From: Ferrovibrio sp.
GTDB lineage: Bacteria; Pseudomonadota; Alphaproteobacteria; Ferrovibrionales; Ferrovibrionaceae
DNA length: 64,000 bases
Assembly (NCBI RefSeq): GCF_025869515.1
Contig: NZ_JAOZVR010000055.1
Coordinates: 389 to 64,388 of the forward strand
Direction of reading: 5' to 3'
The translations under genes were made by a program, and so were the position numbers. This document shows positions 1 through 64,000 of this stretch, one piece after another. The notes beneath the pieces are model-generated. The model did not search any database and was not told where the DNA came from. It worked only from the letters and a program-made list of their open reading frames with translations. How positions within the stretch are numbered: the first letter of the stretch is position 1; each line of letters begins with the position of its first letter.

Positions 1-1156
1 CGCCCACCGAGCCGAGCAGGCGGAGCGAGGCGCGGCTGGTCTTTTTCACCGGCGCCTCGCCTTCGCGCATCAGGGCGCGGATCGCGGTGGGGGCGGTGTA
101 GAAGATATTGACCTTGTGCTTGTCGATCACCTGCCAGAAGCGCGAGGCATCCGGATAGTTCGGCACGCCCTCGAACATCAGCGTGGTGGCGCCATTGGCC
201 AGCGGGCCGTAGACGATGTAGCTGTGCCCGGTGACCCAGCCCACATCGGCTGTGCACCAGTAGATTTCACCGTCGTGATAATCGAAGACATACTGGTGCG
301 TCATCGCGGCGAAGACCAGATAGCCGCCGGTGGTGTGCAGCACGCCCTTCGGCTTGCCGGTCGAACCCGAGGTATAGAGGATGAAGAGCGGATCTTCCGC
401 GTTCATCGGCTCCGGCGCGCAGGTCGCCGGCACCTTGGCGGCCTCTTCATGGAACCACAGATCGCGGGCGGCGAGCCAGTCGACCTTGCCGCCGGTATGC
501 CTGACCACCAGCACCTTCTTCACGCCGGGGCAGCTTTTCAGCGCCGCATCGGTATTGGCCTTCAGCGGCACCGGACGGCCGCCGCGCAGGCCTTCATCGG
601 CAGTGATGACGAACTGGCTGTCGCAATCCTGGATCCGGTTGGCCAGGCTGTCCGGCGAGAACCCGCCGAACACGATGGAATGGGTGGCCCCGATGCGGGC
701 GCAGGCCAGCATGGCATAGGCCGCCGCCGGGATCATCGGCAGATAGATGGTGACACGGTCACCCTTCTTGACGCCGTTGGCCTTCATCACATTGGCCATG
801 CGGCAGACTTCGTCGTGCAGTTTCTGGTAGGTGATATGCTCCGACTTCGACGGATCGTCACCTTCCCAGATGATCGCGGTCTGGTTGGCGCGCTCGGCCA
901 GATGGCGGTCGATGCAATTGACCGAGACATTCAGCACACCGTCGGCAAACCAGCGGATATGCAGGTCCTTCTTGTCGAAGGAAACGTCCTTCACCTGGGT
1001 GAAGGGCTTGATCCAGTCGACGCGCTTGCCGTGTTCGGCCCAGAAACCGTTCGGATCCTGCATCGACCGCTCGTACATCGCCTTGTATTTGCCGGCATCG
1101 ACCCAGGCACGCTCGGCCCAGTCGGCGGCCACCGGAAACAGCTCGTTATCAGCCAT
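1..1156 (-). CDS. acs: Acetyl-CoA synthetase, 3' end truncated by the window edge
   Basis: Manual minus-strand translation from ATG at 1156: MADNELFPV...[11 protein letters not shown]...YLPMIP...HSIVFGGFS...[23 protein letters not shown]...[25 protein letters not shown]. Not in the ORF track because it runs off the edge. Confidence 0.97.
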
Positions 1157-1333
1157 GTTTTTGGCTCCCTTCATGCGTTCGTCCGACCGGCCGGATCAGC
1201 CAGAATCATGACCCTGGCGTCTCCCAGCATCCCTGGCGGGCCGGCGGCGTTCCCTCAATCGGCCGCGATGATGCCCGCAACGCTGGGTAGGGACAAGGCG
1301 GGCCGCCTCGGCTTTCGACCAAAGCATAGGCCC

Positions 1334-1355
1334 GGCCAAGACTTAAGTCTTGGCC
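1334..1355. other. Perfect 22-bp palindrome GGCCAAGACTTAAGTCTTGGCC
   Basis: Read directly; lies between the MarR stop and the acs upstream region. Confidence 0.9.
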
Positions 1356-1374
1356 AAGCGCCCGAATTTCAGGA

Positions 1375-1902
1375 TCAGAGGTCGTTGGCGGCAGTGCTGC
1401 CGGCCGCCGACGGCAGGCCGGCAATGGTGGCTTCCAGCGCCTGCATCAGGCCGGTGAATTGCATGCCGAGCGCGGCCTGCGCCTCGTCCTGCGCGGCGCG
1501 CCACAGCGTTACACCGGCGCGATAGGCGGCACGGCCTTCGCGCGTGGCCCGCACCAGTTTGGCGCGGCCATGGCCGCTCGGCGCCACCTCCACCAGGCCG
1601 GCCTCGATCATCGGCTTGAGATTGCGGCTCAGCGTGCTGCGATCCAGGTCCAGCGCCGTCGCCAGTTCGGTGATGCTGGGCGGACGACCGTTCTGCTTCT
1701 CGCAGGCCCAGGCCATGCCGACCAGGCTGTATTGCGGCAGGCCGAGACCGATGGGGGCCAGCCGGCTGGTATAGAGCGCACTGGCCCGCCGCGCCGCGGC
1801 CCGCAGCTGGAAGCACAGGCAGCGTTCGCGGCCATCCGGCATCGGTGGCGGCAGGATGAAACTCTCGGCGCTGGAATTGGACGCTTGCGGGACCCGGTTC
1901 AT
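1375..1902 (-). CDS. MarR-family transcriptional regulator with a CxC motif
   Basis: CLCFQLRAAARRASALY...QYSL...SITELATALDLDRSTLSRNLKPM...G. Start at 1902 or 1842; the track ORF extending to 2427 is overlong. Confidence 0.88.
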   Translation of the reverse strand: MNRVPQASNSSAESFILPPPMPDGRERCLCFQLRAAARRASALYTSRLAPIGLGLPQYSLVGMAWACEKQNGRPPSITELATALDLDRSTLSRNLKPMIEAGLVEVAPSGHGRAKLVRATREGRAAYRAGVTLWRAAQDEAQAALGMQFTGLMQALEATIAGLPSAAGSTAANDL

Positions 1903-1904
1903 AA

Positions 1905-1918
1905 CGTGTATATACACG
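1905..1918. promoter_or_regulatory. Perfect palindrome CGTGTATATACACG, probable MarR operator
   Basis: Sits 2 bp upstream of the MarR ATG in the divergent marR/paaI region. Confidence 0.7.
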
Positions 1919-2037
1919 ATATATGGCAGCCCGGCAAGCCATCCTCCCGGTAACTCACCGGATCGCCGGTCTGCCACAACTTCCGGCCTCCCCATTTTTG
2001 CCTGCCGGCCCAGAAACGACCCGAGACAGGAGTCCCC

Positions 2038-2565
2038 ATGTCCGCCGCACCGCAGCCGTCCGTCGCACCCGCCCGCTCCGCCGATCTCCAGCCGCCGACC
2101 GGCGGCCGCTATGCGCCGGTGCCGCTGGAGACCCTGCGCGAGCTGGAGGGCATCGAGCTGTTCCGCAAGCTCATGAGCGGCGAACTGCCCGGCGCGCCGA
2201 TCGCCGAACTGATGAAGATGTGGATTCATGAGGCCGAACCCGGCCGCATCGTCTTTGCCGGTCGGCCCGACCTGACGCATTACAATCCGATCGGCAGTGT
2301 GCATGGCGGCTATGCCGGCACCATGCTGGACAGCTGCATGTCCTGCGCCGTGCAGTCGATGCTGCCCAGGGGCATGGGTTACACCACGCTGGAATACAAG
2401 GTCAGTCTGGTGCGGGCGATCACGCACAAGACCGGCACGGTCTATGCCGAGGGCAACGCGATCCAGGTCGGCAGCCGCGTCGGCACCGCCGAGGGCCGCA
2501 TCGTCGATGCCAACGGCAAGATTCTCGCCACCGGCACCACCACCTGCCTGATCTTCCCCATCTAG
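2038..2565 (+). CDS. PaaI-family (hotdog fold) thioesterase
   Basis: HYNPIGSVHGGYAGTMLDSCMSCAV...TTLEYKVSLVR; SD-like AGGAG upstream. Confidence 0.92.
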   Translation: MSAAPQPSVAPARSADLQPPTGGRYAPVPLETLRELEGIELFRKLMSGELPGAPIAELMKMWIHEAEPGRIVFAGRPDLTHYNPIGSVHGGYAGTMLDSCMSCAVQSMLPRGMGYTTLEYKVSLVRAITHKTGTVYAEGNAIQVGSRVGTAEGRIVDANGKILATGTTTCLIFPI

Positions 2566-2582
2566 CCTATCGATCTGGCGCC

Positions 2583-2810
2583 TCAGCGACGCCAGGCCGG
2601 TTTACGCAACTCATTCCAGACATCGGCGCGCGTGAGGCCGAGATCCTTGAGCGTGGCGTCGCTCAGTTCGGCAAGCTGCCCGCGCTCACGCCGCATCCGC
2701 TGCGACGCGACCACCTGCAGGACAAGGGTCGTCAACAGATGGCGCGGCTTCTGCAGCGGGTCTGCGGGTGCGCTGTGGCTGCGCGAACCGGCAATCAGGG
2801 TCTGAGGCAT
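2583..2810 (-). CDS. DUF1127 (YjiS-like) small protein
   Basis: RRERGQLAELSDATLKDLGLTRADVWNELRKPAWR signature; GGAG SD upstream. Confidence 0.9.
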   Translation of the reverse strand: MPQTLIAGSRSHSAPADPLQKPRHLLTTLVLQVVASQRMRRERGQLAELSDATLKDLGLTRADVWNELRKPAWRR

Positions 2811-2890
2811 GGCGAGACTCCTTTTTTATTGTTCCGTCCTGCAAACCTATCCGGCTGCGATGACGTGAACATGACCATAGGCCATGACAC

Positions 2891-2905
2891 TGACATCTGA
2901 TGTCA
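2891..2905. promoter_or_regulatory. 7-1-7 inverted repeat TGACATC-T-GATGTCA, candidate operator
   Basis: Read directly in the divergent DUF1127/ArsR intergenic region. Confidence 0.5.
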
Positions 2906-3006
2906 CCAGTAACGGCAGCGTTCCGTCTGCACATCGCGCCGATGCTTCGTCCGGGACCGTAGTGTTGCAGATGGACGACAGCTGACGCTGCACCTAGAGT
3001 CGCGCC

Positions 3007-3756
3007 ATGAGCAGCAACGACCCCCATGTGGCGAAAATCGCGGCCCTGATCGGCGATCCGGCGCGTGCCAATATCCTGAAGGCGCTGATGGATGGCCGCG
3101 CCCGCACCGCCAAGGAGCTGGCGCATATCGCCGGCGTCTCGCCGCAGACCACCAGCGGCCATCTCGCCAAGCTGTCGGAAGGCGGGCTGCTCGGTCTGGC
3201 GAAACAGGGTCGTCACCGTTACTACCATCTTGCCAATGCGCAGGTGGCAGTCGCCATTGAAAGCCTGATGGCGCTGGCCGGCGAACGCCCGCTGCCGAAG
3301 CACCATCACCATACCCGCGTAGCCGGCGCGCTGCGCGCGGCGCGCACCTGCTACGACCATATCGCCGGCAGGCTCGGCGTCTGCCTGTTCGACCAGCTGG
3401 TGGCGCGCGGCTGCCTGCTGCCGGCCGGCCAGTCGGAAGAGGATTTCGTGGTCACGTCTGCAGGCCGGCGGCTCTTTGCCGCCCTGCAAATCGATGTGGA
3501 TGCGCTCGCCCGGGGCAAACCCGGTGGAGGCAAACGCCGCTTCGCCCGTGCCTGCCTGGACTGGAGCGAACGCAGCCCGCATCTGGCCGGCAGCCTGGGC
3601 GCGGCACTGGCCGAACGCTGCTTCGACCTGGGCTGGCTGGAGCGGCGGCGCGACAGCCGCGCCGTGACGCTGACCGGGGCCGGCGCGGCCGGCCTGGCGC
3701 GGCATTTCGACCTGACGCCCGACCAGATCGCAGCCGCCATGGCCGAGACGCACTGA
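3007..3756 (+). CDS. ArsR/SmtB-family regulator, long YdfF-like type
   Basis: IAALIGDPARANILKALMDG...GVSPQTTSGHLAKL...QGRHRYY...ARTCYDHIAGRLG...CLDWSER. Confidence 0.9.
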   Translation: MSSNDPHVAKIAALIGDPARANILKALMDGRARTAKELAHIAGVSPQTTSGHLAKLSEGGLLGLAKQGRHRYYHLANAQVAVAIESLMALAGERPLPKHHHHTRVAGALRAARTCYDHIAGRLGVCLFDQLVARGCLLPAGQSEEDFVVTSAGRRLFAALQIDVDALARGKPGGGKRRFARACLDWSERSPHLAGSLGAALAERCFDLGWLERRRDSRAVTLTGAGAAGLARHFDLTPDQIAAAMAETH

Positions 3757-3822
3757 CCGCTGGCCGGACCGGGCGCGGCCCTGTTGTCACCGCCGGCGCC
3801 CTTGGCTATCTTCCGGCTGCGG

Positions 3823-3896
3823 GCGGGTGTAGCTCAATGGCAGAGCAGAAGCTTCCCAAGCTTACGACGGGGGTTCGATTCCCCTCACCCGCTCCA
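3823..3896 (+). tRNA. tRNA-Gly(CCC)
   Basis: GCGGGTG/CACCCGC acceptor stem, TAGCTCAATGG D-arm, CTTCCCAAG anticodon loop, GGTTCGATTCC T-arm, encoded CCA; 74 nt. Confidence 0.97.
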
Positions 3897-3913
3897 GCTT
3901 CCCGACCAATGCG

Positions 3914-5710
3914 CTAGCGCCCGACCGCGATGCCCTCGCGGCGCGGATCGGCACCGCCGATCAGGCTGCCGTCGCCGCGCAACTCGATGCCCTGCAGGCC
4001 GCTGTTCAGCTCCAGTACGCTCACCCTGTGGCCCCGCGCCCGCATCGTTTCAGCCAGGCCGGCGGCGGCGGTATCCTGCTCCAGTTCCAGCCCGGTATTG
4101 CGGTCGAGCACATGCGGCAGGCTGATCGCCTGCTGGATATCCAGGTTCCAGTCCAGCACGCCGATGATGCTCTGCGCCACATAGCCGAGGATGCGGCTGC
4201 CGCCGGGCGAGCCGATCACGAGGCGCAGGCTGCCATCGCCGTTGAACACCACAGTCGGCGCCATCGAGCTGCGCGGGCGTTTGCCGGGTTCGATACGATT
4301 GGCAACAGCACGACCATTCTCTTCGGCCTCGGACGAGAAATCCGTCAGTTGGTTGTTGAGCAGGAAACCGTGGGTCATCTGCTTCGCGCCGAAGACATTT
4401 TCGATCGTCACTGTCATCGCCACGGCGTTGCGTTGCGCATCCACCACCGAGACATGCGTGGTGGAGGGCAGTTCGACGGCACTGTCATGGCCGGGATGCG
4501 GCAGGGCGCCGTGCTTGGTCGGCGGCTCGCCCGCTGCTGCCGGCTGGGCGCTGCCGCGCGCGGGATCGACCAGCCGGGCACGGCCGGCAAGATAGCCACG
4601 GTCGATCAGGCCGCTGAGCGGTATCTGCACATGATCGGGATCGGCCACGTAAAAATCGCGGTCGGCATAGCCGAGCCGTTCGGCCTGGGCAATCAGATGC
4701 ACGGCCTCCGGTGACAGCGGCGCATATTGCGCGATCTCGTAATGTGCCAGGATGCCGAGCGCCTGCAGCATGTTCACGGCGGAGGATGGCGGCGGCATGG
4801 AGCAGATGCGATAGGCGCGATACGGCGCACAGACCGGATCGCGTTCCGTGGCGCGATAATCGGCCAGGTCTTGCAGCGTCATCGCGCCGGGATTGCCGGG
4901 CGCATGGCGCACCGTGGCGACAATATCGGCCGCGATGGCGCCGGTATAGAAGGCACTGGCACCTTCGCTGGCGATGCGCCGCAAGGCTGCCGCCAGCGGC
5001 GCATTGACCAGCAGGCTGCCGACCGCTTTCGGCACTCCACCTTCGGTATAGAACAATGCGCGCGCCTGCGGCACCTGGCGCAGATGCTGGTCGCGATCAA
5101 GCAGCGCATGCAGCCGCGGCGAAACCGCGAAGCCGGCCTCGGCCAGCCGGATCGCCGGCTGGAACAGCGCACCCCAGGGCAGCCGGCCGTATTCGGCATG
5201 CGCCAGTTCGAACATGCGCAGCATGCCGGGCACACCGACCGAGGCGCCGCCGACCACGGCTTCCATGAAGCTCTTTTTCTGGCCGGCCGCATTGTAGAAC
5301 AGCAGCCGGTCGACTCCTGCCGGTGCGGTTTCGCGCCCGTCGAAAGCACGCAGTGTCTGCCGCGCATTGTCCCAGACCAGCATGAAGCCGCCGCCGCCGA
5401 TGCCGGCCGATTGCGGTTCCACCAGATTGAGCACCAGTGCCGTGGCAATGGCGGCATCCACTGCGGAGCCGCCCTGCGCCATGATCTGCGCGCCGGCTTC
5501 GGCGGCATGGGGATTGGCCGCAGCCGCCATATACCGGCTGGTCCGTACAGCCGCCTTCTCGCTGCGGCCGGTGGCCGATTCAGGTGCAATGCTTTCGAAA
5601 TTCGGCCCGGATTGCAGCCTGGGCTGCGCCCATGTCGGCGCGGCAATCAGCAGCAGAAAAACTGCGACAATATCCCTGGTCCGGCCGATACCACTCACTG
5701 CCATGATCAA
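3914..5710 (-). CDS. ggt: Gamma-glutamyltransferase, probably secreted
   Basis: Signal-like N-terminus, GGSAVDAAIA, EPQSAGIGGGGF, catalytic TTHVSVVD, LLNNQLTDF, PGKRPRSSMAP, GSPGGSRI, GADPRREG. Confidence 0.95.
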   Translation of the reverse strand: MIMAVSGIGRTRDIVAVFLLLIAAPTWAQPRLQSGPNFESIAPESATGRSEKAAVRTSRYMAAAANPHAAEAGAQIMAQGGSAVDAAIATALVLNLVEPQSAGIGGGGFMLVWDNARQTLRAFDGRETAPAGVDRLLFYNAAGQKKSFMEAVVGGASVGVPGMLRMFELAHAEYGRLPWGALFQPAIRLAEAGFAVSPRLHALLDRDQHLRQVPQARALFYTEGGVPKAVGSLLVNAPLAAALRRIASEGASAFYTGAIAADIVATVRHAPGNPGAMTLQDLADYRATERDPVCAPYRAYRICSMPPPSSAVNMLQALGILAHYEIAQYAPLSPEAVHLIAQAERLGYADRDFYVADPDHVQIPLSGLIDRGYLAGRARLVDPARGSAQPAAAGEPPTKHGALPHPGHDSAVELPSTTHVSVVDAQRNAVAMTVTIENVFGAKQMTHGFLLNNQLTDFSSEAEENGRAVANRIEPGKRPRSSMAPTVVFNGDGSLRLVIGSPGGSRILGYVAQSIIGVLDWNLDIQQAISLPHVLDRNTGLELEQDTAAAGLAETMRARGHRVSVLELNSGLQGIELRGDGSLIGGADPRREGIAVGR

Positions 5711-6029
5711 AATCTCCAGCTGGGAGATGCAAAGTCAGGGCGCGGATGACGCCTTGTCAAAGCCTTTGGCTGCACCGCGCCGACAGGGCCCTGCACGCCA
5801 CGGGATTCATATCGGCGGCGCCATCAACCCATGCGACATTCAAGACTATATCGTCTGTCTGCGGAAGGCTGGTCAACCACTCATGCGACCTTGATTTTAT
5901 TGCATTTTTCACGTCCCCGACAAAAGCCATAGCGTTATCGGAAAGTAAGGCGCCGAGCCGCGGGCTGTGATGTAGCGTCCGCCTCAGCCGCCGTCGCAGC
6001 CACGCTGCCGCAGCTCAAGACGAGATGCC

Positions 6030-7250
6030 ATGACCGTTCCAGCCGCCCTGCCTGCCCATGAAAACCAGCGCCTTGCGGCTCTGCGCGACTATAGCATTCT
6101 CGACACCGCCGCCGATGAACGATTCGATCGCATCACGGAGCTGGCCGCCGATCTGTTCGACGTGCCGATTGCGCTGGTCACGCTGGTCGATTCCGAACGG
6201 CAATGGTTCAAGTCCAGCCATGGCCTGCCGGTGCGCGAAACCCCGCGCGACATCGCCTTCTGCGCCCATGCCATCCTTGATGACGCACCCTTCGTTGTCG
6301 AGAACGCCCTCGACCATCCGTTGTTTCGCAAAAATCCGCTGGTGTGCAATGCGCCCCATATCCGCTTTTACGCCGGCATTCCGCTGACCGACCACGACGG
6401 CCATCGCCTGGGCTCCCTTTGCATACTCGACCACCGGTCGCGCCGCATCTCGGCCGATGATGTGCTGCGCCTGCGCAGGCTGGCCGCCATCACCGTGGAT
6501 GAACTGGAACTGCACAAGGCGCAAATCCAGGCCGAGCGGCTCGCCACCGCCCAGGTCGCCGCCAACCAGCTGAAGAGAAAATTCCTCAGCTCCATGAGCC
6601 ACGAATTCCGCACGCCGCTCAACGCCATCCTCGGCTTTTCACAGATTCTGGAAATGAACCCGGGCGGCAAGTTCACCCGGGACGATCTGGGGTATGTCGA
6701 TGCGATCAAGACTGCGGGCCAGACGCTGCTCCATCTTACCGATGGCATGCTGACCATGGCGCAGCTTGAGGCCGGGGCCGTCCCCTTCGACATCGAACCG
6801 GTTCAGGCTCAGGACGTGATCAGCGAGGCCTTCCAGTTACATCTGCCGGCCGCCAGGCTGAACCAGGTGACCTTGACCCGCCAGCTCTGCGAACAGCCGC
6901 TCACCTTGCGGGCCGACTATACTCAGCTGTTACGCATTGTCGGCAATTTCATCAGCAATGCCTTCAAGTTCACCGCCGCCGGCGGCCGCATCACGCTGGG
7001 CTGCGCCTGCGATGCCAACCGGCAGGTCACGCTCTATGTCCAGGACACCGGCTGCGGCATTCCGGCCGAGCGCCAGCACGATGCCTTCCAGAGCTTCAAT
7101 CGTCTGGGCCGCGAAGGCAGCGCCGTTGCCGGCCTCGGACTCGGCCTGGCGATTGCCCGGCGCCTGACCCATGCGATGAACGGCGAGATCGGTTTTGAAA
7201 GCGAAGAACAGGTCGGCAGCCGTTTCTGGATCCGTCTGCCGGCGGCCTGA
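6030..7250 (+). CDS. Cytoplasmic GAF-domain sensor histidine kinase
   Basis: ENQRLAAL...ILDT...FCAH...IRFYAG GAF; SHEFRTPLN H-box; N, G1 (DTGCGI) and G2 (GLGL) boxes. Confidence 0.92.
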   Translation: MTVPAALPAHENQRLAALRDYSILDTAADERFDRITELAADLFDVPIALVTLVDSERQWFKSSHGLPVRETPRDIAFCAHAILDDAPFVVENALDHPLFRKNPLVCNAPHIRFYAGIPLTDHDGHRLGSLCILDHRSRRISADDVLRLRRLAAITVDELELHKAQIQAERLATAQVAANQLKRKFLSSMSHEFRTPLNAILGFSQILEMNPGGKFTRDDLGYVDAIKTAGQTLLHLTDGMLTMAQLEAGAVPFDIEPVQAQDVISEAFQLHLPAARLNQVTLTRQLCEQPLTLRADYTQLLRIVGNFISNAFKFTAAGGRITLGCACDANRQVTLYVQDTGCGIPAERQHDAFQSFNRLGREGSAVAGLGLGLAIARRLTHAMNGEIGFESEEQVGSRFWIRLPAA

Positions 7251-7259
7251 TTGTGCCGA

Positions 7260-7409
7260 TTACTGCTGAATCTGCTGCTGTGCCTGCTCCTGCTGGCGCT
7301 GGGCATGGGGATTGCCCCCCTGCTCGGGCCTGGGCGGCAGGCCGGGACGGGCAGCGGGCACATGCTCCGGGAGGACCTCCGGCCGGGCCGGAATAGTCTG
7401 GTTCTGCAT
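7260..7409 (-). CDS. Unannotated 49-aa Pro/Gln-rich small protein
   Basis: MQNQTIPARPEVLPEHVPAARPGLPPRPEQGGNPHAQRQQEQAQQQIQQ*; AGGAGG SD just upstream of the ATG; preceded by a GGAAC-N16-GGTT promoter match. Below the 60-aa cutoff of the track. Confidence 0.6.
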   Translation of the reverse strand: MQNQTIPARPEVLPEHVPAARPGLPPRPEQGGNPHAQRQQEQAQQQIQQ

Positions 7410-7441
7410 GGCGCCCTCCTGAATGACCTGGCTGGCGAGTC

Positions 7442-7466
7442 AACCCGGCGGAACCATATGCGTTCC
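7442..7466 (-). promoter_or_regulatory. Sigma-EcfG-type promoter for the 49-aa ORF
   Basis: Minus strand GGAAC (7466-7462), N16, GGTT (7445-7442). Confidence 0.6.
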
Positions 7467-7490
7467 CTCGCCCTGGCGAAAAATCCGGCA

Positions 7491-7515
7491 GGAACCCTGC
7501 CCCGCGGCTTCCGTT
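7491..7515 (+). promoter_or_regulatory. Sigma-EcfG-type promoter for ku
   Basis: GGAAC (7491-7495), N16, CGTT (7512-7515); exact consensus match. Confidence 0.8.
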
Positions 7516-7552
7516 CGACTCTGTCGCTGTCATTTTTGCGCGGAGATTCGCC

Positions 7553-8443
7553 ATGCAACGCCCGAGCTGGGAAGGCCATCTGAAACTCTCGCTGGTGTCC
7601 TGCCCGGTGGCACTGTTCAGTGCCACGACACGTGGCAATGACGTGTCCTTCCACCTGATCCACAAGAAGACGCATAGCCGCATCCGCATGGTGCCGCATG
7701 ACCCCAAGCTGGGCGCGATGAAGCGCACCGACCTGCAGCGCGGTTTTGATGTCGGCAAGAACCGCTATGTCATCCTGAGCAAGGCCGAGATTGAGGCTGC
7801 CCGCATCGAATCGACCAAGAATATCGACATCGAAAGTTTTGTCGAAATGAACGCGATCGACCGGGTCTACTGGGACCAGCCTTATTACGTCGCCCCCAAC
7901 GGCAGGAATGCGATGGAGGCCTATGCAATCATCCGCGAGGCGATGGAAAAGACTCAGCGTATCGCCATCGGACGCGTGGTGATGCATACGCGAGAGCGTG
8001 TCGTGGCCGTGGAGCCGCGCGGCCGTGGCCTGCTGCTCACCACATTGCGCAGTCATGACGAAATCCGCGAGGAAGACAGCATTTTCCGCGGCATTCCGGC
8101 GCGCAAGCCGGACCGCAAGATGCTGGCCATCGCCGAGAAGATCATCGACCAGCAGGCCGAGGCCTTCGATCCGGCCGACTTCACCGACCGCTATGAAGAT
8201 GCCCTGCGCAAGATCATCCGGCGCAAGCAGAAGGGCCAGAAGATCACGGCGAAACCAGTGGACGAGGACAAGGCCGAGGATAGCGACCTGCTGGCCGCGC
8301 TGCGCCGCAGCCTGAAAGGCGGCGGCGATACGGGCGGCAAGAAGACCACGCGCCGCAAGACCGCACGCCGCAAGACCGCGTCGCCGCGCGCCAGAACACG
8401 CGCCAAGGCGAAACGTCCTACACGCCGGCGCGCCGCAGCATAG
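7553..8443 (+). CDS. ku: Non-homologous end joining protein Ku
   Basis: WEGHLKLSLVSCPVALFSAT...IDRVYWDQPYYVAP...FDPADFTDRYEDAL; basic C-terminal tail. Confidence 0.96.
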   Translation: MQRPSWEGHLKLSLVSCPVALFSATTRGNDVSFHLIHKKTHSRIRMVPHDPKLGAMKRTDLQRGFDVGKNRYVILSKAEIEAARIESTKNIDIESFVEMNAIDRVYWDQPYYVAPNGRNAMEAYAIIREAMEKTQRIAIGRVVMHTRERVVAVEPRGRGLLLTTLRSHDEIREEDSIFRGIPARKPDRKMLAIAEKIIDQQAEAFDPADFTDRYEDALRKIIRRKQKGQKITAKPVDEDKAEDSDLLAALRRSLKGGGDTGGKKTTRRKTARRKTASPRARTRAKAKRPTRRRAAA

Positions 8444-10925
8444 TCTTCGTCAGCACCCTGCGGCTGGCCTCGAAATCGTCCCAGTCGCCGATATGGGCCC
8501 GCGCATCCTTCAGCTTCTTCATGGTAAAGACCGGCAGACGCCTCTGTTTTTCCAGGAAGTCCCAAGTGACTGGCACCGCTATGGGCGCACCGGAGCGGGC
8601 GCGCGGCGACCAGCAGGCCACCGCCGTCGCACTGCGGTCGTTGCGCAGATAATCCACGAAAATCTTGCCCTTGCGCTTGGCCTTGCGCGCCTCGGCGATG
8701 AAATGCTCCGGATCGGCCTGTTCGAAGGCCTGCGCCAGTGCATGGGTGAAGGCCTTGGCCTGTTTCCAGTCGGCCCCTCGTTTGCCCTGGGGTTTCAGCG
8801 GCACCACCACATGGATACCCTTGCCGCCAGTCAGTTTGGGGAAGCTGGCGAGGCCGAGATCAGCAAGCCGGTCACGCATGGCGAAGGCCGCCGTCTTGAG
8901 CCGGCTGAACGGCACGGCCTCGTCGGGGTCGAAGTCGAAGATCAGCTGGTCAGGATGCGCAATGTCCTTCACCGTCGATCCCCAGGGATGCAGTTCCACC
9001 ACGCCCCACTGCGCCATGGCACGCAGGCCTTCGGCGTCGTCGACCACCAGATAGGGTTGCCTGTCGCCTGGCAGCTTCACCTTGCCGATCAGCGCCGAGG
9101 TACCGCGGTTATGATGGCGCTGGAAAAAGGTATCGCCTGCGATGCCGTCCGGCGCCCGGACGATCGAGACCGGGCGATGACCGGCAAAGCGCAGCAACGG
9201 CTCCGCCATACGTGCGTAATAGGCCGCCAGGTCGGCCTTGGTGATGCGTTCCTTCGGCCAGAGCAGCTTGTCCGGGTTGCTCAGCGTCACCTTGCTCTGG
9301 GCGTCTGCAATCTTTGCCTTTGCCACGGCCTTGCCCTCCCCGCGCACGCTGGATGCCGGCTTGTCCTCGCGCAACCCTTTGAAGGCCGCATGCCGCAGCA
9401 GGCCGTCACCGGTCCAGCCGCCATATTCCACCTCGCCGACCAGTCTGGGTTTGACCCAGGTCACATCCGAGGTTTTGTCCGTCTGGGTACCGGTGAAGGG
9501 CGTGCGCGCGGTTTCCAGTTTTTTCAGTGCTTTCGCCAGCATCGCCGCGACGCGACCGTTGAAATCGGTGCCCACCCGGCCGCGATAACGCAGCGCCTTG
9601 CCATCATAGACGCCCATCAGCAGGGCGCCGATGCTTTTGCCTGCAGCCCCCTTACTGTAGCCGCCGATGACGAATTCCTGCCGGCCGCGGCATTTCGTCT
9701 TGATCCAGAGGTCGCTGCGGCCGGAGCGATAAGGCGCATCCAGCTGCTTGGAGACGATGCCTTCCAGCCCCATGCGACAGGACGACAGCCGCAGCGCCTC
9801 GCCCGGCGAAATGAAATGCGGCACGAAACGGATGCGTTTCTGTTGCCTCTCTGCCGGCAGGAACGCCTTCAGGCTTTGCTTGCGCGTCTCAAACGGCTGG
9901 TCGCGCAGGTCTTCGCCTTTGGCCCACAGCAGATCAAAGGCAAAGAAGACCAGGCCGCCGGTATCGCCCTCCTGCAGCGCCGCCTGCAGGGCCGGAAAAT
10001 CCGGCCGGTCGCCCTCGGCCAGCGCGCAGACCTCGCCATCGATGATGCCATCGGGCAGCCGGCGCGCCGCGGCGACAATCTCGGGAAACTTTTCCGTCCA
10101 GTCCAGTCCGCTGCGCGACCAGGCGATCACCCTGCCGCCCTGGATATGCAGCTGGATGCGGTAGCCGTCGAACTTGATCTCATGCGCCCAGCCATCTTCT
10201 TCCGGCGGATGATCCCAGAGTTTGGCCAGTTGCGGCGCGATGAAGCCGGGCATTGCGGTGCCCGCCTTACGACCCGCCGCTTTCTTCTTCGCCGTCTTCC
10301 CGTTGCGCTTCGGTTTGCGCGCCTTGCCGTTACGCCATTCCGGCGCCTCACCCTCGGCGATTTCCGCCAGGCTGCGACCGCTCGCCACCGACTCATCGAG
10401 TGCGGCGATGTCCGCCGCTTTACCGGTACGGACGAAACGATCCTTTTCCTTGATCAGCAGCCAGTTCCTGCCGCTCTTGTTGCGCGGGCCGCGCATCTGC
10501 ACCAGCGCCCAGCGGCCGTGCAGGCGCTCACCCTCCAGTTCGAAGGCGATCTTGCCCTTGCGCAGGGCCTGGCCAGGATCGTCGGTATCCACCGGCTGCC
10601 AGTGGCCGCGATCCCACAGCTGCACCGTGCCGCCGCCATATTCGCCTTCCGGGATGGTACCCTCGAACCGCCCGTAATCGATCGGATGATCTTCCACCTG
10701 CACGGCCAGCCGCTTGTCGGCCGGGTCGAGGCTCGGCCCTTTCGGCACCGCCCAGGATTTCAGGACGCCGTCATGCTCGAGGCGGAAATCGAAATGCAGA
10801 TGGCTGGCATCGTGCTTCTGGATCACGAAACGATGCTGGTTGCGTTTTTGCGCTTTGCCGCGCGGCTCGGCGGTTTTGCTGAAATCGCGTTTGCGGTTGT
10901 AGGTGGCGAGGCGGTGGGATGGCAT
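8418..10925 (-). CDS. ligD: ATP-dependent DNA ligase D with phosphoesterase-ligase-polymerase domain order
   Basis: PE: YNRKRDF...QKHDASHLHFDFRLE; ligase: EIKFDGYR, EGIVSK, WIKTK; POL: LSNPDKLLWP, LTGGKGIHV, FVDYLRN. Confidence 0.97.
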   Translation of the reverse strand: MPSHRLATYNRKRDFSKTAEPRGKAQKRNQHRFVIQKHDASHLHFDFRLEHDGVLKSWAVPKGPSLDPADKRLAVQVEDHPIDYGRFEGTIPEGEYGGGTVQLWDRGHWQPVDTDDPGQALRKGKIAFELEGERLHGRWALVQMRGPRNKSGRNWLLIKEKDRFVRTGKAADIAALDESVASGRSLAEIAEGEAPEWRNGKARKPKRNGKTAKKKAAGRKAGTAMPGFIAPQLAKLWDHPPEEDGWAHEIKFDGYRIQLHIQGGRVIAWSRSGLDWTEKFPEIVAAARRLPDGIIDGEVCALAEGDRPDFPALQAALQEGDTGGLVFFAFDLLWAKGEDLRDQPFETRKQSLKAFLPAERQQKRIRFVPHFISPGEALRLSSCRMGLEGIVSKQLDAPYRSGRSDLWIKTKCRGRQEFVIGGYSKGAAGKSIGALLMGVYDGKALRYRGRVGTDFNGRVAAMLAKALKKLETARTPFTGTQTDKTSDVTWVKPRLVGEVEYGGWTGDGLLRHAAFKGLREDKPASSVRGEGKAVAKAKIADAQSKVTLSNPDKLLWPKERITKADLAAYYARMAEPLLRFAGHRPVSIVRAPDGIAGDTFFQRHHNRGTSALIGKVKLPGDRQPYLVVDDAEGLRAMAQWGVVELHPWGSTVKDIAHPDQLIFDFDPDEAVPFSRLKTAAFAMRDRLADLGLASFPKLTGGKGIHVVVPLKPQGKRGADWKQAKAFTHALAQAFEQADPEHFIAEARKAKRKGKIFVDYLRNDRSATAVACWSPRARSGAPIAVPVTWDFLEKQRRLPVFTMKKLKDARAHIGDWDDFEASRRVLTKTMLRRAGV

Positions 10926-10933
10926 ATCGGCCT

Positions 10934-10983
10934 AACCCTCCATGCAAGGCTAAGTTCCGGAACAATACACGTCGCAGGCCATT
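10934..10983. promoter_or_regulatory. Back-to-back sigma-EcfG-type promoters sharing the palindrome GTTCCGGAAC
   Basis: Minus: GGAAC (10958-10954), N16, GGTT (10937-10934) toward ligD. Plus: GGAAC (10959-10963), N16, CATT (10980-10983) toward the SDR gene. Confidence 0.72.
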
Positions 10984-11016
10984 GAGTCCGCTGCCCAGTT
11001 CGTTCAGGAGGCCATC

Positions 11017-11883
11017 ATGACCAACACTGCCCGTCGCCCCAAAGACCTGCCCCCGCAGCACCAGGACAGCCAGCCCGGCAGTGAAGGCGCCATGACGCCC
11101 GAACCGCAATCCTTCATGCGGCGCTATAAACCCGCCGGCAAGCTTGTCGGCAGGGTTGCCGTAGTGTCCGGCGGCGACAGCGGCATCGGCCGCGCCGTTG
11201 CCATCGGCTTCGCCAAGGAAGGCGCCGATATCGCCATCCTCTACCTGGATGAGCATGAAGATGCGAAGACCACGAAGATTGCAGTGGAATCAGAAGGTCG
11301 ACGCTGCCTGCTGTTCTGCGGCGACATCGCCGATCGCGATTTCATCAACCGCAGCGTGGAGGAGATCGCCGCCAGCTTCGGTCATATCGACATCCTGGTG
11401 AACAATGCCGGTGAGCAGCATGTCGAAACCGATTTCGCCGTGATCGATCCGGGGCAATGGGAACGCACCTTCCGCACCAATCTCTTCGGCAGTTTTCACC
11501 TGACCCAGGCGGTGCTGCCGCACCTGAAGAAAGGTGCGGCGATCATTAACACCACCTCGATCACCGCCTTCCGCGGCCAGCCGACGCTGATTGATTATTC
11601 CGCGACCAAGGGTGCGATGCTGGCCTTCACCCGCTCGCTCGCCATGTCGCTGGTGAAACAGGGCATTCGGGTCAATGCCGTGGCGCCGGGCCCGATCTGG
11701 ACGCCGCTGATTCCAGCCAGCTTCCCGGCCGAACATGTCGCGGAGTTCGGCAAGGAGGTCCCGATGCAGCGGCCCGGGCAGCCCGATGAGGTGGCGCCGG
11801 CCTACATCTTCCTGGCGTCGGACGACGCCAGCTACATGAGCGGACAGACGCTGCATGTGAATGGCGGCGTGATCCTGGTCTAG
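11017..11883 (+). CDS. SDR oxidoreductase, general-stress YghA/YdaD-like
   Basis: SGGDSGIGRAVA, NNAGEQH, LIDYSATKGA (YxxxK), GPIWTPLIP, GQPDEVAP; AGGAGG SD. Confidence 0.93.
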   Translation: MTNTARRPKDLPPQHQDSQPGSEGAMTPEPQSFMRRYKPAGKLVGRVAVVSGGDSGIGRAVAIGFAKEGADIAILYLDEHEDAKTTKIAVESEGRRCLLFCGDIADRDFINRSVEEIAASFGHIDILVNNAGEQHVETDFAVIDPGQWERTFRTNLFGSFHLTQAVLPHLKKGAAIINTTSITAFRGQPTLIDYSATKGAMLAFTRSLAMSLVKQGIRVNAVAPGPIWTPLIPASFPAEHVAEFGKEVPMQRPGQPDEVAPAYIFLASDDASYMSGQTLHVNGGVILV

Positions 11884-13100
11884 ATCACGCCCTTGCCGCG
11901 CAGCTCGGCCAGTTTCGCCGCATCGAAACCAAGCTGCTCCGCCAGCACCTCGTCGGTATGTTCGCCGAGCAGCGGCGGGCCGCGGTCGTAGGCCACCGCC
12001 GAGTCCGACAGGCGCAGCGGGCTCGCCACGCTGGGCAGGCTGCCCTGCTGGCCGTGCGGCACGGTCTGCCGCAGGCCGCGGGCCTGCACATGCGGGTCGG
12101 CGAAAACGCGGTCGATGGTGTTGATCGGCCCGCAGGGCACCTGGCGCTTCTCCAGTGCCGCGATCAGGTCGTCCATAGTCCGCTTGCGGGTTTCCGCTTC
12201 GATGGCGCCGACCACCAGCGCGCGATTGTGCAGTCGCTCGATATTGGTGGCGAAACGCGGATCGGTCTTCCATTCCGGATGGCCGAGCTCGTCGGCCAGC
12301 TTGGCGAACTGGCCGTCATTGCCGACCGCGATGATCACATGGCCGTCGGCGGTCGGGAAGCTCTGGTAGGGCACGATGGCGGCATGGCCGTTGCCCATGC
12401 GCACCGGCGCTTCGCCGCCGATGAGATAATAGGTCGCCTGGTTGGCCAGCGCCGCCACCTGCACATCCAGCAGCGCCATGTCGATATACTGGCCGCGGCC
12501 CGAGCGATGCCGCTGGTTCAGCGCACCGAGGATGGCGATGGTCGAATACAGACCGGTCATCACATCGGCCAGCGCCACGCCGGCCTTCTGCGGTCCGCCG
12601 CCGGGCAGGTCGTCCCGCTCACCGGTCACGCTCATCAACCCGCCCATGCCCTGGATGATAAAGTCGTAGCCGGCGCGCGGCGCATAAGGCCCGGTCTGGC
12701 CGAAGCCGGTGATCGAGCAGTAGACCAGGCGCGGATTGAGCTTCGACAGGCTGTCGTAATCCAGCCCGTATTTTTTCAGCCCGCCGAGCTTATAATTCTC
12801 CACCACGACATCGGCCTTCGCGGCGAGGTCGCGCAGGATCTGCTGGCCTTCCGGCGTCGCCATGTCGACGGTGACCGAGCGCTTGCCGCGATTGGCGGCC
12901 AGGTAATAGGCGGAATCGGCGCGCGCACCGGTTTCGGGGTCCTTCAGATAGACCGGACCCCATTTGCGCGTGTCGTCGCCCTCGCCCGGCTTTTCCACCT
13001 TGATGACGGTGGCGCCGAGATCGGCCAGGTTCTGGGTGCACCAGGGCCCGGCCAAAACACGGCTGAGATCGAGCACAACGATATCGTCGAGCGCGCGCAT
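11880..13100 (-). CDS. CaiB/BaiF family III CoA-transferase
   Basis: DLSRVLAGPWCTQNLADLGA.VIKVE.PG.GDDTR...NRGKRS...ENYK...PGYDF/AGYDF...D.MTG. Confidence 0.93.
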   Translation of the reverse strand: MRALDDIVVLDLSRVLAGPWCTQNLADLGATVIKVEKPGEGDDTRKWGPVYLKDPETGARADSAYYLAANRGKRSVTVDMATPEGQQILRDLAAKADVVVENYKLGGLKKYGLDYDSLSKLNPRLVYCSITGFGQTGPYAPRAGYDFIIQGMGGLMSVTGERDDLPGGGPQKAGVALADVMTGLYSTIAILGALNQRHRSGRGQYIDMALLDVQVAALANQATYYLIGGEAPVRMGNGHAAIVPYQSFPTADGHVIIAVGNDGQFAKLADELGHPEWKTDPRFATNIERLHNRALVVGAIEAETRKRTMDDLIAALEKRQVPCGPINTIDRVFADPHVQARGLRQTVPHGQQGSLPSVASPLRLSDSAVAYDRGPPLLGEHTDEVLAEQLGFDAAKLAELRGKGVI

Positions 13101-13133
13101 CCCGGCGCCTCCGCCTTGCTGTTAGTGGAAGGC

Positions 13134-14327
13134 TTAGTAGAAAGCCTGAATGCCGGTCATGGCGCGGCCGAGGATCAGCGCATGGACGTCATGCGTGCCC
13201 TCGTAGGTGTTCACCGTCTCCAGATTCACCAGATGGCGCATCACATGATAATCCTCATGGATGCCGTTGCCGCCGTGCATGTCGCGCGCCATGCGGGCGA
13301 TATCCAGCGCCTTGCCGCAATTGTTGCGCTTGATCAGCGAGATCATCTCCGGAGTTTCCTGGCCGGCATCGCGCAGGCGGCCGACACGCAGCGCGGCATT
13401 GAGGCCGAGCGCGATTTCCGTCTGCATGTTGGCCAGCTTGAGCTGGATGATCTGGTTGGCGGCCAGCGGGCGATTGAACTGCTTGCGGTCCAGCACATAC
13501 TGACGCGCCTGGTGCCAGCAGGCCTCCGCCGCACCCATGGCGCCCCAGGCGATGCCGTAGCGCGCGCTGTTCAGGCAGCCGAACGGACCCTTCAGGCCCT
13601 GCACATTCGGCAGCAGGTTCTCATCCGGCACGAACACGGTGTCCATGACGATTTCGCCGGTGATCGAGGCGCGCAAGCTGAGCTTGCCGTTGATCTTCGG
13701 CGCCGACAGGCCCTTCATGCCCTTTTCCAGGATGAAGCCGCGGATGATGCCGTCTTCGGTCTTGGCCCAGACGACGAAGACCTGCGCCAGCGGCGAATTG
13801 GAAATCCACATCTTGGCGCCGGTCACTTCATAGCCGCCGGCCACCTTCTTGGCGCGGGTCTTCATGCCGCCCGGATCGGAGCCGTGATCGGGCTCGGTCA
13901 GGCCGAAACAGCCGATCCATTCGCCGCTCGCCAGCTTGGGCAGGTACTTCTCGCGCTGAGCTTCCGAGCCATAGGCATAGATCGGATACATCACCAGGCT
14001 GGACTGCACGCTCATCATCGAGCGATAGCCGGAATCGACGGCCTCGACCTCGCGGGCGACCAGGCCATAGGCCACGTAAGACGCGCCGGCGCAGCCGTAA
14101 CCCTCGATCATCGAACCGAGCAGGCCGAGTTCGCCCATCTCGCGGAAGATCATCGGATCGGTCTTTTCCTCGCGGAAGGCTTCCTTCACGCGCGGCATCA
14201 GCTTGTGCTGGCAGTATTCGCGGGCGCTGTCGCGGATCAGGCGCTCGTCCTCGGTCAGTTCGGCTTCGAGGTTGAACGGATCTTCCCACTTGAAGACGGC
14301 TTTGGTGGCGGGGCTCTGCACGTTCAT
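13134..14327 (-). CDS. gcdH: Glutaryl-CoA dehydrogenase
   Basis: FKWEDPFNL...[12 protein letters not shown]...[13 protein letters not shown]...[22 protein letters not shown]. Start placed at MNVQ (14327). Confidence 0.93.
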
Positions 14328-14431
14328 GGCGATTCCTCGGACTGCGTGTTTTGAGAGGAGAGTATACCCCTCGGCTGGGCCGGCAAGCTGCCCGAGGGAC
14401 GCTTGGCACGCAAACGATGATTTGCTATTGG

Positions 14432-14452
14432 TTGATAACTGGAGATTATCAA
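14432..14452. promoter_or_regulatory. LysR recognition box TTGATAA-N7-TTATCAA containing T-N11-A
   Basis: Perfect inverted repeat 4 bp before the LysR ATG, divergent to gcdH. Confidence 0.8.
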
Positions 14453-14456
14453 TTTT

Positions 14457-15365
14457 ATGGCTCTTCCCCGCCGTTTTCTGCCGCCGCTTTCCGCGCTGAC
14501 CGCCTTCGAGGCGGCGGCCCGGCATGAAAGCTTCACCGCGGCCGCCAGCGAACTCAATGTCAGCCAGGCCGCGGTCAGCCGCAGGGTGCAGCTGCTGGAG
14601 GAATTGCTGGGCCTCACGCTGTTCGAACGCATCCGCCAGCGCGTGGTGCTGACGCCTGCCGGTGCAGGTTACGCCAGAGAATTACAAGACGCGCTGGGGC
14701 GTATCGGCGCCGCCACCGTCAACACCATGGCGGCGCGCAGCGGCAATGCCATCCTCACCGTGGCGACGCTGCCCACTTTCGGCACGCGCTGGCTGATCCC
14801 ACGCCTGCCCGCTTTCGCGGAGGCGCATCCGCAGATCACGGTGAACCTGCCGACGCGGATCGAGACGTTCGATTTCGCCGCCGAGCCGCTGGATGCGGCG
14901 ATCTCGTTTGGCGATCCGGTCTGGCCCGGCGCCGTGGTCGACCGCCTGATCGAGGAAGAGCTGGTGCCGGTGGTATCGAAAAAACTGCTGGCCAGGCATC
15001 GCATCCGCAAACCGGAAGACCTGTTCAAACTGCCGCTGCTGCAGCAATCGACGCGGCAATCGGCCTGGGCCGACTGGTTCGCCGCCGTGAATGTCGCCGC
15101 CCCGGCGGTGCCGCTCGGGCCGCGCTACGGCCAGTTCGCCATGGTGGTGCAGGCCGCCGTGGTCGGCCTGGGCGCCGCCATCGTGCCGCGCTTCCTGGTC
15201 GAACCGGAACTGAAGGACGGTAGCCTGGTGGTGCCGTTCGAGCAGAGCATCGGCAGCAAGCAGGCCTACTGTCTGTTCTACCCGGAAGCGCGCCGCAACG
15301 ATCCGGCGCTCCGCGCCTTCCGCGACTGGCTGCTGGATGCGGTGAAACAGGCGCCCAAGCGATAG
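14457..15365 (+). CDS. LysR-family regulator (GcvA-like), probable GcdR
   Basis: [29 protein letters not shown]; divergent to gcdH. Confidence 0.92.
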
Positions 15366-15446
15366 CAGCCTGTCAAACGCTAACGCTCGCAGTCCTTCGT
15401 TCTGCACCTCGCACCCCATAACCATCATCCTCGACGCCCCATAAAC

Positions 15447-15564
15447 CGTCATCCTCGGGCCCAAGGAATGCTTCTTGGCCAAGGATCCATCTGCCCAAGC
15501 CAACATGCACCGGCCGATACGCGTAGGGTTGGGATGGACCCTCGGAATAAATCCGAGGGTGACG
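15447..15564. repeat. Inverted doublet of CGTC-tagged REP-like hairpins
   Basis: Plus copy CGTCATCCTCGG...CCAAGGATCCATC (15447-15491); minus copy reads CGTCACCCTCGGATTTATTCCGAGGGTCCATC (15533-15564). Confidence 0.8.
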
Positions 15565-15620
15565 ATGGGAGGGATAGCGTATCCAGCAGTGATATCACCG
15601 ATATCAAAACGCCCTTCTGA

Positions 15621-15735
15621 GTCCCATTCCGGTCCATTCCGATACGGGTCCGTCCCATTCGATGCCGAATGCGTCCCATTCAGTGCTGTAAGAGTCCCAT
15701 TGCGTGCTGAAAGCGTCCCATTGCGTGCTGAATCG
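15621..15735. repeat. Degenerate tandem array with 21-bp period and a GTCCCATT core
   Basis: CCATT starts at 15624, 15634, 15655, 15676, 15697, 15718; the last two units are nearly identical. Confidence 0.85.
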
Positions 15736-15820
15736 TGACGAGCGGGATCAGGCCGCTCTGCCGACGGCGCATACAAAGATATTCACGATGTCGACTGTGG
15801 CGCACTGCGCAAATCGCAGC

Positions 15821-15850
15821 TTGACATTAAGAACATATACAGTACACAAT
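15821..15850 (+). promoter_or_regulatory. Sigma70-like promoter with a LexA-like GAAC-N7-GTAC in the spacer
   Basis: TTGACA 15821-15826; weak -10 CACAAT 15845-15850 (18-bp spacer); GAAC 15831-15834 and GTAC 15842-15845. Confidence 0.45.
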
Positions 15851-15903
15851 ACTAGGATTAAAATCAATTCATTTTATCCATTGCCATTTCCCGGAGCCAC
15901 CCG

Positions 15904-17319
15904 ATGAGCACCTTACTGCTCCCGAACGACAACGACCCCTTCGACTTCTCCGGCTCCGTCGGCCGCAACGGCGACAACGACCGCGCCGATGTAATCAAGG
16001 CGCAGATGCTGCTGTCGTCGATGGGCGAATATGACCTGCCCGCACCGGGCTTGCCGACCGGCTGGGCCGGCGAGCCGCTGTTCCGCGCCATCGGAAAGGT
16101 GCAGAAGGCCAATGGCCTGCCGGTCGATGGCCTGCTGCTGCCGCTGCGCGACGGCAGAGTCGGCGAGAATGGCGAAGGCGAGACGCTGATGAGCCTGCAG
16201 GACCTGCTGGGTGAGCGCCTGCGCGGCCAGCCGATCCCGACGCCGCCGCAGGTCGACAGTTTTTTCGAGACTTACGCCCGCGATCCCGATACGCCGCCGC
16301 CTTATCGCACGATGGAGAAACGCGACAGCGACCCAACCCCTCCGCCGCGAACCAAGGAGGTGCGCGGGCCGCAGCCGGAACCGCGTATCCAGCTGCTGAA
16401 TGCGAGCATGACCGACGAAGCACCGGCATCGCCACCTGCCGCAGGCGAGCAGACAGCCGCGCTGCCCGCCGCACTTATCCCAGCGCTGCCGTACTTGCTG
16501 GGAACGGGCGCGCTGGCCTTAGGCGCAGGAGAATATGCGCGGCGTCAGTATGAGAAGGGCAGCGCCGAGACCATTACTCCTCCGCCTTCACGCCCGCTTG
16601 GCGATACGGAAAAAGAGCAAGTGACCGCTCCGCCGTCGCAGTCGCCTGCAATTGACGCATCGCTGCAAGGCCGACCGGCGGCAGACAAACTACCCGATAA
16701 CGAACGCCTGATCCCGCCCGAGACGAAAGACTGGATTTCAGGTTTGCCGCCGGCACAGCAGCCAGTGGCGGAGGGGCTGGCCGGGATTATCGTCGAGCTC
16801 AATCCGCATGGCAGCCGCGGCAAACCGGAAACCGAGAAGGCCAACCGCATCATGGTGCGGACCTGCCTGGAAGAATTGCAGGCCTATCCGGATCTGGCAG
16901 GTCGTTTGGAACACGTTGCGGGTGCGAGCCTGAGGGGCGACGAAGAAGGGAAATATATGAAAGAAGAAGTCATCCGGGCCAGTGAGGGCAAAACATTCAG
17001 CCGCCCAGATAGTACTTTCGGAAGATTCGACGCAGAGAAAAAGGTCGATCAGGCCTCCCCGTACACGGCCCGCATGAATACGGTCGATATCAAGAAAACC
17101 GGCGACGAGCATGATCAGTCGGGCCTGACCGCCAACGAGGGCCGACGCTTCGATAAACTGGAAACCAACATCAAAGTTGGCGTTGCCGGCTGGGCCCGCA
17201 AGATGAAGCCCGGTGAGAGCGAGGCGCAATATGCAGACTATGTTGCGTCACGCTGCCGTGCGATGTGGGATGATCTGGATGGCAAACTGCGGCGGGATGG
17301 CCTGCTACAAAACAGGTGA
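15904..17319 (+). CDS. Peptidoglycan-binding-like N-terminal domain plus unknown C-terminal domain; candidate toxin
   Basis: SVGRNGDNDRADVIKAQMLL...AIGKVQKANGLPVDG; Pro-rich linkers; one hydrophobic segment; C-terminal E...SRPD...NTVD...T..E. Confidence 0.6.
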   Translation: MSTLLLPNDNDPFDFSGSVGRNGDNDRADVIKAQMLLSSMGEYDLPAPGLPTGWAGEPLFRAIGKVQKANGLPVDGLLLPLRDGRVGENGEGETLMSLQDLLGERLRGQPIPTPPQVDSFFETYARDPDTPPPYRTMEKRDSDPTPPPRTKEVRGPQPEPRIQLLNASMTDEAPASPPAAGEQTAALPAALIPALPYLLGTGALALGAGEYARRQYEKGSAETITPPPSRPLGDTEKEQVTAPPSQSPAIDASLQGRPAADKLPDNERLIPPETKDWISGLPPAQQPVAEGLAGIIVELNPHGSRGKPETEKANRIMVRTCLEELQAYPDLAGRLEHVAGASLRGDEEGKYMKEEVIRASEGKTFSRPDSTFGRFDAEKKVDQASPYTARMNTVDIKKTGDEHDQSGLTANEGRRFDKLETNIKVGVAGWARKMKPGESEAQYADYVASRCRAMWDDLDGKLRRDGLLQNR

Positions 17320-18021
17320 GTGGTCATGCGTAAATTGAAAATCGACCAACCCGAGATCGTGAAAGTCGAGCCATTGGTGCGACCCAGCATGCTCAGCCGG
17401 TATGTCTGCCTGAGTCCGGTGGACTGGAAGCTGTTTGCAACGGCGCTGGTCGAGGCGTTTCCGGATGCACTTTACAACCGTCATTTGACCATCGAAGAAA
17501 TAAGAGGGGCCGAACAGCCGGAAGTTCGTCTTGAGCGAACCCCCTGGCATCCCGACCTGACATATCCGATTGAAGTGCATTTTGATCCGGCAACCCAGCT
17601 TAATCTGAAAAAAGGCGTTGGCTGGCTTATCACCGTCAGAGGACAGTCTTGGCCCCAGATTTTCTTGGGAGGACCTGTCGATCCTAAACCAGCCGATGCG
17701 AATGGACCCGAGCATTTCGGTGAAGGACAGATCGAGATTCATACAGCGCCACATCACAAGGGCCACGCTCGCTTCGCACGGCAGATCTACCGTCTGCTGG
17801 CGCAATTCACCACCAACGAGCGGCAGATCCGCGTGCGCTACCCGCATTACGACGTGATGCCTGAGCCACCAGGGCCGCCACTGTTCGGACTCTGGATCGG
17901 GCATGATGCATTGCGCTGGGCGCGCGAGGATCCGAAGCGGTTGCTGGCATATGAACGATCGTCGATGTCAACGCGCACGCCGGATAACCTAGGGTACGGT
18001 TATCGGCCGAAGGGCCCATAA
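17320..18021 (+). CDS. Hypothetical protein, candidate immunity protein
   Basis: Abuts the upstream stop (GTG 17320 or ATG 17326); atypical codon use; no recognisable family. Confidence 0.55.
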   Translation: MVMRKLKIDQPEIVKVEPLVRPSMLSRYVCLSPVDWKLFATALVEAFPDALYNRHLTIEEIRGAEQPEVRLERTPWHPDLTYPIEVHFDPATQLNLKKGVGWLITVRGQSWPQIFLGGPVDPKPADANGPEHFGEGQIEIHTAPHHKGHARFARQIYRLLAQFTTNERQIRVRYPHYDVMPEPPGPPLFGLWIGHDALRWAREDPKRLLAYERSSMSTRTPDNLGYGYRPKGP

Positions 18022-18023
18022 AA

Positions 18024-19037
18024 TCAGCCCGCCGTCGCATACCCCCGCAGCGCCGCGAGGTGCCGCTGCTTCGCCGCCTCGTCAATGAACGCCGCGCGGA
18101 AGCCGTTTTCCGCCAGCGCGACGATCTCGTCGCGGCTCAGATCCAGCGCCTGCTGCACGGCGCTGTAATTCTCGTTCACATAGCCGCCGAAATAGGCCGG
18201 ATCGTCGGAATTCACCGTCGCCACCAGCCCGGCCTGCAGCATGCGGCGCAGCGGATGCTGTTTCATGTCGTCCACCACGCAGAGCCGCAGGTTGGAGAGC
18301 GGGCAGACGGTGAGCGGTATCTTTTCGCGTACCAGCCGCGCCACCAGCGCCGCATCCTCCAGCGACCGGTTGCCGTGGTCGATGCGATCCACTTTCAGCA
18401 GGTCGAGCGCCTCCCACACATAGTCGGGCGGCCCTTCCTCGCCGGCATGGGCGACGGCCTTCAGGCCAAGCTCATGCGCGCGGGCAAACACGTTTTTGAA
18501 TTTCGACGGCGGATGGCCCTTCTCCGACGAGTCGAGGCCGACGCCGATGAAGCGATCACGCCATGCCAGGGATTCTTCCAGCGTGCGCAGCGCGCTGGCT
18601 TCATCCAGATGCCGCAGGAAACACAGGATCATGCCGATGGTCATGCCGAACTGCCGCTCGGCATCCAGCTTCGCCCGCCACAGCCCGTCGATCATGGTTT
18701 TGAACTTCACGCCGCGGTCGGTATGACCCTGCGGATCGAAAAAGATTTCGGCATGCCGCACGGTCTGGGCGGCGGCACGGCGGAAATAGGCCATGGCGAG
18801 GTCGTAAAAATCCTGCTCGGTCAGCAGCACGCCCATGCCCTGGTAATACAGATCGAGGAAATCCTGCAGGTTGCCGAAGCGATAGGCGGCGCGCAGCGCC
18901 TCCACCGAGTCGTACCGGAAGGCAACGCCGTTGCGCTGCGCCAGCGCATACATCAGCTCCGGCTCGAAAGTGCCCTCGATATGGACATGCAGTTCGGCCT
19001 TGGGCAGGCCGGCAATGAAGGCGGACAGATCGGTCAT
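18024..19037 (-). CDS. add: Adenosine/adenine deaminase
   Basis: LPKAELHVHIEG...HAGEEG...RIDHG...VCPLSN...NSDDPAYF. Confidence 0.93.
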   Translation of the reverse strand: MTDLSAFIAGLPKAELHVHIEGTFEPELMYALAQRNGVAFRYDSVEALRAAYRFGNLQDFLDLYYQGMGVLLTEQDFYDLAMAYFRRAAAQTVRHAEIFFDPQGHTDRGVKFKTMIDGLWRAKLDAERQFGMTIGMILCFLRHLDEASALRTLEESLAWRDRFIGVGLDSSEKGHPPSKFKNVFARAHELGLKAVAHAGEEGPPDYVWEALDLLKVDRIDHGNRSLEDAALVARLVREKIPLTVCPLSNLRLCVVDDMKQHPLRRMLQAGLVATVNSDDPAYFGGYVNENYSAVQQALDLSRDEIVALAENGFRAAFIDEAAKQRHLAALRGYATAG

Positions 19038-19126
19038 GGCGGCAAGGGTAGCGCGGGCGGTCCGGCGCGACAATCATCGCCTGCGGCGCTATACTTCCGC
19101 CAAACCCGCAACAGAAGGCGAAAACG

Positions 19127-19696
19127 ATGGTCGAACGCATGCCGCCGGGAACTGCCGCACCGATGCCGCGCCGCACCTGGTGGCTGATCGTGCTGCGCGG
19201 CCTGGCCGCGCTGGGTTTCGGCCTGATCGCGATTTTCTGGCCTGGCATCAGCCTGGCCGCGCTGGTCATGCTGTTCGGCGCCTATGCCCTGCTCGATGGC
19301 GCCATCACGCTGGGCCTGGCCCTGCGGCTGCCTGCCGGTGATCCCGGCCGCGGCATCCTGACGGTCACCGGCATCGCCGGCCTGCTGATCGGTCTGGTCA
19401 GCGTGCTGTGGCCGCAGGTGACGGTGACGCTGCTGATCTACATCCTCGCCGCCTGGCTGGTGCTGTTCGGCCTGATCGCCATCGCGCACAGCCTGCAGAT
19501 GAAAAAACAGGTCGGCGCCTGGCCGCTCAGCCGCGGCGGCATCCTGCTGCTGGTGCTGGGCCTGCTGCTGCTGCTGTTCCCCAATGCGGTGGCGGTGGCG
19601 GCGACCTGGGTGCTGGGCGCGCTGGCGCTGCTGATCGGCGGCGGCCTGCTGGCCTTCGCCTGGCGCCGGCAGCAGCGCGACAGCATGATCCTGTAG
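19127..19696 (+). CDS. HdeD/DUF308 family membrane protein
   Basis: WWLIVLRGLAALGFGLIAIFWPG...LFGAYALLDG; six hydrophobic segments. Confidence 0.88.
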   Translation: MVERMPPGTAAPMPRRTWWLIVLRGLAALGFGLIAIFWPGISLAALVMLFGAYALLDGAITLGLALRLPAGDPGRGILTVTGIAGLLIGLVSVLWPQVTVTLLIYILAAWLVLFGLIAIAHSLQMKKQVGAWPLSRGGILLLVLGLLLLLFPNAVAVAATWVLGALALLIGGGLLAFAWRRQQRDSMIL

Positions 19697-19703
19697 GCCG
19701 CCG

Positions 19704-21209
19704 TTACGCCAGCGGCAGCCCGAGCGTCACGATAAAGCCGCCGCCGCGCCGGTTGGCGGCCTCGATGGTGCCGCCGACCGATTCCATGTTGCGCTTGGCC
19801 ACCCACAGGCCGAGGCCGAAATTGGCCGGCGCGGCGGCGCCAGGGTCGCTGCGGCTGCGATCGCGGAACGAGACGTGGCGGTCGAAAATATGCGGCATCA
19901 GGGCGGCTTCCACGCCCGGCCCGTTATCGGCCACCACGATCAGCACGCGCCGCGTGCCCCGATGCAGCGTCACCGTCACGTTACTGCCGGCCGGCGCATA
20001 GCTCAGCGCATTCTCGATCACCTGGCCCAGCGCATCGGCGATCAGCCGGCCGCCGAGCGGCGCGCTGGCTTCCGATTCGATGGAGGTGCGCAGGGTGACG
20101 TTGCGGGTGGCCGCATCGGCGGCATAGGCATCCACCACATCCTCGACCAGGGCGCCGAGATCGACCTTTTCGCGCGGCGGATCGAGCCGGTCTGCCACCG
20201 CATCGTCCAGGTTGCGGGCCGCGCGCACCAGGGTGTCGAGCTTCTCCAGCGCGCCATCCACGGCCATCAAGGCCTGCTGGCTGCGTTTGTCGTCGCCGGC
20301 GACACGGCTGCGCAGCGGCACCATCGCCTGGCGGATGGTGCCGAGCGGCGTCTTGAAGGCATGGGCGCTTTCCTCGGCGGCGGCACGCAGCTCGCTGGCG
20401 GTGGCGCGTAAGGAATCCTCCATGCGGTCGAAGGCATTGGCCACCGGTTCCAGCTCCGGGATCTGGTTGCGCTGCGCGAACCGCCCCTCGATGCGGCGCT
20501 CGGCCACGGCGCGCGCCGTGGCGGCGAAGCGGCGCAGGCCATGGGCGATGTCGAAGGCGATCACCAGCACCACGGCGGCGAAGATCAGATAGATGGCGGC
20601 CGCCACCTGCACTTCAGGGGCATGCCAGTAGGGCTGGCCGAGCCGCTGTTCGGCCGCATCGGTCAGATTGCTGGAGATCACCAGCACCCAGCAGCCGCGC
20701 GCCGTGCGCACCGGGGTGAGCGAGGTGATCAGTTCCGCCACCCGGTCGGCGCGTTCGACGCGCAGGGCCAGCGGCAGGTCGCCGGCGCAGGATTCGCCGA
20801 GCTGCGCCAGCACGCCGGTGGCTTCCAGCCGGGCGCGCTCGTCTTCCAGATCGGCCGGCTGCACCGGCGGCGCCGAGGCGACATACAGGAAGCCGGCCTC
20901 GGGCGCGCTTTCATGCGGCCTGAACAGCAGACGCAGGCTCACGCCCTCGGTCTGGAAGCGCGCCAGTTCCTCGCCCAGGCGGAACAGCGGGATCATGTCG
21001 GCGCGCTGCAGCCGTTCTTCCAGCACGCGGCCGACGGTCAGTCCCTTGACGCGAATGCTTTCCAGCAGCAGGCGCTGGCGATCCAGATCGGCCTGCCGGA
21101 AGGTGAGATAGAGCACCACCGGCAGGGCAATGAACAGCGCCAGCACGATCAGCGCGCGGGCGGTCAGCGACCGCCAGACCCGATGCAGCTGCGTGGCGGT
21201 ATCAGCCAT
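19704..21209 (-). CDS. Membrane sensor histidine kinase, ChvG-like
   Basis: Two TM segments, HAMP region, AHAFKTPL, ENALSYA, DNGPGV, FGLGL. Confidence 0.9.
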   Translation of the reverse strand: MADTATQLHRVWRSLTARALIVLALFIALPVVLYLTFRQADLDRQRLLLESIRVKGLTVGRVLEERLQRADMIPLFRLGEELARFQTEGVSLRLLFRPHESAPEAGFLYVASAPPVQPADLEDERARLEATGVLAQLGESCAGDLPLALRVERADRVAELITSLTPVRTARGCWVLVISSNLTDAAEQRLGQPYWHAPEVQVAAAIYLIFAAVVLVIAFDIAHGLRRFAATARAVAERRIEGRFAQRNQIPELEPVANAFDRMEDSLRATASELRAAAEESAHAFKTPLGTIRQAMVPLRSRVAGDDKRSQQALMAVDGALEKLDTLVRAARNLDDAVADRLDPPREKVDLGALVEDVVDAYAADAATRNVTLRTSIESEASAPLGGRLIADALGQVIENALSYAPAGSNVTVTLHRGTRRVLIVVADNGPGVEAALMPHIFDRHVSFRDRSRSDPGAAAPANFGLGLWVAKRNMESVGGTIEAANRRGGGFIVTLGLPLA

Positions 21210-21927
21210 GGCGCCAGCGATAGCCGAAGCCGGGATAGGTTTCGATCGCATCGAATTCCGGATCGAGATCGCGGAATTTCTGACGGATGCGCTTCACCAT
21301 GGCGCGCACATTGGCGCGATAACCCTCGGGCCCCTGACCGGCCTCGAAGCCGACGCCGCGCACGGCATCGTAGATCTCGCGATAGCCGACATCGCGGCCG
21401 GCACGCTGCGCCAGCAGCTGCACCACCTTGAATTCGCCATGCGTGAGATCGACCTGGGCGTTGTTCCAGGCGGCGCGCGCACTGGCGACATCCAGCACCA
21501 GACCGCCCTCGACCGAGACAGCCGTGGTTTCGCCGGTCGCCGGCGCCTTGGCTGCCAGCGCGATCCGCAACCGCTGCAGGATGATGGCGAAGCTCTTGCT
21601 CTTGTCGACGAAATCGACGGCACCCAGCTTCAGTCCTTTCTCCTCGAAAATCGGCTGGTTCAGGCCGGTGAGAAAGATCACCGGCAGCGCATGGCCGGCG
21701 GCGCGCAGCTGTTCCAGCGTGGTTGGCCCGTCCTGCACCGGCATCTGCCAGTCGAGCAGCAGGGCCGCCGAACGGTTGCCCTTGGCAAACCAGTCGACCA
21801 GCGCGGGGCCGTTATCGAAGGTGATGGCGCGATATCCGGCCTCGCGCAGGTTGGCCGAGATGGTATCGCGAAACAGGGTGTCGTCATCGACGACGGCGAT
21901 TAACAGGGTGTCAGCGGCGGCTGGCAT
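21202..21927 (-). CDS. OmpR-family response regulator, ChvI-like
   Basis: VVDDD, LLDWQMP, VIFLTG, GAVDFVDK, LTHGEF, IETYPGFGYRW. Confidence 0.92.
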   Translation of the reverse strand: MPAAADTLLIAVVDDDTLFRDTISANLREAGYRAITFDNGPALVDWFAKGNRSAALLLDWQMPVQDGPTTLEQLRAAGHALPVIFLTGLNQPIFEEKGLKLGAVDFVDKSKSFAIILQRLRIALAAKAPATGETTAVSVEGGLVLDVASARAAWNNAQVDLTHGEFKVVQLLAQRAGRDVGYREIYDAVRGVGFEAGQGPEGYRANVRAMVKRIRQKFRDLDPEFDAIETYPGFGYRWRHG

Positions 21928-22411
21928 CGCGGGCGATCCTTGAAAGGCAGCGGTCGACGGCATCATGCGGCGCGGGCAGGCCGTTGACCTCATACTGCAG
22001 GGCATAGAAATCATTGCGGGCGGTGTCGAAATACAGATAGGCGGCCAGACGGCAGTCGTCCTTGCCGAATTCCATCACGCGCGCCGGCGCGGCTTCGCGC
22101 TCGGCGACCGGCAGACCGAAATGCTGGATCAGGCCATCGCGGTTGAGTCCGACGACCACGGGCGGGCGCGGCATCTGTTCTGCAGCAGGCGGCGGCGCCA
22201 CCACGGCTGCGGACTGCGCCGGCTTGCGCGTCGGCAGCGGCGCCGGGCGCGGCGGTGCAGGATCTGCGACGGGCGCGGGCGTCACCGGCTCCTGTCTTGC
22301 CGGCGGCGGTGCCGGCGCGGGCGATGACAGGCGCAGCATTTCGCAGCCACCCAGTATGACGGGCAGCGTCAGGGCAGCCAGGGCGAAAAGTCGGCGGGCG
22401 CGAGTCGACAT
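21911..22411 (-). CDS. Pro-rich lipoprotein of unknown function
   Basis: Signal peptide with LGGC lipobox, Pro/Ala linker, small C-terminal domain with two Cys; 3' end overlaps the response regulator start. Confidence 0.75.
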   Translation of the reverse strand: MSTRARRLFALAALTLPVILGGCEMLRLSSPAPAPPPARQEPVTPAPVADPAPPRPAPLPTRKPAQSAAVVAPPPAAEQMPRPPVVVGLNRDGLIQHFGLPVAEREAAPARVMEFGKDDCRLAAYLYFDTARNDFYALQYEVNGLPAPHDAVDRCLSRIARDASRR

Positions 22412-22530
22412 GCCCCGAGACGATACGCAAGGCCGGCGAGGTGTAAAAGACACAGCGAATCTCGAATTCTCAATATTTGAGTCATTTCAATACAACTACC
22501 GCTACAAGCAAAGTAAAGGTGATAGTAATT

Positions 22531-22571
22531 CCTGTGACAAGCCTGTGATGCAAACGGGATATACTTGTGAT
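22531..22571 (-). promoter_or_regulatory. 11-bp-phased direct repeats, OmpR/PhoB-type binding array (candidate)
   Basis: Plus strand TGTGAC 22533, TGTGAT 22544, CGGGAT 22555, TGTGAT 22566. Confidence 0.45.
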
Positions 22572-22735
22572 CGCTGCAATAAAACCGGGATGCAGACAAA
22601 TACTCATTGCCGAATACATCCGGATTGCCAATTGTTGGGGGCGAAGCAGAAGGTCTCCCGCCTCCCCAGACATGATCGCCGGATAATCCGGCAGGGCGCG
22701 GAAATCACTGCCGAGCACTGGAGACGGAGGATCCG

Positions 22736-22972
22736 ATGAAAAACTCGACGATCGTCGCCCTGGCGCTGACAGGTTTGGTTGCAATGGGCTGCAGCAATAT
22801 GAACAACACGCAGCAACGCGCTGTGTCGGGTGGTGCCATCGGCGCCGCGGCCGGCGCGGGTGTCGGTTTATTGACCGGCCATACGGTCGCAGGCGCACTG
22901 ATCGGTGCGGCCGCGGGTACGGCCGGCGGTCTGATCGTTGACTCGAACGAGAAGAGCAACGGCCGGAAATAG
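22736..22972 (+). CDS. Small glycine-zipper lipoprotein, OsmB/YMGG-like
   Basis: AMGC lipobox, GGAIGAAAGAGVG...GALIGAAAGTAGG; GGAGG SD. Confidence 0.85.
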   Translation: MKNSTIVALALTGLVAMGCSNMNNTQQRAVSGGAIGAAAGAGVGLLTGHTVAGALIGAAAGTAGGLIVDSNEKSNGRK

Positions 22973-23016
22973 CTGGTTTGTGAGTTAACACGTTGAGTTT
23001 AGCGGAGCGGCGCGTC

Positions 23017-23595
23017 ATGCCTGCCTCAACCCCGTGGTGGAGCACCCCCTCCACTGCCGCGCCGCGGCCCGGTCGCCGACCCACCCTCGGCCTGGCCGCT
23101 GCCATCGTCGCCTCGGTGTTCTCCGGGGCGACGATGGCTGATCCGCTAAAAGTATCGCCCGGCGGCGCTCAGGCGGTGAGCGCGACAGGGATACCCGCCA
23201 AAATGCCGCCTGCCAAAATGCCGTATGCCACCTATGCGGCGCCTTACGGGATCGATCGCGGAACCTGCGATCGCAGTCAGCTGGCCCGCAGGTCGGACGG
23301 CAACCCGGCTGCCCTGATCGGGGCGCGGATCGGCCACAGCATGGACCGCATCGACCAGGCCTGCGTGGCACGTATCCTGGAATTCGCGCCTGACCGCGCC
23401 GCCGTGCGCTGGTTCGGTGCACCGAGAATGGATTATGGCGGCCCGGCTTTTGCCGTCACGCCGCTGCGCACTTTCGAGCGGGATGGAAAATACTGCCGCG
23501 AATACCAGGCCCTCGCCACGATCGGCGGACAGGACGAACAGGGTTACGGAATTGCCTGCCGCATGACCGACGGCGTCTGGCAGACTCCGGGCTGA
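23017..23595 (+). CDS. 17-kDa surface antigen (RT0821/Lpp0805)-like protein
   Basis: YGIDRGTCDRS...IGARIGHSMDRIDQACV..LE...YCREYQ...IGG...YGIACR.TDG.WQ. Start uncertain. Confidence 0.8.
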   Translation: MPASTPWWSTPSTAAPRPGRRPTLGLAAAIVASVFSGATMADPLKVSPGGAQAVSATGIPAKMPPAKMPYATYAAPYGIDRGTCDRSQLARRSDGNPAALIGARIGHSMDRIDQACVARILEFAPDRAAVRWFGAPRMDYGGPAFAVTPLRTFERDGKYCREYQALATIGGQDEQGYGIACRMTDGVWQTPG

Positions 23596-23714
23596 GGCCA
23601 TGACGGCCGTCACCATGACGGCCATCACAGTGCCGCCACGCAGGATTTGTGCCGTCTGGCCGTGACTGACTTCGAGACAACATTCACCTCGCCCGCAGGA
23701 AAACGGAGGCGATT

Positions 23715-23897
23715 ATGCTGACCAACACTTTGCTGCTTTACATGACCCAGGAAGCGCTGGCCAAGGCGCGCGCCCGGCTGATCCCCCGCAAGGACGAAAC
23801 CAGCGCCGACCACGCGCGCCACATGGCGCCGGTGCAGCCGGCCTGGCAGCTGGCGCGCCGGCAGGCCGCGAAGCTGCGCGCACCCCTGCGACACTGA
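23715..23897 (+). CDS. 60-aa basic hypothetical protein
   Basis: GGAGG SD 5 bp before the ATG, typical codon use, followed by a terminator. Confidence 0.55.
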   Translation: MLTNTLLLYMTQEALAKARARLIPRKDETSADHARHMAPVQPAWQLARRQAAKLRAPLRH

Positions 23898-23920
23898 CAC
23901 AGGACCTGATCCCGTACCCG

Positions 23921-23946
23921 AACAGCCCGCCAATCGGCGGGCTGTT
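23921..23946. terminator. Intrinsic, probably bidirectional terminator
   Basis: AACAGCCCGCC-AATC-GGCGGGCTGTT followed by TCTTT, between convergent genes. Confidence 0.85.
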
Positions 23947-23959
23947 TCTTTATATGGAC

Positions 23960-24769
23960 CTAAACCAGCAGTTTGCGGATGCGGGCCGACAGGATGTCCA
24001 CCATGCCGACCAGCAGGATGATCATGATCATCACCGCGCAGGTCTGATCGAACTGGAAACCCCGGATCACTTCCCACAGCACCACACCGATGCCGCCGGC
24101 ACCGACCATGCCGACCACGGTGGCCGATCGCAGGTTCGATTCGAAGCGATACAGCGAATAGGAAACCCAGAGCGGCATCACCTGCGGGATCACACCGTAG
24201 ACGATCTCTTCCAGCACATTGGCGCCGGTGGCGCGGATACCTTCCACCGGCTGCGGATCGATCGCCTCGACGGCCTCGGAAAACAGCTTGGCCAGCACGC
24301 CCGTGGTATGCAGCCACAATGCCATCACGCCGGCGAAAGGTCCGAGACCGACCACCACCACGAACAGCATGGCAAAAACCATTTCGTTGATCGAGCGCAG
24401 GGAGTCCAGCACACGGCGCACTGGCTGGTGAACCCAGATCGGCGCGATATTGGCCGAGGCCAGCAGGCTGAGCGGAACGGCGCAGACAATCGCCAGCAAC
24501 GTGCCCCACAGCGCAATATGCAGGGTGACGATCAGTTCGCTTAAATAGTAGCGCCAGTCATGGAAATCGGGCGGAAAGAAATCCCGCACGAAAGTCGCCA
24601 TGTTGCCGGCATCGCTGATCAGCCTGAGCGGTGCGATCTCGGCACCGTTATAGGACCAGACAAGCAGGGCGGCGATCAGGCCATAGATCAGCGTGCGGCC
24701 CAGCGAGGTTTTCAGGCCGGGCTTGGGCGGATGGATCGGCAGATCGCGGATGGTGGCGGTGGCTGACAT
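23960..24769 (-). CDS. phnE: Phosphonate ABC transporter permease
   Basis: RSINEMVFA...GLGPFAG...KLFSEAVE...[14 protein letters not shown]. Confidence 0.95.
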
Positions 24770-24828
24770 GACTGACCTCACGGGGAAATGGGAACGGGGC
24801 GGCCTGATCTGGCCGCCCCGCGAAGCAT

Positions 24829-25836
24829 TTACGAACCCATCTGCTTGTTGAGATCGGCCAGCTTGGCGTCGATCTCGGCGATCTTCTTCGCCTTCTCGTC
24901 GGCCGCCATGTTGGCGTCGCCTTCCAGCTTGATCTTGTCGCGGAACAGGGCGAGCTGGCGGATCGGCACGAGTTGCTTGTTGCTCGATTCCTTGAACGCG
25001 CCCCACTGCAGGTCGACCAGTACCTTGGTTTCCTTGGCCAGCTGATCGGCGCTCTTGCCGGACTGCTGGGTGCCGTAGGTCATGAAGAAGGTCTTGATGA
25101 TCTTCTTGTCCTCGGCGCTCAGATCCTTGCGCCAGACAATCGGGTCGGACGGGATCAGCGGCGACTTCCAGATCGCCTTCAGCTCGGCCGCCTTGGCAGG
25201 CTGGGTCTTCTGGAGACGTTCCAGATTCTCGGTATTGTTGGTGGCGACATCGACCTGCTTGTTGGCCACGGCCAGGGCATTCACTTCATGGCTTCCGGTC
25301 ACCATGCGGGTGAAATGCTTGCGCGGGTCGATATTGTTCTGGCCGAACACATAGAAGCTCGGCACCAGGAAACCCGAGGTCGAATTCGGATCGCCGTTGC
25401 CGAAGGTATACTTGCCCGGCGCGGCGAGCAGATCTTTCAGCGAGGTCAGCGGGCTGTCCTTATGCACCAGCAGCAGTGACCAGTAGCCCGGCGAGCCGTC
25501 CTTGGCCGTGGTCTGCACGAAGACCTCGCCATCGGCGCGGTCAACCGCCTGGATGGCGGAGGCATTGCCGTACCAGGCGATCTGCACCTTGTTGAAGCGC
25601 ATGCCTTCGATGACGCCGGCATAGTCAGGCGCGAAGAAGGCATTGATCTTCTTGCCGGTCTGCTTGGCCATGTCGGCCAGGAATGGTTCCCAGATGGTCT
25701 TGAGATTCGAGCTCGACTCGGTCGAGATGATGCCGAAGTTGATTTCCTTCAGCGTCTGCGCCTGAACGGCGCCGGCGCCGGCCAGCGCCACGGCTGCGAC
25801 GGCGGCGTTGATGAAAGTGCGACGAAGCATGGTCAA
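24829..25836 (-). CDS. phnD: Phosphonate ABC transporter substrate-binding protein
   Basis: FGIISTESS...[11 protein letters not shown]...GDPNSTSG...GSHE...IPSDPIVWR. Confidence 0.95.
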
Positions 25837-25872
25837 TCTCCCGATTGGTTATGAACGAGGGGTCTTGTGACG

Positions 25873-26787
25873 TCAGGCCAGCAGGCGCTGCATCCGCGGC
25901 ACGGCGCGCTGGCCGGGCTGCTGAGAGGCCGCCGGTTCGTTGTCGTCGGCCGGCTCCGGCAGGACAGGGTCAGGCAGATTGCCCTCGCCGAGATTGACCT
26001 CGCCGAGACTGCCGAAATCGAGATCGGTCTGTTCGCCGTAGATGCCCCTGAGAAGCGCGGCGGTTACGGCGGCGGCCGGGCCGTCATACATCACCCGGCC
26101 ATCGCGCAGGGCGACCACGCGGCTGCAGTATTTCAGCGCGAAATCCACCTGGTGCAGCGACACCACGACGGTGACGCCATCGGTGCGGTTGATATCGGCC
26201 AGCGCCGCCATGACGCGGCGCGAGGATTCCGGATCGAGCGAGGCAATCGGCTCATCGGCCAGGATCACCCTGGCCTCCTGCACCAGCGCACGGGCAATGG
26301 CGGCGCGCTGCTGCTGGCCGCCCGACAATGTCGAGGCGCGCTGGAAGGCGCAGGGCGCGATGCCGACACGATCCAGCGCCGTGACGGCAAGCCGGCGCTG
26401 TTCGTCGGTGAACAGCTTCAGCATGGTGCGCCACAGCGGCATGCGGCCGAGATTGCCGGCCAGCACATTGGTCAGCACCGACATGCGGCCGACCAGGTTG
26501 AACTGCTGGAAGATGAAGCCGATGCCGGCGCGGGTCTGGCGGATGCCCTTGCCGATGCGGCCGGCGGCCTGCACCATGCGGCCGTCGACGGCGATCTGCG
26601 ACTTGGCATCGCGGTCGCCCGGCATCAGGCCGGCGATATGGCGCAGCAGGGTGGATTTCCCCGAGCCCGACGCCCCGATCAGGGCGACGATCTCGCCGGA
26701 CTGGATGGTGAGGCTGACGTTATCGAGCGCGCGCTTGCCCGTCTTGAAGGTTTTCGATAGATGGGCGATCTCGATGGCGGCGCGCAT
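25873..26787 (-). CDS. phnC: Phosphonate ABC transporter ATPase
   Basis: GASGSGKS Walker [29 protein letters not shown]. Confidence 0.95.
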
Positions 26788-26836
26788 GCGATTCCCCTCT
26801 GTTTCCGCGATACGGAAGGGGCTATAGCAACGCCGG

Positions 26837-26876
26837 ATGACAGTTCGATTGCAGTTCGGCGACGGCGCGGTGAAAT
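26837..26876 (-). promoter_or_regulatory. Pho box array of four half-sites at 11-bp period upstream of phnC
   Basis: Minus-strand half-sites ATTTCAC, CCGTCGC, CTGCAAT, CTGTCAT; CTATAG -10-like element about 10 bp downstream. Confidence 0.75.
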
Positions 26877-26928
26877 CCCCCCGCGCGTTAACCGGGCATC
26901 AAGTTACCCACAGGACCACCTGCGCATT

Positions 26929-26979
26929 CATCTAGGACAGTTTGGCATCTAGGACAGCTTGGCATCTAGGACAGCATGG
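26929..26979 (+). repeat. Three tandem copies of a 17-bp unit CATCTAGGACAG(T/C)(T/A)TGG
   Basis: Units at 26929, 26946 and 26963; the third contains the DUF1045 ATG. Confidence 0.95.
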
Positions 26980-27668
26980 CACCCCGTTTCGCCCTCTACA
27001 CCGCTCCGCCGGCCGAACACCCGCTGCACCGCTTCGCCGCGCAATGGCTCGGCCGGGATCCGGAAACCGGCGTGGCCCTGCCGCCGCAGCCTGCCGCAGG
27101 CCTGGCCGCCGCGCGGATTGCCGCGCTGACGGCCGAGCCACGCCAGTACGGTTTCCACGGCACGCTGAAACCGCCCTTCTTCCTGGCCGAGGGGTGTGAC
27201 GAGGCGCAGCTGATCGTCGCGCTGGAGCGCTTTGTACAAACGCGCAAGCCGCTGCGCCTGCCGCTGAAGATGGCGACGCTGGGCAGCTTCCTAGCCCTGC
27301 GCCCGGCGACCGCGATGCCGGCACTGGATCAGCTGGCCGCCGACTGCGTATGCGATTTCGACCGGTTCCGCGCGCCGTCATCGGAGCAGGAGCTGGCGCG
27401 CCGCCGCGCCGCCGGCCTGAGCGAACGGCAGGAACAGTATCTGCGCGACTGGGGCTACCCTTACGTGCTGGAGGAATTCCGCCTGCATTTCACGCTGACC
27501 GGTCGCATCGCGGACGAGGCCGAGCGGGCGGCGGTGCTGGCATACCTGACCGAGCAGACCGCGCCCTTCACGCAGAGGGAGTTCGAACTGAACGAACTCT
27601 GCCTGTTCGTGCAGGGCGAACCCGGCGCGCCCTTCCGCATTGCGGGACGGTATCGTTTCGGCGGCTAG
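26976..27668 (+). CDS. DUF1045 phosphonate-metabolism protein, 2H-phosphoesterase-like
   Basis: RFALY...YGFHGTLKPPF...GYPYV.EEFRLHFTLTG; two HxT motifs. Confidence 0.9.
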   Translation: MAPRFALYTAPPAEHPLHRFAAQWLGRDPETGVALPPQPAAGLAAARIAALTAEPRQYGFHGTLKPPFFLAEGCDEAQLIVALERFVQTRKPLRLPLKMATLGSFLALRPATAMPALDQLAADCVCDFDRFRAPSSEQELARRRAAGLSERQEQYLRDWGYPYVLEEFRLHFTLTGRIADEAERAAVLAYLTEQTAPFTQREFELNELCLFVQGEPGAPFRIAGRYRFGG

Positions 27669-28300
27669 CCGCGCGCGCTGTCCAGGATGAGACGCAGGCC
27701 GAGCGCCGCCATCACGCCGCCGGCGAGCCGGTCGATCCAGCCCTTGGCGCCGAGATAGACCCGGCGCGGTCCGCCAGCCGAGAAGGCCGTGGCGACCAGG
27801 GCATACCAGCCGCATTCGACGCCGAAGATCGCCGCCGGCAGCGCCAGCGCCAGCCAGAGCGGCAACTGCTGCGACGGAAGCAGCGCGGCGAAGATGCCGG
27901 CATAGACCACGGCGGTTTTCGGATTGCTGAGCTGGGTCAGCAGCCCGACCAGCACCGACCGGCCGAAACCCGCGCCGGCCGTGACGCCGGATGTGTCCAT
28001 GACGAGCGGTTCGCCGGCGCCGCGCCACAGACGGTAAGCCAGATACAGCAGATACAGCCCGCCAGCGATCTTGAGGCCGAGATAGAGCCAGGCGACCTGG
28101 GCCAGCAGCGCGATCAGGCCGAGCAGCGCCAGGCTGGCAAAAACCAGTCCGCCGAGTCCCATGCCCAGTGCGGTGCCAAGCCCGGCGCGGCGCGAACCGG
28201 CAATCGCCGTGCGCGCCACCAGCACGAAGCTGGGCCCCGGGCTGATCGCGCCGAGCGCGATGGCGGCAATGATGCTGAACAGCGGCAGCAGGGTATCCAT
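27665..28300 (-). CDS. LysE/RhtB-family exporter
   Basis: ISPGPSFVLV...GLYLLYLA...LSNPKTAV. Confidence 0.9.
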   Translation of the reverse strand: MDTLLPLFSIIAAIALGAISPGPSFVLVARTAIAGSRRAGLGTALGMGLGGLVFASLALLGLIALLAQVAWLYLGLKIAGGLYLLYLAYRLWRGAGEPLVMDTSGVTAGAGFGRSVLVGLLTQLSNPKTAVVYAGIFAALLPSQQLPLWLALALPAAIFGVECGWYALVATAFSAGGPRRVYLGAKGWIDRLAGGVMAALGLRLILDSARG

Positions 28301-28337
28301 GGTACGACTCCGGCAGGCAGAACCGCAGTATGCCGGA

Positions 28338-28895
28338 TCAGTCGCGCTTTTCCAGCAGCCTGACGACGGCGGCAATACCCTCGGCCAGCGGCCCGTCATT
28401 GTTCAGCAGCGCCACATCGGGGCCTTCCAGCCGGTAGGCCGCGGCGCGCTGCAGCCGCTCCTCGATCTCGGCCGGCGTCTCCCGGCCCCGCTTCAGCAGG
28501 CGTTGCCGCAGCACCTCGGGCGAGGCGTTGATCGCCAGCACCAGCAGGCCGGGATATTTCAGCCGCGCCGTGTCGATCACCGCGCGCGAGACATTCACCA
28601 CCACCTGGCGGCCGGCGGCCAGATCGGCATCGATGCCGGCCGGGATGCCGTAGTGCAGGCCATGGGCCGGCCAGTGCAGGGCGAAGTCGCCGCGCGCCGC
28701 CATGGCGGCGAAATCGGCTTCGGACACAGCAATATAGTCCTCGCCGCCCAGGCCGGGCGGGCGCGTCACCATGCGACGCGGGAACACGATGTCGCTGCGG
28801 CCGGCCAGCGCGGCGCGTGCGCCGTCCAGCAGGCTGTCCTTGCCGACACCGCTCGGTCCCGTCACCAGGACAAGTCGGCCAGGAACGGTGGTCAT
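28338..28895 (-). CDS. phnN: Ribose 1,5-bisphosphokinase
   Basis: VTGPSGVGKDSL...HWPAHGLHYGIP...VVNVSR...RGRE. Confidence 0.95.
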   Translation of the reverse strand: MTTVPGRLVLVTGPSGVGKDSLLDGARAALAGRSDIVFPRRMVTRPPGLGGEDYIAVSEADFAAMAARGDFALHWPAHGLHYGIPAGIDADLAAGRQVVVNVSRAVIDTARLKYPGLLVLAINASPEVLRQRLLKRGRETPAEIEERLQRAAAYRLEGPDVALLNNDGPLAEGIAAVVRLLEKRD

Positions 28896-28899
28896 CGGA

Positions 28900-29460
28900 T
28901 CAGGCGGCGCCCTTCAGCGCGGCGGCCATGATCGGCCGGTAATGCGCCAGATCGGGCGTTTTCAGATTGGGGGTCTTGGCCGCATCGTCCCAGCGCCGCA
29001 GCAATACCGCATCGGCCGCGAAAGGCTGGGCGATGAAACCGGCGGCGTCATCTGCGCTGTAGATACCGCCCTGCACCTCGAGGCTGGTCTTCGAGGCCTG
29101 CGACAGCCCGGCCCAGTACTGCGGCTCGGCCTGACAGAGATAGCGCTTGGCATCGACATGCAGGCGCACCGGCGCCACCACGGCAGCCGGGAAATAGCGT
29201 TCCAGCCAGTCGGCGGCCAGATGCTCATGCCCGGCATCGACGCCGCGCTCGGCGGCCCCTTCGTCGCCATCGCCGACCAGGTGGCCGATATCGTGCAGCA
29301 GCGAGGCCGTGATCAGTTCCGGCGTCGAGCCCGTGCGCTCCGCGTGCATGGCGCATTGCAGGGCATGTTCCAGCTGGCTGACCGCCTCCATGCCGTAGCG
29401 GTCGGCACCGGCCTTTTCCAGCAATGCGATGATCTGGTCGACGATCTGCATGGCGCGCAC
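28900..29460 (-). CDS. Phosphonate-associated HD-domain protein, PhnZ-like
   Basis: YGMEAVSQLEHALQCA...LLHDIGH...HE...LHVDAKRYL...LS.AS..SL..QGG...RRWDD.AK. Confidence 0.88.
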   Translation of the reverse strand: MRAMQIVDQIIALLEKAGADRYGMEAVSQLEHALQCAMHAERTGSTPELITASLLHDIGHLVGDGDEGAAERGVDAGHEHLAADWLERYFPAAVVAPVRLHVDAKRYLCQAEPQYWAGLSQASKTSLEVQGGIYSADDAAGFIAQPFAADAVLLRRWDDAAKTPNLKTPDLAHYRPIMAAALKGAA

Positions 29461-29461
29461 C

Positions 29462-30610
29462 CTACATCACCCGCCGGCCGCCGCGCCATACGGCACGCAC
29501 CACCGGAGTATTGTCGATCATGGCAACGCGCAGCAGGTCGGCCCGCTTGCCGGTCTCGATGGCGCCGCGGTCGGTCAGGCCGACCGCATCCGCCGGGTTG
29601 GCCGAGACCATGGCGATCGCCTGCGGCAGGCTGATCTGCGGCACCTGCTCGGGCACCAGGAAGGCCGACTGCAGCATGCTGCTCGGCACGTAATCCGACG
29701 AAATGATGTCGAGTTCGCCGGCCTCGGCCAGCGACCGCGCCGAGATGTTGCCCGAATGCGAACCGCCGCGTACCACGTTCGGCCCGCCCATCATCACCTT
29801 CATGCCATGCTGGCGCGACAGTTTCGCCGCTTCATGGGTGGTGGGGAACTCCGCCACCACCATGCCATCGGCCGCCGCCTCGGCGACATGCTCGGCCGTG
29901 GCATCGTCATGGCTGGCCAGCGGCAGCCCCTTGGCCCGGCACAGCTCGACCACCGCACGGCGGTTGCGCTCACCATTGGCGGCGGCATTGGTGATCTGCT
30001 CGTGCATGAATTTGTCCATCGCCTCGTCGGAGAGGCCGAACTTGCCCTGGTAATACTGGCGATACTTCTCGGGCTTGACGAACTGCCGCTGGCCCGGCGT
30101 GTGATCCATGATCGAGACCAGCTTGAGCCAGCTCAAATTTGACATCGGCTCGACCAGACCCATCAGATCCCTGAACGAAACCTCGCAGCGCAGATGCAGC
30201 AGGTGTTCGGCGCGCAGCATGCCGTCCTTCTGGGCGCCCTCGATGGCGGCAATCATCTCGCGCAGGATTTCCATGCGCACGGCGCCGTCGCGCACATCGC
30301 CCACCGCCACCGCATCCATCACCGTGGTGATGCCGGCGGCCGCCACCTGGGCATCGTGGTTGATCACCGCCAGCCTGGCCGGCCAGCGCACGCCCGGCCG
30401 CGGGGCGAAATGCTTTTCCAGATTGTCGGTATGCAGCTCGACCAGGCCGGGCAGCAGATAGTCGCCGCCGAAATCCTCGACGCCGCCGACAGCCGAGGGG
30501 CCGGTGGAAATATCGGCAATCACGCCATCGCGCGCCAGCAGGCTGCCAACGGCGATTTCATCCTTGCGCCCGACGATACGGGCATTGGTAACGACCAGAT
30601 CGGCAGTCAT
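29462..30610 (-). CDS. phnM: Alpha-D-ribose 1-methylphosphonate 5-triphosphate diphosphatase
   Basis: LPGLVELHTDNLE...HLRCE...MDHTPGQRQF...ASHDD...GGSHSGN...SSDYVP. Confidence 0.96.
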   Translation of the reverse strand: MTADLVVTNARIVGRKDEIAVGSLLARDGVIADISTGPSAVGGVEDFGGDYLLPGLVELHTDNLEKHFAPRPGVRWPARLAVINHDAQVAAAGITTVMDAVAVGDVRDGAVRMEILREMIAAIEGAQKDGMLRAEHLLHLRCEVSFRDLMGLVEPMSNLSWLKLVSIMDHTPGQRQFVKPEKYRQYYQGKFGLSDEAMDKFMHEQITNAAANGERNRRAVVELCRAKGLPLASHDDATAEHVAEAAADGMVVAEFPTTHEAAKLSRQHGMKVMMGGPNVVRGGSHSGNISARSLAEAGELDIISSDYVPSSMLQSAFLVPEQVPQISLPQAIAMVSANPADAVGLTDRGAIETGKRADLLRVAMIDNTPVVRAVWRGGRRVM

Positions 30611-31314
30611 GCCGCAACTCCCTGACTTTGCAACGGCAACAGACGTGTGGTGATGGCGGCGCGGGTATCGGCATCATGCACGATGGCGACGATGGCTGTC
30701 CCGCGCCGGCGTGCATCATCTATGAGGTTTATGACAATTTTGCGGTTCGCCTCGTCCAGCGAGGCGGTTGGCTCGTCCAGCAGCAGGATCGGATAATCGG
30801 CGCAGAAGCCGCGCGCGATATTGATGCGCTGCTGCTCGCCGCCCGAAAAGGTCGCCGGCGGCAGGTCCCACATCTTTTCGGCGATCTGCAGCCGGGTGAG
30901 CAGTTCGGCGGCGCGGGCACGCGAGGCGTCCAGCCCGGCGCCGCGCGCCAGCAGCGGCTCGGCCACGATATCCAGCGTCGGCACGCGCGGAATCACGCGC
31001 AGGAACTGCGTCACATAGCCCAGGGTGCGCTTGCGGATCTCCAGCACCACGCGCGGCTGAGCATGGACGATATCCACCATCTCGCCGTCATGGCGGATCA
31101 GGATGCGGCCCGATTGCGGCCGGTAATTGCCGTAGATCGAGCGCAGCAGCGTCGACTTGCCGGCACCGGACGGGCCGTGCAGGGTGACGCATTCGCCGCT
31201 GGCCACGCTGAAGCCGGTATTGCGCAGCACCGGCAGGGCGATGCCGCCGCGCAGATGCAGGGTGAAGGTCTTGTCGAGATTTTCGACCTTGATCATGTCG
31301 GTCTTATCACTCAT
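30607..31314 (-). CDS. phnL: C-P lyase system ATPase PhnL
   Basis: KTFTLHL.GG...GPSGAGKS...QFLRVIPRV...PATFSGGEQQRINIARG. Confidence 0.95.
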   Translation of the reverse strand: MSDKTDMIKVENLDKTFTLHLRGGIALPVLRNTGFSVASGECVTLHGPSGAGKSTLLRSIYGNYRPQSGRILIRHDGEMVDIVHAQPRVVLEIRKRTLGYVTQFLRVIPRVPTLDIVAEPLLARGAGLDASRARAAELLTRLQIAEKMWDLPPATFSGGEQQRINIARGFCADYPILLLDEPTASLDEANRKIVINLIDDARRRGTAIVAIVHDADTRAAITTRLLPLQSQGVAA

Positions 31315-31323
31315 GGGACAGCC

Positions 31324-32109
31324 TCACACGCTCAGCACGGAAGAAACCAGCAGCTGGGTATAGGCATGCTGCGGATCGTCGAGCAACTGGTCGGTCAGGC
31401 CGGCCTCCACCACCTGGCCGCGCCGCATCACCATCAGGCGATGCGCCAGCAGGCGGGCAACGCCCAGATCATGCGTCACCACGATGCAGGCGACGTTATG
31501 CTCCTGCACCAGGCGACGGATCAGGTCGAGCAGGCGCGCCTGCACCGACACATCCAGGCCGCCGGTCGGCTCGTCCATCAGCACGATGCGCGGCCGGGTC
31601 ACCAGGTTGCGGGCGATCTGCAGGCGCTGCTGCATGCCGCCCGAGAAGGTGCGCGGCAGGTCGTCGATGCGGTCCGGCGCGATCTCCACCGCCTGCAGCC
31701 AGTCCAGCGCGGTGTCGCGCAAGGACCCGTAATGCTTCTGGCCGAGCGCCATCAGCCGTTCGCCGATATTGGCGCCGGCCGAGAAGGTCATGCGCAGCCC
31801 GTCGCGGGCATGCTGCTGCACGAAACCCCATTCGGTGCGCATCAGGTGGCGGCGCTGCGCCTCGGAAGCCGCGGCGAGGTCGATGATGTCGTTGCCGCCG
31901 GTGCGATAGAGCACCTTGCCGGAATCGACCGACAGCCGGCCGGCAATGGCATTCAGCAAAGTCGACTTGCCCGAACCGGATTCGCCGACGATGCCAAGCA
32001 CCTCACCGGGCCAGAGTTCGAAGGAGACATCGCGGCAGGCGGCCTGGCGGCCGAAGCTCTTGTTCAGCGCCTCGACGCTGAGCAGCGGGGTCTGGTCGAG
32101 GTTGGTCAT
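31324..32109 (-). CDS. phnK: C-P lyase system ATPase PhnK
   Basis: GESGSGKST...RTEWGFVQQ...GANIGERLMA...FSGGMQQRLQIARNL. Start MTNL at 32109. Confidence 0.95.
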   Translation of the reverse strand: MTNLDQTPLLSVEALNKSFGRQAACRDVSFELWPGEVLGIVGESGSGKSTLLNAIAGRLSVDSGKVLYRTGGNDIIDLAAASEAQRRHLMRTEWGFVQQHARDGLRMTFSAGANIGERLMALGQKHYGSLRDTALDWLQAVEIAPDRIDDLPRTFSGGMQQRLQIARNLVTRPRIVLMDEPTGGLDVSVQARLLDLIRRLVQEHNVACIVVTHDLGVARLLAHRLMVMRRGQVVEAGLTDQLLDDPQHAYTQLLVSSVLSV

Positions 32110-33017
32110 TCGGCTGCCTCTGCTTTGTAGGGCGCGCTCATGCGGCCGGTATGGCCGGCCTCGCGACGCTCGCCGCAGTAATCGGTATCCGAGCAGACGA
32201 ACATGCGGCTGCCCTTGTCGTCGAGGATCACTTCGTCGAGGAAGCTGTCGCCAGCGCCGCAAAGGGCGCAGCTCTCGGGCCAGCGTTCCACTTCGAAGGG
32301 ATGATCCTCGAAATCGAGCGGCTTGACCTCGGTATAGGGCGGCACGGCATAGATGCGCTTCTCGCGGCCGGCGCCGAACAGCTGCAGCGCCGGATTCATG
32401 TTCAGTTTCGGCGTGTCGAATTTCGGGATCGGCGAGCAGCGCATCAGGTAGCGCCCGTTCACCACCACCGGATAATCGTAGGCCGTGGAGATATGGCCGT
32501 GCTGGGCGATATCCTCATACAGCTTCACATGCATGACGCCATATTCCGACAGCGCATGCATCTTGCGCGTTTCGGTCTCGCGCGGCTCGAGCCAGCGCAG
32601 CGGCTCCGGGATCGGCACCTGGTAGACCAGGATCTGGCCTTCCGAAAGCGGAATCTCCGGCACGCGGTGGCGGGTCTGGATCAGCGTCGCCGCGCGCGTC
32701 TTCTCGGTGGTAGCGACATTGGTCATGCGCACGAAGAAGCGACGGATCGACACCGCATTGGTGGTGTCGTCGGCGCCCTGGTCGATCACCTTCAGCACAT
32801 CCTTGCTGCCGATCACCGCCGCCGTCACCTGCATGCCACCGGTGCCCCAGCCATAGGGCAGCGGCATCTCGCGGCTGCCGAACGGCACCTGGTAGCCGGG
32901 GATCGCCACGGCTTTCAGGATCGCGCGGCGCAGCATGCGCTTGGTCTGCTCGTCGAGGAAGGCGAAGTTATAGCCGGCGAGCGTCGCGCCCGTCCGGTAG
33001 TTCTGCTGAACACTCAT
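32106..33017 (-). CDS. phnJ: Radical-SAM C-P lyase
   Basis: GYNFAFLDEQTKRMLRRA...GWGTGG...CALCG...FVCSDTDYC. Confidence 0.98.
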   Translation of the reverse strand: MSVQQNYRTGATLAGYNFAFLDEQTKRMLRRAILKAVAIPGYQVPFGSREMPLPYGWGTGGMQVTAAVIGSKDVLKVIDQGADDTTNAVSIRRFFVRMTNVATTEKTRAATLIQTRHRVPEIPLSEGQILVYQVPIPEPLRWLEPRETETRKMHALSEYGVMHVKLYEDIAQHGHISTAYDYPVVVNGRYLMRCSPIPKFDTPKLNMNPALQLFGAGREKRIYAVPPYTEVKPLDFEDHPFEVERWPESCALCGAGDSFLDEVILDDKGSRMFVCSDTDYCGERREAGHTGRMSAPYKAEAAE

Positions 33018-34123
33018 TGCGCGGCCTCCGCCAGTTCGGCCTCTGATTCAGCTTGGGCCGTCGCGATCTCCGCCCGCATGGTGCGCACCAGCGTCAGCTC
33101 GGCCTGGAAATCGACATGATGCGGCAGCTTGAGATGCTGCACGAAGCCCGAGGCCTCGACGTTATCGGCATGGTAGAGCACGAATTCGGCATCCTGCGCC
33201 GGCGCGGTGATGTCCTCGCCCAGTTCCTCGGCCCGCAGCGCGCGGTCGACCAGCGACATGGCCATCGCCTTGCGTTCGGCGAAGCCGAAGGCGAGCCCGT
33301 AGCCGCGGGTGAATTTCGGCGCCTCGGTTTTCGAGCCCTTGAACTGGTTGATCATCTGGCATTCGGTCACGGTGATGTCGCCGATATCGACCGCGAAGCC
33401 CAGCTCGGGGATATCGATCTCGACCGCCACCGCGCCGGAGCGGATTTCGCCCACGAAAGGATGCGACTTGGCGTAGCCGCGCTGGGTGGAATAGCCCAGC
33501 GCCAGCAGATAGCCTTCGTCGGCGCGCGCCAGATTCTGCAGCCGCACATCGCGGCCGGCGGGGAACATCAGCGGCTCGCGCGTCAGGTCGCCGACCGGTG
33601 CATCCTCGGCATCGGGCAGCTCACGTTCGATCAGGCCCTCGGCATTGAGCAGGTCGACCACCTGCGGCAGCGAGTCGGACAGGCTGCCCTTCCCCTCCGC
33701 CTGCGGCACCGCGCCTTCGGCTTCGAGTGCGAAATCCAGCAGGCGATGGGTGTAGTCGAAGGTGGGGCCGAGCAGCTGGCCGCCCGGCATGTCCTTGAAG
33801 CAGGACGAGATGCGGCGCGACACCTGCATGGCCGCGGTATCGATCGGCCGCGTCACCGCCAGGCGCGGCAGCGTGGTGCGATAGGCGCGCAGCAGGAAGA
33901 TCGCCTCCACCTGGTCGCCGCGCGCCTGCTTCAGCGCCAGCGCCGCCAGGTCGGGATCGTAGACCGAACCCTCGGTCATTACGCGGTCTACGCCGTAGCT
34001 CATCTGCTCGCGGATCTGCGCCACGCTGAGTTCCGGCACATCCGGATTGCCGCGCCGATCCTCGGCCAGCAGCTGGTGGGCATTGCCGATGGCGGCTTCG
34101 CCGCCTTTCACAGCCACATACAT
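33014..34123 (-). CDS. phnI: C-P lyase complex subunit PhnI
   Basis: MYVAVKGGE.AI...RRISS.FKD.PGGQLLG...HLKLPHHVDFQAEL. Confidence 0.98.
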   Translation of the reverse strand: MYVAVKGGEAAIGNAHQLLAEDRRGNPDVPELSVAQIREQMSYGVDRVMTEGSVYDPDLAALALKQARGDQVEAIFLLRAYRTTLPRLAVTRPIDTAAMQVSRRISSCFKDMPGGQLLGPTFDYTHRLLDFALEAEGAVPQAEGKGSLSDSLPQVVDLLNAEGLIERELPDAEDAPVGDLTREPLMFPAGRDVRLQNLARADEGYLLALGYSTQRGYAKSHPFVGEIRSGAVAVEIDIPELGFAVDIGDITVTECQMINQFKGSKTEAPKFTRGYGLAFGFAERKAMAMSLVDRALRAEELGEDITAPAQDAEFVLYHADNVEASGFVQHLKLPHHVDFQAELTLVRTMRAEIATAQAESEAELAEAAQ

Positions 34124-34124
34124 G

Positions 34125-34742
34125 TCAGGCTCCCTCGAAAGAGATCATGGTGCTGCGCGGCAGCGCCAGCAGATCGCGGCCGCAGCCGAGATAGAGATCG
34201 AGACCGCGCGGGAATTCGATAGTCAGGGCCGCGCGCCGACGCCATATCGTTGCATCCAGCCCGCAGAGCGGCACTGCGATGCTGTCCTTGATTCCTGGCC
34301 CGCGCCAAACCATGCCGGCTGCACCGGTCAATGCCGGCACCTGCACCAGCAGCGTGGCACCGCGCTCCGGCGCTTCGTCGCTGCCGAGCGAAAAGATCTC
34401 CAGCGCCGGCATCTGCGCGCCATCGAGCAGCACGAAGGCCGCTTCAAGCGGGGTTGCCGCCAGCGGCGCGCCGCTATGGAAGCGCAGCCAGGTTTTCACC
34501 GCATCGGTATCGAAGCCCGGCCCGAGCCAGATCGGCGTATCGAGATCGGCCAGCGTGAGCAGCGCAGCGGCCAGTGCCGGCGCCAGACCATCCGGATGGC
34601 CGGTTTCGGTATCCACCGTCACCACGCGGCCCGGCCGCGCCATGGCATCGAGCAGGGCGCGGAAGGCCTGCTGGCTCTGCTGCACCGGATCGTCGAAGCC
34701 GGGCGCCGGGGGAGTCTGGGGTGCGTTCATCTGCATGGTCAT
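34125..34742 (-). CDS. phnH: C-P lyase complex subunit PhnH
   Basis: PGFDDPV..SQ..FR.LLDAMARPG...WLRFHSGAP...GPGI...FPRGLD...LPRS. Confidence 0.95.
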   Translation of the reverse strand: MTMQMNAPQTPPAPGFDDPVQQSQQAFRALLDAMARPGRVVTVDTETGHPDGLAPALAAALLTLADLDTPIWLGPGFDTDAVKTWLRFHSGAPLAATPLEAAFVLLDGAQMPALEIFSLGSDEAPERGATLLVQVPALTGAAGMVWRGPGIKDSIAVPLCGLDATIWRRRAALTIEFPRGLDLYLGCGRDLLALPRSTMISFEGA

Positions 34743-34744
34743 GC

Positions 34745-35212
34745 TCAGTCCTCTCCGCGCACCAGGGTGAAGAAATCGACCTTGGTGGCCGCCACCTTTG
34801 CCGCGCGCTGCTGCCGCGCTTCAGCCAGCCGGCGCTCCACCGGCGCGATCAGAAGCTGCTCGATCCGCCCGGCCTCCGTTGTGTCCTGGCTCAGCGCATC
34901 GAACACCGCCACCAGTTCGGCGCGACGCTGGTCGCGGCCCTGCACATAGCCGACGCCCATGACACCGTCCTGCAGCGCCACCACGCAGCGCGACAGCGTC
35001 ATCTCGCCCAGATTGAAGCGCTGTCCCGCACCGCCAGCGCGCGCCCGCACCATGGCAAGCCCGGTTTCCGGCTGCTTGAGCCGGCGCCAGGCCGGCGGCG
35101 ACGGCAGCGCGGCCAGCGCCGCCTCCAGCGTGGCGCGGTCGGCGCGCGCCAGCAGGCGCAGGCGGCGCTGCCGGGCAGCGATGTTCGGATCGGAAGAAAC
35201 TTGGGCAGGCAT
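34745..35212 (-). CDS. phnG: C-P lyase complex subunit PhnG
   Basis: PETGLAMVRARAGG.G..FNLGEMT...KVAATKVDFFTLVRGE. Confidence 0.97.
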   Translation of the reverse strand: MPAQVSSDPNIAARQRRLRLLARADRATLEAALAALPSPPAWRRLKQPETGLAMVRARAGGAGQRFNLGEMTLSRCVVALQDGVMGVGYVQGRDQRRAELVAVFDALSQDTTEAGRIEQLLIAPVERRLAEARQQRAAKVAATKVDFFTLVRGED

Positions 35213-35230
35213 ACAGACCTCTTGCGCAGT

Positions 35231-35250
35231 GGTCTAAATTCATCTAGACA
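35231..35250. promoter_or_regulatory. Candidate PhnF (HutC-type) operator GGTCTAAATTCATCTAGACA
   Basis: GTCTA...TAGAC inverted repeat and TCTAGA core in the phnG/phnF divergent region. Confidence 0.55.
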
Positions 35251-35326
35251 TCTACACATTCAATACGCCGATGCCCGAGCTTCAGCAAGCCATGTTTCGG
35301 CGAATCTTTTATGACGGAGCGGTGCG

Positions 35327-36097
35327 ATGACGGCAGCAGAGCGAACCACTGCGAAGACAATCGAGCGCGGCCCCATTGAACGGGGCGCCGGCATGGCGGT
35401 GTGGCGGCAGATCGCCGCCGCCATGGAAACCGCGATCCGCCGCGGCGACTACAGGCCGGGCATCCAGCTGCCGACCGAGAAACAGCTGGCCGACCGTTTC
35501 GGCGTCAATCGCCACACCGTACGCCAGGCGATGAACCGGCTGGCCGAAACCGGCCTGGTCAGCATCGAACAGGGCCGCGGCATGTTTGTCGCCGAGAGTT
35601 CACTGGAGTATCGCATCGGCTCGCGCACGCGCTTCACTGAAAACCTGCTGACCAGGCAGAAAAAGCCGATGCGCGAACTGATCTCGGCCGACCAGGTACC
35701 GGCGCCGGCCGAGATCGCCCGCGCGCTCGGCATCCCGACCGGCGCGCCGCTGTGGCAGATCGAAACCCGCAACCATGCCGATGACCGCGCGGTCAGCATG
35801 AGCAGCCACTTCTTCAGCGTCGACCGCTTCCCGGACATGCCCGAGCAGTTCCGCCGCGCCGGTTCGATCACCGGCGCGCTCAAGCTGGCCGGGGTGGCCG
35901 ATTACACGCGGCGCACCACGCGGATCGCCGCGAAACTGATCGCTGCCGGCGACGCGCGCCTACTGGACCTGCCGCGCACGCGGCCGGTGCTGATCAGTGA
36001 GACGGTCAATGTGGACGAGCGCGGCAGGCCGGTGGAATTCGTGCGCGCGCGCTTCGCCGCCGACCATGTGACGCTCAGCATCGAGCATCTCGAATAG
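35327..36097 (+). CDS. phnF: Phosphonate metabolism regulator, GntR/HutC with UTRA domain
   Basis: WRQIA...LPTEKQLA.RFGVNRHTVR...QGRGMFV...Y.IG.RTRFTEN. Confidence 0.95.
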   Translation: MTAAERTTAKTIERGPIERGAGMAVWRQIAAAMETAIRRGDYRPGIQLPTEKQLADRFGVNRHTVRQAMNRLAETGLVSIEQGRGMFVAESSLEYRIGSRTRFTENLLTRQKKPMRELISADQVPAPAEIARALGIPTGAPLWQIETRNHADDRAVSMSSHFFSVDRFPDMPEQFRRAGSITGALKLAGVADYTRRTTRIAAKLIAAGDARLLDLPRTRPVLISETVNVDERGRPVEFVRARFAADHVTLSIEHLE

Positions 36098-36101
36098 GCG
36101 C

Positions 36102-36647
36102 TTAATTCAGCCGGCCAAGCACGCCATAGCCCTGCCGCGCCATCACGATCACCTCGCCGCTGGCCGGATAGATGCCGGTCAGCGCCGTGATGTTGACCTG
36201 ATGCGTCACCAGCACCGCTGGCTGCCCGGCCGGCAGACCGGCAACCAGCTGGCGCAGGGCGCGGGTTTCGGCCGCCGCCGCTTCGGACCGCCCGAAGAAG
36301 GAGTTCAGCGCCGGCGCATCCTGCACCGGACCGAGGCCCAGGGCCGCCGCGGTATCGCGGCAGCGGCACCACTGGCTGCTGCGGATTTCGGCATTGGCAA
36401 TGCCGTTGGCGCGGAACTGCTGCCCCAGACGCGCCGCCTGGGCGCGGCCGGCCGGCGACAGGTTGCGCTGCGTGGCACAGGCCTCCAGGCGGAAACCGGG
36501 CGGGTCGCCGGTGCCGGGCGCCTCGGCATGGCGGATCAGCGCCACGGCCTCGCCGCTGCGCAGGGCCTGCCACAGGGCAGGATCGGCGGCGGCAGGGCCG
36601 ACACAGCACAGCCACAAACCGGTGGCAAACTGGAACAGTCGCATCAT
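36102..36647 (-). CDS. Histidine phosphatase family protein, probably exported
   Basis: IRHAEAPG.GDP...C.TQRNLS..GR...SSQWCRC..TA...LVTHQVNI. Confidence 0.88.
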   Translation of the reverse strand: MMRLFQFATGLWLCCVGPAAADPALWQALRSGEAVALIRHAEAPGTGDPPGFRLEACATQRNLSPAGRAQAARLGQQFRANGIANAEIRSSQWCRCRDTAAALGLGPVQDAPALNSFFGRSEAAAAETRALRQLVAGLPAGQPAVLVTHQVNITALTGIYPASGEVIVMARQGYGVLGRLN

Positions 36648-36724
36648 GGCCCTCGTCCTCGGCGCCGGGAAATCTAGATCCTGGTCATGGATATAGGCCG
36701 GAGACGGGAGCGGGCGAGGACCGG

Positions 36725-37276
36725 ATGGATTTGCCGGTGGCAGAAACACTGAAGCTGCTCCTGAACGGCATTGCCGATAATGCGGGAGCGAAATCGCATG
36801 ACCGGCTCGGCGTCCTGTTCGCCACCCTGCAGGATCCGGCCTGTGGCCGGCCGGCGCATGAGATCGAGGACGAGATCTGGGCGATCTGGACCAGTCACGA
36901 GAATCCGGCCCTGGAAGCGCGGCTGCAGCGCGCGATTTCCGGCATTGCGCGGCGGCGCTTTTCCGAAGCCGAACAGGTGCTGGACGATCTGGTCCGCGAT
37001 GCGCCGCGCTGGGCGGAAGCCTGGAACAAGCGCGCCACCCTGCGTTTCCTGACCCAGCGCGATGCCGACAGCATCGCCGATATCCGCTGCACCCTGCAGC
37101 TCGAACCGCGCCATTTCGGTGCCATCTGCGGCTTCGCCCAGGTCTGTCTGCGCCATGGCGAGACAGCGGCGGCGGCCAGCGCCTTCGGCGCCGCCCTGCG
37201 GCTCAACCCGCATCTGGAGAGCGTGCGCGCCGCCCTGACCGAACTGGAGCCGCCGCCACCGGCCCGGCTGAACTGA
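36725..37276 (+). CDS. Tetratricopeptide-repeat protein
   Basis: AEAWNKRAT...DSIADI..TL.LEPRHFGA...G. Confidence 0.8.
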   Translation: MDLPVAETLKLLLNGIADNAGAKSHDRLGVLFATLQDPACGRPAHEIEDEIWAIWTSHENPALEARLQRAISGIARRRFSEAEQVLDDLVRDAPRWAEAWNKRATLRFLTQRDADSIADIRCTLQLEPRHFGAICGFAQVCLRHGETAAAASAFGAALRLNPHLESVRAALTELEPPPPARLN

Positions 37277-37370
37277 CCGGCCCAGAGCGGTTGCGACAGC
37301 CGGTGCAGCGATTTCCACCTTGCAGGAATCGCTGCAAGCAGCCATCTTCCCGCAAAACTTCGCCCCGACC

Positions 37371-37979
37371 ATGAGCAACACCCTCGACCAGACCACGATC
37401 GACGCGATGCGCGACGGCCTGCTGACCGGCGACCTCGCGCCGCTGTCCGCACCGTTCCTGCGGCATGGCCTGCGCCCGCCGGTCGCAACCTGGAATCCGC
37501 GCGCCGAAGATCTGCCGACCCTGCAGTTGCCCTTCGTGCTCAATCTCTGGCTCAGCCTGCGCGATGCCGGGGGCCGTGTCGCCCCCGGGCAGATCGACCC
37601 TTTCGCGCTGAAGCCGGCGCTGGGCTATATCCTGCTGATCGATGTGCTGGAGGATGGCGAGGATTTCCGCTATCGCCTCTATGGCAGCGAAGTCGCCCGC
37701 GTCGCCGGCTTCGACATGACCGGCAAACGCACCTCGCAGATGGTGACCGGATCGCTGGCCAGCACGTTTTACATCGCCGGCTACCGCGCCCTGCTGCGCC
37801 GCCCCGAACCGCTGTTCACCTGGCATGAGATGCCGATGCAGATCACCATCAACAGCTGGGACCGCATCGTGCTGCCGCTGACCGGCAGCGACGGCCGGAT
37901 CAGCCGGATCCTCACCTGCAACATGCCGGGGGAGCCGCTGCTGCTGCATGGCCGGGATGCGCGGCGGCAGCAGCCGTAA
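37371..37979 (+). CDS. Stand-alone PAS-like (PAS_5/DUF1457) domain protein
   Basis: IDPFALKPALGYILLIDV...DFRYRLYGS.V....G.DMTG...VLPL. Start uncertain. Confidence 0.75.
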   Translation: MSNTLDQTTIDAMRDGLLTGDLAPLSAPFLRHGLRPPVATWNPRAEDLPTLQLPFVLNLWLSLRDAGGRVAPGQIDPFALKPALGYILLIDVLEDGEDFRYRLYGSEVARVAGFDMTGKRTSQMVTGSLASTFYIAGYRALLRRPEPLFTWHEMPMQITINSWDRIVLPLTGSDGRISRILTCNMPGEPLLLHGRDARRQQP

Positions 37980-37980
37980 A

Positions 37981-37992
37981 ATTGTACACAAT
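37981..37992. promoter_or_regulatory. GntR/FadR-type operator ATTGTACACAAT upstream of puuD
   Basis: Near-palindrome similar to the sites at 45469 and 51740. Confidence 0.6.
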
Positions 37993-38069
37993 CCGGATTG
38001 ACGATCCCCGCCGGGCTCGGTAGGGCTTGGTCTTGCCGCGCCGCAACATGGCGTCGTCCGGGGGACTGC

Positions 38070-39257
38070 ATGATCGATCTGGCTTTGGAATGGCTCAATC
38101 TGGTGCTGCGCTGGATGCACCTGATTTTCGGCATCGCCTGGATCGGCTCCTCCTTCTTCTTTGTCTGGCTCGACAACTCCCTGCGCAAAGGCCTGGAGCA
38201 GCAGCCGGGTGTGCTCGGCCAGGCCTGGCTGATCCATGGCGGCGGTTTCTATTTCACCGAGAAATACTCGGTCGCGCCGCCGCAGTTGCCGGCCGAACTG
38301 CACTGGTTCAAATACGAGGCCTATTTCACCTGGCTGTCCGGCTTCTTCCTGATGGGCGCGCTGTATTACGTCGGCGCCGACCTCTACCTGATCGACGCCA
38401 AGGTGCTGCCGCTCGGCCGCTGGGAAGCGATCGGCCTCAGCCTCGCCTCGCTGGTACTGGGCTGGATCGTCTATGACCTGCTGTGCAAGTCGCCGCTGGG
38501 CAGGAACGATGCCGCGCTCGCCATCGTCGGCTTCGTGCTGCTGGTGGCTGCGGCCTGGGGCTATACGCAGATTTTCTCGGCCCGAGCCGCCTATCTGCAT
38601 GTCGGCGCCCTGATCGGCACGATCATGACCGCCAACGTGGCGCATAACATCATCCCGAACCAGCGCAAGGCCGTGGCCGAGATGCTGGCCGGGCAGGTGC
38701 CAGATCCTTCATACGGGAAGCAGGCGAAGCAGCGTTCGCTGCATAACAACTACCTGACTCTGCCGGTGCTGTTCGCCATGATCAGCAACCACTACCCGGT
38801 CACCTACGGCCATCCCTATGGCTGGGTGATTCTGGCGGTGGCGATGGTGATCGGCGGCCTGGTGCGGCATTTCTTCAACCTGAAGAACCAGGGCCGCGGC
38901 ACGCGCTACGAATTCCTCGGTGTCGCCTTCCTGCTGGTGGTCGGCCTCGTTTTCTTCACGCACTGGGACCCGCGCCGCGCCGCGCTGGCCGAGGGCGTCA
39001 CCGTCGAGGATGTGCAGCGCGTGGTGGCCGCGCGCTGCACCGCCTGCCATGCCGCCAAGCCGACCTTCGACGGTATCGCCGAGGCGCCGAAAGGCGTGAT
39101 GCTGGAAAGCCCTCAGCAAATCCGCCGCTTCGCGCCTCTCATCAACCAGCAGGCGGTGCGCACCGAAACCATGCCGCCGGGCAATGCCACCGAGATGACC
39201 GAGGAAGAACGCCAGATTCTCGCCGCCTGGATCGCGGCGGGCGCCAAACTGGATTAA
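38070..39257 (+). CDS. puuD: Urate hydroxylase PuuD, membrane protein with C-terminal cytochrome c
   Basis: LRWMHLIFGIAWIGSSFFF..LD...HGGGFY...WFKYEAY.TWLSG...RSLHNNYLTLPVLF.MISNHYP; CTACH heme motif. Confidence 0.93.
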   Translation: MIDLALEWLNLVLRWMHLIFGIAWIGSSFFFVWLDNSLRKGLEQQPGVLGQAWLIHGGGFYFTEKYSVAPPQLPAELHWFKYEAYFTWLSGFFLMGALYYVGADLYLIDAKVLPLGRWEAIGLSLASLVLGWIVYDLLCKSPLGRNDAALAIVGFVLLVAAAWGYTQIFSARAAYLHVGALIGTIMTANVAHNIIPNQRKAVAEMLAGQVPDPSYGKQAKQRSLHNNYLTLPVLFAMISNHYPVTYGHPYGWVILAVAMVIGGLVRHFFNLKNQGRGTRYEFLGVAFLLVVGLVFFTHWDPRRAALAEGVTVEDVQRVVAARCTACHAAKPTFDGIAEAPKGVMLESPQQIRRFAPLINQQAVRTETMPPGNATEMTEEERQILAAWIAAGAKLD

Positions 39258-40054
39258 TTCAGGGCTTTCAGCCAGTCGGTGACTGTCTGCACCACCTCTT
39301 TGTCGAGGCCGGCGAAGCCGTGATGGCCGGCAGCCTCGCATTCCTCACCCTTCTTGTCGGCCTGGCCGCCTTTCAGCATCATGATGTCGACACGCGGCGC
39401 CGCGGTCAGCAGCGCCTTGAACTGCGGCGTGGCACTGGCCGGCGTGTAGATGCAGGCATCGTTCTCATGCGCCAGCAGCAGCACCGGCATGGTGATCGCC
39501 TCCAGCGGTTTCACCATGCGCTGCACCGAGGGTTGTCGCGCGTCGGTCTGCATCAGCATCCCTGAGGTGATGACGATGGCATCGGGTCTTTGCGTGCCGG
39601 TCAGCCGGGCGGCGGCATTGGCAACGCTGAGCGCGCCGCGGCTGGTACCGATGAGATAGACCCTGGGCGCCTGCTTGCGCAGGTGATCGGTCAGCAGGCC
39701 GAGGTCGGCGGCCTGTTCGGCGCCCCAGCGATAGCCGTTGCGCACACCGCCATCGCGTTCCTTGAGATCGCCGGCAATATCGACGGTCGCGGCAACGAAG
39801 CCCGCTTCGGCATAGCCCTTACGCGTGCGCACCAGTTGGTTGCCGTTGAGATCGCGGAGGCGGCCCGAAGGTTCAAGGTCGAGCCGGCCGCTGCCGCCGG
39901 CGATCAGAATCACCGCGCCGGATGGCCTGCCTACCGGCGGTTCGACCAACACCCGCATGACAGTGCCGCGCATGGCGATTTCCAGCACCGATTCCACGGC
40001 CACGACCGGCTGGGCCAAGACAGCAAGCACCGCCGTAAACAGAACCGCGCGCAT
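39254..40054 (-). CDS. Exported alpha/beta hydrolase
   Basis: Signal peptide, IAGGSG, IGTSRG nucleophile elbow, HENDAC, HHGF. Confidence 0.8.
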   Translation of the reverse strand: MRAVLFTAVLAVLAQPVVAVESVLEIAMRGTVMRVLVEPPVGRPSGAVILIAGGSGRLDLEPSGRLRDLNGNQLVRTRKGYAEAGFVAATVDIAGDLKERDGGVRNGYRWGAEQAADLGLLTDHLRKQAPRVYLIGTSRGALSVANAAARLTGTQRPDAIVITSGMLMQTDARQPSVQRMVKPLEAITMPVLLLAHENDACIYTPASATPQFKALLTAAPRVDIMMLKGGQADKKGEECEAAGHHGFAGLDKEVVQTVTDWLKALN

Positions 40055-40068
40055 CCGCGCAAGTCCGC

Positions 40069-40542
40069 TCAATACGGCACCTTGTCGGGTTTGGCGTCCC
40101 ATTCGCGGAACACCTCCAGCGCCTCGTCGCGCAGGATCTGCTCGCAGGCCAGGCTGCGGCGCTCGCGCGGAATGCTGAGCTGGCGATAGAGAAACGCATC
40201 GTCGAAATTGATCGCCGCCGCATCGGCCTGCTCGTTGGCGTAATAGACCTTGTCGATGCGCGCCCAGTAGGTAGCGGCCAGGCACATCGGACAGGGTTCG
40301 CAGCTGGTGTAGAGCACCGTGCCGCGCAGATCGAAACGCGCCAGCCGTTGGCAGGCATCGCGGATCGCCGTCACCTCGGCATGCGCGGTCGGATCGTTGG
40401 TGGAAGTGACCTTGTTCCAGCCCTCGCCCACCACCTTGCCATCCTGCACGATCACCGCGCCGAACGGGCCGCCGGCGCCGGCGCTCATATGGATGCGGCT
40501 GAGCGCGATGGCCTGGCGCATGAAGGTGGCATGATCGGTCAT
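40069..40542 (-). CDS. guaD: Nucleoside/guanine deaminase, CDA fold
   Basis: GGPFGAVIV...DPTAHAEVTAIR...SCEPCPMCLAA.YWARI...WDAKPDKVPY. Confidence 0.88.
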   Translation of the reverse strand: MTDHATFMRQAIALSRIHMSAGAGGPFGAVIVQDGKVVGEGWNKVTSTNDPTAHAEVTAIRDACQRLARFDLRGTVLYTSCEPCPMCLAATYWARIDKVYYANEQADAAAINFDDAFLYRQLSIPRERRSLACEQILRDEALEVFREWDAKPDKVPY

Positions 40543-40556
40543 CGGACCCTCCGTGG

Positions 40557-40910
40557 TCAGGAGCCGCGATACGTCGAATAGCTCCAGGGCGAGGCGAGCA
40601 GCGGCACATGGTAATGCCCGTCGGCCTCGGCAATACCGAAGCGCAGCGGCACGGTGTCGAGGAAGGCCGGCTGCGGCAGCGCGACGCCGAGGCCGCGGAA
40701 ATAGTCGCCGATATGAAAGACCAGTTCGTACTGCCCCGGCTTGTAGGCCTCGCCGGCCAGCAACGGCGCATCGGTGCGGCCATCGGCATTGGTGGTGACG
40801 GTCTTCACCAGGCGGCGTGCATCGCCATCGAGTGCATAAAGCTCGATGGTGACGCCGGGTGCCGGCTTGCCGTGCATGGTGTCCAGCACATGGGTGCTCA
40901 GGCGGGCCAT
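40557..40910 (-). CDS. uraH: 5-hydroxyisourate hydrolase
   Basis: LSTHVLDT.HGKPA...TN.DGR...HYHVPLL.SP.SYSTYRGS. Confidence 0.97.
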   Translation of the reverse strand: MARLSTHVLDTMHGKPAPGVTIELYALDGDARRLVKTVTTNADGRTDAPLLAGEAYKPGQYELVFHIGDYFRGLGVALPQPAFLDTVPLRFGIAEADGHYHVPLLASPWSYSTYRGS

Positions 40911-40920
40911 TCGCGTCTCC

Positions 40921-41442
40921 TCAAGCCTGCAGCAGCGCTTCGAGGCGGATGCGGGCGATCCTGCCCACCTCGGCCAGCGCCGTGGTCAGTTCAATCTCGC
41001 GCGGATTGCTCACCCGCGCCTCGAAAGCCTCAAAAATCTGGCTCTTGCTGCGCAGCTTCACCGCGATGATGAAGGGGAAGCCGTGTTTCTCCAGGTAAGC
41101 GGCATTGAGCGAAACGATCTTCGCCTTCTCTTCCGCACTCAGCCGCGTCAGGCCGACGCTGTCCTGCTCGCTGGTGGAATGCGCAGTCAGCGTGCCGGCA
41201 TCGGCTTCCTTGCCGGCCAGCTGCGGATGCGCGCGCAGCAGCGCCAGCTTTTCCTCGGGGCTCGCCGCCCACATCGCCGCCACCATGGCGCCGTGCAGGC
41301 TGTCGAGGCTGCCGAACGGCCGCCTTGGCGCCGCGCGCTCCGGCACCCAGGGCGAATGTTCGAAAATGCCGCTCAAGCTGGCGACGAAATCGCCCGCGCT
41401 CATGCGGTTCAGATCGGCAAGGGTGCGCATGACATGCTGCAT
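40921..41442 (-). CDS. uraD: OHCU decarboxylase
   Basis: IFEHSPWV...LLRAHPQLAG...S..EQ...GL...N..Y..K.GFPFIIAV. Confidence 0.95.
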   Translation of the reverse strand: MQHVMRTLADLNRMSAGDFVASLSGIFEHSPWVPERAAPRRPFGSLDSLHGAMVAAMWAASPEEKLALLRAHPQLAGKEADAGTLTAHSTSEQDSVGLTRLSAEEKAKIVSLNAAYLEKHGFPFIIAVKLRSKSQIFEAFEARVSNPREIELTTALAEVGRIARIRLEALLQA

Positions 41443-41476
41443 GGAGCCTCCGGCAGTCGGCTTTCTGTATAGCCCA

Positions 41477-42763
41477 TCAGGATCGACGGGGGAAATGCTG
41501 GCGCAGGCCGCGCCACAGCGCGGTGGCCTCGGCGCCGCCGGGATCGCGGGCATCGGGCCGCACGGCGGTATGCACCATCACCAGCCGGCGCTGCGGATCG
41601 ACGAAGATGGTCTGGCCGCGCACGCCGAGCAGCGCGAAGCTGCCGTCGTTGTCGGGGAATATCCAGGTCTGGAAACCATAGCCGAACCAGCGGCCGGTCT
41701 GCGTGCCGGTGAAATGGGCGCGCGTCATCTCGCGCAGCCAGTCGGCCGGGACCACCTGCCTGTCACCGACCTTGCCGCCATTGGCCAGCAGCATGCCGAG
41801 CCGGGCATAATCGCGCAGCACCGCGTTGAAGTTGGACGAGGTATTCTCCTGCCCGGTGCGGTCGATCACCCAGCTGGCATCGGCCTCGGCGCCGACCGGC
41901 TGCCACAGGCGTTCGGAGAGATACTCGGCAATCGGGCGTTTCAGCGCGCCGGTCAGCACCAGCCCCAGCACCTGACTTTCGGCGGAGGCATAATACCAGC
42001 GCGCGCCCGGCGCCGCCTCGCGCGTGTTGAACTGCCGCACCGCGCCGGCGCCGCCCTGACCGGCCAGGATGGCACGCGACAGTCTCGCGGCATCGTCGAT
42101 GCCGTCGTAATCCTCGCGGAACTGCACCCCGGACGACATGGTGAGCAGATGGCGGATCGGCGTGCGGCCGTATTCGCTGCCCTTCAGCGAGGGCACGTAT
42201 TTTTCCGCCGGATCATCGATCGAGGCGATGGCGCCGTCGGCCACCGCCAGCCCGACGAGAATGGCGCAGATTGTCTTGGCCATCGAGAAGGAGATGAAAC
42301 GATGCGTCTCGCTGCGGGCATACTGATAGCGCTCGACATGGATGGTATCGCCCACCGCCACCAGCAGGCCGGTGGTGGGGTTGCGCGAAAGATATCCGTC
42401 GATGTTGGCGCGCCCGCCGCCCCGCACCGGCGGAATCAGATACTGCACCGCGGGCTCCGCCGCTGCGCGCCGCCAGGGGCTGGGTGTCGCGGCGCGCCGC
42501 ACCACGCGGGCATTGAAGATTTCATCCATGCGGGAAAAAGCATCGACGCTGTAGGCCGGCTGCCACCAGGCCTGCGGCGTGGCGCGCGGATATTGACCGA
42601 GGCCGTTGGTGTAGCGGTCGAGGTCCGGACCGCCGGGATTGACGCGGATGCCCGGCGTGGCGGCGATGGGCGGGGACGCCGGCGCCTTGATGCTGCCGCT
42701 GGTGCTGCAGGCCGACAGCAACGAGAGGCCGATGGCGAGCAGGCGGGCGGCGCGGTGCATCAC
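41477..42763 (-). CDS. Serine hydrolase (class C beta-lactamase/NylB-like) lipoprotein
   Basis: LSAC lipobox, SFSMAKT (SxxK), TPIRHLLTMSSG, WYYASAES, GVRGQ. Confidence 0.88.
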   Translation of the reverse strand: MMHRAARLLAIGLSLLSACSTSGSIKAPASPPIAATPGIRVNPGGPDLDRYTNGLGQYPRATPQAWWQPAYSVDAFSRMDEIFNARVVRRAATPSPWRRAAAEPAVQYLIPPVRGGGRANIDGYLSRNPTTGLLVAVGDTIHVERYQYARSETHRFISFSMAKTICAILVGLAVADGAIASIDDPAEKYVPSLKGSEYGRTPIRHLLTMSSGVQFREDYDGIDDAARLSRAILAGQGGAGAVRQFNTREAAPGARWYYASAESQVLGLVLTGALKRPIAEYLSERLWQPVGAEADASWVIDRTGQENTSSNFNAVLRDYARLGMLLANGGKVGDRQVVPADWLREMTRAHFTGTQTGRWFGYGFQTWIFPDNDGSFALLGVRGQTIFVDPQRRLVMVHTAVRPDARDPGGAEATALWRGLRQHFPRRS

Positions 42764-44028
42764 AGCACCAGAATGGCGCGGAAATCGTTGACATTGGTCA
42801 GCGTCGGCCCGGTCATCACCAGGCCGCCGGCGGCCTGGAAGAAACCATAGCCGTCATTGTTGGCCAGGCAGGCCTTGACCTCGATGCCCTTCATGGCCGC
42901 GCGGGCGATGCTGTCGGGTCGCAGCAGCGCGCCGGCATTGTCCTCGCTGCCGTCGATGCCGTCGGTATCGGCGGCCAGGGCGTAAATACCCTCGGCGCCA
43001 TCGAGCGCCACCGCGAGCGCGGTGAGGAATTCCACGTTGCGGCCGCCACGGCCCTTGCCGCGCAGCGTCACGGTGGTCTCGCCGCCCGAGAGCAGCACGC
43101 AGGGCGCTTTCGCTGGCTGGCCATGGCGCCGCACCTGCCGCGCGATGCCGGCCATCACCATGGCCACCTCGCGCGCCTCGCCCTCGATGGCATCGCCCAG
43201 AATCAGCGGGGTGATGCCTGCCTCGATGGCGACTTTCGCCGCCGCCTGCAGCGCCATCTGCGGCGTGGCGATCATCACGGTCCGTGTATTGGCGAAGAGG
43301 GCATTGCCGGGCTTGGGCGTCTCATCCTTGCCGGCCTGCAGATGCTTCAGCACCGCCGCCGGCGGCTGAATGCCGTATTTCCCGATCACCGCCAGGGCGT
43401 CGGCAAAGCTGGTGGGATCGGGCACCGTGGGACCCGAGGCGATCACCGCCGGATCGTCGCCCGGCACATCGGAGATCAGCAGCGAGACCAGCGGTGCGGG
43501 TGCCGCCGCCGCCGCCAGCCGGCCACCCTTGATGGCGGAGAGATGTTTGCGCAGGCAGTTCATCTCGGCGATGTTGGCGCCCGACGACAGCAGGGCGCGG
43601 TTGACCGCCTGCTTGTCTTCCAGCGTCAGGCCTTCAGCCGGCAGCGACAGCAGCGCCGAGCCGCCGCCGGAAATCAGGCACAGCACCAGGTCGTCGGGCC
43701 CCAGCCCGCGCACCTTCTGCAGGATCAGCGCCGCCGCCTTCTCGCCGGCCGAATCCGGCACCGGATGCGCGGCTTCCACCACGGTGATGCGTTCGCAGGG
43801 CACATCATGGCCGTAGCGCGTGACCACCAGGCCATCCAGCGGCGCGTCCGCGGGCCAGTGCCGTTCCACGGCCTGCGCCATGCTGGCGGCGGCCTTGCCG
43901 GCGCCAACCACCACGGTCCTGCCTTTCGGCGGTTTGGGCAGATGCGCCGGCACGCAGACCGCCGGATCGGCGGCCTGGCGCGCCGCGGTGAACATCGCCT
44001 GCAGGAGAGCGTCGGGTTCGCGTGTCAT
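42760..44028 (-). CDS. ttuD: Glycerate 2-kinase / hydroxypyruvate reductase, MOFRL family
   Basis: VVGAGKAAASMA...EAAHPVPD...LISGGGSAL...KHLSAIKGG...SGGETTV...DTDGIDG...TLTNVNDFRA. Confidence 0.9.
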   Translation of the reverse strand: MTREPDALLQAMFTAARQAADPAVCVPAHLPKPPKGRTVVVGAGKAAASMAQAVERHWPADAPLDGLVVTRYGHDVPCERITVVEAAHPVPDSAGEKAAALILQKVRGLGPDDLVLCLISGGGSALLSLPAEGLTLEDKQAVNRALLSSGANIAEMNCLRKHLSAIKGGRLAAAAAPAPLVSLLISDVPGDDPAVIASGPTVPDPTSFADALAVIGKYGIQPPAAVLKHLQAGKDETPKPGNALFANTRTVMIATPQMALQAAAKVAIEAGITPLILGDAIEGEAREVAMVMAGIARQVRRHGQPAKAPCVLLSGGETTVTLRGKGRGGRNVEFLTALAVALDGAEGIYALAADTDGIDGSEDNAGALLRPDSIARAAMKGIEVKACLANNDGYGFFQAAGGLVMTGPTLTNVNDFRAILVL

Positions 44029-45248
44029 GGCTGGGCCGCCGGTTTCAGAAACGTGGTGCCGCCGAACAGTTCGGCCACCTGCAATGCCGCCATCGCGACA
44101 TGATAGGGCGTGGTGGCCGGCAGATAGTCGCTGTCGGGCTGCAGGTCGCGGCGCAGGAATTCATGCCACCCGCCGCCGCCGGTGAAATACCGCGTGGTCA
44201 TGAAGGCAATCCAGCGTTCCAGCGCGGCATGGGCGCCGGCATCCGCCGTTGCCGCCGCGCGGATGGCGTGCACCTTGATGCATTCGGTCACCGGCCAGAT
44301 GCGTTTGCGGTCGCTGACCACCTGTCCATCGGTATCGACCTGGTCGTAGATGCCGCCATGCAGGGGATCGACGCCCCGGGCATTGGCCCAGTCGAACAAA
44401 GGCGCGGCGATCTGCTTGTATTCCGGCCGCCGGGCGCTCTCGGCATAGTCATGCAGCAGCCAGTACCATTCATAGAGATGGCCGGGCTGCACCAGTTGTC
44501 CCCGCTCCTGCTGCGGCCGGCCGGCGGCATCGAAATGCTCCAGCACCTTGGCGCCGTCGGCCGAATGCAGGCGGTCGGTGTACAGCGTCACCAGCTGCGC
44601 CGCGTCGCGCAGCACGCTGGCATCGCCGGTTGCGGCATGCAGCGCCAGCCAGGCTTCCAGCAGGTGCATATGCGGATTCTGTTCCAGCGCCGGATCCGGG
44701 CTGCTCCAGTCGCGCCGTGCGGCCTGGGCGAACCAGCCCTGCGGCAGAAAGAGATGCCGCTTGACCGCCTCGCCGGTGCGCCGCGCCCAGTCGATGGCCT
44801 CGGCTTTGCGGAACACGGATGCATAATGCGACAGCGCGAAGATCGCGAAGGCATGGCCATACAGGTCCTTGCCCGGATCGGCCCCGGGACCAGTACCGGC
44901 GCCATTGTCGCCCAGGCTGAAGAACCAGCCGCCATGCTCGGCATCCCAGAAGCGGCCGGTGAGATCGGCATACAGCGCATGCGCCCGTTCGGCGCAGGCG
45001 GCATTGCCGGTGACGCGCCAGGCCTGCGCGAAGAAAAACAGCTGCCGCGCCACCGCCATGCTGCGGCGATAACCCAGCGGTGCCGGCGTCAGGTCGGCCT
45101 GCAGCCGCTCGATGCTGTGTCCGCCGGCCGCGTTCCAGCCATGCGTCAGCCAGAGCTGCGCCATATCGACGAAGACATAGGACACGAAGCGGCGCGCGGC
45201 GGTCCGCTGCGTCTCGGTAAACGGCAGGACGATCGACGGGTCGGTCAC
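44025..45248 (-). CDS. AGE-family sugar epimerase/isomerase
   Basis: ARQLFFF...KDLYGHAF...QNPHMHLLEA...PGHLYEW...RIWPVTE...TTPYHV. Confidence 0.88.
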   Translation of the reverse strand: MTDPSIVLPFTETQRTAARRFVSYVFVDMAQLWLTHGWNAAGGHSIERLQADLTPAPLGYRRSMAVARQLFFFAQAWRVTGNAACAERAHALYADLTGRFWDAEHGGWFFSLGDNGAGTGPGADPGKDLYGHAFAIFALSHYASVFRKAEAIDWARRTGEAVKRHLFLPQGWFAQAARRDWSSPDPALEQNPHMHLLEAWLALHAATGDASVLRDAAQLVTLYTDRLHSADGAKVLEHFDAAGRPQQERGQLVQPGHLYEWYWLLHDYAESARRPEYKQIAAPLFDWANARGVDPLHGGIYDQVDTDGQVVSDRKRIWPVTECIKVHAIRAAATADAGAHAALERWIAFMTTRYFTGGGGWHEFLRRDLQPDSDYLPATTPYHVAMAALQVAELFGGTTFLKPAAQP

Positions 45249-45468
45249 ACGGCCGGTTCCAGATGGCTGGCGCCCATCACTGGTGCATCCTTTGGCGCAT
45301 TCCTGTGCATTGCGGCGTCTTCATTGCCATGTCCGGCAGCATATTTCGAGGCATTCCCGGACAAAGAAAGTTCCCCCTGCAATTTTATCCACGACGGTCC
45401 CCGGCAGCGTCAACCGCACCTGGCCAAGACGCTTTGCCGGGGCTGAAAGGCGGTGTTATGGTTTGGCA

Positions 45469-45480
45469 ACTGTATACAAT
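45469..45480. promoter_or_regulatory. GntR/FadR-type operator ACTGTATACAAT upstream of the allC-like gene
   Basis: TGTATACA palindromic core. Confidence 0.65.
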
Positions 45481-45507
45481 CCCCCAGCGTCACGACAGGA
45501 CCCCGCC

Positions 45508-46743
45508 ATGGCCGCCACCCGCTTCGCCGACCGCATGCTCGCGCAACTCGACGAGCTGGGCCGTATCAGCGAGAGCCCGGATTTCCTGCAGCGCACCTTC
45601 CTGATCCCGCAGCACAAACAGGCGCATGAGCGCGCCGCCGCATGGATGCGCGAGGCCGGCATGGAGGTCGAGCACGATTCGGCCGGCAACGTGGTGGGCC
45701 GCTATGCCGGCACCGACCCGGCCGCACCGGCCCTGATGACCGGCTCGCATCTCGACACCGTGCGCAATGCCGGCAAATACGACGGCATGCTGGGCGTGAT
45801 CGCGCCGATTGCCTGCATCGCCGACCTGAACCGGCGTGGCAAGCGCCTGCCGTTTCCCATCGAGGTGGTCGGCTTCGCCAACGAGGAAGGCACCCGCTTC
45901 GGGTCGGCCATGACCGGCAGCCGGGCGATTGCCGGCACCTTCGACCCCGCCATGCTGGAAGCCAGGGACAAGCAGGGCGTCAGCATGGGCGAGGCCTACA
46001 AGGCCTTCGGCCTCGATCCGGCCAAGGTCGGCTTCTGCGCCCGCAAGCCGGGCAGCATCGCCGCCTTCGTGGAGCTGCATATCGAACAGGGCCCGGTGCT
46101 GGAGCAGGAAGGCCTGGCGCTCGGCGTGGTGACGGCGATTTCGGGCGCGCACCGCTTCCGCGTCGAGATCACCGGGTTGGCGGGTCACGCAGGAACGGTG
46201 CCGATGGGCCAGCGCCAGGATGCGCTGGTGGCGGCGGCCGAGATCGTGCAGTACATCGAAAAGCGCTGCACCGGCACGCCGACGCTGGTCGGCACCGTCG
46301 GCATGCTGGAAGCCCTGCCCGGCGCGATGAATGTGATCCCGGGCAAGGCGGTGTTCTCGATCGACGTGCGCGCCGGCGAGGACGACCTGCGCGATCTCGC
46401 CGCTGACGACATCCTGAAGCAGATCAGGGTGGTGTGCGCCGGCCGCAAGCTGGAAGCCAAGATCACCGAGCTTTACAACAGCACGGCGACGCCCTGCCAT
46501 CCCGCGCTGATGGATGCCGCCGAAGCCGCCATCAAGGCGCAGGGCGTGCCCACCATGCGGCTGCCGTCCGGTGCCGGCCACGATGCCGCGACGCTGGCGC
46601 CGCTCTGCCCGATCACGATGATCTTCATGCGCTGCACGCGCGGCATCAGCCACAATCCGCTGGAAGCCGTGCTGCCGGAAGACGTGGAGCTTGCCACCGG
46701 CGCGCTGCTGCATTTCATCGAGAATTTCAAACCCGTCCAGTAA
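45508..46743 (+). CDS. allC: Allantoate amidohydrolase-like M20 Zn hydrolase
   Basis: GSHLDTV...GKYDG.LG...NEEG.RF...ELHIEQGP...HAGTVPM...SGAGHDA...SHNPLE; purine-catabolic context. Confidence 0.8.
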   Translation: MAATRFADRMLAQLDELGRISESPDFLQRTFLIPQHKQAHERAAAWMREAGMEVEHDSAGNVVGRYAGTDPAAPALMTGSHLDTVRNAGKYDGMLGVIAPIACIADLNRRGKRLPFPIEVVGFANEEGTRFGSAMTGSRAIAGTFDPAMLEARDKQGVSMGEAYKAFGLDPAKVGFCARKPGSIAAFVELHIEQGPVLEQEGLALGVVTAISGAHRFRVEITGLAGHAGTVPMGQRQDALVAAAEIVQYIEKRCTGTPTLVGTVGMLEALPGAMNVIPGKAVFSIDVRAGEDDLRDLAADDILKQIRVVCAGRKLEAKITELYNSTATPCHPALMDAAEAAIKAQGVPTMRLPSGAGHDAATLAPLCPITMIFMRCTRGISHNPLEAVLPEDVELATGALLHFIENFKPVQ

Positions 46744-46755
46744 TCAGGCGCTGTC

Positions 46756-46968
46756 ATGACTGTCGCTGATGATATCGAAGATCTCGTTCGCCGACGGCCG
46801 GGCTGGACCGAAAGTGAACTCGCGGCGAAGCTGTTTCCAGACCATCCTTATCAGCAGCGTGTGAATTCAACCTGCCGTCGGCTGGTCCGCGAAGGTCGCC
46901 TGCAGCGGCAAGGGCGCGGTGGGCCTGGTGATCCCTTTCGCTACCATCTAGTTCGGAACTCTAAATGA
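46756..46968 (+). CDS. 70-aa hypothetical protein, winged-helix-like
   Basis: Fills the gap between allC and the M20 gene with a 4-bp overlap; T.SELAAKL...VNSTCRRLVREG.L.R.G.G. Confidence 0.6.
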   Translation: MTVADDIEDLVRRRPGWTESELAAKLFPDHPYQQRVNSTCRRLVREGRLQRQGRGGPGDPFRYHLVRNSK

Positions 46969-48200
46969 CCATCGACAAGGCCGTTACCTCCGCCATCCAT
47001 GATTTCGTGACATCCGAACAGACCGGCATGGCCGCCATGCTGGCCGGGCTGGTGAAGGTGCCGTCCGACAATCCGCCGGGCGACTGCGCGCCGCATGCGA
47101 AACGCGCCACGGAACTGCTCGAAAAGCTCGGCTTCATCGTCGAGCAGCATCCGGTGCCGGCCGATCTGGTGAAGGCCAGCGGCATGATCAGCTGCACCAA
47201 CCTGATCGTGCGTAAAAAATTCGGAGACGGGCCGGTCGTGGCGATGAATGCCCATGGCGACGTGGTGCCGCCGGGCGAAGGCTGGAGCGTCGATCCCTTT
47301 GCCGCCGTGGTGAAGGACGGCGTGATGTACGGTCGCGGCGTGGCGGTGTCGAAATCCGATTTCGTCACCTATGCCTATGCGCTGCTGGCGCTGCAGAAAC
47401 TCGGCCGGCCGCTGAAGGGCAGTGTCGAACTGCATCTGACCTATGACGAGGAAGTCGGCGGCAGCATCGGGCCGGAATGGATTCTGGCCCAGGGCCTGAG
47501 CAAGCCCGACTACGCCTTCTCGGCCGGTTTTGCTTACGCCGTCACCACCGCGCATAATGGCTGCCTGCATCTGGAAGTGACCGTGAACGGCCTGTCGGCC
47601 CATGCGGCGCGACCTGACACGGGCCATGACGCGCTGGAAGCCGCCAACCGGATTCTCACCGCGCTCTATGCCTATCGCGACACGCTGGGTGGCATCCATT
47701 CCAAGGTGGAAGGCATCACCACGCCGTCTCTCGTCGTCGGCCTGATCAGGGGCGGCATCAACACCAACGTGGTGCCGGATCGCGTGTCTTTCCGGCTCGA
47801 CCGCCGCATGATCCCGGAAGAAAACCCGGAGCAGGTCGAAACCAATCTGCGCAACCTGATCGCCAGGACCGTCGAGGGCCTGCCCGGCATCACCGCGCAG
47901 GTCAACCGCGTGCTGCTGGCCCGCCCCTTCGGCGCCGTGCCCGGGGTGGAAAAGCTGATCGGCATCCTGACCCGCAACGCCAGTGAAGTGATGGGCAGGC
48001 CGGTCGGGACCGAAGGCATCCCGCTGTATACCGATGCGCGCCACTATTCGGCGGCCGGCGTGAAGACGGTGCTGTATGGCGCCGGGCCGCGCAACCTGCT
48101 GGAAGCCAACGGCCACCGCGCCGACGAGAAGCTGGTGCTGTCCGATCTCTACAAGGCCACCGAGGTGGTTGCCCGCACCCTGTATGAACTGCTGAGCTGA
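46965..48200 (+). CDS. M20/ArgE/DapE-family metallohydrolase, substrate unknown
   Basis: NAHGDVVP, YGRGVAVSKSD, TYDEE, SAHAA, YTDARHY, YGAGP, GHRADE. Confidence 0.88.
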   Translation: MTIDKAVTSAIHDFVTSEQTGMAAMLAGLVKVPSDNPPGDCAPHAKRATELLEKLGFIVEQHPVPADLVKASGMISCTNLIVRKKFGDGPVVAMNAHGDVVPPGEGWSVDPFAAVVKDGVMYGRGVAVSKSDFVTYAYALLALQKLGRPLKGSVELHLTYDEEVGGSIGPEWILAQGLSKPDYAFSAGFAYAVTTAHNGCLHLEVTVNGLSAHAARPDTGHDALEAANRILTALYAYRDTLGGIHSKVEGITTPSLVVGLIRGGINTNVVPDRVSFRLDRRMIPEENPEQVETNLRNLIARTVEGLPGITAQVNRVLLARPFGAVPGVEKLIGILTRNASEVMGRPVGTEGIPLYTDARHYSAAGVKTVLYGAGPRNLLEANGHRADEKLVLSDLYKATEVVARTLYELLS

Positions 48201-48205
48201 GAGCC

Positions 48206-49210
48206 ATGGCCAAGAAGAAAAGCCCGAAGAAAAAGACTGCCGTCCCGAAGACGAAGATCGACATCGTGGCGCAGGCCCTGAAAAGCGGGGCACTGGGGAA
48301 GGCGCCCTATCCGCGCGACCTCTACGGCTACGGCCCCAATCCGCCGGACCCGAAATGGCCGGGCGGCGCCAGGGTCGCGGTCAACTTCGTACTCAACTAC
48401 GAAGAGGGCGGCGAGCGCAGCATCCTGCATGGCGACAAGGTGTCGGAAACCTACCTGACCGAAATCCCCGGCGGCACGCCGCGCGTGAAGCAGCGCGACC
48501 ATGCCACCGAGTCGGTCTACGATTACGGCGCCCGCGCCGGCGTGTGGCGCGTGCTGCGCCTGTTCAAGGAGCGCGGCCTCCACTTCACCTCCTGGGCCGT
48601 CGGCATGGCGGTGGCGCGCAATCCGGCCGCCGCGCTGGCGATGCATGAACAGGGCCATGAAGTGGCCAGCCATGGCTGGCGCTGGTTCGATTACAACGGC
48701 ATGTCGATCGCCAAAGAACGCGCCGACATGAAGCTGGCGATCGAGTCGATCCGCCAGGCGACCGGCCAGCGCCCGCTCGGCTGGTATTGCGGCCGCTTCT
48801 CGGAGAACACGCTGAAACTGGTCGCCGAAGACGGCGGCTTCGTCTATTCGTCGGATACCTACGACGACGACCTGCCCTACTGGACCACGGTGGGCAAAAA
48901 GCCGCAGCTGATCGTCCCCTATACCTTCGACAACAACGACATGAAGTTCGGCCAGCTGCATGGCTTTGCCACCGGCGTCGACTTCTACAACCATGTGAAG
49001 GATGCCTTCGACACCCTCTACAAGGAGGGCGGCGACGGCGCGCCGAAGATGATGACCATCGCGCTGCATGCCCGGTTGATCGGCCGGCCCGGCCGCGCCG
49101 CCGCGCTGGCCCGCCTGATGGACTACATCCAGGGCCACGACAAGGTGTGGATCGCCAAACGCATCGAGATCGCCGAGCACTGGAAGAAAGTGCATCCGTT
49201 CAAAAAGTAG
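48206..49210 (+). CDS. puuE: Allantoinase PuuE, polysaccharide deacetylase fold
   Basis: YPRDLYGYG.NPP.P.WPGGAR.AVNFVLNYEEGGE...HGWRW...GWYCGR...DDDLPYW...PY.FD.NDM.F. Confidence 0.9.
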   Translation: MAKKKSPKKKTAVPKTKIDIVAQALKSGALGKAPYPRDLYGYGPNPPDPKWPGGARVAVNFVLNYEEGGERSILHGDKVSETYLTEIPGGTPRVKQRDHATESVYDYGARAGVWRVLRLFKERGLHFTSWAVGMAVARNPAAALAMHEQGHEVASHGWRWFDYNGMSIAKERADMKLAIESIRQATGQRPLGWYCGRFSENTLKLVAEDGGFVYSSDTYDDDLPYWTTVGKKPQLIVPYTFDNNDMKFGQLHGFATGVDFYNHVKDAFDTLYKEGGDGAPKMMTIALHARLIGRPGRAAALARLMDYIQGHDKVWIAKRIEIAEHWKKVHPFKK

Positions 49211-49212
49211 TC

Positions 49213-49286
49213 CGTCATCCTCGGGCTGGACCCGAGGATCTCTCTCCGTTCTGTCCGAGATGGTCGGGTCAAGCCCGACCATGACG
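49213..49286. repeat. Inverted doublet of CGTC-tagged REP-like hairpins
   Basis: CGTCATCCTCGGGCTGGACCCGAGGATC (49213-49240) and minus-strand CGTCATGGTCGGGCTTGACCCGACCATC (49259-49286), between convergent genes. Confidence 0.88.
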
Positions 49287-49292
49287 TGGTGG

Positions 49293-50003
49293 CTACTTCC
49301 GCCCCACCATGCCGTCCCAGGCCGCCATCGCCACCTCGACCGAGGCAAGCAGCTGCTGCTTCGTCGCGCCGTCGCGCGCCTGGATCGACATGCCCTGCAG
49401 GAACGTCGTGTAGAAGGCGCCGATGGCGGCGGCATCGGCCGTCGCCGGCACATCGCCCTCGGCCTGGCCGCGCCGGATGCGGTCCGCCAATGCGTCCATC
49501 GCCGCGCGACGGCTCCTGGTCATCAGCGCGCGCACGCTCTTGTTCTCCGGCGCGCCGACGATGGCCGACAGCACCGCCATGCAGCCCGGCGGGTGGGCCG
49601 GATTGACGTAATTGCCGGCATGGAACCGCAGCATGGCGGCAAAACCCTGTTTCGCCGTCCTGCCCTCCCGCAACAGCCGCTGCGGCAAGGCGCCCTCGGT
49701 GGTCTTGTAGAATTCCAGCGCCTCCGCGAACAGCGCCTCCTTGCAGGTAAACGCCGCATAGAGGCTCGGCGCGTTGATTCCCATTGCATTGGTCAGGTCG
49801 CTGAGCGAGGTGGCCTCATAGCCGCGCAGCCAGAAAACCTGCATGGCCGCCTTCAGCGCCGCATCGCGATCGAAACCGCGCGGCCGCCCACGGGCGACTT
49901 TATCGACGGCCTTCGGCGACTTGGACTTTGTGACGCCCCGTTGCTTTGTGCCCTCTCGCTTTGTGATCGTGCGCACGGCCATGACCGTTTCCTGCGATTC
50001 CAT
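49293..50003 (-). CDS. TetR/AcrR regulator, BdcR/ComR-like
   Basis: [28 protein letters not shown]...GIN.PSLYAAF..K..LF. Start 50003 or 49982. Confidence 0.92.
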
Positions 50004-50008
50004 TCCAA

Positions 50009-50092
50009 TTCTGTAACAACCGATAAATAAAGCGCTTGACCGCGGCCGGCAAGCGAATACCTTGCCGCTCCTATTCTGTATCGATCACTACA
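50009..50092. promoter_or_regulatory. Two candidate TetR operators sharing TTCTGTA...CGAT
   Basis: TTCTGTAACAACCGATA at 50009 and TTCTGTATCGATCACTACA at 50074 (TGTA-N8-TACA). Confidence 0.55.
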
Positions 50093-50108
50093 AATAAGGA
50101 GACTTCCC

Positions 50109-50834
50109 ATGAGCACGACCCCGTTGCAAGGCAAGGCCGCCCTCGTCACCGGCGCCAGCCGCGGCATCGGCGCCGCCATCGCGAAAGCCCTGGCCGCCGC
50201 CGGCGCCGATGTGGCGATCACCTACAGCAGTTCGCCCGACAAGGCCGAAGCTGTCGTGAAGGACATCGGCGGCAAAGCCATCGCCATCCGGGCCGACAGC
50301 GCCGACCCGAAAGCCGTGCAGGATGCGGTGGCGCGGACGGCGAAGACCTTCGGCCGCCTCGATATCCTGGTCAACAATGCCGGCGTCGCCTATGGCGACG
50401 ACTCGCTGGAGAACATCGAGCGCATGCTGGCGATCAATACCCGCGCGCCCTATGTGGCCGCGCTCGCCGCCGCGCCGCTGATGACCGAGGGCGGCCGCAT
50501 CGTCACCATCAGCTCCTGCCTGGGCGAGAAAGTGGGTTTCCCCGGCGTCACGCTCTATTCCATGAGCAAGGCGGCGATGACCGGCATGACGCGCGGTCTG
50601 GCCCGCGACCTCGGCCCGCGCGGCATCACGGTGAATGTCGTGCAGCCCGGCCCGATCGATACCGACATGAACCCGGCCGATGGCGAGCATGCCCCTGCCA
50701 TGACGGCAATGACCGCGCTCGGCCGTTACGGCAAAACCTCGGAGATCGCCGATACGGTGGTGTTCCTTGCCGGCCCGGGCGCCAGCTACATCACCGGCGC
50801 CCAGATCACGGTGGATGGCGGCCTCAACGCGTAA
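50109..50834 (+). CDS. SDR oxidoreductase, BdcA-like
   Basis: TGASRGIG, NNAG, LYSMSKAA, VQPGPIDTDMNP; AAGGAG SD. Confidence 0.92.
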   Translation: MSTTPLQGKAALVTGASRGIGAAIAKALAAAGADVAITYSSSPDKAEAVVKDIGGKAIAIRADSADPKAVQDAVARTAKTFGRLDILVNNAGVAYGDDSLENIERMLAINTRAPYVAALAAAPLMTEGGRIVTISSCLGEKVGFPGVTLYSMSKAAMTGMTRGLARDLGPRGITVNVVQPGPIDTDMNPADGEHAPAMTAMTALGRYGKTSEIADTVVFLAGPGASYITGAQITVDGGLNA

Positions 50835-50867
50835 CCGGCAGAGCGGCCGGGTGCGATGGCCCGGCCG

Positions 50868-51692
50868 CTATTTCCTCGCGTTGCCGGCCAGCCGGGCGAA
50901 CACATCCTGCAGGTCGACCGGACGGCGCTTGCCGGCATTGAGATCGAGCCCGTCCTCCAGCCGCTGCAGATGCTCTTCCATGTAGCGCACGGCGCCATCG
51001 GCATCATGCGCGGCCAGGCGGTCGAGCAGGATGCCATGCTCCTCGTGGCTGCACATGGCATGACCCGGCATCTCGTAGATCGCCAGGATCAGCGAGGTGC
51101 GCGAGATCAGCGCGCGCAGGAACACGCTGAGCGGTTCGTTCTGCATCAGCCTGGCGAGTTCGATGTGGAATTCGCCGGACAGCCGGATGGCGCTGCGCCG
51201 GTCGCGCGTTTTTTCCGCCTCATGCTCCTGCGCCACGAAGCGGCGCAGGCTGGCGATCTGCGCCGGCGTGATGCGGCGCGCCAGCGCGGCGGCGATGCCG
51301 GTCTCGACCACGCGGCGGGCGGCGAAGACCTCGCGCGCCTCCTGCACGCCCGGCTTGGTCACCGTGGCGCCGCGATTGTGCTGCAGCGTTACCAGGTTGA
51401 GATTCTCATGCGCCAGCGCCAGCAGCACCTTGCGGATGCGCGTGCGGCTGACGCCGAAGGCGCGGGCCAGCACATCCTCGGGCAGCTTGGTGCCCGGCAT
51501 GATGATGTGGTCGACGATGGCGGTGTAGACGCTGTCGTAGATGGTGGCGTCGTCGATGGTGGCCTTGCTCGCCTTGCCGGCTTTGGGCAGGCGCGGCACC
51601 GCCATCGCCTCGGCCGCGGTGATCTTGCGGCCGGTCCCCGCCTTGCCGCGTTCGGGCTTGCCGCGTTCCAGTTTAACGGCCGGCTGTGCCAT
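50868..51692 (-). CDS. GntR/FadR regulator with FCD domain
   Basis: PGTKLPEDVLA..FGVSRT.IR.VL..L...NRGA.V...SGEFH..LA...H. Confidence 0.92.
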   Translation of the reverse strand: MAQPAVKLERGKPERGKAGTGRKITAAEAMAVPRLPKAGKASKATIDDATIYDSVYTAIVDHIIMPGTKLPEDVLARAFGVSRTRIRKVLLALAHENLNLVTLQHNRGATVTKPGVQEAREVFAARRVVETGIAAALARRITPAQIASLRRFVAQEHEAEKTRDRRSAIRLSGEFHIELARLMQNEPLSVFLRALISRTSLILAIYEMPGHAMCSHEEHGILLDRLAAHDADGAVRYMEEHLQRLEDGLDLNAGKRRPVDLQDVFARLAGNARK

Positions 51693-51739
51693 TCCTTGCT
51701 CCGCCGGCCGTCGAATCGGCCGGACAATCCTCAGGCCGG

Positions 51740-51751
51740 ATCGTATACGAT
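51740..51751. promoter_or_regulatory. Perfect palindrome ATCGTATACGAT, probable GntR auto-operator
   Basis: About 48 bp upstream of the GntR ATG. Confidence 0.65.
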
Positions 51752-51790
51752 GACCGGTTTTCCGGTCTATATGCCCGCCCGCCGCGGTCT

Positions 51791-51815
51791 GGAACTGCCC
51801 GCCCCGTCAGGCGTT
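51791..51815 (+). promoter_or_regulatory. Sigma-EcfG-type promoter for the epimerase-like gene
   Basis: GGAAC (51791-51795), N16, CGTT (51812-51815). Confidence 0.75.
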
Positions 51816-51860
51816 TTTTTCTGACAGGTTTCAGTATGGCGCATTCCAGGGCGGTGCCTT

Positions 51861-52859
51861 ATGGCCAAATTCCTCGTCACCGGCGGCTGCGGTTTCATCG
51901 GCTCGCATCTTGTCGACCAGCTGCTGCGCCAGGGCCACCGCGTGCGGGTGCTCGACGACCTGTCCAGCGGCCGCACCCAGAATCTGGCGCCCGAGGCCGA
52001 ACTGATCCTCGGCGATGTCGCCGATCCGGCCCTGACGGCGATGGCGATGACCGGCGTCATGGGCTGCTTCCACCTGGCCGCCTGCGACAGCGAAGATGAC
52101 TGGCTGGCCGCCCACCGCACCAACCACGTCGGCACGCTGACCGTCTTCGCGGCGGCGCGGGCCCGTTCGGTGCCCGTGGTCTATGCCTCTTCGGCGGCGG
52201 TCTATGGCGACAGCAGCGATCCGCGGCAGTCGGAAATGTCGGCCACCAAGCCGCTTGATTCTCTGGCCGCCGACAAGCTCGGCTGCGAGCTGCATGGCCG
52301 CATCGCCGCCATGACGCATGGCGTGCCGACCGCCGCCCTGCGCTTCTTCGACGTCTACGGGCCGCGCCAGGATACCGGCTCGCCCGGCGCCGGCATCATC
52401 CGCACCTTCACCACCTGCGCGCTGGCCGGCCAGCCGATGACGCTGGACGGCGACGGCGAACAGGTGCGCGATTTCATTTTCGTCGCCGACGCGGTGGCGC
52501 ATCTGACCGCGGCGATGGACCGGCAGCTGGAACGCCAGCGCGACCGCCGGCCGGCCGCCGCCGGCATTTTCAATGTCTGCACCGGGCAGCCGACGCGCTT
52601 TCGCGATCTCGCCACGCTGATCGCCCGGCTTTGCGGCCGCCAGCCGCAGTTGCGCATGGTGCCGGCCCGCGACGGCGATATCCGCCGCCTGCTCGGCGAT
52701 CCCGCCGCGGCGATCCGGCATCTGCGCGTCGCTGCCACCACGCCGCTGGAAGACGGCCTGCGGCTGACGCTGACCCGCCTGCAGCCCGAGCCGCTGCCGG
52801 ACCCGCATCCGGCCACGCCCTTCGGCGTCCACTGGTCGAGCCGCCTGCTGTCGCAGTAG
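51861..52859 (+). CDS. NAD-dependent epimerase/dehydratase-like protein lacking the catalytic Tyr
   Basis: TGGCGFIG, YASSAAVYG, LRFFDVYGPRQ, RDFIFVAD; the YxxxK position reads LAADK. Confidence 0.85.
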   Translation: MAKFLVTGGCGFIGSHLVDQLLRQGHRVRVLDDLSSGRTQNLAPEAELILGDVADPALTAMAMTGVMGCFHLAACDSEDDWLAAHRTNHVGTLTVFAAARARSVPVVYASSAAVYGDSSDPRQSEMSATKPLDSLAADKLGCELHGRIAAMTHGVPTAALRFFDVYGPRQDTGSPGAGIIRTFTTCALAGQPMTLDGDGEQVRDFIFVADAVAHLTAAMDRQLERQRDRRPAAAGIFNVCTGQPTRFRDLATLIARLCGRQPQLRMVPARDGDIRRLLGDPAAAIRHLRVAATTPLEDGLRLTLTRLQPEPLPDPHPATPFGVHWSSRLLSQ

Positions 52860-52886
52860 ACGGCGAGTCTGACGCTATCACACCAC

Positions 52887-52907
52887 CGTCATGCCCGGGC
52901 ATCCATC
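52887..52907 (+). repeat. Shortened CGTC-tagged REP-like copy
   Basis: CGTCATGCCCGGGCATCCATC: same tag and CCATC tail, loop collapsed to the palindrome ATGCCCGGGCAT. Confidence 0.7.
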
Positions 52908-52925
52908 CCATGCCAGCGTTACGCC

Positions 52926-53213
52926 ATGGCCGGAGGGTGGGTCTACATTGTCACAAACAGGCCGAACGGCACGCTGTATGTCGGCGTGACATCCGATATC
53001 GCGCGCCGCGCCTGGGAACATCGCGAAGGTGTGGTTGCCGGCTTCACAAAGACATACGGCCTCAAACATCTGGTTTACGTCGAGCGGCACGAGGATATCC
53101 GCATTGCGATCCAGCGTGAAAAAAGCATCAAGCACTGGTCTCGCAATCGAAAGCTGCAGATGATTCATGCTGCCAATCCGGACTGGCGCGACCTGTACGA
53201 CACACTGGCCTGA
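52926..53213 (+). CDS. Stand-alone GIY-YIG nuclease family protein, 95 aa
   Basis: WVYIV...TLYVGVT..I.RR.WEH...E..I..EK.IK.W.R..K...I...NP.W.DLY. Confidence 0.93.
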   Translation: MAGGWVYIVTNRPNGTLYVGVTSDIARRAWEHREGVVAGFTKTYGLKHLVYVERHEDIRIAIQREKSIKHWSRNRKLQMIHAANPDWRDLYDTLA

Positions 53214-53235
53214 AATCGACCTTGCAGTGGCGACA

Positions 53236-53320
53236 GATGGACCCTCGGCGCAAGGCCGAGGGTGACGATCTTTGTGGTGTTGAAAGGAATGGATGGCCGG
53301 CACAAGGCCGGCCATGATGG
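53236..53320 (-). repeat. Two REP-like hairpins inverted relative to the copy at 52887
   Basis: Minus strand CGTCACCCTCGGCCTTGCGCCGAGGGTCCATC (53236-53267) and CATCATGGCCGGCCTTGTGCCGGCCATCC (53291-53319). Confidence 0.88.
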
Positions 53321-53356
53321 TAGAGTTTGCGGCAGAGCCGCGCATAATATCCGGCC

Positions 53357-54577
53357 ATGTCCTCCATCTCCGCCTCCCCCGTTCCGTCCGCCTCCCCCAC
53401 GCCGGCCCCGATAACGCCGGCCGTGGCCGCCGGCCTGCTGTCGGCCTTCGTCGGTTTCGCCTCGTCTTTCGCGGTGATCCTGCAGGGACTCATTGCCGTC
53501 GGCGCCAGCCAGGCGCAGGCCGCCTCCGGCCTGATGGCGCTCAGCATCGCCATGGGGCTCTGCGCCATCATCCTCAGCCTGAAGACCCGCATGCCGATCA
53601 GCATCGCCTGGTCGACGCCGGGCGGCGCGCTGCTCGCGGCCTCCGCCGGACATGAGATCGCCGGCGGCTTTGCCGGCGCGGTCGGCGCCTTCATCCTCTG
53701 CGGCCTGCTGCTGACACTGGCCGGCCTGTGGAAACCGCTCGGCCGCGCGGTCGCCGCGATTCCGCCGGCGCTGGCCAATGCCATGCTGGCCGGCATCCTG
53801 CTCGGCCTGTGCCTGGCGCCGGTGAAGGCGGTGGCGGCGCTGCCGGTGGCGGGACTCAGCATCTTGATCGTCTGGGCCCTGGTGGCGAAGTGGAAGCGGC
53901 TCTGGGCGATGCCGGCCGCCGTGCTGGTCACCTTCGGCTTCATCCTCGCCGGCGGCGAGCTGCAGGGCCTGGCGCTCGGCGCACTCTGGCCGCAGCCGGT
54001 TCCGGTGCTGCCGGTCTTCTCGCCCGGCGCCCTGCTCGGCATCGCGCTGCCGCTGTTCATCGTCACCATGGCCTCGCAGAACATCCCCGGCATCGCCGTG
54101 CTGCAGGCCAATGGCTACCGCCCCGATCCGGCGCCGCTGTTCCGCACTACGGGAATCTTCAGCCTGCTCGGCGCGCCCTTCGGCGGCCATGCGGTCAATC
54201 TCGCCGCCATCACCGCCGCGATCTGCGCCGGACCCGAAGCGCATCCCGATCCGGCGCGGCGCTGGATCGCCGCCGTGGTCGCCGGGCTGGGCTATATCGT
54301 CTTCGGCCTGCTGGCGGGCGCCGCCACCGCGGTGTTCAGCGCCGCGCCGCCGGTGCTGATCCAGGCCGTCGCCGGCCTCGCTTTGCTCGGCGCCTTCGCC
54401 AATGCGCTGGTAACAGCCCTGTCTGACCCGCAGAGCCGCGAGGCCGCCGCCATCACCTTCATCGTCGCGGCCAGCGGCCTGACCCTGTTCGGTATCGGCG
54501 GCGCCTTCTGGGGCCTGATTGCCGGCGGCGCCATCCTGGCGCTGACACGCTGGACGGGCTTCAAGCGCGGAACCTGA
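53357..54577 (+). CDS. BenE/YdcO-family benzoate:H+ symporter
   Basis: PISIAWSTPGGALL...PLFIVTMASQNIPG...GGHAVNLAAITAAIC.G..AHPD...R. Confidence 0.92.
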   Translation: MSSISASPVPSASPTPAPITPAVAAGLLSAFVGFASSFAVILQGLIAVGASQAQAASGLMALSIAMGLCAIILSLKTRMPISIAWSTPGGALLAASAGHEIAGGFAGAVGAFILCGLLLTLAGLWKPLGRAVAAIPPALANAMLAGILLGLCLAPVKAVAALPVAGLSILIVWALVAKWKRLWAMPAAVLVTFGFILAGGELQGLALGALWPQPVPVLPVFSPGALLGIALPLFIVTMASQNIPGIAVLQANGYRPDPAPLFRTTGIFSLLGAPFGGHAVNLAAITAAICAGPEAHPDPARRWIAAVVAGLGYIVFGLLAGAATAVFSAAPPVLIQAVAGLALLGAFANALVTALSDPQSREAAAITFIVAASGLTLFGIGGAFWGLIAGGAILALTRWTGFKRGT

Positions 54578-54593
54578 ACCGCTGCGGCGGGTT
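54569..54593 (+). promoter_or_regulatory. Sigma-EcfG-type promoter overlapping the BenE stop
   Basis: GGAAC (54569-54573), N16, GGTT (54590-54593). Confidence 0.68.
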
Positions 54594-54617
54594 TCTCCTA
54601 CACCAGGAGGACCCGTC

Positions 54618-54998
54618 ATGGCCGAACAGCCGAAACCGAAAAATCCCGAAGACAAAACGCCCGTGGGCGATCCGCCGAACAAGGACAAGCCGCGCATCAC
54701 CCAACGAATCTTTCCGGCGCAGCAATATACACTGGAACCCGGCGATCATGGCCGCGGCACCGGGTCCGCGCATACCGAACCGCTGGTGAAGGCTGCGCCG
54801 GCACAGCAGCCATACGGCCGCGGCACCTATGGCAACGACCAGTTCAATGCCGAGCATCACGACGATTTCGTCAATGACCGCGCACTGCCCGAAGGCCTGT
54901 GCGATCCGCAGGAGCATGTCCAGGGCGCGCCGCTGCGCCCGACCCTGAAGCCGAAAGAAAAGCGCTACGGTCGCCTCGGCGACGAGGGCAAGGGCTAG
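54618..54998 (+). CDS. 126-aa hydrophilic hypothetical protein
   Basis: AGGAGG SD, typical codon use, no hydrophobic segment. Confidence 0.72.
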   Translation: MAEQPKPKNPEDKTPVGDPPNKDKPRITQRIFPAQQYTLEPGDHGRGTGSAHTEPLVKAAPAQQPYGRGTYGNDQFNAEHHDDFVNDRALPEGLCDPQEHVQGAPLRPTLKPKEKRYGRLGDEGKG

Positions 54999-55002
54999 AA
55001 CT

Positions 55003-56082
55003 TCAGCCCCGCATCATGACCTGGCGGAAGCCGACCATGCGGCCGGCCTCTTCATCCCACAGCGCCAGGCGGGCGCCGCGCAGCGCCTGCCACAGGCTGA
55101 GGCCCGGCATCTGCTGCAGTTCCGGCAGCGCCTCATGGCAGGCCTGCAGCCGGTAATTCGGCACCTGCGCGTTCAGGTGATGCACATGGTGATAGCCGAT
55201 ATTGCCGGTGAACCATTGCAGCAGGCGCGGCAGCCGCAGATATGAACTGCCCTCCAGCGCCGCCGTCACCGCACGCCAGTCGGTCTGTCGCGTCCACAGC
55301 GTGGTCTCGAAACGGTGCTGCACCGAAAACAGCCAGACGCCGATGGTGGCGGCGATCACCATCACCGGCAGCTGCACCAGCAGCATGGCGCGGAAGCCGA
55401 GCGTGAAGCCCAGGCCGAGCACCAGCGCCAGCAGCGCCAGGTTGGTGAGATGCACTGACAGCCGTTCGGCGCGCCAGGCGCGCGGCGTGTCGAAGGGCAG
55501 GCGGTAGAGCAGCAGGAAAATCACCGGCGGCAGGATCAGCAGCGCCACCACCGGATGGCACAGGATGCGATAGCGCAGCCGGCCGAAGCGGCTCATGGCG
55601 CGGTATTCGGCCACGGTCAGGCAGCTCGAATACATATCCACGCCGCCCTCCCGGCGGTCCAGGTTGTTCCAGGCGGCATGATGGCCAGCATGCTGGCGCC
55701 GCCAGTTGGCAAACGGCGTCGCGGTGAACAGGCTGCAGATCCAGCCCAGCCATTCGTTGGCGCGGCGCGAGCGGAAGAAGGAGCCATGTCCGCAATCGTG
55801 CTGGATGATGAAAATGCGCACGACGAAACCGGCGGCCAGCACCGCCGGCGGCAGGATCGCCCAGAACGGCAGGCCGAGCGCGAGCCCGACATACATCGCC
55901 GCGCAGAGCGCGAGGAAGGGCAGGAAGCTGGTGGCGATCTGCCACAGCGAGCGGCGGAGCAGCGGCCCCTGATAGCCGGCGACGGCCTGGCGCAGGTTGG
56001 CGGCGGGCGGCGCGGCGGCGCGCGCGAAGGATGACCGATCCCCGGCAGCCTGCGGGGCGGTTGGCATGGACTGGTCCGACAC
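55003..56082 (-). CDS. Membrane fatty acid desaturase, Des-like
   Basis: His boxes HDCGH, HAGHH and HHVHH; IGVWLFSVQH.FE. Confidence 0.93.
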   Translation of the reverse strand: MSDQSMPTAPQAAGDRSSFARAAAPPAANLRQAVAGYQGPLLRRSLWQIATSFLPFLALCAAMYVGLALGLPFWAILPPAVLAAGFVVRIFIIQHDCGHGSFFRSRRANEWLGWICSLFTATPFANWRRQHAGHHAAWNNLDRREGGVDMYSSCLTVAEYRAMSRFGRLRYRILCHPVVALLILPPVIFLLLYRLPFDTPRAWRAERLSVHLTNLALLALVLGLGFTLGFRAMLLVQLPVMVIAATIGVWLFSVQHRFETTLWTRQTDWRAVTAALEGSSYLRLPRLLQWFTGNIGYHHVHHLNAQVPNYRLQACHEALPELQQMPGLSLWQALRGARLALWDEEAGRMVGFRQVMMRG

Positions 56083-56221
56083 GGGACCTCGCTTTCGACA
56101 GGAGCAAGAATGCCGTTATCTTACTGCGAAAGCGGAAGAAACACGAATCGCCCAGTGTTTACGCGGTTTTCAGCCAATGCCGCAACGACAGCGGCAAACC
56201 CGGCAAGGGCTGGGAGTCGTT

Positions 56222-56785
56222 TTACTCCGGCTTGCCGCCCCGGCTTCTTGCGAGGATGGCCTGCACCTGCTGCCACAATTCACGCGTGCCGATCCCGCCG
56301 AGCTGCTGGGCGCGTTTGTAGGCTTCATCGGCGCCGAGACCGGATTGCTGCAGGTTGCCAAGGACCCGCTCGAGCGTCGCATTGCCGAAATCCCCGGCAG
56401 AGACCGTCATGCGTTTCGCGTAGAGATCCGGCCGCTGGTCCTGCAGGCCCTGCACCCACTGCGCGAGTGCGATATCGATCGCAACGCACATGTCGAGCGC
56501 GGCGTGATAGCGCGGCATACCCTTGATCTTGTCGTAGCAGCCTGTCGCCGCCTCGATCGCCCAGTTGAGTCCGGTATCCGGCACCACCAGCCCGCCGGCA
56601 AACGGGATCATGACGGCACGGACATTGGTTTCCACATCGACGGTGTCTGCAGCCAGCGCATCCTGGAAGCGCTCGCTCTCGCCGGTTGCCCGCGCCGGCA
56701 GGCTGTCGAGGCAGAGCGCGGCCAGCAGCGGCACGATCCACAACACGCGGAAAGCTGGCCCGGATGCAGCAGGACAAAGATGCAT
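56222..56785 (-). CDS. Hypothetical exported protein
   Basis: Signal-like VLWIVPLLAALCLDSLPARA; two Cys in the mature part; start uncertain. Confidence 0.55.
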   Translation of the reverse strand: MHLCPAASGPAFRVLWIVPLLAALCLDSLPARATGESERFQDALAADTVDVETNVRAVMIPFAGGLVVPDTGLNWAIEAATGCYDKIKGMPRYHAALDMCVAIDIALAQWVQGLQDQRPDLYAKRMTVSAGDFGNATLERVLGNLQQSGLGADEAYKRAQQLGGIGTRELWQQVQAILARSRGGKPE

Positions 56786-56908
56786 GGGAACTCCGGATCG
56801 AGGCGGAGAGACTGCATTTTTTTAGCATATCCGCCGGCGGCGGCTGTAGCGGATTTTGCGACCGCTCACCGCGTCACGGTATGGTGACTGCGCGGTTATG
56901 CGCCACGG

Positions 56909-57541
56909 TCAGCGCCGCGCCTCCAGCGCCATGCGCACGGCGAGACCGGCCAGCACGGTGCCCATCAGCCAGCGCTGCATGAGAAGCCAGAGCGGCCGGC
57001 CGGCGAGGAAACCGGCGATGCTGCCGGCCGTCAGCGCGATCAGGCAGTTCACGCTGACGCTGATGACGATCTGGATGAAACCGAGCGTGATCGACTGGCC
57101 CAGCACATTGCCCTGCTCCGGAGTGAGAAACTGCGGCAGCAGCGACAGATACAGCATGGCGATCTTGGGATTGAGCAGATTGGTGACCAGCCCCATGACG
57201 AACAGCTTGCGCGGACTGTCCTGCGGCAGCTGTTTCACCTGAAACGGCGAACGGCCGCCGGGCCTGATCGCCTGCCAGGCGAGAAACAGCAGATAGGCGG
57301 CGCCGCCGTAGCACAGGGCCTCGTAGGCATAGGGCACCACCAGCAGCAAAGCGGTGATGCCGAAGGCGGCGGCCAGCATGTAGAAAACGAAGCCGAGCGC
57401 CACGCCGCCGAGCGAGATGATGCCGGCCATGCGGCCCTGGCAGATCGAGCGCGAGATCAGGTAGATCATATTCGGGCCGGGCGTCAGCACCATGCCGAAG
57501 GACACGGCGGCGAAGGCCAGCAGGTTTGCGGTGGTGGGCAT
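56909..57541 (-). CDS. LysE/RhtB-family exporter
   Basis: LTPGPNMIYLISRS...GAAYLLFLAW...TNLLNPK. Confidence 0.92.
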   Translation of the reverse strand: MPTTANLLAFAAVSFGMVLTPGPNMIYLISRSICQGRMAGIISLGGVALGFVFYMLAAAFGITALLLVVPYAYEALCYGGAAYLLFLAWQAIRPGGRSPFQVKQLPQDSPRKLFVMGLVTNLLNPKIAMLYLSLLPQFLTPEQGNVLGQSITLGFIQIVISVSVNCLIALTAGSIAGFLAGRPLWLLMQRWLMGTVLAGLAVRMALEARR

Positions 57542-57626
57542 GGGGGATGGCTCCGATGTTTTTTGCCATCCTAGCCAGCACAGCATCCGGCTTCATCCAC
57601 GGAATTGTCGGGCAACAATCAAAAAG

Positions 57627-57736
57627 CCCCTCACCCTCCCGCCGCTCACGCGTCGGGCCCCTCCCTCTCCCATTTCATGGGAGAGGGACACAGATCGCCC
57701 CCTCTCCCATGAAATGGGAGAGGGTTGGGGTGAGGG
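57627..57736. repeat. Second palindromic REP-like family: CCCTCACCC...GGGTGAGGG enclosing two CCCTCTCCCAT/ATGGGAGAGGG hairpins
   Basis: Hairpins at 57663-57687 (loop TTC) and 57700-57724 (loop GAA) are exact reverse complements. Confidence 0.9.
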
Positions 57737-57758
57737 TGCTTCCGTCGCGCACCACCCC

Positions 57759-58574
57759 TTAACGCACGGCGGGTACGGCATCCTTGGCCGCCCGGTCGAT
57801 CACGTCGGCGACCACCTTCGGCTGCGTCATGAAGACCGCATGGCTGGCGGGCACTTCCGTCACCTTCGCGTTGATGCGCCTGGCCATGTGCTGCAGCATT
57901 TTCTGGTCGAAGGCCTTGTCGTCGGTGGCGATTACCGCCCAGCTCGGCTTTGTGCGCCAGGCGGCATTCGTCAGCTTGGTGCCGAAGGCTGACATGGCGA
58001 TCGGCACCTGCGAGTCACGCATGAAGGCGGCATCCGCATCGCTGGTATCAGCCGCGAAGCCGGCCTTGAACTGTTGCGGCTTCACATAGCCATAGCCGTC
58101 GCTGTGCACGTCGAGCACGAATTCGGGCGGCGTGGTGAAGCCTTCATACTGCTGCGCCGTGGTTTCGCCGGCATCGGGCGAAAGGGCAGAGACATAGACC
58201 AGGCCGGCGACCTTCGGATCGATGCCGGCTTCGGTGATCACGGTGCCGCCCCAGGAATGACCGACCAGGATGGACGGGCCGTTCTGGCGCGCCAGCGCGC
58301 GCCGCGTGGCGGCGACATCATCGGCCAGCGAGGTCAGCGGATTCTGCACGATGGTGACGCGGTAGCCGCGCGCGGTCAGGTCGTCGTAGACGCCGCGCCA
58401 GCCCGAACCATCGGCGAAGGCGCCGTGCACCAGCACGACATTTTTAACGGCCTGCGTGTCGGGGATGCGGTCGGCGGCATGGGCGCCTATGGCGGTGACA
58501 GTGGCGCTGGCCATGCCGATCGAGACGATGGCAGCACTCAGAATATGACGGGTCTTCGCGGACATGGCTTTCAT
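57759..58574 (-). CDS. Exported alpha/beta hydrolase
   Basis: VLVHGAFADGSGW, VGHSWGG, ASHAVF; signal peptide. Confidence 0.9.
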   Translation of the reverse strand: MKAMSAKTRHILSAAIVSIGMASATVTAIGAHAADRIPDTQAVKNVVLVHGAFADGSGWRGVYDDLTARGYRVTIVQNPLTSLADDVAATRRALARQNGPSILVGHSWGGTVITEAGIDPKVAGLVYVSALSPDAGETTAQQYEGFTTPPEFVLDVHSDGYGYVKPQQFKAGFAADTSDADAAFMRDSQVPIAMSAFGTKLTNAAWRTKPSWAVIATDDKAFDQKMLQHMARRINAKVTEVPASHAVFMTQPKVVADVIDRAAKDAVPAVR

Positions 58575-58583
58575 CCTTCTGCA

Positions 58584-58663
58584 ATTGCGATAACTATTAT
58601 CGCAATAACTATTGTTTAGCCTTATCCCGATATGTCCGTCAAGCATAATTTTTATCGCGATAT
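58584..58663. promoter_or_regulatory. Multiple TTATCGCGATA-like operators for the OhrR-like regulator
   Basis: ATTGCGATAA-CTA-TTATCGCAAT perfect inverted repeat (58584-58606), TTATCCCGATAT at 58622, TTATCGCGATAT at 58652. Confidence 0.7.
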
Positions 58664-58709
58664 CTGTTTTTGCGATTATAATAGCGGTATAAAGGCGAAG
58701 GAGCCTGCC

Positions 58710-59180
58710 ATGAACGAGAAAAAACCCAGCAATCCTGCCCCCTTGGACGATCAGCTCTGCTACGCCATCTATTCGGCGGGCATGGCCATCCAGCGGGTCT
58801 ACAAGCCCCTGCTCGACCGGCTCGGCCTGACCTATCCGCAGTATCTCGTGCTCAATGTGCTGTGGCGCGAGGACGGGCAGACCGTCGGCGCCATCGCCGA
58901 AAAGCTGGCGCTGGAATCGAGCACCCTGACGCCCCTGCTGAAGCGGCTGGAAGCCGCCGGTCTGCTGCAGCGGACGCGAAACCCGGAAAACGAGCGCCAG
59001 GTCGTCATCGCGCTGACCGATCGGGGGCGCGCGATCAGGTCCGAGGCCGGCTGCCTGAACGAAGCTCTGCTGGCAGCATCCAGACAGCCTCTCGCAGACC
59101 TGGGCAACCTGAACCGGGATGTCCGGCAGCTTCGCGACACGCTCTATGCCAGTATCGGCAGCTGGACCACGCCGACCTGA
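58710..59180 (+). CDS. OhrR-like MarR regulator
   Basis: LDDQLCYAIYSA (sensor Cys)...LGLTYPQYLV...SSTLTPLLKRLE..G...R.R...ERQV. Confidence 0.9.
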   Translation: MNEKKPSNPAPLDDQLCYAIYSAGMAIQRVYKPLLDRLGLTYPQYLVLNVLWREDGQTVGAIAEKLALESSTLTPLLKRLEAAGLLQRTRNPENERQVVIALTDRGRAIRSEAGCLNEALLAASRQPLADLGNLNRDVRQLRDTLYASIGSWTTPT

Positions 59181-59198
59181 CCGGCAGGCGCAAAACGA

Positions 59199-59666
59199 TC
59201 AGGGATTAACCACCCGCTCCAGGATGCTGAGCTGCGCCGGGCCGATCTCCGTATCGATCACCTGCCAGCCGCGCTTTTCATAAAAGCCCTGCACGGCGGG
59301 GCGTGCCGAGAGATAGAGCCGTGCGATGCCGAGCGCGGCGGCGCGGCGTTCGATCTCGGCCACCAGCGCGGCGCCAAGGCCGGCCTTGCGACGGTCCGGC
59401 GCCACCCACAGCGCCGCCAGCCAGGGCGCGAGGTCGGAGCGTTCCGGTTCGTCGCAGGCGATCAGCGAGGCGGTTCCGCAGAAAACGCCATCGCGTTCCG
59501 CCGCCAGGGTGAAGGGCAGATCACCCGGCACCAGATGCTTGCGAAAGCCAGCCTGCAGATCGGAAAGCGCACTGCCCTTATGCTGCCAGAAGGTCGCCCA
59601 GATGGCGGTCGCCACCGCATCGAGCAGGTCGGGCCGGTCACGCAGGTCATGGATGGTGCAGATCAT
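59199..59666 (-). CDS. GNAT acetyltransferase
   Basis: PWLAALWV.P..R..GLG..LV...LYL...FYEKRGW. Confidence 0.88.
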   Translation of the reverse strand: MICTIHDLRDRPDLLDAVATAIWATFWQHKGSALSDLQAGFRKHLVPGDLPFTLAAERDGVFCGTASLIACDEPERSDLAPWLAALWVAPDRRKAGLGAALVAEIERRAAALGIARLYLSARPAVQGFYEKRGWQVIDTEIGPAQLSILERVVNP

Positions 59667-59750
59667 CGTGCCGGAATAATGCCTGGCGCCCGCTGCGGCA
59701 ACAGCGCTAGGCACAGACAAGCATGAAGCGCGATCTGGCCGGCATAAACG

Positions 59751-59777
59751 AAAATGGGCGGCCCGGATGGACCGCCC
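59751..59777 (-). terminator. Intrinsic terminator after the PRC-barrel gene
   Basis: Minus strand GGGCGGTCC-ATCC-GGGCCGCCC followed by ATTTT. Confidence 0.7.
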
Positions 59778-59819
59778 GCTCGCTGACCGGCCGGGGCCGG
59801 TCTCTCGGATACGCCGTCC

Positions 59820-60398
59820 CTAGTTGGTCCAGACGCCGCTGTCGCTGAACAGCTTGCCGCGGAAGGATTTGTCGGAATACTGGTATTCCGGCATCGCCTT
59901 GAGCTGGTCCTTGGTCAGCGTGGTGCGCACGCTGTCGCCGCCATCGGCGACGGTCAGCGCATTCCAGCCGACCGAGACATTGCGTTCGCCAAGGCCGAGA
60001 AATCCGCCGACGCCGACGATGACCGACTGCACCTTGCCGTCCTTGTCGACATAGACCGACTCGACCTCGCCGATGGTCTCGCCATTGGCATTCTTCAGGT
60101 CGGAGCCGAGCAGTTCCTTGGCATCGACGCTGGCGGTCATGGACGTTGCCGGGCCCGTCGTGGTGGTGCCCGTCGTCGTCCCGGCCGACGTACCGGCCGA
60201 CGTACCGTTCTGGCCGTTCTGGCTGCCGGTGGCGGCGGAACCCGGCGTTGCCGCCGTATTGGGCCCCGGCACCGTCGGGCTCGACTGCGTGGTCGCGGGA
60301 TTGGCATCCTGCTTCTTCATGTCATCGGCCGCCAGGGCGGTCCCGCTCAGGGCCAGGCCGGCTATGGCCGTCGTAATCGCAAGATATCGCGCTCGCAT
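59820..60398 (-). CDS. Exported PRC-barrel domain protein
   Basis: Signal peptide, Thr/Gly-rich linker, LLGSDLKNANGETIGEVE...VIVGVGGFLGLGE..V.V; AAGGAG SD. Confidence 0.9.
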   Translation of the reverse strand: MRARYLAITTAIAGLALSGTALAADDMKKQDANPATTQSSPTVPGPNTAATPGSAATGSQNGQNGTSAGTSAGTTTGTTTTGPATSMTASVDAKELLGSDLKNANGETIGEVESVYVDKDGKVQSVIVGVGGFLGLGERNVSVGWNALTVADGGDSVRTTLTKDQLKAMPEYQYSDKSFRGKLFSDSGVWTN

Positions 60399-60412
60399 TG
60401 AAATCTCCTTTT

Positions 60413-60438
60413 GAATGGGTTGAACGAATGGGTTGAAC
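60413..60438. repeat. Exact 13-bp tandem duplication of GAATGGGTTGAAC
   Basis: Copies at 60413 and 60426, next to the PRC-barrel SD. Confidence 0.95.
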
Positions 60439-60486
60439 ACCCGCCTGGGCGGCTGCCTGCGGAGCCGCGCGGCCAGGCAGATGTCG

Positions 60487-60512
60487 AACCCGCTGCACAG
60501 CGCCGATGTTCC
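60487..60512 (-). promoter_or_regulatory. Sigma-EcfG-type promoter for the PRC-barrel gene
   Basis: Minus strand GGAAC (60512-60508), N17, GGTT (60490-60487). Confidence 0.62.
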
Positions 60513-60627
60513 GATTTTTCCGAGATCGCCTGAGGCGCCAGCGGTCCTCTTGATTTCGACCGTATGTTCCCTATATGTACTCATCTCGGGTTGTGCCCGA
60601 CCGCAGCCTGGACAAGGAGAAAGCGAA

Positions 60628-60748
60628 TAAAACGGAATAAGCCTCGCATAAGCCGGCATAAGCCCGCGATAAGTGGAAATAGACCCGCACTAAGCCGGCT
60701 TAAGCCCCGCGTCAGCTGCGGATAGCGCCCGATAAGCCAAGATAAAAC
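60628..60748. repeat. Helically phased array of 12 TAAGCC-like motifs
   Basis: Motif starts at 60628, 60638, 60649, 60659, 60670, 60680, 60691, 60701, 60712, 60723, 60733, 60743. Confidence 0.88.
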
Positions 60749-60855
60749 TGCGGCAAAGCGCATTCTTGATCGGCCGCGCCGAAGGGGCTACACCAGCCGC
60801 GCTTTCTCCTGTTCGGCCGAGTCTGCCGACTTTCCCTTTCGCATCCGAGGCTTCG

Positions 60856-62226
60856 ATGATCCCGCGCTATACCCGTCCTGAAATGGCCGCCATCTGGGAA
60901 CCGGAGCAGCGCTTCCGCATCTGGTTCGAGATCGAGGCGCATGCCTGCGATGCCCAGGCCCAGCTCGGCGTGATCCCGAAAGCCGCCGCGAAAGAGGTGT
61001 GGAAGAAGGGCAAATGGGACATCGCCCGCATCGATGCGATCGAGCGCGAGACCAAGCATGACGTCATCGCCTTCCTGACCAATCTTGCCGAATATGTCGG
61101 CCCGGCCGCGCGCTTCGTGCACCAGGGCATGACCTCGTCGGATGTGCTGGATACCTGCCTGAATGTGCAGCTGGTGCGCGCCGCCGATCTGCTGATTGCC
61201 GGCACCGACCGCGTGCTGGCCGCGCTGAAAGAGCGCGCCTTCGAATTCAAGCTGCTGCCCACCATCGGCCGCAGTCACGGCATCCATGCCGAGCCGACCA
61301 CCTTCGGGCTGAAGCTCGCCGGCTTCCATGCCGAATTCCAGCGCGCCCGCCGCCGCCTGGTCGCCGCGCGCGAGGAAGTCGCCACCTGCGCGATTTCCGG
61401 CGCGGTGGGCACCTTCGCCAATGTCGATCCTTTTGTTGAGGAATGGGTGGCGAAGAAGCTCGGCCTGCAGCCCGAGACCGTCTCGACCCAGGTGATCCCG
61501 CGCGACCGCCATGCCGCCTATTTCGCGCATCTCGCCGTGGTGGCCTCGTCGGTCGAGCGGCTCGCCACCGAGATTCGCCATCTGCAGCGCTCCGAAGTCA
61601 TGGAAGCCGAAGAGTTCTTCTCGCCCGGCCAGAAGGGCAGCTCGGCGATGCCGCACAAGCGCAACCCGGTGCTGACCGAGAACCTGACCGGTCTCGCTCG
61701 TCTGGTGCGGTCGGCGGTGATCCCGGCACTGGAAAATGTCGCGCTGTGGCATGAACGCGACATCAGCCATTCCTCGGTCGAGCGCGGCATCGGCCCGGAC
61801 GCCACCATCCATCTCGATTTCGCGCTGCATCGCCTCGCCGGCGTGATCGAGAAGCTGGTGGTCTATCCCGACAACATGATGAAGAATCTCGACCGCTTCG
61901 GCGGCCTGGTGCATTCGCAGCGCATCCTGCTGGCGCTGACCCAGGCGGGCCTGTCGCGCGAGGACAGCTATCGCCTGGTGCAGAAGCATGCCCTGAAGAT
62001 CTGGCAGCAGGGCGGCGATTTCCTGCAGGCGCTGCTGGCCGAGAAGGAAGTCACGGCGAAACTGAAGCCGGCGCAGCTGACCGCGCTGTTCGACCTCGGC
62101 TACCACCTCAAGCATGTCGACACCATCTTCGCCCGCGTCTTCGGCAAGGAAGGCGTCACGCCCGGGATCAGGAAGAAGGCCAAAAAGGCTGTAGCTAAGA
62201 AGAAGGCGGCCAAAAAGAAGCGCTGA
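60856..62226 (+). CDS. purB: Adenylosuccinate lyase with a Lys/Ala-rich C-terminal tail
   Basis: MIPRYTRPEM...TKHDVIAF...HQGMTSSDVLD...GRSHGIHAEP...GSSAMPHKRNP...WHERDISHSS. Confidence 0.98.
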   Translation: MIPRYTRPEMAAIWEPEQRFRIWFEIEAHACDAQAQLGVIPKAAAKEVWKKGKWDIARIDAIERETKHDVIAFLTNLAEYVGPAARFVHQGMTSSDVLDTCLNVQLVRAADLLIAGTDRVLAALKERAFEFKLLPTIGRSHGIHAEPTTFGLKLAGFHAEFQRARRRLVAAREEVATCAISGAVGTFANVDPFVEEWVAKKLGLQPETVSTQVIPRDRHAAYFAHLAVVASSVERLATEIRHLQRSEVMEAEEFFSPGQKGSSAMPHKRNPVLTENLTGLARLVRSAVIPALENVALWHERDISHSSVERGIGPDATIHLDFALHRLAGVIEKLVVYPDNMMKNLDRFGGLVHSQRILLALTQAGLSREDSYRLVQKHALKIWQQGGDFLQALLAEKEVTAKLKPAQLTALFDLGYHLKHVDTIFARVFGKEGVTPGIRKKAKKAVAKKKAAKKKR

Positions 62227-62297
62227 GCCTACGTCGGGATTGATCCCGGCGGCCCAGTCGTGACAGCCTCTCCCCATAACAACGGGAGAGAGACGCC

Positions 62298-63179
62298 ATG
62301 ATCGAGGCCCTGCGCACGCCGGACGAGCGGTTCGACAATCTGCCCGGCTACAGCTTCCGGCCCCACTATCTGACCCAGGCCAACGGCCTGCGCATGCATT
62401 ACCTCGACGAGGGCAAGCATGCCGGCAGGACCTTCCTCTGCCTGCATGGCCAGCCGACCTGGAGCTATCTCTACCGCAAGATGATCCCGGTCTTCACCGC
62501 GGCGGGCCATCGCGTGGTGGCGCCCGACCTGTTCGGCTTCGGCAAATCCGACAAGCCGCGCGACGACAGCGTCTATACCTTCGATTTCCACCGCGACAGC
62601 CTGATCGCGCTGATCCGCGCGCTCGACCTGCATGACATCGTGCTGGTCTGCCAGGACTGGGGCGGCCTGCTCGGCCTCACCATCCCGATGAAGATGCCCG
62701 AACGTTTCAGCGGCCTGCTGGTGATGAACACCGCGCTCGGCACCGGCGATGCGCCGCTGACGCAAGGGTTTCTCGACTGGCGGGCCTGGAACAACAAGAA
62801 CCCGGACATGGCAGTGGCCAAGCTGATGCAGCGCAGCTGCCCGCATCTGAGCGCTGAAGAAGCCGCCGCCTATGAAGCGCCCTATCCCGACCAGGACTAC
62901 AAGGGCGGCGTGCGGCGCTTCCCCAACCTGGTGCCGGATGCCCCCGACGCGCCGGGTGCCGCGACCTCGCAGCGCGCCCGCGACTTCTGGAAAAACGACT
63001 GGACCGGCACGACCATGATGGCGATCGGCATGACCGATCCGGTGCTGGGTCCGCCGGTGATGCAACATCTGCGCAAGCAGATAAAGAACTGCCCGGCGCC
63101 GCTGGAATTAGCAGACGCCGGGCATTTCGTGCAGGAATGGGGCGAACGCGTCGCGACCGAAGCGCTCGCCAGGTTCTGA
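62298..63179 (+). CDS. Haloalkane dehalogenase
   Basis: R.HYLDEG...HGQPTWSYLYR...APDLFGFGKSDKP...QDWGG...GHFVQE. Confidence 0.9.
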   Translation: MIEALRTPDERFDNLPGYSFRPHYLTQANGLRMHYLDEGKHAGRTFLCLHGQPTWSYLYRKMIPVFTAAGHRVVAPDLFGFGKSDKPRDDSVYTFDFHRDSLIALIRALDLHDIVLVCQDWGGLLGLTIPMKMPERFSGLLVMNTALGTGDAPLTQGFLDWRAWNNKNPDMAVAKLMQRSCPHLSAEEAAAYEAPYPDQDYKGGVRRFPNLVPDAPDAPGAATSQRARDFWKNDWTGTTMMAIGMTDPVLGPPVMQHLRKQIKNCPAPLELADAGHFVQEWGERVATEALARF

Positions 63180-63184
63180 AGGCC

Positions 63185-63637
63185 TTACTTCGCAAAAATT
63201 GCGGAGTCGTTGGCAAACGCCTTGAATTCGAGCGCGTTGCCCGAGGGATCGAGGAAGAACATGGTGTGCTGCTCGCCCACTTCGCCCTCGAAGCGTACAT
63301 AGGGCTCGATGATGAATTCGGTGCCCACCGCGATCAGCTTCTCGGCCAGCGCCTTCCAGGCCGGGATGGTCAGGATGACGCCGAAATGCTTCGCCGGCAC
63401 CTGATGGTCGTCGACCGAGCTATAGGCCTTGATGGTGCATTCTTCCGGCGCCAGGTGCGCCACCAGCTGATGACCGAAGAAATCGAAGTCGACCCAGTGT
63501 TCGGCCGAACGGCCCTCCGCGCAGCCGAGCAGCTCGCCGTAGAATTTGCGCGTGACGGCGATGTCCTTCACCGGGAAGGCGAGATGGAAGGGGCGGATCG
63601 CCTTGGCGGCAGTCGCGACCGGGGTCAGGGCATTCAT
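63185..63637 (-). CDS. VOC/glyoxalase-family protein, putative dioxygenase
   Basis: PFHLAFPV...WVDFDFFGHQLVAH...HFGVIL...EQHTMFFLDPSGNALEFK. Confidence 0.9.
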   Translation of the reverse strand: MNALTPVATAAKAIRPFHLAFPVKDIAVTRKFYGELLGCAEGRSAEHWVDFDFFGHQLVAHLAPEECTIKAYSSVDDHQVPAKHFGVILTIPAWKALAEKLIAVGTEFIIEPYVRFEGEVGEQHTMFFLDPSGNALEFKAFANDSAIFAK

Positions 63638-63723
63638 GAGGTAACCTCGTGCTGGGGGGCTTAAACGCGAGCGGATATTATCGACTGGTGCTGGCCCGAC
63701 AACCGATTTAAACTCGTGCCATG

Positions 63724-64000
63724 ATGAGTTTTTCTCATAGTGAGGCGGCCCGGTTTGCAGGCAGCCTGCCTTCGCTGAATGCATTGCGCGCCTTCGCCGT
63801 GGCCGGCCGGCATCTAAGCTTCACCCGCGCCGCCGAGGAGTTGCATGTCACCCAGGGCGCGGTCAGCCGGCTGGTCAAGCAGCTGGAGGCCGATCTGGGT
63901 GTGAGCCTGTTCCGCCGCGGCGCGCGCGGACTGGAACTGACCGAAGCCGGCGCCGCCTATCTGCCGCCGCTGACCGAGGCCTTCGAGCGCCTGCAGGCCG
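63724..64000 (+). CDS. LysR-family regulator (GcvA-like), truncated by the window edge
   Basis: Manual translation MSFSHSEAARFAGSLPSLNALRAFAVAGRHLSFTRAAEELHVTQGAVSR; a T-N11-A box ATGAG-N5-CTCAT overlaps the start codon. Confidence 0.9.
   Translation, partial: MSFSHSEAARFAGSLPSLNALRAFAVAGRHLSFTRAAEELHVTQGAVSRLVKQLEADLGVSLFRRGARGLELTEAGAAYLPPLTEAFERLQA

Follow-up and report, generated by a model that had tools for sequence, protein, structure and literature searches.

A candidate polymorphic toxin-immunity pair with a peptidoglycan-binding head and a putative nuclease tip in Ferrovibrio

Results

A two-gene accessory insert between gcdR and add

The DNA analysed here (the window) is a 64,000-nucleotide stretch of a Ferrovibrio sp. 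contig, and the two genes under study, the parts of the first gene product and the neighbouring features are listed in Table 1. The initial annotation had described an atypical two-gene cassette between gcdR and add with no gap between the genes. Its placement and its open reading frames stand, and the list of ORFs holds no third gene in the insert, but the composition is atypical from the tip onwards only: the N-module is host-like in GC content (66.7%, against 65.6% for the whole window), whereas the tip and gene 2 have 58.3% and 56.7%, respectively. Gene 2 would encode 233 amino acids from the GTG at 17320 or 231 from the ATG at 17326, so that 0-6 nt separate the two genes. The ATG is the more likely start, since the homologs begin with MRK and the sequence AGGTGA overlaps the stop codon of gene 1; the genes directly abut if translation starts at the GTG, but the likelier ATG leaves a gap of 6 nt.

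Table 1. Features of the insert and of its flanks, with positions in the window
Feature	Position	Strand	Basis
Gene 1, modular toxin candidate, 471 aa	15904-17319	+	ORF
Gene 2, putative cognate cytoplasmic partner and candidate immunity protein	17320-18021	+	ORF
Gene 1, constant N-module, residues 1-130	15904..16293	+	Pfam, homologs, GC
Gene 1, PG_binding_1, residues 27-76	15982-16131	+	Pfam PF01471
Gene 1, Pro-rich linkers flanking the hydrophobic Gly/Ala segment	16294..16710	+	Composition, hydropathy
Gene 1, hydrophobic Gly/Ala segment, residues 189-207	16468-16524	+	Hydropathy
Gene 1, two pre-tip helices and tip domain, residues 270-471	16711..17316	+	AF2 model, conservation
Candidate active-site residue H337	16912-16914	+	
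Candidate active-site residue E354	16963-16965	+	
Candidate active-site residues P368-D369	17005-17010	+	
Candidate active-site residues N392-T393	17077-17082	+	
Candidate active-site residue E412	17137-17139	+	
Candidate active-site residue K433	17200-17202	+	
Left flank, LysR-type regulator (gcdR-like), core gene	14457..15365	+	Pfam HTH_1 and LysR_substrate
Right flank, adenosine deaminase (add), core gene	18024..19073	-	Pfam A_deaminase, E = 8e-91
Upstream intergenic leader of the insert: REP-like repeats, array of 21-bp period, promoter-like site	15366..15903	+	
Promoter-like site TTGACA-18-CACAAT in the leader	15821-15850	+	Promoter scan

The pair is an accessory insert that evolves faster than its flanks. 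The junction is filled by the pair in three genomes (G000, G012 and G002), is empty in G001 and G007, where add directly adjoins gcdR, and holds an OsmC-like gene in G004, while gcdR itself is 82-95% identical across the sister genomes with or without the insert. The locus is also present in F. terrae, a cultivable species. Between genomes the flanking proteins are 91-95% identical compared to about 70-77% for the gene 1/gene 2 pair. The regulator on the left is in turn a neighbour of gcdH/caiB-like genes, and housekeeping genes surround the other loci described below; phage genes were found around none of them.

In BLASTN searches the repeat families of the leader turned up genome-wide, as dispersed, REP-like elements present on dozens of contigs, and we therefore rejected the idea that they are specific to the toxin loci. 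An Rfam search of the insert returned nothing credible.

The N-module carries a peptidoglycan-binding domain and no signal peptide

The N-module consists of a start of the form MSLLP..DPF.F.GSVGR, a PG_binding_1 domain and an extension of the form GETL..L...PTP..VD.F., and the start and the extension are both conserved. The PG_binding_1-like start recognised in the initial annotation is borne out by a Pfam match of 28.5 bits, above the cut-off of 23, and the paralogs of gene 1 score 28-42 bits. PDB and PHROG matches of the N-module are endolysins and wall enzymes; gene 1 and gene 2 themselves had no PHROG hit. In agreement with the earlier reading that protein 1 lacks a signal peptide, no N-terminal hydrophobic signal region was seen in its sequence, and neither a Tol box nor a TonB box was apparent to the eye in its conserved beginning, MSLLP..DPF.F. 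The initial annotation had taken the N-terminus to define an uncharacterised delivery route; in essence it is PG_binding_1 with a conserved extension, and it may be no more than a wall-targeting domain.

The Pro-rich linkers and the hydrophobic Gly/Ala segment that had been read from the sequence are both present: the linkers contain 24% and 15% proline, and the segment reaches a Kyte-Doolittle value of 1.57, borderline for a membrane helix. The segment accompanies the nuclease-like tip in gene 1 and does not occur in the wall-hydrolase alleles, a correlation that is incomplete as it is also missing from several homologs with nuclease-like tips (Kyte-Doolittle 0.8-1.2).

Tips are exchanged together with the downstream gene

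Paralogs that share residues 1-130 and differ in their tips and downstream genes, the search for which had been suggested as a check on the toxin-immunity reading, do exist. At the gcdR/add junction of a metagenome contig from another Ferrovibrio (L035), the encoded protein matches residues 1-179 of gene 1 at 81% identity and continues with an unrelated SLT-like tip; a 103-aa two-helix membrane protein comes next. This SLT allele and the nuclease-type alleles are 91-95% identical in the N-module but less than 22% identical after about residue 180, which places the breakpoint of tip replacement near residue 180 of gene 1 (about 16443). At least seven tip classes are joined to the N-module in the genus, namely nuclease-like, GH108-like with PG_binding_3, SLT-like, GH104-like, GH24-like, papain-like and one unknown class.

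The linkage between tip and partner is strict. Every nuclease-like tip locus examined, including those with as little as about 30% tip identity, has a homolog of gene 2 directly behind it, compared with 0 of 11 hydrolase-tip loci. At 6 of these 11 loci, the ones with an identifiable co-oriented ORF after the hydrolase tip, that ORF encodes a protein with a signal peptide or a membrane protein, and the genome that carries the window has two more hydrolase-tip loci with such a protein downstream. The proteins that follow the SLT-type tips have two helices, a holin-like size of 103-115 aa and a basic tail. Since the cytoplasmic gene 2 product follows nuclease-like tips and membrane or signal-peptide proteins follow hydrolases, the location of the partner fits the compartment in which each tip would be expected to act.

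Orphan and duplicated copies accompany the intact pairs. In C95, what is left of a G004-like tip (its final 26 codons, 88% identity) precedes an intact gene 2 paralog, and in C107 a gene 2 paralog follows an N-terminal remnant of gene 1. In G004, one toxin gene is followed by two tandem copies of gene 2, and G006 has a broken toxin gene beside an intact partner. P0042/P0027 and P0034, which we had considered as frameshifted copies of gene 1, are intact N-module proteins with SLT-like tips.

The tip is predicted to have a restriction-endonuclease-like core

The C-terminal domain of gene 1 is conserved over about 170-200 aa. In an alignment of tips only, R305, T310, C321, H337, E354, D369, T393, K433 and C451 are invariant together with glycines, and N392 (Q in one member) and E412 are nearly so; the motifs picked out in the initial annotation are thus real and conserved across the family. 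The AF2 model of the tip (pLDDT 90.3) has a core in the order alpha-beta-beta-beta-alpha-beta followed by a helix, with helices at 308-325 and 410-422 and strands at 335-339, 370-373, 389-394 and 427-432. The invariant P368-D369 is found at the start of strand 2, the canonical place of the PD dipeptide. However, strand 3 has N392-T393-x in place of (D/E)xK and a conserved lysine comes after strand 4, so the active site would be atypical; E354, E412 and K433 are conserved but sit elsewhere than at the signature positions of strands 2 and 3. Migrated active-site residues are known in the PD-(D/E)xK superfamily.

Foldseek searches of two libraries gave top neighbours dominated by PD-(D/E)xK nucleases, all of them non-significant (best E = 0.34 in PDB and 0.016 in BFVD; TM-scores 0.15-0.35), including MGME1, cap-snatching endonucleases, a Cas4-like protein, NotI and phage PD-(D/E)XK proteins. 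The tip has no match in Pfam, where the Tox-REase and PDDEXK models were among those searched, NCBIfam, PHROGs or PADLOC, and single-sequence and profile searches of PDB matched the PG_binding_1 of the N-module only and not the tip. The earlier proposal of a divergent PD-(D/E)xK-like domain rests on the topology of the model and on structural matches that fall short of significance. The model suggests a new domain of alpha/beta type whose core resembles that of restriction endonucleases, and the tip is probably nuclease-like. Since its structural neighbours are all below significance, we only infer nuclease activity for the tip.

The gene 2 family

As had been noted from the sequence, protein 2 belongs to no recognised family: Pfam, NCBIfam, PHROG, PADLOC and PDB searches were all blank. 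No signal peptide or membrane helix was found in it. Its AF2 model is of moderate confidence (pLDDT 70), and Foldseek gave no significant fold for this model, only weak Bet v 1/PYL-like noise. Twenty gene 2 homologs share a contig with a homolog of gene 1.

Distribution and secretion systems

About 45 full-length homologs of gene 1 were found (39-90% identity), all of them in Ferrovibrio or in unclassified MAGs. The N-module occurs in 17 of 24 genomes of the genus, with up to four copies each, and the tip in 9 of 19 (G000 included). In wider samples the tip is rare: 2 of 307 genera sampled from the class have it, and 400 other genomes sampled from the phylum all lack it; among 1.84 billion representatives, the tip family comprises just 35 clusters of proteins 146-547 aa long. 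In G027, which belongs to another alphaproteobacterial genus, the C-terminus of a protein is a homolog of the tip by hhalign (92%). The two ORFs downstream of it reach 2.5% for a link to the gene 2 family and were not counted.

The initial annotation had remarked that hallmarks of T6SS, CDI and Rhs are absent, which agrees with our searches. Pfam trafficking domains (Rhs, CdiA, PAAR, LXG and other classical scaffolds) were found neither in gene 1 nor in the distant tip-bearing proteins, the T6SS sheath protein TssC was found in 0 of 24 genomes of the genus, and Hcp was not found in G000, which is 94.7% complete. VirB4 is present in 9 of the 24 genomes but missing from complete genomes that carry three to four N-module genes, and a phage-type sheath is present in 3 of the 24. 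As the presence of these systems does not track the toxin family, we rejected T6SS, T4SS and contractile sheaths as the delivery route.

Discussion

Based on these observations, we believe that genes 1 and 2 are probably one cassette of a polymorphic toxin-immunity family nearly confined to Ferrovibrio, in which a leaderless toxin with a nuclease tip would be neutralised by the product of gene 2. This reading, first put forward in the initial annotation, appears well supported by comparative evidence: tips are exchanged on a constant N-module, tips and partners covary, orphan copies occur and the pair is an accessory insert, the toxicity of the protein being putative. In the mechanism that we propose, the constant front of the toxin (residues 1-130, or up to about residue 180) would bind peptidoglycan, and everything past about residue 180 is exchangeable jointly with gene 2: the Pro-rich spacers, the hydrophobic segment, the pair of pre-tip helices and the putatively catalytic tip, about 170 aa long. 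Once in a competitor's cytoplasm, the tip would cleave nucleic acid there, most likely by means of D369 (of the PD motif where strand 2 begins), H337, E354, N392/T393, E412 and K433. Gene 2, putatively translationally coupled to gene 1, would yield a cytoplasmic protein that confers immunity by binding and neutralising the tip in the producer. The hydrophobic segment may help the tip through the inner membrane of the target. Export and uptake would proceed independently of a T6SS, a T4SS or a contractile injection system, and release and uptake may be colicin- or pesticin-like or follow an undescribed pathway. A bolder version of the last idea, which we regard as speculative, is that the N-module is the recognition element of an undescribed export and delivery route, independent of T6SS, T4SS and contractile injection systems, that carries at least seven kinds of tip into rivals, and that the co-inherited hydrophobic segment is an inner-membrane entry device for the tip that acts in the cytoplasm.

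The hydrophobic segment also allows a different reading, in which gene 1 encodes a bitopic inner-membrane protein of the producer itself, with the PG-binding domain in the periplasm and the nuclease-like domain in the cytoplasm, where it would be checked by gene 2, the two forming a toxin-antitoxin or abortive-infection module that senses envelope damage rather than an exported weapon. Residues 189-207 form a hydrophobic segment, acidic residues precede them and R/R/K follow, which by the positive-inside rule, an established principle, gives an N-out, C-in orientation; gene 2 is predicted to be cytoplasmic, and no secretion system tracks the toxin family. We nevertheless consider this arrangement unlikely. 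The same N-module (91-95% identical) is found on at least five kinds of peptidoglycan hydrolase that have neither a hydrophobic segment nor a signal peptide and must reach the periplasm by some other route, and it is unusual for about 190 N-terminal residues to cross a membrane in the absence of a signal peptide. Moreover, the segment is rich in proline and glycine, borderline in score and absent from several homologs of the tip, and the pair matches no PADLOC defence family.

If the pair is a toxin-immunity cassette, as we favour, its tip might still be something other than a nuclease. The invariant histidine and the two invariant cysteines, the missing canonical (D/E)xK and the lack of a significant fold match would be consistent with a metal or thiol-based centre formed by C321, H337 and C451 (with D369 and E354), as in a peptidase, an amidase or a nucleotide-modifying enzyme. 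This seems to us quite unlikely, since the weak neighbours from two independent libraries are overwhelmingly PD-(D/E)xK nucleases and not peptidases, and since the PD dipeptide is canonically placed, just ahead of strand 2. Reading C321, H337 and D369 as a papain-like Cys-His-Asp set was rejected on the AF2 model, as C321 is positioned late in a long helix and not at the helix N-terminus as in papain-like enzymes.

Finally, the N-module family could be one of domesticated endolysin-like or autolysin wall enzymes whose small partners are holin-like or regulatory; gene 1 would be an odd member with a non-toxic C-terminal domain of wall or envelope function, and gene 2 a chaperone or regulator. 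Modular endolysins of Gram-negative phages usually have this layout, with PG_binding_1 ahead of the catalytic domain and no signal peptide, the N-module matches endolysins and wall enzymes, and the partners of SLT-type tips are holin-like in size. This reading is improbable given that no locus has phage genes around it, that tip replacement at the same site, orphan and tandem partners and evolution faster than that of the flanks point to conflict and not to housekeeping, that the tip of gene 1 resembles no wall hydrolase in Pfam or Foldseek searches, and that endolysins do not have such long Pro-rich linkers.

For the toxin-immunity reading, one parallel is with the bacteriocins. The nuclease colicins E2-E9 have Im proteins, and pesticin is a muramidase with a periplasmic immunity protein, Pim. 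Like colicins, pyocins and pesticin, gene 1 is leaderless and modular with a putative cytotoxic domain at its C-terminus and an adjacent candidate immunity gene, the location of the partner fits the target (the partner of the nuclease-like tip is cytoplasmic, those of the wall hydrolases face the periplasm), and a dedicated secretion apparatus would not be needed. Unlike them, the Ferrovibrio locus is chromosomal and lies between core genes, and its head would bind peptidoglycan and not an outer-membrane receptor; neither a lysis gene nor a TonB or Tol box was recognised, and no sequence or fold similarity was found. CdiA-CT toxins are reportedly made of two parts, a domain for entry into the cytoplasm and then a nuclease domain. 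The exchangeable Ferrovibrio cassette would likewise have two parts, an upstream hydrophobic and pre-tip region and a putative catalytic tip, the upstream part accompanying the tip that would act in the cytoplasm and being absent from those that would act in the periplasm, with the incomplete correlation described above; however, the two are not homologous, and the role of the hydrophobic segment is putative. With the PD-(D/E)xK superfamily, including Tox-REase, the tip shares the predicted core order, the PD at strand 2 and conserved acidic residues with a lysine, but it differs in N-T-x on strand 3, in the lysine after strand 4 and in the additional invariant histidine and two cysteines. Phage endolysins differ from the pair in that core genes flank the latter and its tip resembles no hydrolase.

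The logic of polymorphic toxins is already known; the candidate toxin and immunity protein families of Ferrovibrio are undescribed. The framework of Zhang et al. 2012 (PMC3482391) covers CdiA-CT/CdiI, Rhs-CT/RhsI and MafB with its orphan cassettes, and in it PGB1 is only an accessory adhesion domain and not the constant head. As in those systems, the N-terminal region stays constant and recombination replaces the C-terminal tips, a putative immunity gene directly downstream changes with the tip, orphan and tandem immunity genes occur with tip remnants, the tip/immunity cassette is lower in GC and the family is strain-variable (PMC3482391). In contrast to them, the Ferrovibrio family lacks a signal peptide and any described trafficking domain, Rhs, FHA/TPS, PAAR, LXG and MafB-N included, its proteins are short (about 300-550 aa), and its tip and immunity families are absent from the libraries searched. 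N-terminal PG_binding_1 domains have also been described on T6SS effectors encoded at vgrG loci of gammaproteobacteria (Commun Biol 2023, PMC10673891). The Ferrovibrio proteins resemble these effectors in placing the domain before diverse toxin domains, but their loci lie among housekeeping genes, with no TssC found in 24 genomes of the genus and no Hcp in G000.

Polymorphic-toxin logic would operate here in a genus with no T6SS sheath gene found in the 24 genomes searched, on short leaderless proteins whose sole constant part is a peptidoglycan-binding domain. If our interpretation is true, the pair represents a new toxin domain family, probably an atypical nuclease of the restriction-endonuclease fold, and a new immunity family, and it offers a tractable system in which to ask about the release and import of leaderless toxins. 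At least seven tips share a single head, with versions that would act in the periplasm and in the cytoplasm at the same chromosomal site, and comparing the alleles with and without the hydrophobic segment would test directly what passage through the inner membrane requires.

Proposed toxin-immunity logic of the gene pair

Comparative genomics supports the reading of the pair as toxin and immunity gene, as was proposed in the initial annotation. Comprising gene 1, the candidate toxin, and gene 2, its adjacent partner, the putative pair follows the logic of polymorphic toxin systems, although it is without a recognised trafficking domain or secretion system, which is a criterion for membership of those systems.

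Features of the gene pair and its 5' leader in the window
Feature	Position	Strand	Description
REP-like palindromic unit	about 15430-15570		Recurs on dozens of the genome's other contigs (BLASTN)
21-bp-period array	15621-15735		Recurs on dozens of the genome's other contigs (BLASTN)
Gene 1	15904-17319	same as gene 2	ORF, 471 aa
Gene 2	17320-18021	same as gene 1	ORF, 233 aa from GTG

Both co-oriented ORFs are present between gcdR and add, where they had been placed. On one flank a LysR regulator gene adjoins acyl-CoA dehydrogenase and CoA-transferase genes, which is the gcdR context, and on the other is an adenosine deaminase gene on the opposite strand to the pair. The most likely start of gene 2 is ATG 17326: MRK is the N-terminus of its homologs, and the stop codon of gene 1 is overlapped by an AGGTGA. 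The gap between the genes is 0-6 nt, so translational coupling is plausible, and a promoter-like TTGACA-18-CACAAT lies ~55 nt 5' of gene 1. Residues 27-76 of gene 1 match PG_binding_1 above the Pfam threshold, bearing out the domain proposed for its start, and there is no other Pfam match. Gene 2, described as being of no recognisable family, indeed has zero matches in Pfam, NCBIfam, PHROGs, PADLOC or PDB sequences; its structure model is of moderate confidence (pLDDT 70) and a fold search returned no informative structural neighbour. The atypical composition attributed to the cassette holds for the exchangeable C-terminal domain of gene 1 (the tip; 58.3% GC) and for gene 2 (56.7%), but not for the constant front of gene 1 (the N-module; 66.7%, window 65.6%), since the drop starts only in the tip.

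The pair is accessory, inserted at a site whose content varies. The same pair occupies the gcdR|add junction in G012, a complete genome, and in G002, whereas in G001 and G007 the junction is empty and the two core genes abut. In G004 it holds a ~135-aa OsmC-like ORF and no toxin cassette (L027, G004:C21), which marks the junction as a hotspot for accessory genes in general; gene 1 of G004 is on a different contig, with two gene 2 copies in tandem behind it. Among sister genomes the flanking proteins are 91-95% identical and genes 1 and 2 ~70-77%. The window belongs to a Ferrovibrio genome, and homologs carry the names F. terrae or Ferrovibrio sp. The tip was present in 9 of 19 genus genomes (one draw, including the genome of the window), and in 2 of 307 genera in a class sample of 400 genomes; a phylum sample of 400 other genomes had no instance of it. 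The N-module itself is found in 17 of 24 genus genomes, with at most four copies per genome.

A constant N-module with exchangeable tips

The initial annotation proposed a search for paralogs with a common N-terminus, variable tips and variable downstream genes, and such paralogs and alleles were found. On contig L035, from a metagenome, the same gcdR|add junction (caiB-gcdH-gcdR ... add-DUF308-kinase) is occupied by a gene for 366 aa. Its product is 81% identical to gene 1 across residues 1-179, the remainder being weakly SLT-like (lytic transglycosylase), and in the place of gene 2 stands a protein of 103 aa that has two membrane helices. Compared region by region with the nuclease-type alleles, this allele has 91-95% identity in the N-module and <22% past ~residue 180. 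At a second site, 3' of ndk, one genome carries the N-module with an SLT tip and a 109-aa membrane protein (L036), while contig C95 of the window's genome retains only the last 26 tip codons, followed by an intact gene 2 paralog. Clustering the C-termini of N-module genes from 18 further genus loci, and counting the own-genome paralogs and the L035 and L036 alleles, we distinguish at least seven tip classes on the N-module within the genus: nuclease-like, GH108-like with PG_binding_3, SLT-like, GH104-like ('ESSGRYN...GAYQF'), GH24-like ('TIGYGH'), papain-like and one of unknown type.

Three N-module genes lie within 8 kb on contig C116 of the window's genome (109958-117511; L002, L006 and L011), with thiolase and oxidoreductase genes between them. 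One encodes 391 aa, has a papain-like C..H tip and precedes a 312-aa signal-peptide ORF; another, of 120 aa, consists of nothing but the N-module; the third belongs to a paralogous nuclease-tip/partner pair (476 aa and 239 aa, ATGA overlap). A 441-aa protein on contig C114 (3090-4951; L003) combines the N-module with a GH108-like 'EEGG' domain and PG_binding_3; the convergent 179-aa signal-peptide ORF is a candidate periplasmic immunity protein, and similar loci number five in the genus. An additional conserved motif, Y.PDPMGRLG.G.W then ..AWR.G, lies N-terminal of the PG-binding domain in many distant tip-bearing proteins and in the own-genome papain-tip protein (C116:110990-112165).

Linkage of gene 2 to the nuclease-like tip

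A gene 2 homolog lies directly 3' of every nuclease-like tip locus examined, namely C55 and C116 in the window's genome, two loci each in G012 and G002, those in G004, G015, G016, G005, G031, G033 and G018, and a distant metagenome locus with a tip identity of only 30%. No gene 2 homolog adjoins any of 11 loci with wall-hydrolase-type tips; 6 of the 11 are followed, in the same orientation, by an ORF encoding a signal peptide or membrane helices, and the papain-like tip on C116 likewise has a co-oriented downstream signal-peptide ORF. Where a partner can be identified, its predicted location fits the compartment in which the tip would act, in keeping with how immunity proteins work.

Products of decay, whether orphan partners, the tandem copies of G004 or a split toxin, fit the same picture. 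Two orphan gene 2 paralogs lie beside gene 1 remnants in the window's genome (C95 and C107). At L063 (G006:C2:117900-122900) the N-module (an ORF of 296 aa) and the tip (a fragment of 153 aa) of the toxin are separate, and the gene 2 homolog downstream of them is intact; here the toxin appears to be decaying with its immunity gene retained. Long gene 2 variants (P0065-P0072, for example the second F. terrae copy) begin MSL(L/Q)P..EETRP.RFPG..., an N-terminus that resembles gene 1 (MSLLP..F..G.V.R; gene 1 itself starts MSLLP..DPF.F.GSVGR). This suggests that in-frame deletions fused the toxin start to the immunity gene, removing the toxin and placing the immunity gene on the toxin's promoter.

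The predicted fold of the tip

The tip family is small: scanning all 1.84 billion representative proteins gave only 35 clusters at E ≤ 0.001. Its members, 146-547 aa long, always carry the tip at the C-terminus; most have a PG_binding_1-like head, and a few have other, unrecognised N-termini. R305, T310, C321, H337, E354, D369, T393, K433, C451 and glycines are invariant; N392 and E412 are nearly so. In another alphaproteobacterial genus, a 490-aa protein (L049, G027:C8:65292-68603) ends in a tip homolog (hhalign 92%), while its N-terminal part is a different one, rich in Ala. Two tandem paralogous ORFs (244 aa and >213 aa) are located 3' of it; comparison did not connect them with gene 2, and they are not counted as its homologs.

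The tip had been proposed to be a divergent PD-(D/E)xK-like nuclease. Its confident AF2 model (pLDDT 90.3, pTM 0.78) predicts helices, three strands, a helix, a strand and a helix, the element order of the restriction-endonuclease-like core; P368-D369 opens the second strand and the third contains N392-T393. Foldseek gave no significant match in PDB or BFVD, but both non-significant lists were dominated by PD-(D/E)xK nucleases, including MGME1, a Cas4-like protein, NotI, the cap-snatching endonucleases of arenavirus, nairovirus and influenza, and many phage 'PD-(D/E)XK nuclease superfamily' proteins. Core order and neighbours thus lend moderate support to the fold. With the canonical (D/E)xK missing from its usual position, the chemistry of the tip is something we infer, and its assignment as a nuclease is plausible.

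Delivery

PG_binding_1 is reported as an N-terminal domain of gammaproteobacterial T6SS effectors (PMC10673891) and, in polymorphic toxins, as an accessory domain for adhesion (PMC3482391); neither setting holds here. TssC was found in none of 24 genus genomes and Hcp was not found in the window's genome. VirB4 is present in 9 of the 24 but absent from complete genomes with 3-4 N-module genes, phage-type sheath genes are present in 3 of the 24, and all the loci are placed among housekeeping genes. Gene 1 has no signal peptide. Colicin- or pesticin-like release and uptake, or an undescribed route, remains the candidate. A hydrophobic segment (residues 189-207) lies within the exchangeable part of gene 1; the clade of gene 1 has it, as do several distant nuclease-tip proteins, and none of the hydrolase-tip proteins does. 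This correlation, incomplete as it is, would fit an element for inner-membrane entry, and the segment also supports the rival reading of gene 1 as a membrane-anchored protein.

The leader 5' of gene 1 (15430-15735) is made up of dispersed repeat families. Since the 21-bp-period array matches dozens of other contigs in the same genome, it is ruled out as a locus-specific iteron.

Follow-up and report, generated by a model that had tools for sequence, protein, structure and literature searches.

A predicted Ssn-type GIY-YIG nuclease gene between CGTC-tagged repeats in Ferrovibrio, and its possible bearing on the spread of these repeats

Ssn proteins (cd10448, GIY-YIG_unchar_3) are a family of GIY-YIG nucleases that was defined together with the NTS/SRM hairpins flanking their genes (Chenal et al., 2025, Nat Commun 16:2388; PMC11893778). 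SsnA from Neisseria meningitidis is a single-domain protein of 94 amino acids, the gene of which is bracketed by NTS repeats; the consensus of these repeats starts with CGTCA, continues with a palindrome and is followed by a C. Throughout the family a repeat is found near the gene in 71% of the homologs and on both sides of it in 42% (Chenal et al., 2025). SsnA and three of its homologs bind to the hairpin solely in the form of single-stranded DNA (ssDNA), which they cut on the 5′ side of the tag at a distance of a few nucleotides, whereas the reverse strand, double-stranded DNA and RNA are left uncut. Cutting is governed by the three bases before the palindrome and binding by the C after it, and the exchanges Y6A, Y17A and E64A in SsnA abolish cutting (Chenal et al., 2025). 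In Neisseria SsnA modulates natural transformation. The authors likened the NTS-ssnA-NTS layout to the IS200/RAYT-REP systems, raised mobilisation of the repeats by Ssn as a hypothesis and proposed that tools be built from the ssDNA-cutting activity (Chenal et al., 2025).

Repeats with this tag were surveyed in 2013 as CGTC REPs (Di Nocera, De Gregorio and Rocco, 2013, BMC Genomics 14:522; PMC3733652). They have a CGTC or TGTC tag and a short palindrome, form mostly inverted dimers and are typical of Alphaproteobacteria; the Neisseria repeats were placed in the superfamily as CGTC-1. A dedicated enzyme was not found, and neither was a RAYT flanked by CGTC units (Di Nocera et al., 2013). The repeats described below belong to the same superfamily, but whereas CGTC REPs were enzyme-less in the 2013 paper, the gene that is flanked here is that of a GIY-YIG nuclease. 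Whether Ssn nucleases spread CGTC REPs is the question that this locus touches.

In RAYT/REPIN systems, or REPtrons (Nunvar, 2010; Bertels and Rainey, 2011, PMC3116915) one small nuclease gene likewise lies between inverted hairpin repeats that occur genome-wide, mostly as inverted doublets with conserved spacers, and the enzyme recognises the hairpin in ssDNA together with a 5′ tag, as the protein considered here would by analogy. The differences are that a RAYT is an HUH/Y1 transposase (PF01797) acting through a covalent intermediate, where the enzyme at our locus is predicted to be a hydrolytic GIY-YIG nuclease, and that the tag is GTAG there and CGTC (CGTCA or TGTCA) here.

The DNA analysed, in the following called the window, is a stretch of 64 kb from an alphaproteobacterial Ferrovibrio. 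Its features are collected in Table 1. As the sequence-only reading of the window had it, there is a lone gene for a GIY-YIG protein of 95 amino acids, in which PF01541 (GIY-YIG) matches residues 4–77 with E = 1.1e-13 and is the sole Pfam match. Because of this strong match on the + strand, an antisense open reading frame of 155 amino acids (52878–53345) was taken as spurious. The gene stands between those for an NAD-dependent epimerase (51861–52859) and a benE-type transporter (53357–54577). Its GC content is 0.57 as compared with 0.71–0.72 in these two neighbours, and its GC3 is 0.69 as compared with 0.89 and 0.91, which bears out that it has more A/T-ending codons than its surroundings. The GC-poor composition is common to all ssn paralogs of the genome.

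Table 1. Features of the window that belong to the nuclease locus and its repeat family. Positions are those of the window.
Feature	Position	Strand	Details
Predicted ssn-type gene (95-aa single-domain GIY-YIG nuclease)	52926..53213	+	Pfam PF01541
Upstream repeat, relic	52887..52908	+	CGTCA tag; 12-bp palindrome without loop; tail TCCATCCC
Downstream repeat, intact, inverted relative to the gene	53236..53267	-	nhmmer E = 7.8e-6
Second downstream repeat, TGGCCGGC stem	53289..53320	-	nhmmer E = 2e-3
Approximate extent of the cassette, as indel against the empty epimerase/benE site of genome G014	52867..53325		blastn; right edge refined by eye
Gene-less doublet, tags outward	15447..15566		left copy 15447-15493 (+) irregular; right copy 15531-15566 (-) intact
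Gene-less doublet, tags outward, 10-nt spacer	49212..49286		copies from 49212 and 49257, both intact

The database holds 6363 homologs of the protein, the best 120 of which are all alphaproteobacterial, and in an alignment of 88 homologs Y7, Y18, R28, H32, E65 and N84 are invariant. Three of these residues, Y7, Y18 and E65, are one residue off Y6, Y17 and E64 of SsnA, a correspondence by position and motif only. The NCBIfam search returned no model for an Ssn-type protein; TIGR01453 gave a weak match (22.6 bits, cut-off 56) restricted to the GIY motif. Weak scores were also obtained with the nearest solved structures by sequence, 1ZG2 (BH0048; E = 6.5e-6, 29 bits) and 1YWL (EF2693; E = 5e-3), which are UPF0213/YhbQ proteins, i.e. 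stand-alone GIY-YIG domains of about 100 amino acids. Similarity at this level would speak for a common fold and for no more than a distant relationship. UPF0213 is presumably a different CDD subfamily from that of the window protein, and we know of no member that is repeat-flanked.

Since the Tyr/Tyr/Glu positions match and tag, palindrome and trailing C are all present in the repeats, the locus is filed under Ssn/SRM. Judged from size, architecture, catalytic positions and repeat context, it very probably encodes an Ssn-type ssDNA endonuclease with cognate NTS/SRM repeats, cutting 5′ of the tag. The likeness includes a single GIY-YIG domain in a protein of about 95 amino acids, below the upper limit of 150 for the family, an insertion sequence-like layout in which inverted CGTCA hairpins with a trailing C bracket the gene, and the presence of the same repeat in more than 100 scattered copies in the genome. 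The sequence-only reading knew of no characterised case of a GIY-YIG nuclease paired with such repeats, a view superseded by the definition of the Ssn family (Chenal et al., 2025). The locus is therefore a further example of Ssn/SRM and, the partnership being published, adds little as an example.

By analogy with the tested enzymes, the repeat would fold into a hairpin when the DNA becomes single-stranded, e.g. during replication, repair or DNA uptake. The 95-aa protein would then bind the hairpin together with the trailing C, recognise the GTC that directly precedes the palindrome and cut the strand before the tag, at a distance of a few nucleotides; the cut would be hydrolytic, with Mg2+, and confined to the tagged strand. 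Around the repeats, a system of this kind would most likely determine what becomes of ssDNA and influence recombination. That the nuclease may act as a processor of the repeats, one of the two roles offered in the sequence-only reading, is supported by homology to the four family members that cut ssDNA 5′ of the tag (Chenal et al., 2025). The role known from Neisseria may be inapplicable in this clade.

The gene had been described as flanked by three CGTC-tagged hairpins, one upstream and two downstream. All three repeats are at the positions given, but the description fits only the first downstream copy in full. This copy starts 22 nt past the stop codon and has a CGTCA tag, the A of which opens a 9-bp stem with a 5-nt loop; the palindrome is followed by C, then CAT, and the tail is TCCATCTG. 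As ssDNA it folds with −11 kcal/mol (z −4.6). In the second downstream copy the hairpin is intact (−11.8 kcal/mol, z −4.95) and the tag is mutated, reading CATCA for CGTCA. The upstream copy, 17–18 nt before the ATG, does not fold as ssDNA (−1.4 kcal/mol, z +0.9). The ortholog L082 in genome G004 has at this place a full hairpin with the same tag, the same tail and the same 16-nt spacer to the ATG as in the window, and the window's copy is therefore a relic that arose from the TGCCCGGG-stem repeat by loss of 11 bp. With one out of three flanking repeats fully intact, the cassette at 52887–53320 may be decaying.

Elsewhere in the window, two gene-less inverted doublets had been noted near 15447 and 49213. 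Both are present by sequence and with the family HMM. The two copies of the second doublet fold as ssDNA with z values of −3.84 and −4.65, and the doublet is of a short-spacer class that is seen genome-wide. For the first doublet the z values are −0.46 (left copy) and −4.85 (right copy). The left copy has a normal tag and tail, but in place of the loop there are about 25 nt of a different sequence; it folds no better than shuffled sequences. The count of seven copies in 64 kb thus holds, but the hairpin folds in only five of them, and the tag is intact in four of these five.

For a view of the family as a whole the genome was searched (4.89 Mb, 126 contigs, 94.7% complete, 64% GC). The published degenerate SRM string has 125 strict matches in it, about twice the Markov-model background. 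Within 500 bp of the gene it has none, all three flanking copies being missed; the intact copy at 53236–53267 would need two substitutions, and two other copies in the window do match. This failure is a limit of the string for GC-rich stems and not one of the architecture, and the string was replaced by a structural scan plus a family HMM. In its loose form (tag and perfect stem of ≥6 bp) the scan found 17 matches per 1000 tags as compared with about 12 for control tags, which is too noisy for a genome with 64% GC, and the stem threshold was therefore raised to ≥7 bp. With the HMM, built from clean repeat copies and used with a cut-off of E ≤ 0.01, 160 copies were found in the genome. A fixed IUPAC pattern found 141, and none when the pattern was reversed. 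The tag in this genome is CGTCA or TGTCA, and the stems are GC-rich, 8–9 bp long with a 5-nt loop, and fall into at least four main classes. It is in these stems, for which the published string misses the copies at the locus, that the repeats differ from those described for Ssn/NTS-SRM; further differences are the host, an alphaproteobacterial Ferrovibrio, the number of paralogs (six) and of stem classes (at least four) that a single genome contains, and the two damaged repeats in the local cassette.

The repeats are arranged with a strong bias. Among 67 adjacent pairs, 50 are in the '+-' orientation with the tags outward, the other arrangements being found 11, 2 and 4 times. Many doublets have a conserved spacer of either 22–23 nt or 34 nt and asymmetric tails, TCCATCCC on one and TCCATCTG on the other copy. 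The cassette is built in the same way as a gene-less doublet: the tags point outward, both tails are kept and the gene is at the position of the spacer. Since conserved spacers are common to dispersed doublets, the doublets spread as whole units. In one contig (C2:9571-9963) there is a tandem array of three doublets, 145 bp apart and all of a single type with a conserved spacer of 34 nt; this spacer is found again in doublets dispersed over contigs C113, C95 and C109.

The association of nuclease and repeat is not confined to the window. There are six ssn paralogs in the genome, which are 64–72% identical to the window copy. Six out of six have a repeat at a distance of ≤41 bp, whereas among random segments of 285 bp a repeat at a distance of up to 100 bp is seen in 0.6% only. 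In a range of 500 bp, tagged repeats flank the window gene, the upstream copy of which is the relic, and five other paralogs on either side. A sample of 80 homolog loci in named genomes (Ferrovibrio, Dongia, Stellaceae, Parvibaculum, Bradyrhizobium and others) gave the same picture: a tagged perfect hairpin lies within 120 bp of the gene at 75 loci and on both sides at 45. The hairpins form a sharp peak inside ±100 bp of the gene and are almost absent beyond 300 bp. In the commonest layout one copy, on the strand of the gene, precedes it by about 23 bp, and another, inverted, follows it at about 10 bp. There is thus strong support for what had been proposed from the window alone, namely that the CGTC-tagged repeats have this GIY-YIG nuclease as their specific partner and flank its gene in inverted orientation, as in RAYT systems; homologs are indeed repeat-flanked far beyond random expectation.

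The sequence-only reading had also suggested a comparison of the stem with the protein phylogeny. Mapped on the protein tree, the stem class requires 23 changes as compared with 40.8 in shuffles, so that a phylogenetic signal is there. It is not counted as evidence of co-evolution: related orthologous loci share their labels, the TGCC and TGGC classes intermix, and orthology alone could produce the signal.

A RAYT as the true partner of the repeats is rejected: in a profile search no Y1_Tnp (PF01797) gene was found in the window, as stated before, or in the rest of the 94.7%-complete genome. Of 18 congeners three have a Y1_Tnp gene, in each case with no repeat for about 1 kb around it, and none is found in the five genomes of the genus that are richest in repeats. 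Neither the 94.7%-complete genome nor the 18 congeners thus yielded a cognate RAYT with these repeats at its sides.

A comparison with an empty site had been recommended. In genome G014 the flanks are collinear with the window (blastn) and 61 bp replace window positions 52867–53401; the epimerase and benE genes are adjacent there, with a 61-bp spacer and no repeat (L083:1432-1478). The resulting indel (Table 1) is close to the extent that had been assigned to the cassette. In two other genomes, G004 (L082:1037-1430) and G002 (L085:2715-3213), the flanks are collinear and the interior, i.e. the gene with its spacers, is inverted. In two further sister genomes, one of them G018 (L090:3-359), the gene has the window's orientation and the repeat arrays differ. 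G018 and G002 agree in the three-repeat array next to the epimerase gene but have the nuclease gene in opposite orientation, which favours an inversion between the inverted repeats rather than insertions that occurred independently. As a module the cassette is structurally unstable: among sister genomes it is absent, present or flipped at one and the same site, probably by way of recombination between its inverted repeats.

Within the genus the number of repeats per genome ranges from 17 to 190 with the fixed pattern (0–2 with the reversed pattern) and that of ssn copies from 0 to 6. The sequence-only reading had asked whether repeat number follows gene presence, and genomes with more full-length ssn copies do have more repeats (Spearman rho 0.73). 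This correlation is suggestive only, and its p-value is too favourable, since the genomes are related and many assemblies are drafts. The four repeat-poorest genomes have only ssn fragments or no ssn at all; genomes without an intact ssn still have 17–35 repeats. Three damaged ssn copies were seen, one with an in-frame TAG and two that are short fragments (G005:C4:379616-379897; G009:C54:14051-14254; G010:C18:18317-18427). The two genomes with nothing but a fragment are the repeat-poorest, with 19 and 17 copies.

What the nuclease does for the repeats can be read in more than one way. The sequence-only reading had named the nuclease as a possible mobiliser: the ssn cassette would be the autonomous element of the CGTC repeats, its nuclease being responsible for the copying or transposition both of the doublets and of itself, in the way in which RAYTs presumably act on REPINs. 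This reading can coexist with that of an Ssn-type nuclease; we consider it possible, though clearly on the unlikely side. It would account for the outer build of the cassette, which is that of the doublets with outward tags and tails TCCATCCC and TCCATCTG, the gene taking the place of the 22–23-nt spacer, and also for the orientation bias of the doublets, their conserved spacers and their unit-wise spread. Low GC3, six paralogs and one tandem copy, the presence, absence or inversion of the cassette at one site among congeners, a repeat number that tracks ssn copies down to repeat-poorest genomes with ssn fragments or none, and the lack of a RAYT in this genome also speak for it, as does the report of CGTC REPs without a transposase (Di Nocera et al., 2013). 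Against it stands that the inverted pair offers one cleavable site per strand. GIY-YIG nucleases cut hydrolytically and, to our knowledge, do not rejoin strands, in contrast to HUH enzymes. In addition, the paralogs are 64–72% and the tandem units 88% identical and therefore give no sign of recent gene transposition, 17–35 repeats persist in genomes without an intact ssn, and ordinary recombination between inverted or direct repeats explains inversion and loss equally well. A literature search for a link of GIY-YIG proteins to REPIN mobility found none beyond the discussion in the 2025 paper.

The doublet-like build, the site polymorphism and the copy-number correlation are therefore compatible with a mobiliser without demonstrating one. 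If the reading were correct, the Ssn cassette would be the long-missing autonomous partner of the CGTC REPs, a GIY-YIG ssDNA nuclease that seeds the copying of doublets via host repair or replication, with paralogs specialised for stem classes; in this full form, too, we hold the idea to be tentative and rather doubtful. The genus is well suited for the study of mobility and of paralog-repeat specificity, with 0–6 ssn copies and 17–190 repeats per genome, a site that is empty, filled or inverted, and RAYTs that are rare. Moreover, the six paralogs and several stem classes could supply new ssDNA-cutting specificities for the tools proposed in the 2025 paper.

Alternatively the repeats may have been there first, with ssn as a selfish passenger that is copied into doublets by cut-stimulated repair, so that the repeats are the target and not the product. 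Many GIY-YIG proteins are homing endonucleases, and the position of the gene at the spacer of a doublet, its GC content, low relative to the host, and the two paralogs on contig C71, which lie between doublets with the tags facing the gene, are what homing would lead one to expect; the different layout on C71 suggests several modes of insertion beside repeats. Homing enzymes of the I-TevI type, however, combine the GIY-YIG domain with a separate DNA-binding domain and cut an empty allele as double-stranded DNA, whereas the window protein has 95 amino acids and no second domain. Ssn family members leave double-stranded DNA uncut (Chenal et al., 2025), and with 0–6 gene copies for 17–190 repeats most targets are unoccupied. 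Nor are there near-identical dispersed copies of the gene in the genome. Homing is thus less likely than mobilisation by the nuclease, and we regard it as distinctly improbable. Finally, that an ordinary small gene came to lie by chance in an intergenic region which, like many in this genome with its 160 copies, carries repeats is refuted by the enrichment at the paralogs (6/6 within 41 bp as compared with 0.6% of random segments) and at the homolog loci (75/80, with a sharp positional peak), and deserves practically no credence.

An Ssn-type nuclease with its cognate repeats being the preferred reading of the locus, some further arrangements of genes and repeats in the genome may be mentioned. 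On contig C71 (C71:6143-6975) there are two tandem ssn genes with a period of 407 bp, each followed by a repeat doublet, the units being 88% identical. The tags face the gene, which is the reverse of the usual orientation, and the layout is common to the nearest homologs, L004 and L007 from Ferrovibrio terrae. Contig C71 and several others end in a repeat, from which it follows that the repeats break the assembly.

Beside the dominant classes with GC-rich 8-bp stems the genome contains exact cores of the Neisseria NTS type, in which the tag is followed by TTCCCGCG with a 4-nt loop (C17:13706-13727, C44:3666-3743, C116:6608-6629 and C116:72719-72740). Another form is the double-tagged perfect palindrome, an extended hairpin in which a CGTCA tag starts both strands (C53:47144-47172, C45:3129-3156, C121:27024-27052 and C104:36572-36600); having CGTCA on both strands, it would by the rules of the Ssn family be a substrate on either of them.

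What the first reader, a model, noticed from the sequence alone, without database searches (positions are those of the whole stretch)
60628..60748. Twelve TAAGCC-like motifs phased at one DNA helical turn upstream of purB
Spacings are 10, 11, 10, 11, 10, 11, 10, 11, 11, 10 and 10 bp (mean about 10.5), with six exact TAAGCC copies and variable spacers. All motifs would lie on one face of the helix over 120 bp, between the purB promoter region and a stress promoter. The overlapping 60-aa minus ORF is Leu-periodic but uses four TTA codons, very atypical here. Inference: a wrapping or bending platform for a nucleoid or regulatory protein, or a repeated-site RNA sponge (GGCUUA on the minus strand). 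No standard feature class describes it.
Basis: partly seen in the sequence, partly recalled or inferred. Interest (0 to 1): 0.72.

Follow-up and report, generated by a model that had tools for sequence, protein, structure and literature searches.

The report
SOS-promoter-driven repeat array cassette
The twelve evenly spaced TAAGCC-like motifs are real, but they are one of about 40 similar repeat arrays in this Ferrovibrio genome; most lie just behind a DNA-damage (LexA-type) promoter, so this is a genus-specific repeat cassette, probably induced by DNA damage, and not a purB control site; what the repeats do is still unknown.

Summary
Twelve ATAAGCC-like heptamers lie at 60627-60748 with spacings of 10 or 11 bp. 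Six are exact TAAGCC copies on one strand.

The array is not unique and not specific to purB. The genome (Ferrovibrio, 4.9 Mb) holds about 40 such arrays in several motif families: AAACGAACC, ATAAGCC, GGATCGAAC, TTGGC and GAATGGGAC. Periods are 10, 10.5 or 21 nt.

At least 22 arrays sit 35-190 nt downstream of a sigma-70 promoter whose -10 lies inside an alphaproteobacterial LexA box (GTTC-N7-GTTC); only 3 lie on the other side of a box. In the window this promoter is at 60550-60580 and fires towards the array. purB has its own conserved promoter at 60765-60793.

Other Ferrovibrio species show the same promoter-plus-array layout with species-specific motifs. Other alphaproteobacterial genera have the promoter type but no arrays. 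The 60-aa minus-strand ORF is not conserved.

Best reading: a damage-induced, non-coding, A-rich and U-poor repeat transcript, of the long-known but unexplained class of dispersed intergenic short tandem repeats. The SOS-promoter link is the new element. Function is unresolved and no transcript data exist.

Within this scan, the sister array in this window was already noted (e1-5279533). Decamer repeat families were noted in other phyla, but none with a LexA link.

The parts
60550..60555 (+). -35 element TTGATT of the cassette promoter
   Evidence: A TTGAn -35 at the same distance is seen in about 20 sister cassettes and in other species.
60566..60580 (+). LexA-type (SOS) box GTTC-cctatat-GTAC. 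The -10 hexamer CTATAT (60571-60576) lies inside its 7-nt spacer.
   Evidence: GAAC-N7-GAAC is also found at the lexA promoter of genus members and GAAC-N7-GAAT upstream of recA in this genome. LexA binding itself is inferred.
60586..60600 (+). Predicted 5'-proximal hairpin of the putative transcript (UCGGGU-UGU-GCCCGA)
   Evidence: ViennaRNA fold of the leader. Comparable 5' hairpins with different sequence appear in C51 and L025. Weak evidence.
60610..60621 (+). Leader module GGACAAGGAGAA (looks like a Shine-Dalgarno site, but no conserved start codon follows)
   Evidence: GGACARGGAGA occurs 10 times in the genome, 7 of them directly in front of arrays. It is invariant in the orthologues L019 and L025.
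60627..60748 (+). Array of 12 ATAAGCC-like units at alternating 10/11-nt spacing (the finding)
   Evidence: The first six or so units align in register with L019 and L025.
60749..60767 (+). Small hairpin UGCG-gcaaag-CGCA followed by UUCUU; possible weak 3' end of the array transcript
   Evidence: Sequence reading. The stretch CTGCGGCAAAnnGC is conserved in L019 and L025. Not detected as a terminator by the scan. Speculative.
60765..60793 (+). purB's own promoter: -35 CTTGAT (60765-60770), 17-nt spacer, -10 CTACAC (60788-60793)
   Evidence: Conserved in all 12 Ferrovibrio purB loci inspected, including the three without any array element (L024, L027, L029).
60856..62226 (+). purB (adenylosuccinate lyase), the neighbouring gene; not part of the cassette
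   Evidence: 98% identity to a Ferrovibrio terrae MAG.
60581..60763 (-). 60-aa ORF over the array: not a gene
   Evidence: Stops in all six frames in L019 and no in-frame similarity in L025.
15621..15735 (-). Sister array in the same window: GAATGGGAC units at a 21-nt period. Its LexA-type box is at 15831-15845. A TGATATCA x2 module lies at 15590-15609.
   Evidence: Same layout: box, then leader, then array.

Best explanation
SHOWN:
- The array is the payload of a self-contained intergenic cassette. The cassette has about 40 copies in this genome and occurs across the genus Ferrovibrio.
- Its layout is a sigma-70-type promoter (TTGAn-N15-17-CTATAT), with the -10 embedded in an alphaproteobacterial LexA operator (GTTC-N7-GTTC), then a 35-190-nt leader, then 5-12 head-to-tail units of 10, 10/11 or 21 nt.
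- Each unit has a conserved 5-8-nt core and a free spacer. The core is always on the strand read from the promoter.
- The cassette is independent of purB, which has its own conserved promoter.

INFERRED:
- LexA keeps the promoter shut. After DNA damage the cassette is transcribed into a non-coding, A-rich, U-poor, purine-rich and largely unstructured RNA.
- This RNA would display about a dozen equivalent short motifs. The most likely mechanism is a multivalent platform, made only during the SOS response, for a still unknown nucleic-acid-binding factor. It would act at the RNA level, or through the act of transcribing the repeats.
- The species-specific drift of the motif would then reflect co-evolution with that factor, or gene conversion among copies.

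The architecture is well supported. The function is a low-confidence guess.
For: - Dispersed family.
- Promoter plus box upstream and directional: 22 arrays downstream of a box against 3 on the other side. The -35 is aligned in sister copies.
- The box matches the lexA and recA operators of the genus. The same compact promoter type occurs in other Alphaproteobacteria.
- Other Ferrovibrio species: 11 of 14 boxed promoters found by pattern alone are followed by arrays with other motifs. At the purB locus itself, relatives carry the box plus arrays of CAGCGAACC, CAAAACC, CAACGGGA or ATAAGCC.
- Strand asymmetry of the arrays relative to the promoter: A 1292 against T 408 over 40 arrays.
- Orientation relative to neighbouring genes is random (21 same, 19 opposite), and there is no recurrent partner gene. 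This marks a stand-alone unit.
- The leaders are unrelated between many copies while promoter and array persist.
- The array is not phase-locked to the promoter, which argues against a rigid DNA-face coupling.
- Not coding.
- The purB promoter is conserved with or without the element.
Against: - No transcript data exist. The RNA runs found cover only purB of other organisms.
- Intrinsic terminators are not enriched after the arrays (9 of 40 against 6 of 40 in the control).
- There is no RNA structure signal (mean z about -0.7 on both strands) and no Rfam match.
- No binding factor has been identified.
- A motif that differs between families within one genome is awkward for a single binding partner.
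- About 15 of the 40 arrays have no recognisable box.
- One family (TTGGC) breaks the A-rich rule.
- The box could instead be bound by the HTH-S24 (cI/RogA-like) repressor encoded at own-genome contig C85.
- A period close to one DNA helical turn is more naturally a DNA-level property.
Confidence: 0.4

Rival explanations
1. Neutral or selfish short tandem repeats. The arrays would be fast-evolving simple-sequence expansions with no function of their own. They would spread and homogenise by duplication of an SOS-promoter cassette, slippage and gene conversion, like other unexplained intergenic repeat families.
For: - Copy number per genome varies wildly within the genus, from 0 to 88 pattern hits.
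- The motif drifts between species, and arrays decay by substitution.
- The purB-upstream region has four different left neighbours in relatives, each with an element at the junction. This is consistent with recombination between copies.
- There are no terminators, no RNA structure and no partner gene.
- Comparable repeat families in other phyla remain without a known function (PMC4692102, PMC4679880).
Against: - Promoter and array stay coupled although the leaders between them are unrelated in sequence and length.
- The coupling is kept in at least four species with different motifs.
- The core is conserved while spacers are free, and the first six units align in register between species whose other intergenic DNA does not align.
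- No terminal repeats or transposase link is evident.
Confidence: 0.25
2. DNA-level platform. The phased cores would lie on one face of the helix and bind or wrap a nucleoid-associated or regulatory protein, or make intrinsically curved DNA. Transcription from the SOS promoter would remodel this structure.
For: - The unit length is always 10, 10.5 or 21 bp (168 spacings of 10, 34 of 11, 28 of 21), close to the helical repeat whatever the motif.
- AT-rich cores alternate with GC-rich spacers in a 64% GC genome.
- The copies are spread around the chromosome.
- Analogues exist: T7 has 12 CCTAAAG heptamers at about 13 bp beside its promoters, as do centromere and operator arrays.
Against: - Most families have a strict 10.0-bp period, which drifts half a turn over about 100 bp.
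- There is no phase relation to the promoter.
- No cognate DNA-binding gene lies next to the arrays.
- The strong strand asymmetry relative to the direction of transcription is not needed for a double-strand binding site.
- Several different motifs coexist in one genome.
Confidence: 0.2
3. Packaging or recombination signals for the domesticated T7-like phage particle cluster of the genus. The cluster would be co-induced through the same box, by analogy with the repeat arrays next to the T7 concatemer junction.
For: - This genome has an intact T7-type portal gene (PF12236, E 7.6e-133) next to an HTH-S24 repressor, with LexA-type boxes in the shared control region.
- Arrays were found only in the genus in which I found the portal gene (the AI notes e1-5273299 and e1-5176310 say it inherits the particle cluster).
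- The T7 SRL region has a comparable anatomy.
Against: - Array counts do not follow portal integrity across 24 genus genomes. G006 has 41 hits with a truncated portal, G018 has 15 with none, and G012, G017 and G008 have intact portals with 0 hits.
- No array lies within or beside the particle cluster.
Confidence: 0.05
4. Rho-dependent attenuator or insulator. The unstructured, U-poor repeat RNA would act as a rut-like loading site that stops transcripts from SOS promoters before they run into neighbouring genes.
For: - AACGA-type arrays are nearly unstructured (MFE -2 to -20 kcal/mol per about 100 nt) and have more C than G.
- There are no intrinsic terminators behind the arrays.
- Half of the cassettes point at convergent genes.
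Against: - The ATAAGCC family, including this window's array, has no more C than G in most of its arrays.
- The idea does not explain why the promoters exist or why motif and period are conserved.
Confidence: 0.07
5. A small protein with heptad repeats is encoded over the array, either the minus-strand 60-aa ORF or the plus-strand basic ORF.
For: Both ORFs are open in the window, because alternating 10/11 spacing makes a 21-nt (7-codon) period.
Against: - All six frames are closed in L019, and there is no in-frame similarity in L025.
- Sister arrays have 10-nt periods and unit insertions or deletions that are not multiples of three.
- No conserved start codon follows the Shine-Dalgarno-like module.
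Confidence: 0.02

Closest known systems
Dispersed intergenic short tandem repeat families: Xanthomonas GGGAATC and Nostoc GGGGA(T/C)T heptamers (PMC4692102); TAACTGA repeats of Beggiatoaceae, Cyanobacteria and Bacteroidetes (PMC4679880)
   Same: Many short head-to-tail arrays of 6-10-nt units lie scattered between genes. They are lineage-restricted, their copy number and motif change quickly, and their function is unknown.
   Different: - The units here have a conserved core plus a free 3-4-nt spacer, with a period of 10-10.5 nt.
- The arrays are not anchored to start or stop codons.
- Most carry their own LexA-type promoter. I did not find this described for any such family.
Alphaproteobacterial LexA operator GTTC-N7-GTTC (SOS box)
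   Same: A direct repeat with a 7-nt spacer overlaps the -10 of a sigma-70 promoter. The same motif is found at lexA and recA in the genus and in other alphaproteobacterial genera.
   Different: Here the operator drives a repeat array instead of a gene. One half-site in the window copy reads GTAC. Binding by LexA is not demonstrated.
Nostoc PCC 7120 recF/recO promoters with LexA boxes plus contiguous heptamer repeats (bioRxiv 10.1101/2022.06.06.494920)
   Same: A LexA box and a short tandem repeat array lie side by side in one control region. Those authors also suspect an unidentified repeat-binding protein.
   Different: In Nostoc the repeats lie in front of DNA-repair genes and abut start codons. 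Here the cassettes stand alone, number in the dozens, and are unrelated in sequence.
SRL/SRR repeat regions of phage T7 (NC_001604, about 175-340)
   Same: Twelve copies of a heptamer with variable spacers lie in a regular array next to promoters. That their function is unresolved is from my own knowledge.
   Different: The period is about 13 bp. They lie at phage genome ends. No sequence similarity. Array counts here do not track the T7-like cluster.
Operator, centromere and iteron arrays (parC of R1, parH, tubC) and OmpR/PhoB-type 10-11-bp direct repeats
   Same: Direct repeats are spaced by about one helical turn and bound cooperatively on one face of the DNA.
   Different: Those arrays sit next to the gene of their binding protein, or in a promoter they control. 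Here there is no recurrent neighbouring gene, no phase-lock to the promoter, and there are many motif variants.
Multi-site sponge RNAs (CsrB/RsmZ type)
   Same: One transcript carries many copies of a short motif and would titrate a binding protein.
   Different: Sponge RNAs present their motifs in hairpin loops and end in terminators. Here there is no structure signal and no terminator enrichment, and no partner is known.

Membership tests
Dispersed intergenic short tandem repeat family (STRR/heptamer-decamer type) | Head-to-tail repeats of a 6-10-nt unit | tested here: met
   Spacings are 10 (168 times), 11 (34 times) and 21 (28 times) over 40 arrays. The units are core plus variable spacer rather than perfect copies.
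Dispersed intergenic short tandem repeat family (STRR/heptamer-decamer type) | Many copies scattered in intergenic regions of one genome | tested here: met
   About 40 strong arrays on about 35 contigs; nearly all lie outside long ORFs.
Dispersed intergenic short tandem repeat family (STRR/heptamer-decamer type) | Lineage-restricted, with rapid turnover of copy number and motif | tested here: met
   Motif-specific patterns were found only in the genus among 400 Alphaproteobacteria. There are 0-88 hits per genus genome. Motifs are species-specific.
Dispersed intergenic short tandem repeat family (STRR/heptamer-decamer type) | Fixed position or orientation relative to start or stop codons of neighbouring genes | tested here: not met
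   21 co-directional against 19 opposite, at variable distances. Orientation is fixed relative to the cassette's own promoter instead.
Alphaproteobacterial LexA (SOS) operator | GTTC-N7-GTTC direct repeat | tested here: met
   The window has GTTC-cctatat-GTAC at 60566-60580 (one mismatch). There are 22 array-linked boxes with at most one mismatch.
Alphaproteobacterial LexA (SOS) operator | Same motif at lexA and recA promoters of the lineage | tested here: met
   GAAC-ctcatta-GAAC lies between the -35 and the gene at lexA of G007 and G016. GAAC-N7-GAAT lies upstream of recA in this genome.
Alphaproteobacterial LexA (SOS) operator | Overlap with the core promoter | tested here: met
   The -10 CTATAT lies in the spacer and the -35 TTGATT lies 15 nt upstream.
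Alphaproteobacterial LexA (SOS) operator | Bound by LexA and derepressed by DNA damage | not testable with these tools
   No ChIP, EMSA or expression data. lexA itself is missing from this 94.7%-complete assembly but is present in the genus. An HTH-S24 paralogue could be an alternative binder.
Operator/centromere/iteron protein-binding array | Cognate DNA-binding protein gene adjacent to the array | tested here: not met
   All-against-all BLAST of flanking ORFs finds no recurrent family.
Operator/centromere/iteron protein-binding array | Repeats on one helical face (period about 10.5 bp) | tested here: inconclusive
   The ATAAGCC family is at 10.4-10.6 bp, but most sister families are at exactly 10.0. 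There is no phase-lock to the promoter.
Sponge sRNA (CsrB/RsmZ-like) | Discrete transcript with a terminator and motifs displayed in stem-loops | tested here: not met
   No terminator enrichment, fold z about -0.7, no Rfam match.
Protein-coding heptad-repeat gene | Open frame and protein-level conservation in orthologues | tested here: not met

The most novel reading that the evidence does not exclude
In Ferrovibrio, a large share of the strong LexA-type promoters (about 25 in this genome, roughly 40% of the LexA-type boxes scored here) drive non-coding repeat arrays, not repair genes. The genus would then have a second, undescribed arm of the DNA-damage response: dozens of dispersed loci that on induction make purine-rich, U-poor repeat transcripts. 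These transcripts, or R-loop-prone transcription through the phased repeats, would act as multivalent platforms for a factor involved in recombination, replication restart, chromosome organisation or particle packaging.
Probability: 0.3. Interest if true: 0.8.

Novelty: new variant of a known kind. Interest (0 to 1): 0.6.

Why it matters
Dispersed short tandem repeats between bacterial genes have been known for decades and remain unexplained. Here one such family is tied, in a fixed orientation and across species, to a defined and inducible promoter type, the SOS/LexA operator.

This gives a concrete experimental handle: induce DNA damage in a cultured Ferrovibrio and watch what the arrays make and bind. 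If the arrays are functional, they would be a new output of the SOS response. If they are not, they show how one promoter cassette and a simple repeat can colonise a genome, take up a large share of its LexA sites and mark synteny breakpoints.

For annotation, the result removes a supposed purB regulator and locates the real purB promoter.

Tried and rejected
- **Rfam** (evalue mode) on 59800-61400: only chance-level hits.
- **BLAST** of the element against plasmid and phage collections: no match.
- **Public reads:** the RNA runs cover only purB of other organisms. The one good holder is the source groundwater metagenome. No information on transcription.
- **Viral-contig scans** for TAAGCC and AACGA arrays returned more than 115 hits each. 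A reversed control pattern did the same, so the hits are generic tandem repeats and uninformative.
- **Packaging-site idea:** counts of AACG decamer arrays do not follow the integrity of the T7-like portal across 24 genus genomes.
- **Partner gene:** no recurrent neighbouring protein family.
- **Terminators:** not enriched behind the arrays.
- **RNA structure:** no signal on either strand.
- **Helical phase-lock** between LexA box and array: absent.
- **Coding:** rejected.
- **LexA half-site decoy idea:** AACGAAC arrays contain GAAC, but at 10-nt and not 11-nt spacing, and the ATAAGCC arrays contain none (reading).
- **TGATATCA x2-3 module** at the far end of some arrays: probably the operator of a FitA/VapB-like antitoxin gene that follows it in C93 and L121. 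Only 4-5 copies exist, so it is not a general part of the cassette.
- **Earlier error corrected:** I first read the AACGA arrays as 10/11 alternating. One search shows a strict 10-nt period.
- **Not used:** structure prediction, complex prediction and the large protein searches. No protein is at stake.

Full report
**1.

Reading the window shows twelve ATAAGCC-like units whose TAA starts lie at 60628, 60638, 60649, 60659, 60670, 60680, 60691, 60701, 60712, 60723, 60733 and 60743. The spacings are 10, 11, 10, 11, 10, 11, 10, 11, 11, 10, 10, as reported.

Six units are exact TAAGCC on the + strand. The whole 64-kb window has only 11 exact copies on both strands, which equals the shuffle expectation of 11.5, so the local cluster is far beyond chance. 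Tandem Repeats Finder reports 10-, 11- and 21-bp periods. The core phase coherence is 0.99 at a best period of 10.55 bp.

**2. The array is one of a family**

A search of the window's own assembly (4.89 Mb, 126 contigs, 64% GC) with the element found related stretches on four other contigs. Clustering of TAAGCC hits gave nine arrays, with spacings always multiples of about 10.5.

A motif-agnostic phase-coherence scan found about 40 strong arrays in several motif families:
- AAACGAACC (about 18 copies)
- ATAAGCC (about 12)
- GGATCGAAC and relatives (about 8)
- TTGGC (about 6)
- GAATGGGAC

One GAATGGGAC array lies in this same window at 15621-15735 on the minus strand. An earlier first-stage note had flagged it separately (e1-5279533).

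The period is strictly 10 nt in most families, 10/11 alternating in the ATAAGCC family and 21 nt in the GAATGGGAC family. The tally is 168 spacings of 10, 34 of 11 and 28 of 21.

**3. What sits in front of the arrays**

Most arrays are preceded by a conserved promoter. It has a -35 TTGAn and, 15-17 nt later, a -10 of the CTATAT/TATATG type. This -10 lies inside the 7-nt spacer of a GTTC-N7-GTTC direct repeat. In the window these are TTGATT at 60550-60555, GTTC-cctatat-GTAC at 60566-80 and CTATAT at 60571-76.

GTTC-N7-GTTC is the alphaproteobacterial LexA operator (established knowledge). In this genus the same motif lies in the lexA promoter (GAAC-ctcatta-GAAC) and upstream of recA in this genome (GAAC-N7-GAAT). 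Canonical lexA is missing from this 94.7%-complete assembly. It is present in all four genus genomes tested and in one genome of a neighbouring genus of the family.

Of 194 candidate boxes with AT-rich spacers, 22 have a strong array within 330 nt in the direction of the promoter and only 3 have one on the other side. With a position weight matrix the figures are 22 of 35 strong boxes, though that matrix was trained on the array-linked boxes.

The leaders between box and array range from 35 to 190 nt and are mostly unrelated. Two recurrent modules stand out:
- GGACARGGAGA occurs 10 times in the genome, 7 of them in front of arrays. It lies at 60610-60620 here (60610-60621 with the next A, as listed under parts).
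- CATCGTGAAT occurs 13 times, 6 of them next to arrays.

**4. Independence from purB**

The organism is a Ferrovibrio (purB 98% identical to an F. terrae MAG). In twelve Ferrovibrio purB loci, purB keeps a conserved promoter of its own. In the window it is CTTGAT at 60765-70, a 17-nt spacer, then CTACAC at 60788-93. This includes the three species that have no array element at all.

Nine of the twelve relatives carry a box-plus-array element at the same place, but with different motifs: CAGCGAACC in L018; CAAAACC in L020-22, L026 and L030; CAACGGGA in L028; ATAAGCC in L019 and L025. They also have four different left-hand neighbours. The element therefore sits at a synteny breakpoint and is not a purB operator.

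In the orthologous pair L019/L025 the promoter, the box, the GGACAAGGAGA module and the first six or so ATAAG units align in register with the window. Other intergenic sequence does not align.

**5. Not coding**

The minus-strand 60-aa ORF and the plus-strand basic ORF are open only because a 10/11 alternation gives a 21-nt period. L019 has stops in all six frames and L025 shows no in-frame similarity. Sister arrays with 10-nt units cannot keep a frame. No conserved start codon follows the Shine-Dalgarno-like module.

**6. Properties of the arrays**

- *Composition.* On the strand read from the promoter they are A-rich and T-poor (A 1292, C 1091, G 1079, T 408 over 40 arrays). All families except TTGGC are 56-71% purine, and AACGA-type arrays have 0-5 T per 100 nt.
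- *Structure.* Predicted RNA structure is not different from shuffles on either strand (mean z about -0.7).
- *Terminators.* Intrinsic terminators are not enriched after the arrays (9 of 40 against 6 of 40).
- *Context.* The arrays are intergenic. Their orientation relative to the next gene is random (21 against 19), and no protein family recurs beside them.
- *Phase.* The helical phase between box and array is random (Rayleigh p 0.83 and 0.48).

**7. Distribution**

Motif-specific patterns occur only in the genus. TAAGCC x3 is found in 4 of 24 genus genomes and in none of 17 others. AACGA x3 gives 76 hits in this genome and 13 in another Ferrovibrio. The other 398 Alphaproteobacteria, including another genus of the family, gave 0-3 hits each, no more than the reversed control pattern.

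An AACG decamer pattern hits 17 of 24 genus genomes with 0-88 matches, and controls are near zero.

In three other Ferrovibrio species, 11 of 14 promoters found by the box pattern alone are followed by arrays with species-typical motifs such as CAAAACG, GAAACGGTCAC and AAACGG. The same compact promoter-plus-box exists in other alphaproteobacterial genera at 1-3 per genome, but none of the 14 inspected is followed by an array. The arrays are therefore a Ferrovibrio-specific addition to a general SOS promoter type.

**8. Mechanism**

The architecture is shown. Everything about function is inference.

- *RNA-level reading.* The fixed orientation relative to the promoter, the strand asymmetry, the lack of phase-lock and the independence from neighbouring genes favour a transcribed payload. 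The best guess is a damage-induced, non-coding, unstructured repeat RNA that offers about a dozen equivalent sites to an unknown factor. A variant is that transcription through purine-rich, U-poor repeats has an effect in cis, since RNA-DNA hybrids of that composition are stable (general knowledge).
- *Against it.* There are no transcript data, no terminators, no structure and no known partner. Several motifs coexist in one genome.
However, most units are exactly 10.0 bp, and no cognate binding gene is nearby.
- *Neutral or selfish repeats.* This reading fits the erratic copy numbers and the breakpoint location. It has to explain why promoter and array stay coupled across unrelated leaders and across species.
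- *T7-like particle link.* The genome has a T7-like particle cluster (portal E 7.6e-133), and T7 itself has 12 CCTAAAG repeats at about 13 bp. I tested the link and it is not supported: array counts do not follow portal integrity.

**9. Comparison with what is known**

The closest described class is the dispersed intergenic short tandem repeat. Examples are the heptamers of Xanthomonas and Nostoc (PMC4692102) and the TAACTGA repeats (PMC4679880). Their function is still open; candidate binders discussed for TAACTGA include S1, Csp and CsrA.

A Nostoc preprint describes LexA boxes and heptamer repeats side by side at recF and recO and suspects a repeat-binding protein (10.1101/2022.06.06.494920).

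I found no description of a repeat family that carries its own LexA-type promoter. This scan's own notes held no look-alike of this sequence. They do hold decamer repeat families from other phyla, including a CGAAC-core one.

**10. Verdict**

- The feature is a member of a Ferrovibrio-specific, SOS-promoter-linked family of phased short tandem repeat cassettes. This is a new variant of a known but unexplained kind, and its function is unresolved.

Noticed in passing
window 15590-15845: Second cassette of the same family on the minus strand. It has a LexA-type box at 15831-45 (GAAC-atataca-GTAC), a leader with CATCGTGAAT, six GAATGGGAC units at a 21-nt period (each unit holds a CATTCAGyGCTGAATG-type palindrome), then TGATATCA x2 (15590-15609) and a REP-like hairpin. 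On the + strand the same box overlaps a TTGACA promoter pointing at the toxin-like PG_binding_1 gene at 15904.
   Followed up: partly
own genome: C116:112250-112582, C116:115365-116792, C52:86820-87746; window 15904; also G024 locus L107: Several paralogous proteins with a PG_binding_1 domain lie directly behind LexA-type boxes. So do a trypsin-like peptidase, a Gp49/HigB-like toxin, MraZ and an IS1595 transposase. The strongest boxes of this genome flank accessory or toxin-like genes rather than classic repair genes.
   Followed up: partly
own genome C93:129721-129760 and locus L121 (G005): Three tandem TGATATCA palindromes at 10-bp spacing lie at the far end of an array and directly precede a ribbon-helix-helix FitA/VapB-like antitoxin gene (protein starts MASIVIRNIDDDLK). 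They are probably its operator. Here an SOS promoter, an array and a toxin-antitoxin operon lie in series.
   Followed up: no
own genome C85:40599-43783: An HTH-S24 (cI/RogA-like) repressor gene with a LexA-type box in its promoter lies back to back with an operon that holds an intact T7-type portal gene (PF12236, E 7.6e-133). Portal remnants of about 120 aa occur in several other Ferrovibrio genomes.
   Followed up: partly
window 60765-60793: The purB promoter (CTTGAT-N17-CTACAC) is conserved in all Ferrovibrio purB loci examined. The region just upstream of it has four different neighbouring genes among relatives, so it is a rearrangement hot spot.
   Followed up: partly
locus L126 (G016), lexA 5' region: Between the lexA promoter box and the lexA start codon lie two 21-nt direct repeats (TTTATTCCGGCCTTCyGCA). 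On the opposite strand they read like the GGAATAAA-type units of the arrays.
   Followed up: no
loci L507, L515, L518 (genome G119, another alphaproteobacterial genus): Three LexA-box promoters in one genome are each followed by the same conserved stretch of about 120 nt (begins ATGAGGCyCAAGCTGTGTC). This could be an SOS-induced small RNA or small-gene family.
   Followed up: no
own genome C75:32879-33054: A TTGGC decamer array lies about 90-160 nt downstream of the recA stop codon.
   Followed up: no
window 60398-60520, minus strand: The PRC-barrel gene (start at 60398) has a GGAAC-N16-GGGTT EcfG-type promoter match near 60480-60512 and a 13-nt direct repeat (GAATGGGTTGAAC x2) in its 5' region.
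   Followed up: no
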